NCBI RefSeq assembly: GCF_009914755.1
Contig: NC_060940.1
Length of the DNA: 64,000 nt
Direction: 5' to 3' (one strand)
DNA from: the human T2T-CHM13v2.0 reference genome, Homo sapiens
Shown one piece after another: positions 1 to 64,000 of the stretch. Below the pieces are notes generated by a model that saw nothing but the letters and a program-made list of their open reading frames with translations, did no database searches and was not told the DNA's origin. The translations under genes and the position numbers were made by a program. Positions within the stretch are counted from its first letter, which is position 1, and each line of letters starts with the position of its first letter.

Positions 1-959
1 TGGAAAAGTTGACATCGTGGCAGAGGAAAACCCCATTTAGTGGACCACTCCCATTTCCAGTTGAGAAGAAAATAGTCACTGTGACCTTCCCTGATTGTGA
101 AGGATGGGATTCCTTAAGTGAATTGCTTTGGTTTAATGAGTACAAAGGAGAAAAGAGGGTATCTGACTGTTTTCTCACTGAGGGCAGGGACCACACCAGC
201 CCCGTTCTTCCTTGTGCTCAGTGTAGCTAAGTGTGTATCTCTAGAACCTGGATTGGGTGCTGATTCGCTGTGTGAAGTTGCCCATGCTTTTTAGCCTTTC
301 TGATCTTTAGGTTTCACTTTTGCTTCCAAAGGATGTACCTATGTGCTCCCATCTACATGAGGCTGAAATGCGTGGACCTGGAGATCAGATGCAACTGCTT
401 TCAGGTCTGGCTTTGGGATCTTGGGCATGTTACTGGAATCTGAGTTCTAAGTAAACAGAGATGATGTCCTCTTCCTTTTCTCCCATTGACCTCTAGCACC
501 TGGAATAGGTTCTACCACCAAATAGGTGCTCAGTAAGCATTTGTGAATAAATGAACAGCCCTATCCCTCACTTATTCCATCAAGGATTTGCCTGAGCCTA
601 TCCTTCTGCACCATGTACTCTAGGCAGTCCCTCCATGGACCTTCTTTGCTTTATAAGGCAGATGATGATGTTGGTTGTGATTCCAAGTCCCTGGTCTCCC
701 CAGCTGGGTCACGTTGCTGTGGCTCTGCTGGGGTGGTGGAAGGAAAGACACACCTTGAGAATAGAATGCATTACCTGGAGGCCTCCATTAGGAAATGCAG
801 TGAGCAGGCACATTCTCACTCATGTTCCAATAATGTTTTTGATGCAACTAACACAAGGGCTAAGCTGAAGGTAGAGGACAAGAATGGAGCATTCGGAATT
901 GAAGGGAACTGAGTTCAAATCCAGTTCTATTCCTTTCTAGCTCTTACCATGTCCCATGT

Positions 960-1760
960 AAACATTTACTGGCCACCTGCTGGGTGCAAGGTATTGTTTT
1001 AGATACTGGGTATACAGTAGTGAGCAAAAAAGGCAAGGCCTCTGTTTTCCGGGATCTAACATTCAGTGGAGGTGGACAGACAATAACAGTGACATAAATA
1101 ATTAAAACAATTTCAGATACTAATACATGCTATAAAAAAATAAATAGCTCATGTAATGAGTTCAGGCAACAGATATTTATTGGGTATCTATTATGTGCTA
1201 GGCACTGTTCTAGGTTCTGGAGATACAAAGAGTGAAGACAATAAACATTACTCTCATAGAATCTACAGTCTAATGGAGGAAGACATACAATAATAAATAA
1301 ATGAGTGAAAAGGCATGGTGTCTTGTGCCTGCAATCCTTGCACATTGGGAGTCCAAGGGAGGATGATCACTTGAGGCCAGGAGTTGGGGACCAGCCTGAG
1401 CAACAAAGCAAGACCCTGTCTCGACAAAAAAAAAAATTAAATAGAAATTAGCTGAGTGTGGTGGTGTGTGCCTATAGTTTCAACTACTCAGGAGGCTGGA
1501 TTGCTTGAGTCCAGGAGTTCAAGGCTGCGGTGAGCTGTGATTGCACCACTGCTGCACTCCAGCCTGGACAACAGAGTGGGACCCCTGTTTCAAAAATAAA
1601 AAAAGAAGATAACATACATGTTGGAGTTGAGTGGTGATAGAAATTGTAAATATAAATGAAGCAGGTGAGGTGAAAATGTGTGTGTGACTGTGTACATGCT
1701 ATTTTAGACAGGGCAGTGACAAAAATTCTCTTTGATACAGTGACAGACATTTAAGCAGTG
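960..1760 (-). mobile_element. L2 3'-end fragments, interrupted by AluJ
   Basis: Antisense L2 tail motifs (CAACAGATATTTATTGGGTATCTATTATGTGCTAGGCACTGTTCTAGG); boundaries approximate. Confidence 0.6.
1311..1606 (+). mobile_element. AluJ
   Basis: Dimeric Alu with J-type GGAGTTCAAGGCTGCGGTGAGCTGTGATTGC and A-rich tail. Confidence 0.9.
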
Positions 1761-2080
1761 ATATAATTTCTAGTATCAGTTTCTGCTGAAAATGTGGAAG
1801 ATGGGATTTAGCTCCGAGGTTGTAGTGAGGACTAAATGAGGTGCTAAATTTGAATGTGCCTGAGCAGGTGCCTAGAACGTGAAACAGACTCAGGAAGCAC
1901 AGGTTATTATTACTGTTGTTATTGTTGGTGGTGATCAGTGTCTGTAACGAAGGCCTGTGAAAACAGAGTCAAAATCAGTATTCCTTTCACTGGAGTCTCA
2001 AGAGAAAAACTGTCCATGAAGGGAAGGAAGAGCTCAGGGAAACACAGAAACCTGAGGCTCTTTGTTTTTCTCCGTCACAG

Positions 2081-2121
2081 TAGCATCTGCTGGAGGCTGA
2101 AATCTTAATTAGCTTAGACAG
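2081..2121 (+). other. Candidate short non-coding exon
   Basis: Pyrimidine tract CTCTTTGTTTTTCTCCGTCACAG acceptor (ends 2080) and consensus CAG|GTGAGT donor (2122), in repeat-free sequence. Confidence 0.3.
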
Positions 2122-2745
2122 GTGAGTATCCCCATTTCTAGGCTTTTTCCATTTGTGATGTTCACAGAGCTAGCAGGATTGCTGGCTGTGTGCCTGAGGG
2201 TGTGTGCGTGTGGGAGGCAGCAACTCCTCCAAGCATGGGGCTCAGGCTGCCAGGTGAGACAAGCCTCTTGTATATGGTCTAAGGATGCTCTGCTGTCTGG
2301 TCCTCTCCAAGGGATGGTTAGAGGAAGCCACCTCCACCTTCCTAAACTACTCTACTCATTTTTCACAACCTGGATCTGGCCCAGCTCATTCAGTAACTGG
2401 TTTAGCAACCTGGAGAAACACATAATCACAAGCTACTGGTGAAGAGAATTTAGACATGCTACTATGACTAAAAATGAAAAAATAAATGGTCCAGGCCATA
2501 CGCAGAGACTGCTAGCACAGTAATATTCTTTAGTGATCACTGCTCTGAACATCTTCGTTTGCAATTGGGAAAATGGTGCTATTTACTGCCTAAGCCAAGG
2601 CCACACAGTGAATTCATGATAAACTAGAAGTCAGAAATCATATTTATGCTTTTTGAGCCGAGGCCCACAAAACTCTCAGGAATGACAATTGTGTCAGTGT
2701 GTCTAAGCAGAAAAGCAGAAACGACTTCAAGTATTAAATGGACAC

Positions 2746-3116
2746 TGATATGGTTTGGGTGTGTCCCTACCCAAATCTCATCTTGAACTGCAGTTCCCAC
2801 AATCCCTAGGTGTCGTAAGAGGGACCTGGTGGGAGGTAACTGAAGCATGGAGGCCATTACCCCAATGCTGTTCTCGTGCTAGTGAGTGAGTTCTCACAAG
2901 ATCTGATGGTTTTATAAGGGGCTTTCCCCCTTTTGCTCAACACTTCTCTCTCCTGCCACCATGTGAAGGATGTGTTTGCTGTCCCTTCTGCCATGATTGT
3001 AAGTTTCCTGAGGCCTTCCCAGTCATGCGGAACTGTGAGTCAATTAAATCTCTTTCCTTTATAAATTACCCAGTCTTGAATATTTCTTCATAGACGTGTG
3101 AGAACAGACTAATAAA
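2746..3116 (+). mobile_element. THE1 (C/D-like) solo LTR
   Basis: TGATATGGTTTGG start, ...AACAGACTAATAAA end, 5-bp TSD GACAC (2741-2745 / 3117-3121). Confidence 0.92.
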
Positions 3117-3331
3117 GACACATGGAGAGGAACAGCACACACTGGGGCCTATGGGAGGGTGGAGGTTTGGTGAGGGAAAGGATCAGGAAAAATAACTAAT
3201 GGGTACTAGGCTTAATATCTGGATGATGAGATAATCTGTACAGCAAACTCCATGACACAAGCTTACCTATGTAACAAACAGGAACATGTACCCCTGAACT
3301 TAAAATAAAAGTTAAATAAAATAAAATAAAA
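3117..3331 (+). mobile_element. L1PA (older subfamily) 3' end with A-rich tail
   Basis: CACACACTGGGGCCT...GGATCAGGAAAAATAACTAATGGGTACTAGGCTTAATA...CCCCTGAACTTAAAATAAAAG. Confidence 0.9.
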
Positions 3332-3403
3332 CTGAAGGAATTTAATAGGAGTTATTTTTCCAGATGATAGAAGAGACCAAACATAAAAAATGTGGTAACC
3401 CAG

Positions 3404-3974
3404 TGTCTTAGCCTATTTTATGTTGCTATAAAAGAATACTTGAGATGGGAGAATTTGTAAAGAAAAGAAGTGTATGTTTGTTCTGCAGGCTGAGAAGTTC
3501 AAGGGCATAGCCTTGTCTTCTGAGGGCTTTCATGCTGATCACTACATGGCAGAGAAGATCAAAGGGGAAGGGGACACATGTAAGAAGGGGAAACCTGGGG
3601 GGTGTCCTGGCTTTTTAACTTACTCTCTCGGGAACTAATCCATTCTCATGAGAGGTAATCCAGTCTCTTGAGAGCAGGAATTCACCCACTATGGCAAGAA
3701 AAGTACCCAGCCATTCATGAGGAATCCACTATGAATCACGGAGAATATGATCAATCAAAGGTAGTGATAATTCCACCATAATGAGGAGAGTAGCTTAGGA
3801 AGATGAAGGCAGCTTCCTCACCCCATCCCTTGGAGAGGACAAGACAGCAGAGAATCCTCAGACCATAATCCAAACACATTCCACTAAGCCCCACCTCTCA
3901 ACATCACCACACTGGGGATCAAATTTCAAAATGAGCTTTGGTGGGGAAAAACAAACCACGTCCAAACCACAGCT
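3404..3974 (-). mobile_element. MST (B/C-like) MaLR solo LTR with an internal foreign insert
   Basis: TGTCTTAG...CCAAACCACAGC termini, near-TSD CCCAG/CCTAG. Confidence 0.8.
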
Positions 3975-4804
3975 CCTAGAGATTAGCAACAGCAGGAAGT
4001 TGCCGCCAACTCTAGGCCAGGGACCTCAAGAGAAGTGGTGGGGTTACCAGAACCCAGAAACACCTGGAAAAAGCTAGAACCATGGCAGATCTGCCAGGGA
4101 AGGGCTGAAGCCACAGAAGTTAAACACTCTCTGCCCTGGAAATCACTGGAAAAGAGAATGGAGAAATGTCCTGTTTCTCCTTTTTCCCTTGCTATCCAAT
4201 TTCCTGCCAGTACCTTCCATTGGCCAAACCCAATAGAAAGGTAGCAACTGTAGAATCCTAGGAAATTCGGCTGCACAGGGGAAGCCCCATTGTAATATAG
4301 AGCAGAGAAGAGGAAGGGCAGGAAACCATTCTGAGGGTGAAGAAGTCCAGAAGAACCAGCAGCACCATAATCACTTCCATACTATGTTTGATTGATCATA
4401 GACTGTGTGTTAACACTATGGTAAGACAGTTGCTATCAAGACCAATAACAGAATTCTTCCAGGCAATTGACCTAGCTATATAAGCACTCTGAGTCCTATT
4501 TTGCAGCTAGAACAATGACGCTAAGCAAAGTGAAGTGGCTTGCCACAGGTGGTACTTTTAGGTGGCTGGGCCAACATCTGACCTAAGGTCAGTTGGATTC
4601 CAAAGTCGATGACTTTAACCCATTATTAAAAATCACAGGTATTTTTCCAATGGAGCTAATTTTATCTGTTGGTAAATATATTAACACATTAGTTTTCTAG
4701 TAAAATAAGTACCAATATATTTATACAGGAGAATGACCAATTTCTAATACGTTTTTTTTTTTCATTTTTTATTAAGGTATAATTTGCAGACACTAAATTC
4801 AATC

Positions 4805-5084
4805 TTTTTTTTTTGAGACAGAGTCGCATTCTGTTACCCAGGCTGGAGTGCAGTGGTGCGATCTCGGCTCACTGCAACCTCCGCCTCCCGGATTCAAATG
4901 TAGTCCCCGAGTAGCTGGGACTACAGGCGTGCGCCATCATGCCTGGCTAATTTTTGTATTTTTAGTAGAGACAGGGTTTCTCCATGTTAACCAGGCTGGT
5001 CTTGAACTCCTGACCTCAAGTGGTTCGCCAGCTTGGGCCTCCCAAAGTGCTGGGATTACAGGTTTGAGCCACCACTCTCAGGCT
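4805..5084 (-). mobile_element. AluS
   Basis: Poly(T) then antisense Alu; small internal deletion near 4900. Confidence 0.93.
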
Positions 5085-5129
5085 GTCTTAGAAGCCTGTC
5101 TTTAGAAGTATTTTTGTGTACAAGTTTTA

Positions 5130-5290
5130 AAATTTCTCTGTGGCTCAGTTTCCTCATCTGGAAATGAGGATAATAGTACTCACGCGATAGGCTTGATGTG
5201 AAGATTAAATAAATTATTGTAAGTAAAGGGCTTAGAATAGTACTGAGCATAAAGGCATTATATCAGCATTACTATGATTATTATGATTAC
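5130..5290 (+). mobile_element. MIR
   Basis: MIR core CTCAGTTTCCTCATCTGGAAATGAGGATAATAGTAC. Confidence 0.8.
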
Positions 5291-5499
5291 TGCTATTATT
5301 ACTAATACCACTAGTATTGTTGTTGTTCTTATTGAATAAATGATCAGGGCACCATCAATGGATGTGGGAAATGGCAGTGGGGAGTGTGTAGAAAGCACAG
5401 TTTGGGGTTTTGGACCGTGAACTCAGTACATGGGCTACCTTAGAGAAATTGTTTCATTAATACAAATTTTTATTTTCTTATTGACTATTATGGATATCT

Positions 5500-6050
5500 G
5501 TTATCATCTTTCTTCCCAGCATTGTTGCCCTCTTCTGGCAACCTCTTGTTCTGCTAACTACGTTTTCATTGTACAACCACTTCTCAAGTATTTCCAAAGG
5601 GTTGGCCCCGCCCTGGGCACCAGTGGAAGGCCTACACTCCAGCTCTGACCAATCAGAGCCCTGCTGTACCTTTGATATGGTGATGGGTTCAGGCACGGAC
5701 ATATGACTCAGGCCTGTCCAGTGAGGATCTTCCCAGGAATTTTACTAGAGCTACCCGGAATAAGGTAAGTTATTTTGCTGGTTTCCCTAACTGCTGGCTG
5801 GAAGGTTGTAGCAGCTATCTTCACCACCATGAGGGAAGACCCTTTCTGTGAATAAAATCAATGCCAAGGAAAATCGACTTAAAATGAGGGAGTGAGAAAT
5901 TTTTTGCAGCACTAGAGTGCAACGGAAGTCAGACAACCTCTATTCATGTGTTCTAACTACATGAATCAATAAATTATTTTTGTTGTTATTTTGCTAAAAC
6001 CAGTTTGAGTTACATTTCTTCACTTTCAACCACAGGCGACCTGACTTACA
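5500..6050 (+). mobile_element. Old MLT1 (J/K-like) LTR
   Basis: CATATGACTCAGGCCTGTCCA...AATAAA...CCAGTTTGAGTT...CTGACTTACA 3' end. Confidence 0.6.
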
Positions 6051-6705
6051 AATCTGTGAATTACGGATAATAATCCCAAACTGTGAAGTTTGGAATAATA
6101 TTTGTGCAAAGTCTAAAACATTTTATATATCTTAATAAATGGTAACCGTTTGAAATAATGAAGAAAATTCTTGGAAATACTCAGGTCAGGGACTGAAAGC
6201 ATTTTAGTCATTCTGAAACCACTCAATGGGTGAGGAGTTGGAAATCACACCTTAGCTTCCCCCAGTGACCAGCTAAAATGTTGTTAGGATTTTGAAGGCC
6301 TGTTCAATACAGGTGTTGTTAGGATTTTACAGGCCTGTTCTACATGCTTTTCTCCTCATCATGACATTCAAAAATCCTTCATGCAAACTGAGGCAGTTTG
6401 GTGTGACAGGAAGCATGTTTGACACCATAGAAAATGGTACAATAGGTAGCACTGCAACTTACCATATGGCTTTGGGTTGTCACTGATGTTCTCTGAATCT
6501 CAGCTTTCTCAAGTGTGGCAGCACATGGCAATAACTCTTCTGCCTTACTTCTGAGTTGCGCTTTGATTAAAAGAGAAAAGAGATGTGAGAGTATTTTGAC
6601 AAGAGTAAGACATCATCATATGTGAATGATTTTCATCTATTTCTACTTAGAAAGGTATCTAATCTTTGGAATATAAATATCCTGGGTGCAAGGATTATAT
6701 GTATA

Positions 6706-7187
6706 TTTTTTACCATTTTTTTTATTTTACTTTATGTTCTGGGATACATGTGCAGAATGTACAGCTTTGTTACATTGGTATACATGTGCCATGGTGGTTT
6801 GCTGCGCCTATTAACCCATCATCTAGGTTTTAAGCCCCAAAACCATAAAGACCCTAGAGGAAAACCTAGACAATACCATTCAGGACATAGGCATGGGCAA
6901 AGGCTTCATGACTAAAACACCAAAAGCAATTGCAACAAAACCCAAAACTGACAAATGGGATCTAATCAAACTAAAGAGCTCTGCACAGCAAAAGAAACTA
7001 TCATCGGAGTGAACAGGCCACCTACAGAATGGGAAAAAATTTTTGCAATCTACCCATCTGACAAAGGTCTGACATCCAGAATCTATAAGGAACTTAAACA
7101 AACTTACAAGAAACAAACCAACCAACCTATCAAAAAGTGGGCAAAGGATATGAGCAGACACTTCTCAAAAGAAGACATTTATGTGGC
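6706..7187 (-). mobile_element. 5'-inverted (twin-primed) L1PA insertion
   Basis: Antisense L1 3' end (about 6706-6837) fused to a sense ORF2 segment (6838-7187); TSD CAAGGATTATAT on both sides. Confidence 0.88.
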
Positions 7188-7237
7188 CAAGGATTATATT
7201 CTTTAACAAATTCAAAGATTTTTTTTTGTAACACTTC

Positions 7238-7747
7238 GTGGTAGATTTTTTTCTAAAAAGACCACAAATTCTTCCCTGCCCTGTTCCCGTGCCCTTTCAA
7301 TGGAGCACTTTGCATCCCCTTCCATCAAGAGATGGCAATTGTACTCTTTTCTGGTCTGGCTTTGTGACTTGACTTGGTCATTAGAATGTATCAGAAGCAA
7401 TGTAATTCCAGTTCTGAGCCTAGGCCTCAAGAAGCCTTACAGTTTCCTTCCCATTTTGGGACTCTTCCAGTCAGCATTTAAAACACTAAGCTAGTCTGCC
7501 AAAGGGTGAGAGACCATTAGACATAAACCATATCAACTGAGCCCATCCTAGGCCAGCCGGCTCCCAGCTAAGCTGACCCAGTAGCTGTCCACAGATGCAC
7601 AAGTGAGCCCAGCTGAGACTCAAAGAGATGCTCCAGTGAGCTCAGCCTAACTTGCCATTCCACAGTATTGTGAATTAAATAAAAGACAGTTTTTTCAAGT
7701 CAGTAAGTTTTGAGAAGCCTTGTTCCATAGTAAAAGCTAATACATAC
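7238..7747 (+). mobile_element. MLT1 (G/H-like) LTR
   Basis: CCAGTTCTGAGCCTAGGCCTCAAG...AGTGAGCCCAGCTGAGA...AATAAA...AAGCTAATACATAC. Confidence 0.75.
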
Positions 7748-8656
7748 CAAGTAGTGTCAGTAGGTGGTCATATCTACCACAATGTGTCTCTTTACAAGGA
7801 CAGTGATTTGAGTGCCAGCTTCGTCATTTATTATCTTGTGACCTTGAGTAAGTGAGTCCTTATGCTCCTCTCCATCTTTAAATTAGGACTAATCATCCAA
7901 CGTTCCTCACATGGTTCTGATGATTGAATAAGACAAAATCAATGCTGAAATGGATAGAATGGGCCATGTTAGAGTGATGACCTTCAAGCTTCTTTGCAAA
8001 CTTAAGGGTTTATATGGACTGTATAAATGTAGGTTATTAGTATTATTACGATACATAGAGTAGACACATAATCAATATTGATGACACTATTGGAATAAAA
8101 TTGCCAAGACCTGAAAGTAAAAAGAGATAACCCTCCCAGGGCTCACTCACAGTGTTCAGACTTGTATTCTATGAGACATTCAGGAAGGAACCGTCATAAA
8201 GTAATAAAACTGGCCCTGCTGCACGTGGGCACACAAACTCACATGGTTCCTGAATCCTATTGTGTTCTGAGAATATCTAACAGGCAAAGGAGAAAGAAGA
8301 AAGCCTGGAGGCATTTTCTGGCTCTCTGCTGCCACACATCTTGAGATCATAAGGAGCAAGGATTAAGAATTTCCCAGGGTGACTCTGAATTCAGGATGTG
8401 AGAAATCCAGTACCATTTTGTAAACAGGCAAGCCCCAGAGGAACCACTGCCCAGTCATTACCAGTGCAACTTCTTTGCAGGAATCATAATCTGTCCCATT
8501 CCAAGGTTTAATGTGGCCCTAACGAGTCTATGAGCTGTGTGGGTGTGCTGTCCTGGGAAAATAAAAGGACTCAAAGCCCTGGGACCACTTGGTGCCTGAG
8601 CCTTCCCAAGCCGGTTCTTCTTAATGAATTTTCTCAACCCAAGTAGATGTGGATGC

Positions 8657-9016
8657 TGTCTTAATTTGGGTTGCTATAACAAAGCACCATAGACTGGGTG
8701 GCTTAAAAACAACAGAAATGTATTTATCACAGGTCTGGAGGCTGGAAATCTAAGATCAGGGTGCCAGCATGGTCACTTATGGTGAGACCTCCTTCCAGAT
8801 TGTAGATGGCCAACTTCTCGTTGTATTCTCACATGGTAGAAAAGGAGTGAGAGAGTTATCAGGGGCCCCTTTTATGTGAGCACTAATCCCATTCATGAGA
8901 GTTCCATCATCATGATCCAATTACCTCCCACAGGTGCTATCTCCTAATGCTATGGCATTGGAAGTTAGGAGTTCAACATACAAATTTCAGATGGGCAAAA
9001 CTTTCAGTCTATAACA
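8657..9016 (-). mobile_element. MLT1A solo LTR
   Basis: GCTATAACAAAGCACCATAGACTGGGTGGCTTAAAAACAACAGAAAT...TTCAGTCTATAACA. Confidence 0.88.
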
Positions 9017-9139
9017 TCTGGGAATTCAGAAAAGACCATCTGGATCTTAGGACACCCAATCTTTCTTGATGTAATCACTCATTCATTCATTCTCAATGTC
9101 AAGATGGTTGTGGATTATTATGTGAATGTGGATAGTGGA

Positions 9140-9385
9140 TAGCAGCTTGGGGTCTGGAACCAAACTTCTCAAGTCAGAATTTCACCCATGCCACTCAGCA
9201 GTGTGGCTTTGGGTAGATTTGAGCCTGTTATCTCATCTATACAATGGGAATAATAAGTATAATCCTGCTAGTCACAATAATAACAAAAACAACCCCTTGG
9301 GTGGTGGTGAGAATTGGAGTGATATTGAAAACCACTTAGAATCATGCAAGTGTATAAGGACTCAATAAATATTAACCATTCTTAT
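9140..9385 (+). mobile_element. MIR
   Basis: Degenerate MIR core (TCTCATCTATACAATGGGAATAATAA) and tail (CTCAATAAATATTA). Confidence 0.65.
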
Positions 9386-9399
9386 GCTTATTATAGATA

Positions 9400-9960
9400 A
9401 GCTTGGACAGGTGTAAAATGACTCTGTCCTCATAGATTTCAAATTCTCTAGGAAAAGAGTGTGATGACCAAACAAATAACTGAATAAGTAATTACAGATT
9501 TCTAGGAGTGCAGTGAAGGAAATAAACAAATATGATCAAATAGGACTTGGAGGGGAGGAGCTTATCTGGAGCAGATGGTCAGGGATGGTCTTGGATGGCT
9601 GAAAGTCCAGGATGAGGGTGCCAGCATGGTTGGATTCTGATGAGGGCTGCCTTCCAGGTTGCAGATGGCTGACTTCTTGTATCCTCACTTGGATACACTT
9701 GGAAGGGAAGCGAGAGAGTTCTCAGAGGACTCTTTCTTATGGGCACTAATGCCATTCATTAGTGGGATTAGGAGAGATATGGAGAAAGAGAGTTCAGGAT
9801 GGAGGGAAGAATGAATGCAAAAGCCCTGAAGCACTATCAGCTTGACATTGTCAAAAAACAGAAAAGAAAACCATTAAGTGGAATTTACGGAGAGAAGGGC
9901 AGACTAGCAGGGACTGAATGCCAAGAAGTAGGCAGAGTACTGTTCAAGTAGGCTGTATCA
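9400..9960 (-). mobile_element. L2 fragment containing an internal MLT1A piece (9596-9759)
   Basis: L2 antisense motifs (GGTCAGGGATGG; GCAAAAGCCCTGAAGC) flank MLT1A internal sequence. Confidence 0.6.
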
Positions 9961-10689
9961 AAGAATATAAGAACAAAAATATTATAAATAAAATGAGAAT
10001 AGTTTTTGTAATGCATAGGTTGGACATATTCTATCTCTTTTACAAGCACTTTAATTCATTTATTTACATTTTACTGGGTTTAAAAGAGGTTAAATAACTT
10101 TTGCAAAGTCACACAGCTCTCTGCTCTTTGCCCTAACTCTGAAAATTCTCTGGCCCTCATTCAGTTCAGTACCTCCTCTCTCAATAATTTCCTTAGGTCT
10201 GCCTGGCTTTTATGTTGCATTTTTGGGTCTGCACTTCCTGTTGTCTCTAGCACTTCTTCTAGATGGTTTTATATTTGAATACTGAAAACCACACACCACA
10301 ATCAGGAAGAGCTAGTCTTGGAAATACTAACTCCCCCAGTTCCTGTTCTTCTGAAGTTGGTTCCTAGCAACTTACACCTGCTGGTGTTTTGGGGGGCAAA
10401 AGGAAGACATATTTAACCCATTAATGAAGCCCTCAGGTATAAAGAAAACTTTCCAGTATTCAGAGTTTTGCGTAATGAGGACATACGGACAGTGATATCA
10501 CTGTCGTTCGAGCAAAGGACTAACGGCTATTCATAATAAAGAGTGGATGTGTGTGTGAGTACGCGTACGTGTATGCATGATGGCAATTAGCAGTCTGCCA
10601 AAAATTCAAACACTCTCTGTCAACTTTTTGAGCCTCAATTACTCATTCGTGGGTAGGAATTAAAAGTTCTTCCCAAGATTATGACAACA

Positions 10690-10925
10690 GATACTTACAG
10701 CACCCTTAGTACATGCCAGGCGCTGGTCCACATTATACTCACATACCTTTACATACAATTCTACTTCTTGACAAACCCAATGAGGCAGGTACCGTCACTA
10801 TTCCCATTTCATAAATGATGACCCTGAAGAAGAAGAGAGTCAAGTCAACTTAACCAAAGTCATAAAGTGAGAAAGTGGCAAAACTAGAATTCAAACCCAG
10901 ACTGTCCTGAACCAGAGCCTCTGTT
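10690..10925 (-). mobile_element. MIR
   Basis: TATTCCCATTTCATAAATGATGA...AAAGTCATA...GAATTCAAACCCAGACTGTC. Confidence 0.75.
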
Positions 10926-12106
10926 TGTAATATATAGAAATGAAGTTTGGTGCATATTATGTGCTTAATATATTTTACAATCTTTCTTCCCACTTCTAAG
11001 GGGAATTCGAGTTAGCCACCCAGAATGATGTCTGTGGCCCAGCTACAATGACTACAGCTTATTTTTGTTCCCCCTGGCCCACAACTGTGGTTCACTCAAT
11101 GGGCAGCCTTTAAACACTAGGCACATAAAAAAAGAAAAGAAATACCACAAACAGGCTGACGGCGCTTGGCATCTCTCTCTTCAAATGGATGTGGTTGAAA
11201 GCTGATGAGATGTTAGAAATTCCTCTAGATCATGGCTGGGTTGTGTGGAAAGAACAAAAGGAATATTGATGTATCCCAAGGTGTTATCCTAACAGGATGG
11301 ACCGTCATGACATTCACAAATTCTGAACTGGGTTCACAGCTTATGTTCTGACCTTCCTACCCCACTGGAATAAAATCAGCTTCCTTTTTGCTCCTGCCTC
11401 TAAGACTGTTCTTAAGTTTTGAGGAGGCTCATCACCTTCTGAGACCCAAACAGAAACGGAACAACACAGTTGTGTTTTTGTTTCAACTACTCTATCTTGC
11501 TCTGGGAGACTGGTTTAATAATTTATAACTTTCTTTCTTTCTGGCTGAGTCCTGTTCACCAGTACAAAGTCATTCTTTGATTCATGAATTTTTTTTTTGG
11601 CTCAAACATATTCAGTATCTAAACCCTGCCTGTTAGTATGAGCACAGCTTCAGTCAAAGGAAGAAAGAAAAAATCTCCAGAGGAAGATTCCCAGGAACCT
11701 GCTTTGTCTTTCCCATCTCAAAGCTAGATATCATCAACATGCTTACTCAGTCCAACAAAATGCTTCAAAGTGGGTTCAGAGTTCTAGTTAAACACAAAAG
11801 GTTCTGATTGTCTCGGATTGAAGTTCTTTAAAAGCATAAAAAGAGATGCAATGCTTCAAAGGAACTAGAAACTACGAACATTTTTAAATTTACTTTTTCC
11901 TCCATCTTTTCCAGACAGGATTCCCAATAGCTTCCAACAGGACATGCAACACCACAAGGTAGTAGAAATGAAAAGGTAGAGCGAAAGTTACTAGGAAAAC
12001 AAGACAGAGGGTGTGCAATAGAACTTGCTATGAGGTTAAAAAGCAGTTTGTCATGACTTGTATTCCAGAAACTGGTGCAGCAAATATTTGGCTTTCAGCT
12101 TCCTGA

Positions 12107-12598
<492 letters not shown>

Positions 12599-13974
12599 TA
12601 AATTTTTTTAAATGTTTTACATTTTTTTAAAATAATGATTGTCAATACAGCCTGAAGTTATCCTACCAAGGCACAATTTTGGAAAAGGCAATTTTGCAAG
12701 AATCTATATAATGTCATCTAGTGACTTGGCTTTGTCCAGAGATACATTTTGAAATTTCCAAAATCGTCAATGATATGTTTTAAGTAACAGCCTGTTGTTG
12801 GAGTTTTTCTTAATTGGTGTTCTGATAAATATTGAGTTGGATTTAAGAGTTTATTCAATGAAATTTCAAAAAACAGTGTAGCTTCTTTGGTTACTGTTGA
12901 AATCACACTTCTATGATTTAACAAATCAGTGTCCTGGGTGGGTGAGTAGCAGATGATAGCATCTTTGTCTAGGTAGAGGGGTGCACAGAGACCTAACAAA
13001 AATACATTCCTGAATATAAGACCACCCTTCTTCTTTCTGTGTTAAACCCAGTGATTACCTAGGGAATAGGGCAGGATTATATTCACCTCAGAGCTGAGAA
13101 ATGAGTGATCGGGTCCCCAAATTCTACTCTGTATACAAAGAATACAATAGTGGTGACCGGAGTCATCATTAAGGCAGATGCTACCTAGACACTAGATTCA
13201 GTCAGAATAGAGTTTAAAGCCTTCAAAAAGCAGCTCTCTCTGATAAGCTCTTAGCAAAAGATTCAATCAATATAACAATCTGGTTACCAGTTTGTTAAAT
13301 GTTATTGATATCTTTGAGAAAAGACACAGTTGGATACAAAGATAAATTGAAATTATAAAAAGAATCACCCAAAGAAAAATTTTAAACTGCTGAATAGAGA
13401 AGATACAGGACTCTGTATGAAGGTTTGTCTTTTCTTTGAGTTAGTGGGTGAGCTCACTGCTGAAGAGGGAAGGGATGATATGATACTGGGGCTTGGATGG
13501 TGTAGAGATAATATAAAGGTGAAATATATTTCCTAAAGAAATGAAATAGAATTGAATTGTAGTGGTTATTCTCTGCAAGATTTTGTGATGTTCATAATCA
13601 GAAAAACTGAATACTCAGTGTGACCCAAGTTCAAGGACTTGTTAGGATGTATGGTGATGCCAAAGGTATGATAAACATACGAGGCCAGAAAGGATAGTTT
13701 GGTAATGTCTCAGCAAGCCATGACATTAGAAAGGGAGGCACATAATGATAGAGGAGATAAAAAGGGTTAGGACAATGGTGAGAGATCTAGCTACTGAATA
13801 TCCAGTGACAATGAATGCAGTGGTTGGAAAGAGGTTTTAGAGAAAATAGTTGTAGGTAGAGATTGAGAAGCTAAAGCTTAAGCTTGAGAAATTCAAATGA
13901 GTTAATGATGAAAAATTACTGTAAATTAAAACTATTCTATACTGCAATTTATTGCTCATTTGATGACATGCAGA

Positions 13975-14335
13975 ATGAAGAAAATGATGATGATGGTAGT
14001 GATAATGATGATAATGGTGGTGATAGTGATGATGGTAGCAGAGGTAACAATGGTGATAGTGGTGGCGATGATGATGATGATGGTGGTGGTGATGGTGGTG
14101 GTGATGGTGGTGGTGATGGTGGTGGTGATGGTGGTGGTGATGATGGTGATGGTGATGGTGATGGTGATAATGATGGTGAAGATGGTTATGATGGTGGTGG
14201 TGATGATGATGGTGATGATAGTGATGGTGGTAGTGATGATGATGATGATGATGGTGATGATGGGGGTGATGGTGATAATAGTGGTGGTGGTCGTGGTGAA
14301 AATGGTCGTGAAGATGGGAGTAGTGGTTGTGATGT
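13975..14335. repeat. Compound (GAT/GGT)n trinucleotide low-complexity tract
   Basis: About 360 bp of in-phase GAT/GGT/AGT triplets, including tandem GGTGGTGGTGAT units. Confidence 0.95.
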
Positions 14336-14469
14336 TTCTGGTATGATTATGCTCTTCCTAGTGACAAGGAAGAAGATGTTTCCTCATCTGTTTCCTTGCT
14401 CCCATGTTTTTACATGTTTTCTCCTCCTCCTGAACTGTTATTGCTTATCCTTGACTTATTGTATGTCTG

Positions 14470-15035
14470 GAGAATGTATTTCCACCCATCTTCTTCTCTC
14501 CATTCTCAGTGTCACTTCCTAGCCTAATGCACCATAATTTCTCACCTGAACTGCTGCAACAACTTCCAAACTGATCTCTCTTCTTCCAATCTCGACTTTT
14601 CTTTCAACCTCAACCACCAACCTAAGTCCATTCTCTGCATGGTAGACAAATGATCTTTCAAAAGTATAGATTATATCTTGTTACTATCTGGCCTAAAATC
14701 CATGATCTAAGAAAAGCAACAAACAAAAAAACAAAAGCATAAAAACAAACTTTTTAGCGTAGCCTACGAAACTCTCCATGATGTGGCCCCTGCCCAGCTC
14801 TGAGACCTCATTTTATGCCACTCTGCCTTTTGACCACAGAGCTCCAGCCACACTGTTACCTCTTCAGATCTCTGAAAAACCTATGCTTTTGTTAGCCAGG
14901 GGACCTTTCAAAATAGCAAGTTTGACTTTTCTTTTCACTGCTGTAACCCCAGAGCCTGGCAGACCACATGGCCACTACTGGTACCAGAGCCTGGTAGACC
15001 ATATGATCACTATATACGTGTGTTGAAGAAATAAA
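14470..15035 (+). mobile_element. L2 3' region
   Basis: ACCATAATTTCTCACCTGAACTGCTGCAACAACTTCCAAACTGATCTC...TGTTGAAGAAATAAA. Confidence 0.7.
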
Positions 15036-15919
15036 AAAGAGACAAAATGAATACTTCTCTTTTTTTTATACCACCAGTATGTTTCACAGGCATCTCTATC
15101 TATGACTTTCTGACAGTAGATTATAATTTCATGTTTCATATTTTTTTTTCTGCTAGAATATATGAGCTTCTTCAGGGCTGGGATCAAACCTGATTTAAGT
15201 CCACTTCCACAGAACTGAGCAAATGTCAAATAGTATATATTCTATAAATACAGTAAAAATTAAGAAATGCTACTGTAGGTGTGGGATCACCAACTGTGAG
15301 ATCAGGGTGTCACATGAAGAATCAGGTATGTCATTATTAAAGATGATAGCAAGCAACAAGCAGCTTGAAGCAGAAGCAATGTAATAATGAAAATGAACTT
15401 TTATCATTGGGTGGATGGATCCACTTCTTTTTACTCCCAGATGGCCCACTGTATCCTTCGTCTTATCTGAAAATATCTTGTGTATACGCCAGTTTGTTTG
15501 AAACTTTTCTTTCCATGTTTTCTCTCTGAAGTCAAGGGACAGGAGAGAAATGACATTTTCTTTGCCAAGATCAATTTGAAGTCCTCAGCAGGAGCTCACA
15601 TTAATCACCTTCTTAGAGGCTTTCTTTTTCTGCTGCTCAGAAAGACTATTGTTAAAGGCAAAGGGGCCAGGAACTTCATTGATTCTTTCCCCACTCTATA
15701 TGAATAGGTCCTCTTTATCTATCTAAAGAGGTATATTGTCAAATATTTCTGTATTCTACCTCTAGTACTTTGAACTGCATGCGGCTCTCTTGACCTAGGA
15801 CAACAAAGGTATGCAAATCTTGTCTTCTCAGAGCTCAGGGAATAGAAAAAGTCAAGAGTACATGTTCATTCCCCCATATGGGCCAATTAGCTTTTCTGTA
15901 TTCAGTGAACCAAAGCAGC

Positions 15920-16250
15920 CCCCATGACTGAGCATCTACTATGAGAAAAGCCTTGTGATAATTGCAGAGAAGGAGGAGATAAATGGTGTGGTCTTTTCCC
16001 TGGAGGATGTAACAATATATTGAGGAGACAGAGAGATGAATAAACCATCATAGTAAAGTGTTAAAGTCTCTAATAGAAGATGTACAAGGGAATTTGAAAT
16101 GATAAAAGACAGAGATTAGTGGTGCTGGAGAAGGTTTCCCAAGGAGAATGCCACTTGTGTCAGGTCAAGAAGGATGAGAGGGGGTTTTCCAAATAACTAG
16201 AATAGGAAGAATCTGCCAAAAAAAGGAACATATTCTATGCTGTAAGTGTG
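15920..16250 (-). mobile_element. L2 3' region
   Basis: ACTGAGCATCTACTATG...GGAGAAGGTTTCCCAAGGAGAATG. Confidence 0.6.
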
Positions 16251-16819
16251 GAAAAGGACTGACCATCAAGAACTCATCTTTTCCTTGGATAAGATCAGTT
16301 ACATTGATGTTGTTCACAGACCCCTGGGGCAGCCAGGAAAGCTGATAGGGGAGGGAAAGGACACTAAATGTAATTCTTGCCCCTCAACCAACCTGCTGAG
16401 GTCCTGCCCTTTAGGGATTGATATGGTACCAGCACCAAAGGGTGATAGCAGGAGTAAAATTTTATTGTTCAAAACTGATGTACCACCTTCTACCACACTT
16501 ATCTCTTCTATCCACATTTATCTACCCCAATTATTTACCACTGGCTACTGCAGAGAAAAGAAGTGGGAACAGTGACCAAATTTGAAGCAAATGATCTCTT
16601 TTGCTGAAAGCCAGCCTGTAGTATCCTACTTATTGCTCTGCTACACCCTCAACCCTATTCCTAATTCAGTAAAAGAATGTTAAGCCACAGAGAAGCTAGA
16701 TAAATTATCTCTTATCTCTAAAATTGCACACCAAAAAACATGGGCGGTGGGGAAGATTTTGGCATTTGAAGGTATGTGTGATATCAGCCTATTATTTAGA
16801 TTTTTAAAGGCTACTACCG

Positions 16820-17460
16820 GAATAATTTCAAACACGTGGTTTAGCTACACAATCTGATTGCCACTAATCCAAATTAAGATGTGGCATGTGCAGTGGTTCA
16901 CACTTGTAATACCAGCACTTTGAGATGCAAAAGTGGATGAATCACGGGAGCCCAAGAGTTTGAGATCAGCCTGGATGACACAGCAAAACCCTATCTCTAC
17001 AACAGATACAAAAATTAGCCTGACATGGTGGCATGTGCCTGTAGTCCCAGCTACTGAGGAGGATGAGGTGGGAGGATCATTTGAGCGAGAGAGGTCAAGG
17101 CTGCAGGGATCCATGATCACACCATTTCACTCCAGCCTGGGCAACAGAGCAAGACCCTGTCTCAAACCCTGCCCCTACTCAAAAACAAAACAAAACAAAA
17201 CAAAAAAAACCAACAATAACCAAATTAAGATGTGCTGTTAGTGAAAAATACGCAATAAATTTTGAAGATTTGCTACAGAAAATACATAATATCTCAATTT
17301 TCATATTGATTTCATGTTGGAATGATAAGATTTGAGCTGTATAGTGTTAAAATATTATTAACGTTATTTTTCCTTGTGTCTTTTAACTTTCTTAAATGTG
17401 CCTGTTAGAAAATCTAAAATTGCGTGTGGAGCTTGTATTATATTTCTACCAGAGAGCATT
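16820..17460. mobile_element. MER33-like hAT-Charlie DNA transposon, split by AluJ
   Basis: CCAAATTAAGATGTGCTGTTAGTGAAAAATAC...AAATGTGCCTGTTAGAAAATCTAAAATTGCGTGTGG. Confidence 0.7.
16884..17220 (+). mobile_element. AluJ
   Basis: Diverged dimer, (AAAAC)n tail, TSD CCAAATTAAGATGTG on both sides. Confidence 0.9.
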
Positions 17461-17644
17461 ATCTGTGAGATTAAAGATATGTTGCTTTAGGTTGCTAAAT
17501 TTGTGCTAATTTGTTACAGCAGCAATAAAAACTGATGTGATGTTGATAAACCTCCATCAAAATATGGGGTCTGTGATCCAGTCACTTAAACACAAGAAAA
17601 GTTTTGTGACTGCCTAGACCAACAGAACAACACTGCATGCCCTG

Positions 17645-17818
17645 CTGCCTCTGTCCAAGAGCCTTGGAACACAGCCATCTTGTGAGGAAGCCTCCAGCCA
17701 ATATCCAGTATCAACCACCACATATGTGAGTAAATGAGCTGACACGTGTTTTCAGGCCCTGGCCTTACAGTCTTCCAGGTGAGGACATAGATAAAATGAT
17801 GCGAAGACAAACCATCCC
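17645..17818 (+). repeat. Left arm of 174-bp inverted repeat (old MLT1-derived)
   Basis: Reverse complement of 18029-18202 with 11 mismatches and no gaps (counted by hand). Confidence 0.95.
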
Positions 17819-18028
17819 CACCATGCCATCTGAATTTCTCCATCTTGTTACCTTCCATATCAGCGTATGAAAGGTGGCTTGTTTAATGTCCTAGGATAAT
17901 TGGTAAACCATCAGTTTAGCATTTAAAAAGTAATCTAGATTATTTCCTCCACAATTTAAATGTCCAGAAAACTGAAACATTAGCTTTTGATAATTATGGG
18001 TCCTAGATACAAGAAACACTATATATAT

Positions 18029-18202
18029 GGGATGGCTTGTCTTGGCATCATTTTATCTATGTCCTCACTTGAAAGACTCTAAGGCCAGGGCCTGAAATCA
18101 CCTGTCAGCTCATTTACTCACATATGTGGTGGTTGATACTGGATATTGGCTGGAGGCTTCCTCACAAGATGGCCATCTTCCAAGGCTCTTGGAGAGAGGC
18201 AG
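18029..18202 (-). repeat. Right arm of 174-bp inverted repeat (old MLT1-derived)
   Basis: 18103-18173 is the exact reverse complement of 17674-17744 (71 bp). Confidence 0.95.
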
Positions 18203-18583
18203 TTAGTTGCATATATAGGTAAAATGCTCATTCTTGTCATTGGGTTTCCTCTGAGTTCCACTGATTTCCTGGATAAATCAGGTGTATATAAAATCTCACA
18301 TTCTTTTCAAGCTCAATTACCCTGCCCCACCATTTATCTTTTGCATAAACATTTCTCTGCTTCTTAATTCAAACTGTCATTGCCTTAGTTCAGGCTCTCA
18401 GAACCGCTCAGACTATCACATTCACCTATCATTTTATATGGGCTCTCCAAACCCCTAGAAATCAGGTAGTTTCAGGTAGGAGGTGATTTAGAGCACAGGA
18501 GTAAAAGAACGGGGAGAATAAAAGAGGGAAGGAGAGAAAACACTGAGCTTGTCATCACTGCAGACAACAAGGGCTTGATCCTG

Positions 18584-20468
18584 TTTTTTTTTAAGGAGGC
18601 TAAAAATAGGACTCCAATCCCTTCTAGCTTGTAGGATTTCTGCTGAGAAATCTGCTGTTACTCTGATACATTTTCCCTTACAGGTTACCTAATGCTTTTG
18701 CCTCACAGCTCTTAAGATTCTTTCCTTTGTCTTAACTTTAGATAAGCTGATGACTATGTGCCTAGGCAATGATCTTTTTGCAATGAATTTCCCAGGTGTT
18801 CTTTGGGTTTCTTGTATTCGGATATCTAGATCTCTAGCAAGGCCAGGGAAGTTTTTCTCAATTATTCCCTCAGATATGCTTTCCAGACTTTTATATTTCT
18901 CTTCTTCCTCGCGGGAACAGCAATTATTCTTAGGTTTGGATGCCTAACATAGTCCCAAACTTCTTGGAGGCTTTCTTCATTTTTTTTTTGAATTCTTTTT
19001 TTCTCTGTCTTTGATGGATTGAGTTAATTCAAAAGCCTTGTCTTCAAGCTCTGAAGTTTTTTCTTCTGCTTGTTTGATTCTATTGCTGAGACTTTCCAGT
19101 GCATTTTGCATTTCTATAAGGGTGTCCTCGATTTCCAGAAGTTGTGACTGTTTTTTACTTATGCTATCCATTTCACTGAAGAATATTCCTTTCATATCCT
19201 GTGTCATGTTTTTGATTTCTTTAAGTTGGAGTTCACCTTTCTCTGGTATCTCCTTGATTGGCTTAATCATCAACCTTCTCAATTCTTTTTCTGGCAATTT
19301 AGAGATTTTTGTCTTGGTTTGGATCCATTGCTTGTGGGCTGGTGTGATCCTTTGGGGGTGTTAAAGAACCTTGTTCTGTCATATTACCAGAATTGTTTTT
19401 CTGTTTCCTACTCATTTGGGTAGACTATGTCAGAGGAAAGATCTTGTACTCAAAGGCTGCTGTTCAGATTCTTTTGTCCCAAAGGGTGTTCCCTTGATGT
19501 GGTGTTCTCCCCCTTCCACTAGGAATGAGGCTTCCTGAGAGCTGAACTGCAGTGATTGTTTTTGCTCTTCTGGGCCTAGCCACCCAGTGGAGCTACCTGG
19601 CTCTGGGCTGGTACTGGGGAGTGTCTGCAAAGAGTTCTGTGATGTGATCCATCTTCAGGTCTCTCAGCCATGGAAACCAGGACCTGCTCTGGTGGAGGTA
19701 GCAGGGGAGTGAAGTGGACTCTGTGAGGGTCTTTGGTTGTATTTTTGTTCGGTGCACTGGTTTTGTGTTGATCGGACTTTCAAGAGTACATCCGCTGTGG
19801 TACTATTGGTAGGAAGCAAACTCGCCCTAGGGTTACCTGGTTACATATTCAGGTTTCTCAGGTGGTAGGCAGGGCCATAGAACTCCCAAGAAATTATATC
19901 TTTTGTCTTGCGCACCCAGGGTGGGTAGAGAAAGGGTAGGCCCAGAGCTAGGTGTGTCTGAGCTCAGACTCTCCTTGGGCGGGGCTTGCTGCGGCTGCTG
20001 CGGGGGATAGGGGTGTGATTCCCCAGCCAATGGAGTTATGTTTCCAGGAGGATTATGGCTGCCTCTGCTGATTCATAAAGGTGGCCAGGGAAGTGGGGGA
20101 AAGCTGGCAGTCACAGGCCTCACCATGCTCCCATGCAACACACAGTCCTAAAGGCCAGTATCACTCCCACTGTGCCCCCCAACAGTACCAAGTCTATTTC
20201 CAGGCAGCTGGTGGCCAGGGCTGAGAACTTGTTCCAGACCACCAGCCTCCCCACTGAGAAAGCAATCAGACCTTACAGTTTTTTTAGCATCTCAGGGAAA
20301 CTGTGGAAGCTACACAGTTCCTTCAGAGCATCTGTGGATTCTCTCAGCTTTCCTGGTATGTTGCCGTGGTAGTTCCTTGAGCAAAAGTTCACAATGTGAG
20401 TCTCCACAAGCTGCTCCATCTGTCCGAGCAGGAGCTGCAAGCTAGTCCTGCCTCCTATCTGCCATCTT
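18584..20468 (-). mobile_element. L1PB-like 5'UTR plus N-terminal ORF1, 3'-truncated
   Basis: Starts AAGATGGCAGATAGGAGGCAGG on the minus strand; ORF 18977-19297 gives an ORF1p coiled-coil-like peptide (EMQNALESLSNRIKQAEEKTSELEDKAFELTQS). Confidence 0.88.
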
Positions 20469-20479
20469 CAGAACATGTC

Positions 20480-20760
20480 ACAGGTATCAGTTTCCATTGG
20501 AGTTCTTCAACTAGGAAGATGTAAGTTTGAGGCTGCTGATGTCCACTCTTGTACCTCTGGCAGACAGCTTGAATGAAAATTAAAACAACTTGGAAAAAGT
20601 TGTGCCAAAATACATAAGGAGACAGATTCCTGATTCTATCATTGGGACACCTAGATCTAGCCATGCCTGAATCCCAATATTCTTGACTTTTCCATGTGCC
20701 AATATAATTTATGCTTAAACCAACTTGAATTATAATTTGCCAGGTGCCATTTAAAGGGAT
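20480..20760 (+). mobile_element. Old MLT1 (K-like) LTR fragment
   Basis: CCTAGATCTAGCCATGCCTGAA...GCTTAAACCAACTTGAATT. Confidence 0.5.
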
Positions 20761-22349
20761 GTGACAAATACACATCATAATCTTTTCCCTCCTTCCTTTC
20801 CATACTTACCTCTCACCATTCCCCACCATGCATTTCAGTACTTTATTTGTATCAAAATCTTTGCCTGCTTTGAAACACATCAGTCACTTTTAAGCCTCTG
20901 TTCCTATGCATACACATTTTTATTTCGTTATACAATTCTGTCTTTCCTAGAAGAAATAAAACAGAGAGGAAAATTATGTCTTTTTAACTATATAATCCAA
21001 TAGTCTAATATATCACTTATTTAACAATATGATCAATGTATCCTCCAGGCACTGTGCTAGGTGACAGATATCCATGTTGACCAAGACAGACTTTCTCTGC
21101 CCTTGTGGGAAGTATATTCAAGCAAGGAATATACTCACATGTTTCTGACTATTTATTCTTTTATTGTAGAGGTGTTTTCCTCTTGGAAATCAAGAAATGA
21201 AAACATGGATAAATTTCAAAAAACAAGTAACTGAATGGAATTGAGTAAAAAAACTTTAGAATAAGCTGCCGTCATTTTAAATTTATTTTACAGGGAAAAT
21301 TTATTTTATATGTACAAGGAAGTTGGGATATATAGTTTGGACCCTCTGCCACTACCCCCAGACCATGGTCTCTTTACCAGTCTGTGTTATATTTTTATCT
21401 TTCTGCAAAAAGTGGTGAGAAACTACTATGACAAGTCATATCAGCATCCTGTGATCTAAATCACCACTTCTTTTAAGAATAACAAGTTCTTTTGCATGTT
21501 TATTTTATTTATGTTTGACAATCATTGTAGTCAATATCTGAGAATTAGATGAACTATGTAAAAAAAAATCAAATTCCTCTAATGGTTAGAAATAAAATTA
21601 TCCCTTGTTATAGGTAAAATCCTGATGGAATCAGCTATTGATTGTCTGGCATATACCTTGGAACAGTTGATCCAATTGTAGACATTTTCTGTAAGGCTCA
21701 ATGATTCTCTCATGTCAGATGCCTCCCAAATCCTGCACTCTTTAAAACCCAGACACGGAAGCCTGACTGCAAGCTTTTGGCTGAAAGACTAACATGGTAT
21801 TTAAAAAGTAAAAGACTTTGGTCTCCTTTGTCCCACAAAGTTCAAATTTCCCCTACAGCAATAAACACCTTATCTGAGATGTATGCAGTATGGGCTAAAG
21901 TCTTCAACCATGAAATTATATGACTCTACCTTGACCTCTGGTTTTCTCCAGTGAATCTCACTGATAGAATACAAACAGCAGCTCTGGGCTGTTTCTCTGA
22001 TCCATTCCGTGAATTCTGTAAATCTTGAGGAATGCAGACTTCCATACAAAGGTGTTCAGGTAGCAGCGACATCTTTATCTGTCCTCACTTACCCTGGGCA
22101 ATACTGAGCGGGCCCAGGGACTCATGCTACATGATGTATGTATCTGACCGTTTTCCTGTCCATGCCTCCAGCAGGCAAGGAAGAGACTGGGCTCCCTCCG
22201 GATGTGAAAACCAAGGCCTTGTTACAGTGATGAGTAATGCTGATAAAATGCTATGTTGAGGCAGAAAACCAATCCCCCCAATTTGGTCTGACCGCTTACT
22301 GTAATTAGGAATGGTTTTCAGCTAACCTCTGGAATGTGTGATATAATGT

Positions 22350-22515
22350 CACAGTACTCAAAGTGTGGACACTATAGACCAGCAGTATCAGAATCATCTG
22401 GAGTTTGTTACAGATGCAGAATTCCAAGCCTCATCCCGGATCTAATGAATCAGAGGCTTTGTCTGAACCAACTCCCAGGTGCTTCTTTTGCACATGAATG
22501 TTTCAGAAGTACTAC
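22350..22515. mobile_element. MER5A hAT MITE
   Basis: CAGTACTCAAAGTGTGG...AGATGCAGAATTCC...AATCAGA...TTTCAGAAGTACTACTG. Confidence 0.8.
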
Positions 22516-22589
22516 TGTAGTGGAGCTCTGCTATTCCCATCTCAAACCCTCTCATCCTATTCTGATAAAAATACCCTGAATGCATTTTG

Positions 22590-23028
22590 TTTCTTTGGAG
22601 GAGTACCTAATTCTCTTAACCTTCAGACCCATGGGTGAGGAAATCAGTACGTCCCATTCTCTGACCACAGCCATTAGTTCAGGGATGGGCATGGGATTAA
22701 TTGGAGGCAGAGGCTTTCAGGCCCATGACAATTACTTGAACCTTTGTGGGTGAGATGCTATCTTCACTTTTGCACTTGAACTTGGGAGGATGTGAGCTTG
22801 GTTAGCTGCCAAAGGCCATCTTGTAGAGCTTGATGATGAATCTACAATTAGAAATCAGAGGCAAGAAATGGGTAATAATGAACCTTTCTGGTCTTATTTT
22901 TAGCCCCTGGATCATGTACTGCTTGAAACCCTCCTCCATATTGCTAGTACAATGCAATCAATTTGTTTTAAGCTCTAAGCTTTGTGTTAGCTTGTGATGT
23001 TGTTTGACTATAAGTCAGTTTGAGTTGG
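22590..23028 (+). mobile_element. Old MLT1 LTR
   Basis: TTCAGGGATGGGCATG...GGCCATCTTG...AAGTCAGTTTGAGTTGG. Confidence 0.5.
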
Positions 23029-35793: not shown

Positions 35794-38186
35794 AATTAAG
35801 CCTCCTTTCCATGCCTGGGGTGTTCCTTCTCTGAAGCAGACATTTTACTCATTTTTTTGCGTATCAGTCTGCATTTTCTGAAGAAGAAAAAAGGGGAATG
35901 GGAAAGGACATGGTCCCCAGTTGAAGGAGGGGTAGGGTGGGCTGCTGTGATGTCGTCTGCCTGGATTGAGACCTCCTTCTGGTTCTCTTTGGGCATCTAA
36001 ATCTTTCACAAATCCAGCAAATGTATATATTTCCTGACTGTAGGCCAAACATCATGTTAGATCCTGGGGTACCAATCAGGCTATGCCCCCAGGCGGCCTT
36101 GGCTCTGGCGGGAGGCAGGCAGTAAGAATGCACTGACGACATGTCAGAGAACGTGTGGCCTTAACAGCCACAATTCCAATCCTGTGTCTCAGCCCGGCTG
36201 AGCCTCGGGCCTCCTCCCTGTGCAGCTGAGTGCTGGGGTCGGGGGAGAGGAGAGATCTGCTCAGCTGCTAGCCCCAGGAAAATGCTGTACATCTTCCAGG
36301 ATGGCCTTTCTGCTGTGTATTTATGCCTAGGCTCATGTTCCAAGAAAATCCCATGATCAACCAAAGCATGATTTCCCTGGGAACCAGAGGGATGTGAGGC
36401 CGTCAGCCCCTCTGATATAGGGACTTCCCTGAGCTGTTTTCTCAGCAACTCACAGCTACAGGGCAGAAAAATATAGATGATGCATAGTGCTCTGGCTTTC
36501 TCTCTCCTCCTCTGGGGATCCTGGGGCTTGGGTGATTCATTTTAGTGCCTCTAATCAGGCCCTGAGCTCAGGGCCTCGGAGGGAAGGAGGATTCCTTCAG
36601 AGGGGTGAAGTTTGGCTGTCATTGATGGTTACCCTTGGGTTGGTACCATGCGCTGGGACGTTCAGAGACTGATTTTCCTTCTTATATCTGACAGTACATT
36701 TTGGATCTTTAAAAGCCCCAACTATTCCAGACACCCATGCAAGTCATAAGCCACAAAGGTCAGTAAATTTCAGACCAAAAATAAAAAAGCAAGGGAGAGA
36801 GAAATGCACAGTGACAGAATGAGATGCAGACACCAGAGATACACAGGCCCCCAAGGAACGGCCAAAGAGCTGCCTCTGAGACGGAAATGCCAGAAGTACA
36901 GAGGAGACACACACCTGAAAAGACTGAATATTATCGGGAAAAAGACACACCCAGACACACCAAGGCTCAGCGGCACTGCTGTCCTCAGGTGCTCCGAGAT
37001 GAACAGGCAACCTGAGAGCTTCTTAGGACAGGCCGGATCCCTCAGGGTCGACTCCCATTCCCACTATTTTTATTTCCAGCCTGCAGAATCACCTCTTCTT
37101 CATAGTAGGAAAGAACTCTGCAGACTGGGAAACCCCTGCAACCTGCCACTGCAATAAATTAGATCTGCCACTTGCAGACCCTAGTAGGCAAGTGGTATTA
37201 ACTAGACTTCAATAGCTATACAAGAAAGATACATGCACACAGTACACAGAAGGCTGTGCAGTCATAGGATCCATTTTTTATGGGAAGTGTTCCCTTCTCC
37301 CAGACATTTAGCAAAGAAGTGATTCTAGAACAGCAATCACAAAGGTGGAGATGAGCGAAGCAAAATCCTAATTTATCCAACCCTTTTATTGAATAGCTGA
37401 GCAAATGTAGTACACGAAACTAGGGGAACCATTAAATGTCACAAATTCAATACGGAAGCCAGGTAGAAACCAGACATCTTTGGCCATGGCTTAGGGTCTT
37501 GGATCAGTAGGATTTTGCCTCTCCATTGGAATGGCATCTTACTCTGCTGTGGCAAACAAAGCTGGATCCCAGAATTCAAGCATCAGTCTCAAGTGACTTG
37601 GGAACTATAAACGGCTCTTTTAAAGGTGATCATAATTATTTCCCTCTTTGATAGAGCACAAAGGGGGTGCCCTGTCTAACACTCCCACAAGATCTTGGCA
37701 CAAAAGGGATGAATGTGCAACTTTGGTTTCTCGCTGGCATTTAAAAGCCCTCATTTGGGAGTAGGATTTATTAAATATTATAATCAGTTCAGTGTCGCCT
37801 GCTGAAACATTTACTTTAATGGGCTTGTTAAATTTAGATTATGTTAAAAAGAAAAAAATTTAGATTATGTTAAAAGGAAAAAGAGAGAGTGAGAGAAAGA
37901 AAGACATTCCCCTGTCTCTGAACTCTTGGGCTGCCAAATCCTCATTGGATACATACTGAAGAAATAGCTCCCAGCCATGATAATTACCCGGATTGCGGGA
38001 GGAAGGGGGTGACATTTCAAGATGATGTGAGAGGACGTTTTGTTTGGTAAAGACACCCTCCTGATCAAAACCTCTTTATTTTGGAAAGAGCAACATAAAC
38101 CTTTCTTTTTTCCTTTCTGCTTCCCATCCTTCCTTTCTTAAATGGTATTTTAACTTAATTTTAATCACATGAGTAACACGTGATAT

Positions 38187-38643
38187 TTATGTTAGTTTGT
38201 ATTGTGTTGCTATAACAGAATACCTGAGGCTGGCTCATTTACAAAGAAAAGAGGTTTATTTGCCTCATGATTCTGGAGGCTGGAGAGTTCAAGATGGTGC
38301 AGCTAGACCTGGTGAGAACCTCATGCTTCTTCCACTCTTGGCGGAAAGTGGACAAGAAAGGGGAGTGAGCATGTGCAAAGAGAACAAATGGTCACAGTGG
38401 AAGCAAGAGAGAGAAACTGAGGAAGCCAGAGTCCTTTTAACAGTCTGCTGTCTTGGGGACTAATCTATTTCTGAAAGAGGGATAACTCACTCACCCCCAA
38501 GAGAGTGCATTAATCTAGTCATGAGGGATCTACCCTCATGACCCAAATGCCTCCCACTAGGCCCTGTTTCCCAAGACTACCACATTGGAGGTCAGCTTTC
38601 AACTTGAGTTTTCATGGAGACAAACCATATCCAAACCAAAGCA
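38187..38643 (-). mobile_element. MST (B/C-like) LTR
   Basis: GTTGCTATAACAGAATACCTGAGGCTGG...CAAACCATATCCAAACCAAAGCA. Confidence 0.85.
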
Positions 38644-38649
38644 ATATTA

Positions 38650-38905
38650 ATAGCTGACATTTTTTGATGCCTTGCTATGTGCTAGACACTGTTCTAAGCA
38701 TTTACCTGCATTGATATTTTAAATCCTCTGATTGCATTATTAAGTGGTATGATAATTATTGCTATATTACAGGTGAGAAAAGTGGAGCATAGCGAGGTTA
38801 GGCAGTGGGTCGAAGGTCACATAGCTGGTAAATGACAAAGCCAGTATTCAAACTCAGGTGCCTGACACTGAAGATTATGCATCTATCTAACTGCTATGCT
38901 ATACT
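38650..38905 (-). mobile_element. MIR
   Basis: TTACAGGTGAGAAAAGTGGAGC...AAGGTCACATAGCTGGTAAATG...TTCAAACTCAGG. Confidence 0.75.
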
Positions 38906-39426
38906 GCACAGATATTCATTCACCCATAGAACTAAAGTTTTTCCGTATAAAGCCAAAATTTTCTTTAATCAACCTAATCCCTGTCTTCTCCTTATACCCC
39001 ATATTAGCCATTACCATCAGCTTGGGAAGTGTTCCCCATGTCTATGAAAATAAATAAAATCACTGTGTGTATTAAAGCAATGATGTCATTCTGTATCATT
39101 CTTGTAACTATTTCTTCAGTCAAAAATATTTCATTTTATACCTGTATAATATTCTATTCTATTTAGCTACTCTCTTCTTGACAGATATTTACGTTGAATT
39201 TAATTTTTAAAAAAGTAAACAATGTTCAGTGTATATGTAAGTTTGTCTTTAGGGAAGATAGAAAAAAATGGAATTACTTAGGTCATTTTTTGTTTTTGAA
39301 CAGATATTGCCAACTTAATGTTCTTAATGGCAGTACCTGAACGTTACTATTACTTCAATCTCTCTTTTTCATAATTAAACTGAAAAACAAACAAACAACC
39401 AACCAATAAAAAAAAAAAACACTTGG

Positions 39427-39729
39427 CCAGCCAGGCGCAGTGGCTCACACCTGTAATCTCAGCACTTTGGGAGGCCGAGGCATGCAGATCACAAGGTCAG
39501 GAGTTCAAAACCAGCCTGGCCAATATGGTGAAACCCCATCTTTACTAAAAATACAAAAATTAGCCGGGGGTGGTGCTGGCACCTGTAGTCCCAGCTACTT
39601 GGGAGGCTGAGGCAGGAGAATTGCTTGAACGGGAGGCGGAGGTTGCAGTGAGCCGAAATCGCGCCACTGCACTTCAGCCTGGGTGACAGAGAGAGACTCC
39701 GTCTCAGAAAACAAACAAACAAACAAAAA
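39427..39729 (+). mobile_element. AluS (Sg-like)
   Basis: Full Alu with (AAAC)n tail. Confidence 0.93.
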
Positions 39730-40511
39730 CCTTGCTAACCTTATGGGTAAAAAATACAAGTGCTTCTCTCTACCCTTCTGTGAGAGTTAACCACCTTGGC
39801 TACTGCCTTTCAATGTGCAGTTCTACACAGCTGGGCCTACTAACGGTCAAGTTCAGGTTTTCCTTGGTTCTAAGGCAAGTTTGGCAAAAAAAAAAAGGTT
39901 ATTTATATCTCTTCTCTACTTTGAGTCCTGGCAATTTGGAGCCAAGTTGTAGCTGTTCAACATTCTAGGCTATGAGACCCCTCACCCACCAAGATAAAAA
40001 CTATGTTCAATTTAGAAGCAAAATCAAAATCTCCCACTCTTTGGTGTATTCATTAATGTTACTATCCAGCCCTGAACTTGACAAACACTTAATGAGAACT
40101 TTCTATGCGCAGACACAGTGCCACGTGCTGGGGAAACAAGGATGAGAAAGATAAATGCTCTCCCATCCTCATAGAGCTTCATGTGTCTGTGATTGTCCAG
40201 TTCATAGAATCGAATGTCCACTTGGGTCTTCTCTAGTTTATAAAAACTGTTCCCCACTCACCTTCCATGAACTTCACCTTGAATCCAAGACCACGTTTTT
40301 GGGGACCTGGTGCTTTACAAAGCACCCAGTCCACATCTATGAGGGTTGCCTACTACCTCCAACCTCCATTCCTCTTGTGGGACTTCTACAGGATCTATAT
40401 GAATATTTTAGAAATACTCAGTTTAGATTTGCTATTATTGTGTCAGGTCTGTTGAAATAGTTTAGTATAGACTGGTCCTAAACCTTGAAATGAAATACCC
40501 TTTCTTTCTAC

Positions 40512-41668
40512 TAGAAGACAACTTTTCATGAGTCTCTTGCATTTCTGCCTAACTTGAGAGCAGATGAACTGACCTCAAAAAACAGAGATGGTGTGGTGCA
40601 ATAAAAAACATATTTGGCCTTCATCCTTGGTTCCTGATGCAGAGCTTCTAAAACCCTTGGAATTTCCTGAGTCATAGGAGCATCTTTTGTTCTTCATAAC
40701 AAGCCCCTTTCAACCTGAGTTTATGCTACTGAAGTGACTCTTGGTGGGCACCTGTGTAGCTTCAGGATGGGGACTGGTTGCCAGAAAACCATATGATTAG
40801 AGGGTTGGAACTTCCAGCTCTACTTCTGACCTCTAGGGAGGGGAGAGGGTTGGAGATTGAGTTCAATCCCCCAATGGCCAATGATTTAATCAATTATTCC
40901 TGCATAATGGAACCTCCATAAAAACCTCTAAGCAATAGAGTTTGGAGAGCTTCTGGGTTGAACACATCAAGATGTTGGAGGGTGGTGTGTCCAGAGAGGG
41001 CATGGAGCTCATACCTTGTCTCATGCTTCTCTTCCATTCGGCTGTTCCCAAATTGTATCCTTTTTAATAAACTGGTAATAGCAAGCAAAGTGCTTTCCTG
41101 AGTTCTGTGAGTCATTTCAGTAAATTATTGAATTTGACATGGGAAGAAAGGTCATGGGGCTTGTAACTGGCATTGGAAGTGGTAAATAATCTTGTGGGAT
41201 GGAGCTCTTAACTTGTTGGGTTTGGGCTAACTTCAGATAGTGTCAGAAATGAATTGAATCATTGGGTGCCCAGTTGGGGTCAGAGAATTAGAGAAATGGA
41301 GAATTGCTTAAAAGGTATCCCAGGAAAAAAAGAACCTGAGGGATAGTCTCCCTCTGGAGCAATGGGTAGGTAGGCTTACCACTTGTTATAAAAGATATGG
41401 ATTCCTTAAACTCAGGGTTCTTCTCCAGTAATGCAACCTTCTGCATATGCAAATGTCATTTCATCCTCTCTGCATTATCCTGTAAAAATTGAGTCTCATG
41501 GGACCATGATACATGCTGAAGGGTTGTTCCTGATTATTGCTATGCTTAATACACTTTATTTCTGGCTCAGGAGCCTCTGTCTTCTACCAGCATCAATGAA
41601 ACTGTGGCAGTTTGGCTTGCTAGCTTGCAAACAGGGAAATGTCTGAGACATTTCACAGTTACTGACAC
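40512..41668 (+). mobile_element. ERVL LTR (MER54/73/74-like) hosting a nested MER21 LTR
   Basis: Outer pieces at 40512-40590 and 41338-41668 (CCAGCATCAATGAAACTGTGGCAG...TTACTGACA). Confidence 0.55.
40591..41337 (+). mobile_element. MER21-family LTR
   Basis: CAGAGCTTCTAAAACCCTTGGAATTTCCTGAG...GGCCAATGATTTAATCAAT...CTGAGTTCTGTGAG. Confidence 0.8.
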
Positions 41669-43059
41669 ATGTATTTACCCATTAAATAAAATACTTATTG
41701 AGTATCTGCTATATGACAACTACTAGGGGTTCACAGATGAATCAGATAGTCAGGTCCCTGCTCTCATGGAGTTTCCATGCACAGTGAAGGAGGCATGCAA
41801 AATAGAAGCATTTATGGATTGTGAAATGTGCTAGGAAGGGAATAAATAAGTGCAGTGGTAGAGACCAACAGGTATACTAGGGTAGGTTGGTGAGATAAGG
41901 CCTGTCTGTACAGATGACCACATTGGTGAGAATTGAGAGGTATATTTGTCATTCAAGTGCTCCAGGAAACACAAGGATGGAGGCACTGAGGTGGGATGGA
42001 GCCCAGTGTCTTCCACAAGCTGACTGGTGACACAAGTGACCCCATAGTAGATGAAAGCAAGTGAGTCATATGAGGTGATCAGAGAAGTAGCAGGAAACAC
42101 CCGTCCTTGAACTCACAGTATGAAGGTTGTATTTCATTCAAAGTGAAAATGGAAATCATAGAAAAGTTCAAGCCACAGAGAGTAGGGAGGAGCAGCATCT
42201 CATTTACATCTCGTAACAATTTCTCTGGCCACCTTGTAAAGAAAGGAACAAGAGTGCTTCTCCTAGGACCTCCTGTCTGGACCACCCAGTGCCTTCTCTG
42301 AGCCCAGCCTCAACTTCCCCTCTTCCCCTCCCCCGGCCCTGTGAGTGCGTTTCTGACCCACCTCTGCTGGCTCTCCCATTCTCCCTTCTCACTGCCCCTA
42401 GGTTGCTGAGCAACCCACAATGCCTCTCACCTCAGTGCGCAGGGAACAATGGTTTTTCAGCTCAGGGCTTGAGAAGGGCAAAGAGGGAATCCAAAAGCAG
42501 AAATATGGGCAACCCTTCAGAATGGGCCATTGTTCAGCTGGGAGCAGAAAGGGATTTGCAACAGACAAAAAGAGAAGGTACACCTTTTGTCAGGAAGAGA
42601 TTGTAAAACCATCCATGAGAACACATGCCCAAAGCATTAAAATTGACATCACAAATACGGTTGATGGAACAAGACAGCGGGACATATTGCAAACAGAATG
42701 TGACAGACAATGTCTATGAAGAAAACAATGGTCAACAAAACGGTGCCATACACACATTATAAGGAGATATTATGCAGCTAAGTGAGAAGGACAAGTTGCA
42801 AAGTCCTGTGTGTAATATGATCCATTTAAAGCAAACATTAACGACTTGAAAAGCAAGTCTATGTTTATGTGTTTGCATATATATATAAAATCATGAAGAA
42901 CAGTGTGAAAAGTTACCTTTTCAGACCTTGTTGGAAAGGTGATCCTCAACCTTGACTAAATATTAGAGTAATTCTAATAATTTCTAATAAAAATTAGAAA
43001 ATTTCCTTCATAGCTACCACAAAGGTTAATACTACGAAACTAAATATTTTCAATAAAAT

Positions 43060-44730
43060 TCTTGTTTTTAAATAGCTTTAGATTATAGGAAAGATTTTTG
43101 CAAGATTAGCATACATTATCATGTATGTCCTTCATACCTATGGTATATTTGTCGAAACTAAGGAACGAACATTGATATATTATCGTTAACCAACTCCAGG
43201 CTTTAATTTGTATTTTACCAGTTTCTTCCACTACTGTCCTTTTTTCTGTTCGAGAATCCAATTAACGGTACAACACTGCTTTTAGCTATCACGACTTCTT
43301 AGTCTCTTCTGGTCTGTGACAGTTTCTCAGCCTTCTCTTAATTTCCTCACCTTGAAAGTTTTGAGGAGTACTGGCCAGGTATTTTGTCAAATGTTCCTCA
43401 AGTTGAATTTGTCTGATGTTGATTCATAATTAGACTGACATTATGGGTTTTGGGAAGTACCAAGGGCAGGTCATTTGTCCTTCTTAGCACATTCTATCAG
43501 GGATTTGCTACCAACAGTCACTGGTGACATTAACCTTGATCACTTGGCTAAGGTGGTGTCTACCAGGTTTCTCACCTGCAAAGTTACTATTTTTCCTTTC
43601 CCTTTCCATAGCCTATTGTTTGGAAGTGAGCCACTAAGTCCAGTCCCCATTTAGGGGGAGGAGTTTAACTACAACTCCTAGGTAGGGGAAGACATACATT
43701 TATTACTTGGAATTGTTCTGTGAGGAATATTTGGCTCTTTTTTCTCATTTATTTATTATCAGCAAAAACTTGTGTATGTTTATTTTATACTTTAGGTTTT
43801 ATTCCAATGCTACTTTATTTATTTTGTTTCTCAAATTGTTCCAGTCTTTGGCACTGCAGTTTCTTTCCAGTTGGCTCTGGGGTTCCCTTCGTATCCCCTT
43901 GCCTTTTTTTTTCTTTATTACCACTCTCTTACTTTCTGGCACTATAAAATACTCTAGTCTCATATTTTGTATTTCCTTCCCCAGCTTTAGACTCAGACAT
44001 ATCTCTGAGAATGGTATTTAGAAACCAAGGTCTGGGAAGAGGCATTCTCATTGCTATAGGGGTGTCACAGCTTCTGAGACTTCTTTGTGGATAGAGGTAG
44101 GAAATATATGTGTATACAATCCAGGTGTACACACATGTCTAGAATTATTGTTGAATCTCAACCTCTCTGTCTTTGTAAACACACACACACACACACGGAG
44201 CACTAATGAAGGATATTTCGTTGCTTCATTAGTAAGAACATAAACTCACACATTCATACGTATATATATACAAATACATATATGTGTATATGTATATATA
44301 TGTATGTGTATATAAATAAACTCATACACGCACATATATACACACACATACACATATAAACACACACACACAGAGGGAAGGGGAAATAGATATTTGTTGC
44401 TGCTCTCATGGTTTAAATTAAACATAAGTTCATACTGATGTCTTCAACTCTAAACCAATACTCAAGGATTCATTCCCCTTTCCTTCTTGCTTGTTTGTAA
44501 TTTCGTCTCTGATAGTAAAAAATTTGGCTGTTGTTATCCTCCATTTATTTACTTACTTGCTTAACCCTCTATTAGATGTAAAATACTTTGAGAATTACCA
44601 ACTGTAGGTACCCCTATGACAAACAAATTTATAAAATAAAGTTCAATGTTTCTATAAAGTTCTTTTTGTCCTTGACCTTACAGTTTCCAGTCAAAATGCC
44701 ATTTTCCAAAGTCACCGAGATCAAATTCTG
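43060..44730 (-). mobile_element. L1MC-like 3' region with (CA)/(TA) tract
   Basis: TTAACCTTGATCACTTGGCTAAGGTGGTGTCTACCAGGTTTCTC; GGTATTTAGAAACCAAGGTCTGGG. Confidence 0.7.
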
Positions 44731-44842
44731 TTTATATCACTTCTGGGGAACTTTAAAAAAAAACACTGATGCCTATAGCCTAACCCAGATCACTGAAATA
44801 TCCTTGAAGGTGAGTCCCTAGCCTGAACAGTTTTAATAATTT

Positions 44843-45045
44843 TGAAATATACAAGGTAAATGTTTTTATCCCAAAAAATGCATGCAAGATGATAAATTTA
44901 TCAATTAGATTGATGAAATCATTCCACAATGTAAATATATTGCACAATTTAAACACAATGTAAACATTGTACCACACAAATACATAATTTACACAAGTAT
45001 TATTTGTCAATTAAAACTAAGTACATTAAATTAAAATAAAATAAA
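44843..45045 (+). mobile_element. L1M 3' end inserted into a MER5
   Basis: AATCATTCCACAATGTAAATATAT...TTATTTGTCAATTAAAA plus A-rich tail; near-TSD AACA(G)TTTTAAT. Confidence 0.65.
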
Positions 45046-45939
45046 CATTTTAATTATCCCCAGGAGGAGCAATAGCTTCAAACCCATTGAGAATCATTGA
45101 GAATCATCACTTCAGAAATTAGAAACAAAGAGTTTCAAGTATTGTTTTATGTATTTCATTGTTTCATTAATTAATAAGAACATAATTCATTTGTAATTTA
45201 AAACAAAATAAGAAAGTAAAACTTTTTTTTTTGATAGGATGGGAATAGCAGTCACAGAAACCAACCCCTCTTCCTGGTTTTTCCTCTTAAGGGCTGTGTG
45301 ACATCAGAAAAGCAATTTAAACACTCTGAGTCTCTGCCTCTTTGTCTGTAGATTCGCTCTAATGCCACTCATTTATCTTCCTTACATGGCTTTTCCTCAC
45401 ATCCCAAGCCAGCTGAGACAATGTCTGTGAACACATTTCGATGATCTTGAAGAACTATTCAAATGGAAAGAATTGTTGTTACTAAGTTATGTCACCTAAT
45501 GAGTTGTTCTTCAGACCCTTGAGAGCTAAGGAAGACTCTGTGACTTGCATAATTGCTGTAGCCATTACCCACATCAACTGGCCTGACATGGAGGACAATG
45601 GCCAACCGGGAGGAGAGGAATGGAGCAGATATGGAGAAAAGAGAAGCACCATGAATGATAGCACACAAAAGACATAAGAAAGAGAGGAGGTCGTCTTCTG
45701 ATTTGCCTTGGTTCCTGAATAGCTTTCTAGGTCTACTTATAACCTGTGAATCTCTCCGCTATCCAGTAGAGCTACTGTATATTTTGTATTATTTCCAGGG
45801 ATCTCTAATTTAATAGTGCACTGGGTTTCTCTAATATGGTAGAAAGTGATAACAAATTTGCATGTTAATCCTCACGTATGCCGATTCAGCCATGATTAAT
45901 CCAGATGAAATATTGCAAACATAAGCAGACCTGAAGCTG

Positions 45940-46160
45940 AGGATTTATCTACTTTGGCACCATTAGAATTGTAGGCTGAGTAGCCCTGTGTTTGGAGGCT
46001 TTTGTGTAGATAGGCTGCTTAACATTACCCTTGGCCATTCTGGTCTACCAGGTGACAGCAGCAGTCCCTCCTCCAGGGTGACAGCCAAAAAAGTGTCTCC
46101 AGATATTGCTAAATGTCCCCTAAAGGAAAAAGAGTCTCCGTTTGAGAACCACTGCTCTAG
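45940..46160. mobile_element. MER20 hAT MITE
   Basis: GTGACAGCCAAAAAAGTGTCTCCAGATATTGCTAAATGTCCCC...TTGAGAACCACTG. Confidence 0.85.
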
Positions 46161-46599
46161 TGAGAATAAAAATTTTTGTTCTTATTAAATAACTAATATA
46201 ATGTTATATGCTGGTTTTATCCTTTCAAAAATTGTGATGAATTTTTCAAAAACTACAAAAAACTTATACTTGTAGACACTGAATGACCACAAAGAGGTCT
46301 GATGATGATATAAGGTGAGGAGACACAGCTCCAGGGAGACCGTTTTGAATTTTTCATATATATTAATAATGGATAAAGGAAATTGTCTCTTATTATGTGA
46401 GACAGCTACCATTGTAGTCATATTTTTATCTGCCTCCCTATCCCATACTAAGTGGAGAAAAATATCTAAAGGGAGTACATTTTTCTGTGAATATACCAGT
46501 TTTATGTATATTCTTTCTAAGTTTTAGGTTAGTTTCCTTATTCTTATGGGGAGATACCTGAGTCATCTTCAAAGCACTATCTACTTCAATGAATTCACG

Positions 46600-47125
46600 T
46601 TTGATTCTAGGTGAAAAAGACATTCAAGTCTGCAAACTTGGCTTGTTCAAAATCCAAATTGGCTCACATACTAGAAAAGCAATAGGGAATATATTCAGGT
46701 ACAGCTTGATCCAGGGCTAAGCAATGTAACCAGGACTGGGTTTGTCTCTGTCTTTTACTTTTGCTATCATGTTGGTTTAATTCTCAGACTCAGTAATCCA
46801 GCCTCTTTCTCAGAAGACAAGATGAATACAGCAGCCCCTCTTCCCATGCTATCAGGTTCATTCCCAATGAGAAAAGAGGACTCAGCTGTCTCCCAGCAGC
46901 AAAAGACCCTCTGTTTCTCTGGTTTGCTTTCATTTGTCATTGAATTTGGGTCACCAGCTTATGCACATGCCATTATTGAACGAGGGTTCAAGACAATGGC
47001 TTATGTGCCAGTTCCTCTAACTGGTTCAGAAAGGAGAAGAGGAGAAAAATCCTCAAATGAAAACAAGAGCTGGTACTGGAAGAAGGTGGAATCATTTTTG
47101 GAAGGTCAAACAACAGAAGCCTGCT
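46600..47125 (-). mobile_element. Old MLT1 (K/L-like) LTR
   Basis: TTCAGGTACAGCTTGATCCAGGGCT...GGGTCACCAGC. Confidence 0.55.
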
Positions 47126-47559
47126 TCTCTAACCTAGAATATATTTATAAAAAAAGTTCTTAGAGACTTAATAATGGGATGGCCACATTTTATAAATGAA
47201 GACATCAGGTCTCAAGGATCTTGAGAGAAGCAACAACTATAGTTTGTAGCAGAGACCAAACACTAACCAAAATTTAGCTACCAAGTTTTAGATGATGGAA
47301 TCCAAATTTCCAATATTCAATGAGTGATGACATTTATACTGGACTCAAAGAAAAGTGAAAACATTTTCTTACACATTCCTAGGATCATTTTGTTTTATAC
47401 CTGTTGTTTATTTTTAAATCTTACTTGATCAAAAAGCAACCTGTGGTGCTTGCAAGAAAAACAGATTCTCAAGTTACTCTCCCATCGATTAAAACTTACA
47501 ATGCCAGGGGTATGGCGAAGAAATCTGTTATTCTGTTATTTAGCTAGTTTGTAGAACAA

Positions 47560-48279
47560 TGCATATGTCAGCAGTTCACGGCCTCAGGTGAATATTAAAA
47601 TTACCTGGGGAGCTGACGATGACTGGTCTCTCAACTCAGATCAATTAAATCAGAACCACCTGGAAACAGGACTTGGATTTTTTTTTTTTCCCTCTCCTTT
47701 TTTAAATTCTCAGGTGATTCCAATATGCAGCCAAGTTTGAGAACAAGCATCTTGTGTCATAGAGCAGTGGTTCTGGAGAACTCGATATAATAAATACAGG
47801 AGCTTAGTTCCTACCCTACTTCAGTAAGTCTGAGCTCCCCTTTTGGTTATGAGCATTATGGGTGATTCTTATACATTTCAAAGTTTGAGGAACACTTCTC
47901 AGAGCCTTACTAATCAGTGTGGTCCCCAACTGGCAGTGTTGACATCATATGGGAACTTCCTAGAAATGCAGCACCTCAGGCTCCACCTCAGATCTACTGA
48001 GTCAGAATCTGCATTTTAAGAATATTCCCCAAATGGTTTGCAAACATTTTAGGGTTTGAGAATCTCTGCTATAGCCCTATCTTTGACTCCCAACAACAAC
48101 TTAAGCCCATATGAGGAGATGTTTAAGAATATCAAGGGAAAGCGTTAGCACAAATACCTAATGCATGCAGGGCTTAAAACCTAGATGATGGGTTAATAGG
48201 TGCAGAAAACCACCGTGGCACATGTGTACCTATGTAACAAACCTGCACATTCTGCACATGTATCCCAGAACTTAAAGTA

Positions 48280-48355
<76 letters not shown>

Positions 48356-48480
48356 ATTTCCAAGCCTCACTCCAAGATATTCTGATTAATTGGGTGGCAC
48401 CTTGGGCCTTTTATCAGGAATTCTTTAAAAAAGGTTCCCAGGTGATTCCAATATGCAAAGTAGGACTAAGAACCACCATT
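47560..48480. mobile_element. Cluster of about 4 MER5A/B hAT MITE remnants
   Basis: Repeated CAGGTGATTCCAATATGCA...TTGAGAAC and AGAAATGCAG...CTACTGAGTCAGAATCTGCATTTT motifs. Confidence 0.7.
48136..48353 (+). mobile_element. L1PA 3' end with A~26 tail and (AT)n
   Basis: GGGCTTAAAACCTAGATGATGGGTTAATAGGTGCAG...CCCAGAACTTAAAGTAAAATT; TSD remnant ATATCAA. Confidence 0.9.
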
Positions 48481-50419
48481 ATAGGAAAAAGTATGCTACT
48501 CAATAGGATCCAGTTATATTTCAGCTGCAATGTTTATTAGCTTTACAACTTTGGATAAGTTATATAACTACATACCATTAGCCTCCTAATCTGTAAAATA
48601 GACACATATCTAAAATACCATTTCTAGAAAAGTCTTGCAAATGGAACTCCTGACACATTCTGCCTTGTCTTCCTTACAAGGAAGGACTGTTTTGCATGTT
48701 GAAGTTTAAAATAAACACAAAAACGCCTGCAGCCAAACAAAGCTGAGGAAATCAGAAGCTAAAATTAATTTTCATTAAGTAAAACAATGGCCAAGAGATT
48801 TTCACTTTCTATTCCTGATTCCTGCTTTCTTCGTCATCTAATAAGCCCAGATTTCTAGAAGGAGAGCTGAGTTAGGCTGTTTCCTTCCCTAGATCCTGCA
48901 GCTGTTGAAATATCATTTTTTTCCTCCCTAGGTAAATCAAATGGTGCTTTATGCAACAGTGAGTTTGGTTGCCAGTTTAGAGGGAGGTGTTGTTCTTCCA
49001 TGAAACCTTTCTGAGTCTTTTTTCTCATTAGGTGCACATAGCAATGAGGCTGACTAGAGCAAGCCTAATGGGCAAGGAAAGCTTTTGGCTTTCAAGCTAG
49101 ATTGTCAATAGGCATGTTTGATATGGCTGCATTTCTGACCTAATCAGCTGCCAGCAGTCTCTCCACCGAGTTCCCTCGGGGCATCAGAGCAAACTATATT
49201 CCACAATCTAACAGCTTAAATCAGCTCCAATCTCAAGGAGCAGGGGCCCGAAGAAAACAAAATGTTGGATGAAGCTTGTATATGCAGAGAAGAACCTTTT
49301 TGATGAGGGCAAGTGTGTTTGCACAATATCTACCCCTTGCCTGAAACCAAACCCAGAGCCTCCGTTGGCGGAATGATGTTTGTGAGAACAGGTGCATCTA
49401 CATTCAAATTAAATCCACAGGTCACTCGGCATTCAGTTATTTTTACTGGAGAACACCCAGTGAAGAACTTTGTCCAAAGCATTGTAAGAACAGAACATTA
49501 GCTTCTCTATGTGTGCTTTGGTCAGGCTTCAGCCCTAGTTAAATATCACCTTCTATCTTGAAGATGCTCTGGCTGTGGCTGCATTTGATTTAGGCACAGA
49601 AGGGTGCATGCCAAGTATTTTTGAATTAGTAAGGATGCTTTCAGGTGTAATTTACCATAAACATAAACAAATTAAATTAAATATGGACAGAATGTACAGG
49701 CTCATAAAAAAGGGAAGTCTACAGTCATTAGGTTTAAGGCATAGTTTTTTTTTTTTAATCAGGATAATTCTTCAACTGCTGTCACCCTCTTAGCTTGCCC
49801 TACTGACTTTGTCCTCATGGTAGGAACATAGTTGAGACAGGTCTAGCTTTCATATCTGAGTGAGCCCTATAAGAGCCTGAGAGAGCTTCTCTTTCCCCAA
49901 CCTTTAAAAAACAAAAATTCCTGAGCTTCACTCTGATTGGTATAACTTAGTTTGCCTGCCTAACTCTAAGTCAGTCATGTTCAAGGAGAATGACCTTATG
50001 CTAATTAACCTGACGGTAGAGTCAATGCCACCCAAACCACACAGCTGCTTCTCAATGAGATAAGTGGATATTGAGGAGAATAGCAGAATTTCTTACATAG
50101 TTACTTATTTTTCTCAAGGAATTAATAGTAGTTATTATTTTTAATTGGAGAGAACTTGGGGATGTGCAAGCTAGATTCTGAAACCAGTTCCATGCTGGCT
50201 TTGAGAATCTCTTCTCAAAGCGAGACATGTGGAAATACAGCTGACACATTCCGATCTGAGAATTATCTTATGGTGACACAAAGCGAGATTTTGAGGGGTA
50301 AGAGGCTCGGAAGAGGTTTGAGGGGTGGCCACTGGAAGCCTTCTGAGAGGGTTGAAGTGTGTGGGATACAGGAAGGTGGTAAGTGTGTGTAGGTGGGAAA
50401 GTAGAAGAAGAGACACCCC

Positions 50420-51200
50420 GAGTTTCTTTATTGATGGAGCATATTAGCTCCTGGCTCACAATCTTTCTTCCTGTCTTCCCTTTTCATCATTCTGGGTGGC
50501 TTACAAGCTCATGCACGTGACTGGTCATTTATTGGAGCAACCACCTTATTTTACCCCCACCTCTGCCGCCCCCTCCAGGTGTTCCCACCCTGAACTTTAC
50601 TCACTGGTGACTTTACCCCTTCTCCACTTCTAAGATATATTTCAAACAATTCGTTCTTACATTATCACTTAATATTCCTTCCCAATCATTCCAGGGCCCT
50701 CAGTGCAATAATTCTTTCATCTTTATAATCCTCCAGCCCATTGGTTGTATCACCTTTTCATTATTCATTAATCTGCTCCTACCTTCTCTTGCCCCCTTCA
50801 TCAGCTTAGATTTCATGACCCATTTTTATAATGACTACCTTTAAAACATCTTAAATCCCAGGCCTCGCTTTTCTTTTATCTTGTTCAGATGGCTAGCTAA
50901 ACATTAGTGAAGAAAAATCAAACAAGCAGACCAACTAGTTTCACTTAAAATTCGTGACCACAGACCTCACGTGCATACTCAATACTGCTCTGACATCTGA
51001 CAGTGCTTCTCCAGGCAGATTACCTCCTATCCTCCAGATGGAAATTTTAGAATTTCTCTACTCTCTTCAAACCTTGCATTCCTGCTCTCCATAATTCTTA
51101 CTCTCAAGTGATGATGTAAATTCATGTATTTTGAGAAAATAGGAGTCATTATGAGAAGTCCTTTATTACCTCACCACAAATCTACCCATAACTGTTCCCT
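50420..51200 (+). mobile_element. L2 internal (ORF2) remnant
   Basis: CCCAGCTTAGATTCCATG-like and TTCACTTAAAATTCGTGACCACAGACCTC motifs; strongly decayed. Confidence 0.5.
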
Positions 51201-51224
51201 CTTTTGTAGATTTTCCTTTTGTTG

Positions 51225-51422
51225 AGATGAGGGATATAGAGAAATGGGAGGAATGGGAGTTAATATTTAACAGATATAGACTTTCAGTTTGGGATAATGA
51301 CGAATTTCTGGAGATGGATAGTACTATTGGTGATACAGCAATGTGAATGTACTTGAGACCACTGAACTCTACACTTTAAAATGATACATTTTCTCTTATG
51401 TATATTTTACCACAATAAAAAT
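51225..51422 (+). mobile_element. L1MB 3' end
   Basis: TTTCAGTTTGGGATAATGA...TTCTGGAGATGGATAG...TATATTTTACCACAATAAAA. Confidence 0.8.
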
Positions 51423-51617
51423 AGGTCTTAATTACAAAGGAAGAAGTAGTAAATTTAGAGTTGAGAACCCATCAAAAACAAACAAACAAACAAACAAACA
51501 AACAAACAAACAGCAGGTGCAGGAAATATCCTCCCTCCATTTTTAGGCCAATCTTTTACAGTCTGGATTTATTGCCTATTGTTTTATCAAAGACTTTACT
51601 CCTTTAGTTAGTCTCCA

Positions 51618-52387
<770 letters not shown>

Positions 52388-52389
52388 TA

Positions 52390-54535
<2,146 letters not shown>

Positions 54536-54677
54536 TGTCTAATTATAAATCCACAATCCCTTTCCTGTAACATCTTATTTATTTACTCCACTTCATAGCA
54601 AAACTTGAAAACATTTGTCTAGTGTTGATAAATCAACTTCTTCATGTCTCATTTTTAAAATTGTATTGAACTTCAGG

Positions 54678-55523
54678 TTTTTCTTTTGTAATTTTTTAAT
54701 TGACATGTTTGTAAATATTTGGGGGTATAATTTAATTTTTGATACATATATGTTGTGTAATTATCAAATCAAAGTATTTAGCATGACCATCACCCCATAT
54801 ATTTATCACTTCTTTGTGGTGAAGATATTCAAGCCTCTCGTATAGCTGTTTTGTAATACACAACAACTTACTATTATCTATTCTCATTCTACAGTGTAAT
54901 AGGACATCAAAACTTATTCCTCCTATCTGACTGTGACTTTGTACCTGTTGATCAGCCTCTTTCCATCCTCCTCCTCTCTCCTCCCCAGTCTCTGGTACTC
55001 ACCATCCTATTCTCTGCTTCTATGATACCAACTCTTTTTTTCTTAGATTCTACATATGAGTAAAATCATGCCTGTCACCATATACAAAAATCAACCCTCA
55101 AATGGATTAAAGACTTAAATGTAAAATCTAAAACTATAAAACTACTAGAAGAAAACATACAAAAAACTCCTTACAATATTGGGCTGAGCATGGATTTTAA
55201 AAATAAAACCTTGAAAGCACAGGTAACAAAAATAAAAACAGACAAATAAGACTACATCAAATTGAAAATATTTTGCACAGCAAAGAAAACAATTCACAGA
55301 GTGAAGAGACACCCCAAGGACTGGCAGAAAATATTTGCAAATGTACATCTGACAAAAAGTTAATATCCAGAATTATAGGGGACTGAAATAACCCAACAGC
55401 AAAAAAACAAAAAACAACCTTCCCAATAACCAAATTTAAAAATGGGCAGAAGACCTTAATAGGTACTTCTCAAAAGAAGACATTCACATGGCCAATATGT
55501 TCATGAAAAAGTGTTCAACATTC
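54678..55523 (-). mobile_element. 5'-inverted L1MA insertion within an L2
   Basis: Antisense L1MA 3' end (54678-55071) fused to a sense ORF2 segment (55072-55523). Confidence 0.78.
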
Positions 55524-55941
55524 TTTCATATTATAATTGAGGAAATGCAAATTGACCTAGTTTCCTTTTCTACAACTTCATTGACACTGTTCAATGTCAT
55601 CATTGCCCTCCCCTATGATGTTGCAAAATGCGGAGGATACATGGGTCCCCATCTTTGCATTTCAGGATAATTTAACACAGCTTACCTTCTGCTCAAGACA
55701 TTTTCTTCTCTGAGCTGCTGTGATACCATATTCTTCTGTTTTTATTTCCAATCTCCCTGGCTGCCTCTTTTCATATTTCTTTATGCACTCACACTTCTCT
55801 GTTTGACCTCTACATGTGGGAGCGCCATGGAACCCTATCCAGATGCTTGTGTCATTTCTGATCCAAATTCTATTCTACATTTATATCTCCAGTTTAGACT
55901 TGAAAGTTGAGCTCTAGACATGTACATGTAATTGTGTGTAT

Positions 55942-56165
55942 CAGGGGTCAGCACACTTTTTCTGTAAAAGGCCAGAGAATAAGTACCTTAGCCTTTGCAG
56001 GCCACATGGTCTCTGTCACAACTATTCAACTGCGTTGAGTGCATAAAAGCAGCCATCACCAATACATAAATGAAAGAATGTGGCTGTATCCCATAAAACT
56101 TTGTTACCAAAACAGATGACAAGCAAGATTTGGTACAAGGGGCTATAGTTCATTGATCCCTGGTC
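55942..56165. mobile_element. MER58A hAT MITE
   Basis: CAGGGGTCAGCACACTTTTTCTGTAAAAGGCCAG...TGATCCCTG terminal inverted repeats. Confidence 0.88.
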
Positions 56166-56253
56166 TATATACATTCTTGATATTCACTCTTGATATTCAC
56201 TCTTGAATAACTAATAGGAGTTTTGATATTAACAGGTTTGAAAGGTTTCTCCC

Positions 56254-56695
56254 TGTGATACTGAACTTGATGTGTCAACTTGGCTGGGGCACAGTACCCA
56301 GATATTGCGTCAAGTTTTAATCTAAATGTTTCCGTGAAGGTGATGTTTAAGTAAGGTTCACATTTAAATCAATTGACTTTGAGTAAAGCAGATTATCCTC
56401 TATAATATGGGTGGGCCTCATCTAATCAGTCTTCTAGAAAGAAGACTGACTTTCTTGGACAAGGAGGGAATTTAGCCAGAAGACTTCCTTCAGGGTCAAA
56501 CAATAACTTTCCCCTGGGTCTTCAGTCTGCTGGTTACCTGGCAGAGTTTTGGACTTGCCAGCCTCTTCATTTATGTAAGCCAGTTTCTTAAAATAAATTT
56601 AAAATATCTCTCTCTCTCTTTCTCTCTCTCACCCCCAATACACACACACACACAACACTATTGCTTCTGTCTCTCTGGAGAATCTTGAGAATAAT
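56254..56695 (+). mobile_element. MLT2 ERVL LTR
   Basis: TGTG...TGTGTCAACTTGGCTGGGGCACAGTACCCAG...GGGTGGGCCTCATCTAATCAG...TCTCTGGAGAA. Confidence 0.85.
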
Positions 56696-58099
56696 ACCCT
56701 TGCAAATCTCTGTTTTGTAATCTTTCCTCCATCTCCACCATCATCGTGATTCAAGTCACTATTATTTCCCACCTATATAGCCTTGATAGCCAATCAATTG
56801 GTTTCCCTTTAATCTCTGCTCCACAGAGTAGTCAGAGTAATGTTTGTAAACACAAGATCCTGTTCCTCTTCTGCTTAAAACTTCTCAAAATAAAACCCAA
56901 ATGTTTTACTAAGATCTGCTAGCATGTGGAGCAGGGAGATAAAGGAAACAGAAGCGTGCTCACCCTCTTAAATGGGACTGCTATTCTTTGGCTCCAACAT
57001 ACACAGCAATGTGGGCCCAGTGTGGCCAGACCTTTTGTTTTCTTTTTAAAATAAAAAGCAGCCATCCAGGTTTCTTTGGTCTTCATAACTTCTCAGACTC
57101 CTCATCGGGGTTTTTAAAGCTCTTTTAGATTTCAGTTCTCTCTCCATCTTTCCAAATTCTTCTCTCCCACACCGCGGTCTGCATTTCTCCCTCCAGCCAT
57201 GGTGATCTAACTGTGATTTTCCTTCTGCATCCGGCTGTTTCTCACCTCCAAGCCTCTGCACCTTCTGTTTCTTGTGCTCAGGCTTCCCTCCACCTCCCAC
57301 CCCTTTGTTCTCATGGTTGATGCTTCTTCTCCTATGCCATGTATTCCATGAAGACGTCTTTGACTCCACCACTTCAAGTTGAGTTCACTGTCCTTCCCCG
57401 GGGCTAATAAAACCGCTACGCCTCCCCATGAGAGCAGGCTTTTATGCTTCCTTTCCATTGTCTCTGCCAGTAGACTGTGGGCTAACTGCTCAAGTACATG
57501 AACACTGTCTTGGATTCCTTTGTGTTCAATACAGGAATAGCCATGAAAGAATTCCAGCCCTGCTCCTAGGTTTTGACCGGTTAACCTGATTAATATGTAT
57601 TGCCACGAGGCCTCTGTCGCTATCCAAGGTGCTGGCCACCTTACCTTGGTGGTTCCAGCCAACCTTCCTTACCAGGGCTAGAGTGTGATCCTCTGTCTGC
57701 TCCCAGTGCTGTGATGCTATCTGCTCATTTAACCTCTATATTACTAGGGTCTGCTACACCACAGGCTGCTGATATTAAGCTTATGCGTTAATACAAGGCC
57801 TCAGTTGCTTATTTGCACCTCTGGGGTCAGTATCTGCAGCCAGATCGAGTTTCTCTGTCCCAGTTCTGACCTGGAAGGTAAGCCCTCTGACCCATTTCAG
57901 CCAAGGCACTCTCTCTTTCTGCTTCTTATGTAAACTACATGCCAATCCTCACACCTGTCTCCACTTGGTTTGAGACATGATCCCAATTCTCACTCCTGAG
58001 AATGTCTAAGAAATAGTTACACAATTCTTTTTCTACTGGAGGAGGTCCTTTGCATGGGAGAAAGTTCAGGTTAAAAGCACATAATTTATTAATATATTT

Positions 58100-58320
58100 C
58101 CTCAGACCTAAGTTTATACCCTAGCTTTATTAATGACTAAATATGCAAACTTGGGCAAGCTACTAATGCCTCCGAATCTTAGCTTCCTCATCTCTAACAT
58201 GGGAATAATAATACATGCCTCATAGTGTTATTAATAAAATGGAAGCTAATGTGTTTAAAATCACTTAGTTCATAAGCTTTTATTGTTTTTTTAAAAGGTA
58301 TTAATAAATAACAGTACAGC
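58100..58320 (+). mobile_element. MIR
   Basis: CTTGGGCAAGCTACTAA...AGCTTCCTCATCTCTAACATGGGAATAATAATAC. Confidence 0.75.
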
Positions 58321-59047
58321 AGTAGTCTCATCCATTGTCCTAGTCTGAGCTGGCCTATCTCTCTCATTGTGGAACATTTCCTACCTTCTCCTACTCTCTC
58401 CTGACAGCTGCTTTTGCTGCTAATAAATCCTGCCTGTGATATCACAATGCATTGTAGCAGCTGGCTCAGAGTCAAGACATCAACACATGAATCAGACAGG
58501 ATGAGAGGAGGATAAGGCTAAAGACAGAGGCTCCAGCTACCTTGGTGACAAGGAATGGAGGAGAAAAGGAACAGGAAATTTTAATAAGATTAGGAGGGCT
58601 TGCTTTTCTGCCAAGTGAGGTGGGTTTAAACTTCTTCCTGTGTTCACTACCTAGTTTGTCTGAGTTAGGCAATTGCTTGAGGGAGAGGTAGCTAATCAGG
58701 AATTTGGCAACCAAGAGGAAAAACTGCAAAATAAATCGACCATCTGATGTTCAGGAAGAAGAAGGAAGGAAAGAAGGAGGGAGGGAGAGTGAACAAAAGG
58801 AGGGAAGGAGAAAAAGAAGCACCATTCCCCTTCCTGACATGCCTGCCTTGGACACATTTCCAGCATGGTAGAAATAGGCTTCCCAAGACTCACACAATTA
58901 AGAATTAGTTTTCTAAAATTTGATGTCCATAAGAGTAAGTTCAATTCCACGGTGGCACCCAAGTCCATTCAAAATATTCCTTCTGAACTTTCCCTCTCCA
59001 TCTCTGGGCACCCCATCTCCATGTGTACATAGAAAGATGTAGTAACA

Positions 59048-59345
59048 GGCCAGGCATGGTGGCTCACACCTGTAATCCCAGCACTTTGGGAGGCTGAGAT
59101 GGGCAGATCACTTGAGGTCAGGAGATCAAGGTCAGCCTGGTCAACATGGTGAAACCCTGTCTCTACTAAAACTACAAAAATTAGCCTGGTGTCCTGGCGC
59201 ACACCTGTAATCCTAGCTACTCAGGAAACTGAGGCAGGAGAATCTCTTAAACCTGGAGGCAGAAGTTGCAGTGAGCTGAGATTATGCCACAGCACTCCAG
59301 CCTGGGTGACAGAGAGAGACTCTGTCTTAAAAAAAAAAAAATAAA
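59048..59345 (+). mobile_element. AluS
   Basis: Full Alu, TSD AAAGATGTAGTAACA. Confidence 0.94.
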
Positions 59346-59529
59346 AAAAGATGTAGTAACAAAGTTTAAGTGTTTACTCAGTGTCAGGTTCTATATCTGC
59401 ATTCTTTCATTTAGTCTTCTCAGCAACCCTGGAGAATGTCCCATTATTATCCTTATTTTCTTTACAATAAAACTGAGGCTTAGCAATATTACATTATTTT
59501 CTACAGTCACAGATTTAGCGTGATGTTGA

Positions 59530-59892
<363 letters not shown>

Positions 59893-60676
59893 AGTAAATT
59901 TTTTTTAAAAGAACAATACTTTATATGTGAATGTATGTATATGTTGCTTAGTATGTATCAGCCTCTGCCCAAGACACCAGGGATACAGTGGTGAACAGCA
60001 CAGAGGTAGAGAGGTCATACAGCTCTTCAAGATGGAACAAGTAGCAAGCAGTAGAATGGGGATCCCAACCCTAGTCTTCAACTTTCAATTTTATTTTTCT
60101 ATTACACTCAGCTGTTCTCCAATTCCCACGTCTTCATATTCAAAGACGCTATTAACCTACCCCATCACCACCACCTGGGGCCTGCAAAGCAAAGCAAATG
60201 GAGTTAGCATCTTTGTAAATACGAATTGTCTGAGTCGGAACTCATCGGACCCAGGGAAATGCCATTCCCTGTTTTTCAAAGAGAGTAGAAATGCTATTGA
60301 TCTCCCAGAGAAAACATGAGGCTCAGAATATAAGCACTGAAGAGCTGGTTCTCGCGCCATGTGATCCGGCCAGGATGATTTCCCTTCATAGATCCTCATC
60401 GGTAGATTGAGAAGGATGGACGAGCTGGTTCCCAGGTTCCCTTAGCCTTTGTGGGAAGAAATGTGTTTGCAGTAGTTCCCTAAAACTATTAGTTCAAAAC
60501 TCTTCAAGACAGGGAGTTTAATGAAAAGTTAGGGGGACAAAAGTTTGACTAACGGAAGCACAGTCTTTTAAATTCCTCTTACTCTGCCAATCTTTTGCTG
60601 ATCAATATGCTGGATCACACTCTAAGGCGTAATTGGCTGCAAGATTCTCCTAAGGGCTTTAAAATTCAGAGCCCAC

Positions 60677-61100
60677 TGGGAGGCTGAAGCTGGAGGATCA
60701 CTTAAGGCCAAGAGTTTGAGACCAGCCTAGGCAACAAAGCAAGATTCTGTTTCTACTAATAAGATAAAATTAGCCTGGCAAGGTGGCACACACCTGTAAC
60801 CCTAACTACTCAGGATGCTGAGGTGGGAGGAGCACTTGAGGCCAAGAGTTTGAGACCACTCTGGGCAGCATAACAAGATGCTTCTCTACTAAAAAATAAG
60901 GAATTAGCCGTGCATGGTGGTGCATGCCTGTAGTCCTAGCTACTCAGGAGGCTGAGGCAGGAGGATCACTTGAGCCCAGGATTTCCAGGCTGCAGTGAGC
61001 TATGATCATACCATGCACTCCAGCCTGGGTGACAGAGTTAGACCCTGTCTCTAAAATATAAAATAAAATAAGAAAATAAAATAAAATAAAATAAAATAAA
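60677..61100 (+). mobile_element. AluJ with an extra monomer (trimer)
   Basis: Two successive left-arm 3' halves with linkers, then one right arm and a (TAAAA)n tail. Confidence 0.85.
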
Positions 61101-61580
61101 GACATCCAAGCTTTATCAGGAGAGAATACACATAGGTAATTGTGTTGGTGAATTTCTGGGGCTTCATTCAATAGAAATTCTTCTACGACAACAGTCATCC
61201 TTAGCTTTCTCTTCTCCAGAGTCTAGGTGCAGGGTAGGAGTTAAAAGCTTGAATTCACACATCAGTCAGGAAAGATCTGCGTAAAACTGTCATCCCTTAA
61301 TTTCTCTTAGCCTGTTTCTAAGGGGATATTTCTATGAGGATAATTATAGTACTTCCCTCTTTGGGTATAGTCAAACCAGTTTATGTAAGTATAGCTTAGC
61401 CCATAGCAGAAAGGTAATGAGATGTTCAACTGATCAATAATGAAGTCTACAGGGTAATAGATGTCCCTGAGCTCCTCAGAATATTGTCATACTGACTTAG
61501 ATAGTTCATTACCACATTCCAGTATTAACATGCTGTCTTAATTGCAGAGAGGCCCTGTTACTAATAACAATATTTAGCAA

Positions 61581-61868
61581 TTTTTTTTCTTTTTTGAGAT
61601 GGAGTCTTGCTCTGTTCCCCAGCCTGGAGTACGGTGGTGCCATCTCGGCTCACTGCAACCTCTGCCTCCCGGGTTCAAGCAACTCTCCTGTCTCAGTACC
61701 CTGAGTAGCTGGGATTACAGGTGTGCACCATCATGCCTGACTATTTTTAGTAGAAACGGGGTCTCACCATCTTGGCCAGGCTGGTCTCCAACTCCTGACT
61801 CCAAGTGATCCATCCACCTCGGCCTCCCAAAGTGCTTGGGTAACAGAGGTGAACCACCATGCCCGGCC
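61581..61868 (-). mobile_element. AluS
   Basis: Antisense Alu, TSD TATTTAGCA(A/C)TTT. Confidence 0.92.
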
Positions 61869-61891
61869 TATTTAGCACTTTCTAACTGGAC

Positions 61892-61892
<1 letters not shown>

Positions 61893-61926
<34 letters not shown>
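61893..61926. repeat. (GA)n microsatellite
   Basis: Dinucleotide run with one interruption. Confidence 0.9.
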
Positions 61927-61929
<3 letters not shown>

Positions 61930-62719
61930 GGAGGTGGGAGAAGGAGGATTTTGCAGTGTGCTTGGCTGGAAAGCCAGCTAGGCAGTAAGAATGAAATGAG
62001 CCATCAGTTTCCACAAGAACTGTTGGTAATGACTCCTTCTTCCCTCCCTTCTGGCTGGCTGTCCATTTTGTTGAGGGCTGGGTTGTTTATATGAGAAAAA
62101 TTCTGGTCCTGTGTTAGAAGGCATGCTTGCTGCTAAAGACAGGTGCTGATAGAACAGTGCAGAGGGCATGATGCTTATGAATGGAGTCACAAAATATCCC
62201 ACTCCACTAACCCTGCCCCACACACCAGCATCAGCTGCTTGATTGCTTATAAGCTCACAGTTCTAGCAGAGATCAGAAACTTGGAGGAGATGTCAGTGGC
62301 TCTGAGAACCAACTCACATTACTTATTTATTTCCCCCCAACCATTGTTGAAGAGTATTTAGCAAGTATATTTCCTGAAGGTGGTTCTTTTTGTAAGAAAC
62401 CCCAACGGTGATTTAATTAAGCCTACATAAATGCTAAGTGGGATTCAAACAGAATGGGATTTGCTGATTTGTCTGTGTTGAAATAAATTCCTTGTTCTGT
62501 TCTAATTGAATAGATTGAACACAGACTGTATTTGTTCTTATCCTGCAGCCGCTTTCACAGGAGCGATAAATTGGAAATGTTATCTGGCTTGATATGCCAG
62601 TTTTTCTGAGAAAATCACTCTGCCAGTGGTGAGAGAATGGAAGAGCTGAAAACATCTTCTTTTTTCAAAGTCATATGTCACGAACCAAGGAGACTCCAAA
62701 AAATAAATTATGGAAGATT

Positions 62720-63560
62720 ATGACCACTGCTGCCAAGGATACAGTGAAATAGGTACATCTTGTATGCCCAGTAATGTTGAAAATTAATATAACCTTATTT
62801 AAAAAGCAATTTGGAGATGTTGAAAGAAAGCCTGAAGATTACCACCATGCTTCATGATTCTATCCAGGTGTCCTACATATGAGAGCCAATTCCAAAGAAA
62901 TAACTACAACTTGGAAAAAACTATATGCATAAAGATGTTCATTATGGTGTTAGCTATAGCAGCAAAACAAAAAAAAAAAAAACACAGAAAATGTTTGCAA
63001 GAATTCCCAAATAGAAAATTATTAAGTCAGCTATGACATTTTCCCAGTAGGATATTCTGCAGCACTTAATATGAAAGTCACTAAGTTTACATGGAAAAAT
63101 ACCTGAAGCATAATCTTAAGTTAAAATAAATCTAAATATACTTATATGCTATAGTTGCACTTTTTAAAAAATATGACAGACAGCATGAAATATCCAGAAT
63201 AGGCAAATTCATAGAGACCAAAAGACAGGCATAGTGGTTGCCACAGGCTGGAGGAAGAAAAGAATGTGGAGTGACTGCTAATGCATAAAATGGGTTTCCT
63301 TTTGGGGTGATAAAAATGTTCCAGAACAAGATATGGGTGATGGTTGCACAACATTGTAATAATATAATAATGTAATAATGCCACTACGTTGTACACATTA
63401 AAGTGGTTAAAATGGTACATTTTATGTTATGTGTATTTACCACATTTAAAAAAATAAAATGACAAAGGATGAAAAATGAAAGTACCTAAAAATTGGACAG
63501 CATTTGTTTTAGGAGGATGGGATTATGGGTGGATTTTCTAAGTTTTTGAAATTTTCTGTA
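62720..63560 (+). mobile_element. Old L1ME 3' remnant with a nested L1MB 3' end (about 63185-63455)
   Basis: GCATAAAGATGTTCATTATGGTG; TCCAGAATAGGCAAATTCATAGAGAC...TTTGGGGTGATAAAAATGTTC. Confidence 0.7.
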
Positions 63561-63739
63561 ATCTTGGTATTAGAGAAAGGCAGAATCAGACAGTATTAGA
63601 ATGCAGCCAAGAAGCCTCGGGGCTGTGATTTCCCTAAACCCCATGCCTTTCTCCAACTACTGTAGACCTGGATATCCAAACCTGGAAACTGAGGCAAAGC
63701 CACTGCAAAGGACTGGACTTATGAGAGAAACAGCAGGGA

Positions 63740-64000
63740 GCGGGGGAAGAGGGGTAGTTAATGAGTACAAAAATACAGCTAGACAGAATGAATAAGGTTT
63801 AGTATCTGATAGTACAACAGGGTAATTACAGTCAATAATAATTTATTGTACATTTTAAAAATATAACTGAAAGAGTATAGTTTGTAACACAAAGAAATGA
63901 TAAATGTTTGAGGTGATGGATACCAAATTGACCCTGATGTGTTTATTACACATTGTATGCCTGTATCAAAATATTCCATGTGTCCATACATACATATACC
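63740..64000 (+). mobile_element. L1MA 3' end (runs off the window)
   Basis: AGACAGAATGAATAAG...GGTGATGGATACC...TTACACATTGTATGCCTGTATCAAAAT. Confidence 0.85.

What the first reader, a model, noticed from the sequence alone, without database searches (positions are those of the whole stretch)
17645..18202. Homogenised 174-bp inverted repeat (71-bp perfect stem) made of ancient MLT1 LTR sequence
Seen: 17645-17818 and 18029-18202 are reverse complements with 11 mismatches in 174 bp (about 94%) and no gaps. They contain a perfect 71-bp core and enclose a 210-bp spacer. Known: old MLT1 copies are far more diverged from one another than this. Just inside the arms both sides seem to continue as dissimilar MLT1-like 3' sequence, which suggests two old opposed LTRs whose centres were later made alike. 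Inference: the arms are kept similar by intrachromatid gene conversion or by selection on pairing. They could form a long RNA hairpin (ADAR, Dicer or PKR substrate) or a DNA hairpin, and could drive recurrent inversion of the spacer. A simpler alternative is a single primate-era inverted duplication.
Basis: partly seen in the sequence, partly recalled or inferred. Interest (0 to 1): 0.72.

Follow-up and report, generated by a model that had tools for sequence, protein, structure and literature searches.

The report
Small unique inverted duplication on chr16
A 174-base stretch of intergenic human DNA lies twice, in opposite directions and 210 bases apart; it is most likely an ordinary one-off copying accident of primate age, not two ancient virus remnants kept alike.

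Summary
Arms 17645-17818 and 18029-18202 are reverse complements with 11 mismatches in 174, no gaps, a 71-nt perfect run and a 210-nt spacer. In the T2T genome each arm matches only itself and its partner. Similarity stops abruptly at all four arm ends. The spacer and both outer flanks are unique, and neither inner flank resembles the conserved LTR 3' tail. So "two old opposed LTRs with homogenised centres" is not supported. Arm divergence of 6.3% (95% CI 3.2-11%) puts it roughly 15-33 My ago, using recalled rates. I could not confirm with tools that the arms are MLT1. There is no repeat library here, and only a weak, strand-specific, non-collinear likeness to LTR bodies. The one demonstrable LTR remnant is a 5'-truncated 3' end at 17463-17539. 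Two oddities remain. Three clustered differences create a perfect 14-nt palindrome in the right arm, which looks like one template-switch event. All six transversions are complement-type. No transcript is annotated over the repeat. Interest is low.

The parts
17645..17818 (+). Left arm of the inverted repeat (174 nt, GC 0.49, 2 CpG)
   Evidence: In the whole T2T genome it matches only itself (100%) and the right arm (94%).
17819..18028 (.). Spacer (210 nt, GC 0.33), unique sequence
   Evidence: The genome search finds only itself. Its two halves are not reverse complements of each other: score 8 against a shuffle mean of 8.2. No significant likeness to 20 LTR tails or to whole LTR copies.
18029..18202 (-). 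Right arm of the inverted repeat (174 nt, GC 0.48, 0 CpG)
17674..17744 (+). Longest perfect run (71 nt) of the left arm; pairs with 18103-18173
   Evidence: Run-length probability 0.03-0.08.
18166..18179 (.). Perfect 14-nt palindrome inside the right arm. It is made by the three clustered arm differences (18174, 18175, 18177). The left arm has only 4 of 7 pairs at the matching place.
   Evidence: Self-hit of 14 nt at 100%. The longest local stem through these sites is 7 in the right arm against 4 in the left; the background maximum is 6. This is the pattern print describes for template-switch conversion of a near-perfect into a perfect inverted repeat (PMC5453318, passages).
17463..17539 (+). 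5'-truncated 3' end of an old dispersed LTR. It is a neighbour, not part of the repeat, and the only stretch here with demonstrable family relatives.
   Evidence: 39 other genomic places at 79-95% identity, all inside this stretch (173 candidates, 40 scored); 20 of 20 fetched loci match it; homology among copies stops within a few bases of 17539-17541, so sequence to the right is flank.

Best explanation
A single inverted duplication. About 174 nt of intergenic DNA was copied once in reverse-complement orientation 210 nt away. The likely cause is a replication template switch or break repair that used the nearby sequence as template. The copied DNA is now unique in the genome and may derive from a very old LTR. 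Since then both arms have decayed without constraint, including one small secondary template-switch event in the right arm. The event dates to roughly the catarrhine period, about 15-33 My as a point estimate. The structure can fold as a long hairpin on paper, but nothing shows that it is transcribed or used. Shown: the repeat, its uniqueness, its sharp ends, its divergence. Inferred: the mechanism, the date and the lack of function.
For: The arms match only each other in the 3.1-Gb genome (a 24-mer with up to 3 mismatches gives 2 own places plus 1 other, control 0; that other place does not extend beyond 21 nt). Sharp ends: inner and outer flanks score at the shuffle mean (8 vs 8.2, 682 of 1000 shuffles as good; 10 vs 9.7, 498 of 1000). 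The spacer and both flanks are each unique. Neither inner flank resembles the conserved LTR tail, and none of the four flanks resembles whole LTRs. In a power control on 190 pairs of real family copies, the tail-equivalent flank was detectably similar in 190 of 190 pairs. Divergence is 11/174 = 6.3%, JC 6.6%. No multi-copy family and no convincing target-site duplication. Small inverted duplicates are pervasive in the human genome (PMC5398296, passages), and template switching is a described way of making them (PMC5453318, passages; PMC2583991, passages). The arm length (174 nt) and the longest identical tract (71 nt) are below the printed minimal segments for efficient homologous exchange: over 200 bp in mouse, 337-456 bp in human (PMC3966225, passages).
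Against: No outgroup genome was available, so presence or absence of each arm in other primates is untested, and source and copy could not be told apart. The mismatch spectrum is odd for plain neutral decay: 6 of 11 differences are complement-type transversions and none is A/C or G/T. That gives P about 0.004 at an assumed 16% share (the share is recalled). The 71-nt perfect run is mildly long (P 0.03-0.08). No microhomology or duplication marks the junctions. The flank test has low power for the outer side: only 48 of 190 real pairs were detectable there, and the 20 copies were chosen by tail similarity. PMC2583991 also reports exchange between close repeats through matches under 50 bp, so some conversion cannot be excluded.
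Confidence: 0.6

Rival explanations
1. An older inverted duplication that has been partly re-homogenised since it formed. Occasional arm-to-arm conversion or hairpin-templated repair resets parts of the arms, so the 6% divergence understates its age.
For: The 71-nt perfect run is mildly longer than expected (P 0.03-0.08). One template-switch-type event is visible inside the right arm. There is an excess of C/G differences (5 of 11), and print ties C>G changes to double-strand breaks and interlocus conversion: +27% in segmental duplications, +40% in conversion regions (PMC10172114, passages). Close repeats can exchange through short matches (PMC2583991).
Against: 94% identity is far below that of converting palindromes (over 99%, abstracts listed). 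The arms are shorter than the printed minimal segments. Mismatches lie on both sides of the perfect run, so no clear tract boundary stands out. The counts are tiny. The printed C>G enrichments (1.3-1.4 fold) are much smaller than the roughly five-fold excess seen here.
Confidence: 0.2
2. Two ancient MLT1 LTRs inserted independently, tail to tail, and their centres were later made alike by intrachromatid gene conversion.
For: The arms show a weak strand-specific likeness to LTR bodies: sum-of-pairs z 3.4 and 4.2 with 0 of 100 shuffles as good, against z -0.6 on the opposite strand. The right inner flank has a faint, non-significant tail likeness (z 1.5, 17 of 200; 3 of 20 loci align there at tail positions). 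From recall, with no call behind it, the arm reads like the centre of an older MLT1-type LTR.
Against: There is no similarity between the two inner flanks or the two outer flanks. The left inner flank shows no tail likeness (z -0.4), although the tail was the best-kept part of the LTR in 190 of 190 control pairs. No flank resembles whole LTR copies on either strand. The local matches of the arms to LTR bodies are scattered and not collinear, and a MAFFT placement test was not significant (z 1.7 and 1.3).
Confidence: 0.07
3. The pairing is kept by selection because the locus makes a functional long RNA hairpin, such as a small-RNA precursor or an editing or sensor substrate.
For: The predicted RNA fold is -351.4 kcal/mol against a shuffle mean of -143.5 (z -31.9). 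Some expressed inverted duplicates are argued in print to be functional (PMC5398296, abstract and passages).
Against: No annotated transcript covers it; the nearest lncRNA exons end at 11235 and begin at 20859 (gene table). There is no Rfam match on the arms at E up to 10. All 11 differences break pairs, and the alignment has no site where both arms changed while keeping a pair. The strong fold is an automatic result of any inverted repeat.
Confidence: 0.05
4. A non-autonomous DNA transposon with long terminal inverted repeats, or an assembly artefact.
For: It has the arm-spacer-arm shape.
Against: There are no other copies of arm, spacer or whole unit in the genome. No abutting target-site duplication: the longest shared flank word of the whole unit is 5 nt and does not abut the arms. 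A fold-back artefact would be expected to give identical arms, not 11 differences (inference).
Confidence: 0.03

Closest known systems
Small intergenic inverted duplicates of mammalian genomes (Chen et al. 2017, PMC5398296; passages seen)
   Same: Two reverse-complement arms with a spacer under 1 kb and a stable predicted hairpin. With 174-nt arms it falls in that paper's longest class (36-10,000 nt, the top fifth).
   Different: That survey concerns millions of mostly much shorter pairs. I could not see whether this locus is in its catalogue, because supplements are closed. No expression is known here.
Template-switch mutations that create or perfect inverted repeats (Loytynoja and Goldman 2017, PMC5453318, passages; related titles and abstracts listed)
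   Same: The three clustered differences that give the perfect 14-nt palindrome at 18166-18179 fit the classic case of a near-perfect repeat made perfect. The whole duplication could be a larger event of the type that creates an inverted repeat.
   Different: The passages I saw do not give the range of event lengths. From recall, most described events are tens of bases, so a 174-nt copy placed 210 nt away would be at the large end. Larger fork-stalling events reviewed in PMC2583991 span far greater distances. No ancestral sequence was available to prove the direction of change.
Large sex-chromosome palindromes kept alike by arm-to-arm gene conversion (PMC8981503 and PMC3723533, abstracts only)
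   Same: Arm-spacer-arm layout on one chromatid.
   Different: Those arms are kilobases long and more than 99% to 99.9% identical. Here the arms are 174 nt and 94% identical, on an autosome and without genes.
ERVL-MaLR LTRs (MLT1, MST, THE1; PMC10735291 passages; PMC5753468 passage)
   Same: The neighbouring fragment at 17463-17539 shares the 3' end of a large, old dispersed LTR family. By recall of its terminal motif I take that family to be MaLR. The arms show a faint same-strand likeness to that family's bodies.
   Different: The arms have no detectable relative elsewhere in the genome, no tail downstream, and no located LTR ends. No tool here carries repeat names.

Membership tests
ERVL-MaLR LTR, MLT1 type (claimed for the arms) | Significant similarity to a named reference of the family | not testable with these tools
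Making or typing a consensus is barred. Rfam holds no such family and gave no match on the arms.
ERVL-MaLR LTR, MLT1 type (claimed for the arms) | Detectable relatives dispersed in the same genome | tested here: not met
   The genome search finds only the two arms. A 24-mer with up to 3 mismatches gives 2 own places plus 1 place that does not extend. nhmmer against the 64-kb window plus 20 LTR loci found nothing beyond the arms themselves at E up to 10. Against 200 kb of chr16 the best hit was E 0.55. Pairwise search is weak for very old copies, so this does not exclude an ancient origin.
ERVL-MaLR LTR, MLT1 type (claimed for the arms) | Similarity to the bodies of known copies, same strand, collinear | tested here: inconclusive
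   Sum-of-pairs scores against 23 bodies give z 3.4 and 4.2 (0 of 100 shuffles as good) on the forward strand only. The best local matches are scattered and out of order. MAFFT placement gives z 1.7 and 1.3. Six further bodies give z at most 2.4.
ERVL-MaLR LTR, MLT1 type (claimed for the arms) | Conserved 3' tail downstream of the centre, as in the 20 fetched copies | tested here: not met
   Left inner flank z -0.4 (132 of 200 shuffles as good). Right inner flank on the minus strand z 1.5 (17 of 200). The tail-equivalent was detectable in 190 of 190 control pairs.
ERVL-MaLR LTR, MLT1 type (claimed for the arms) | Defined LTR termini with a short target-site duplication (feature recalled, not from a call) | not testable with these tools
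   No LTR ends could be located around either arm. The flanking direct words are short, do not abut the arms, or are low in complexity.
Old dispersed LTR family of loci L001-L020 (for the fragment 17463-17539) | Similarity to many dispersed copies, ending at their shared 3' terminus | tested here: met
   39 other genomic places at 79-95% identity (173 candidates, 40 scored). 20 of 20 fetched loci match at 79-91% (mean z 25). Homology among copies and with the window stops within a few bases of the same point. The copies are related to each other for up to about 450 nt upstream; the window fragment is related only from 17463.
Old dispersed LTR family of loci L001-L020 (for the fragment 17463-17539) | Name and subfamily (MLT1 versus MST or THE1) | not testable with these tools
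The 20 copies are heterogeneous, with per-locus median identities of 68-86%. The window copy at 35116-35606 reaches 88% to one of them. 'MaLR' rests on my recall of the terminal motif.
Gene-converting palindrome | Arm-to-arm identity above 99% | tested here: not met
   163 of 174 = 93.7%, against over 99% and over 99.9% in print (abstracts).
Gene-converting palindrome | Uninterrupted identity long enough for efficient exchange | tested here: not met
   The longest identical tract is 71 nt. Printed minima are over 200 bp in mouse and 337-456 bp in human (PMC3966225), with exceptions under 50 bp for close repeats (PMC2583991).
Gene-converting palindrome | Arms cluster by species rather than by position | not testable with these tools
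   No other primate or mammal genome is on hand.
Small inverted duplicate (Chen et al. 2017 definition) | Two reverse-complement arms, spacer at most 1 kb, stable hairpin fold | tested here: met
   RNA fold -351.4 kcal/mol, z -31.9. DNA fold -206.2 kcal/mol, z -31.2.
Non-autonomous DNA transposon with terminal inverted repeats | Several copies plus an abutting target-site duplication | tested here: not met
   It is a single locus. There is no abutting duplication.
Template-switch (quasi-palindrome) mutation, for 18166-18179 | A cluster of changes that all complete a local perfect inverted repeat | tested here: met
   3 of 3 clustered differences complete a 7+7 palindrome in the right arm; the left arm has 4 of 7 pairs. 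The direction of change is inferred, because no outgroup was available.

The most novel reading that the evidence does not exclude
The repeat is a small self-renewing fragile site. The hairpin-prone arms are repeatedly broken and repaired from each other or from themselves. The odd differences between the arms would be the footprint of that repair: every transversion is complement-type, five are C/G, and there is one template-switch cluster. On this reading the pair is much older than its 6% divergence suggests and is kept partly alike by mechanism, not by selection.
Probability: 0.1. Interest if true: 0.45.

Novelty: new member of a known kind. Interest (0 to 1): 0.15.

Why it matters
Little rides on it. 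If the plain reading holds, this is one more neutral inverted duplicate among the millions catalogued in the human genome. It is useful only as a clean, datable example with sharp ends and a visible secondary template-switch event. It would matter more if primate comparisons showed the arms evolving in concert. That would be an unusually short autosomal repeat undergoing arm-to-arm conversion, and the C/G-rich difference spectrum could then be read as a repair footprint.

Tried and rejected
Multi-copy young repeat inserted twice: rejected, because there is no third copy in the genome. Transposon with inverted ends: rejected. Known RNA family or microRNA precursor: none on the arms at E up to 10. 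Arms as the body of the LTR whose tail lies at 17463-17539: rejected, because that LTR ends at about 17539 and the arms lie downstream of its 3' end.

Finding arm relatives:
- genome DNA search;
- a 24-mer with mismatches;
- nhmmer and blastn against 20 LTR loci and the window;
- nhmmer against 200 kb of chr16;
- Smith-Waterman against 20 LTRs one by one, against 23 bodies summed and against 6 further bodies;
- MAFFT placement into an alignment of 21 copies.
Only the summed test gave a signal, and its matches were not collinear.

APOBEC-like context for the C/G differences was looked at by eye on the contexts. No consistent pattern appeared, and no claim is made. Junction microhomology and flanking duplications gave nothing convincing.

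Papers: no paper in the library names the three lncRNA genes of the window. A search for MLT1 with 'inverted repeat' and 'hairpin' listed 7 papers, and none is about such a locus by its title or abstract. Supplements were not requested. The insertion lists of PMC10735291 and the catalogue of PMC5398296 might bear on this locus, but I did not see them.

Full report
**1. The observation**

The repeat is exactly as described. The repeat finder reports arms 17645-17818 and 18029-18202, 174 nt, 94% complementary, 210 nt apart. A base-by-base comparison gives 11 mismatches, no gaps and a longest perfect run of 71 nt at 17674-17744. Such a match cannot arise by chance: P is 2.5e-83 for one given pair. 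It is the strongest of the 10 inverted pairs of 60 nt or more within 3 kb in the 64-kb window. As single strands the 558 nt fold into one long hairpin. The RNA fold is -351.4 kcal/mol against a shuffle mean of -143.5, and the DNA fold is -206.2 against -59.9, both with z about -31. This follows automatically from the repeat.

**2. Uniqueness**

In the whole T2T genome the arm finds only itself and its partner. Each of these finds only itself:
- the 103 nt left of the left arm;
- the spacer;
- the 358 nt right of the right arm.

A 24-mer from the perfect core, allowing 3 mismatches, has 2 own places and 1 other, with 0 in the reversed-pattern control. That other place matches over 21 nt only. 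So this is neither a young repeat inserted twice nor a multi-copy element with inverted ends. RefSeq's soft mask (stretches of 100 nt or more) covers nothing between 17170 and 18689.

**3. What is demonstrably viral here**

A search with 17430-18300 returned 39 other genomic places. All fall within window 17457-17541, at 79-95% identity (173 candidates, 40 scored). I fetched 20 of them.
- All 20 match the window only in 17461-17548.
- They are related to one another for up to about 450 nt upstream of this shared end, with per-locus median identities of 68-86%.
- Their mutual homology stops within a few bases of the point that corresponds to window 17539-17541.

So 17463-17539 (+) is the 5'-truncated 3' end of an old, abundant LTR family. 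Sequence to its right, including the left arm, is flank of that LTR, not its body. Other copies of the family in the window are a full one at 35116-35606 (-) and tails at 8650-8767 (-) and 26581-26669 (-). From recall of the terminal motif I take the family to be ERVL-MaLR; no tool here carries repeat names. The passages I read say that all MLT1 members except MLT1A1 and MLT1C2 are widespread in eutherians and absent from opossum, while MST and THE1 are found only in primates, six of them emerging within the last 70 My (PMC10735291). The mutual divergence of the 20 copies fits an old family. It does not separate MLT1 from MST.

**4. Are the arms MLT1?**

I could not show it. Results against:
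- blastn of the arm, the spacer halves and the flanks against the 20 loci gave 0 of 20 matches at E up to 1e-3;
- nhmmer found nothing beyond the arms themselves in the window plus 20 loci at E up to 10;
- nhmmer found only an E 0.55-1.1 hit in 200 kb of neighbouring chr16;
- one-by-one Smith-Waterman scores were at background, with mean z 0.67 and 0.95;
- the best local matches of the arms to LTR bodies are scattered and not collinear;
- a MAFFT placement test gave z 1.7 and 1.3, against 3.8 for the tail control;
- six further LTR bodies gave z at most 2.4.

One result in favour: summed over 23 LTR bodies, the arms score above all 100 dinucleotide shuffles on the forward strand (z 3.4 and 4.2) and not on the opposite strand (z -0.6).

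By recall alone, the left arm and about 25 nt inside it read like the centre of an older MLT1-type LTR. That is a lead, not a test. Pairwise methods are weak for copies that are each some 30% from their ancestor. The sensitive test needs a family profile or reference, and I left that out (see referred steps).

**5. Two old LTRs with homogenised centres?**

The evidence is against it.
- The two inner flanks score 8 as reverse complements, against a shuffle mean of 8.2 (682 of 1000 shuffles as good).
- The outer 200 nt score 10 against 9.7 (498 of 1000), and the outer 300 nt score 10 against 10.4.
- Against the 20 real tails, the left inner flank gives z -0.4 and the right inner flank (minus strand) z 1.5, with 17 of 200 shuffles as good.
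- Against whole LTR copies, none of the four flanks on either strand exceeds |z| 0.8.

Power control: among the 20 real copies, the tail-equivalent segment was detectably similar in 190 of 190 pairs, the centre in 117 of 190 and the outer segment in 48 of 190. Two opposed LTRs pointing their tails into the spacer should therefore have been seen on the inner side. The outer side is a weak test, and the copies were selected by tail similarity. Converting palindromes in print keep more than 99% identity over kilobases (abstracts). Here identity is 93.7% over 174 nt and the longest identical tract is 71 nt. That is below the printed minimal segments for efficient exchange, although short matches suffice for some closely spaced repeats.

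**6. Age**

Raw divergence is 11/174 = 6.3% (exact 95% CI 3.2-11.0%) and the JC and K2P distances are 6.6%. With recalled per-lineage rates, the split of the arms falls at:

| Rate per site per year | Estimate | CI |
|---|---|---|
| 1.0e-9 | 33 My | 16-60 |
| 1.2e-9 | 28 My | 14-50 |
| 2.2e-9 | 15 My | 7-27 |

Counting the three clustered differences as one event gives 9 events, or 5.2%. From recall, about 6% is close to human-macaque neutral divergence. The duplication, or the last resetting of the arms, is therefore of primate age, far younger than the LTR family next door.

**7. Oddities**

(a) The differences at 17670, 17672 and 17673 (partners 18177, 18175, 18174) turn a 4-of-7 quasi-palindrome in the left arm into a perfect 14-nt palindrome at 18166-18179 in the right arm. 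This is the pattern print describes for template-switch mutation (PMC5453318). It also bounds the 71-nt run on one side.

(b) All 6 transversions among the 11 differences are complement-type (5 C/G, 1 T/A), and there are no A/C or G/T differences. P is about 0.004 at an assumed 16% share and 0.0008-0.012 for shares of 12-20%. The shares are recalled, the sample is tiny, and I looked at several patterns. Print links C>G changes to double-strand breaks and to interlocus conversion in duplicated DNA, but by factors of only 1.3-1.4 (PMC10172114). I leave this unexplained.

(c) The 71-nt run has P 0.03-0.08.

**8. Function**

Nothing supports one.
- The repeat lies between two minus-strand lncRNA genes: 2.7 kb beyond the 3' end of one and 6.4 kb upstream of the start of the other (gene table).
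- No annotated transcript or RefSeq functional element overlaps it. The nearest is an 'H3K27ac hESC enhancer' at 19563-20064.
- There is no Rfam match.
- All differences break pairing and none is compensated.
- No paper in the library names the neighbouring genes.

**9. Verdict**

This is a real but ordinary small inverted duplicate. It most likely arose from one template-switch or break-repair event in the catarrhine period, in DNA that may descend from a very old LTR. Homogenisation of two ancient LTRs is not supported. A minor role for later arm-to-arm repair cannot be excluded without primate comparisons.

Noticed in passing
window 35116-35606 (-): Full-length copy (about 490 nt) of the same old LTR family as the tail fragment beside the repeat. 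17 of the 20 fetched loci match it, the best at 88% identity.
   Followed up: partly
window 8650-8767 (-) and 26581-26669 (-): Two more 3' tails of the LTR family (12 and 4 of 20 loci match) whose upstream bodies do not match the 20 loci. They may belong to other subfamilies. The arms do not match those bodies either (z at most 2.4).
   Followed up: partly
window 17253-17290 (+): A faint second tail-like stretch about 200 nt left of the clear tail fragment. 11 of 20 loci place their last roughly 45 nt there, and sum-of-pairs gives z 3.5 with 1 of 200 shuffles as good. It may be a badly decayed further LTR end.
   Followed up: partly
window 16946-17210: A masked repeat with an A-rich tail. It gives sub-threshold Rfam hits to SRP RNA and mir-1268, as an Alu would.
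   Followed up: no
window 59044-61872 and 2273-2360 / 3780-3867: The other inverted pairs of the window. One is a cluster of 63-131-nt pairs at 72-86% identity, in a stretch that gives the few-locus blast matches I read as Alu. The other is an 88-nt pair at 86%, 1.4 kb apart, of unknown nature.
   Followed up: no
window 19563-20064: RefSeq functional element 'H3K27ac hESC enhancer', 1.4 kb right of the repeat. A weak 25-nt palindrome lies at 19940-19985 inside it.
   Followed up: no
window 17636-17641 / 17822-17827 and 18021-18027 / 18211-18217: Short direct words flank each arm. A 6-nt word lies near both ends of the left arm (128 of 2000 shuffles as good). A 7-nt alternating A/T word lies near both ends of the right arm (36 of 2000; low complexity). 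Neither abuts its arm, and I do not read them as target-site duplications.
   Followed up: yes
window 17775 and 17803 (left arm): Two of the 11 differing sites pair with each other in a local 6-bp stem that exists only in the left arm (arm positions 126-131 with 159-164). This is within the background range, whose maximum is 6.
   Followed up: partly
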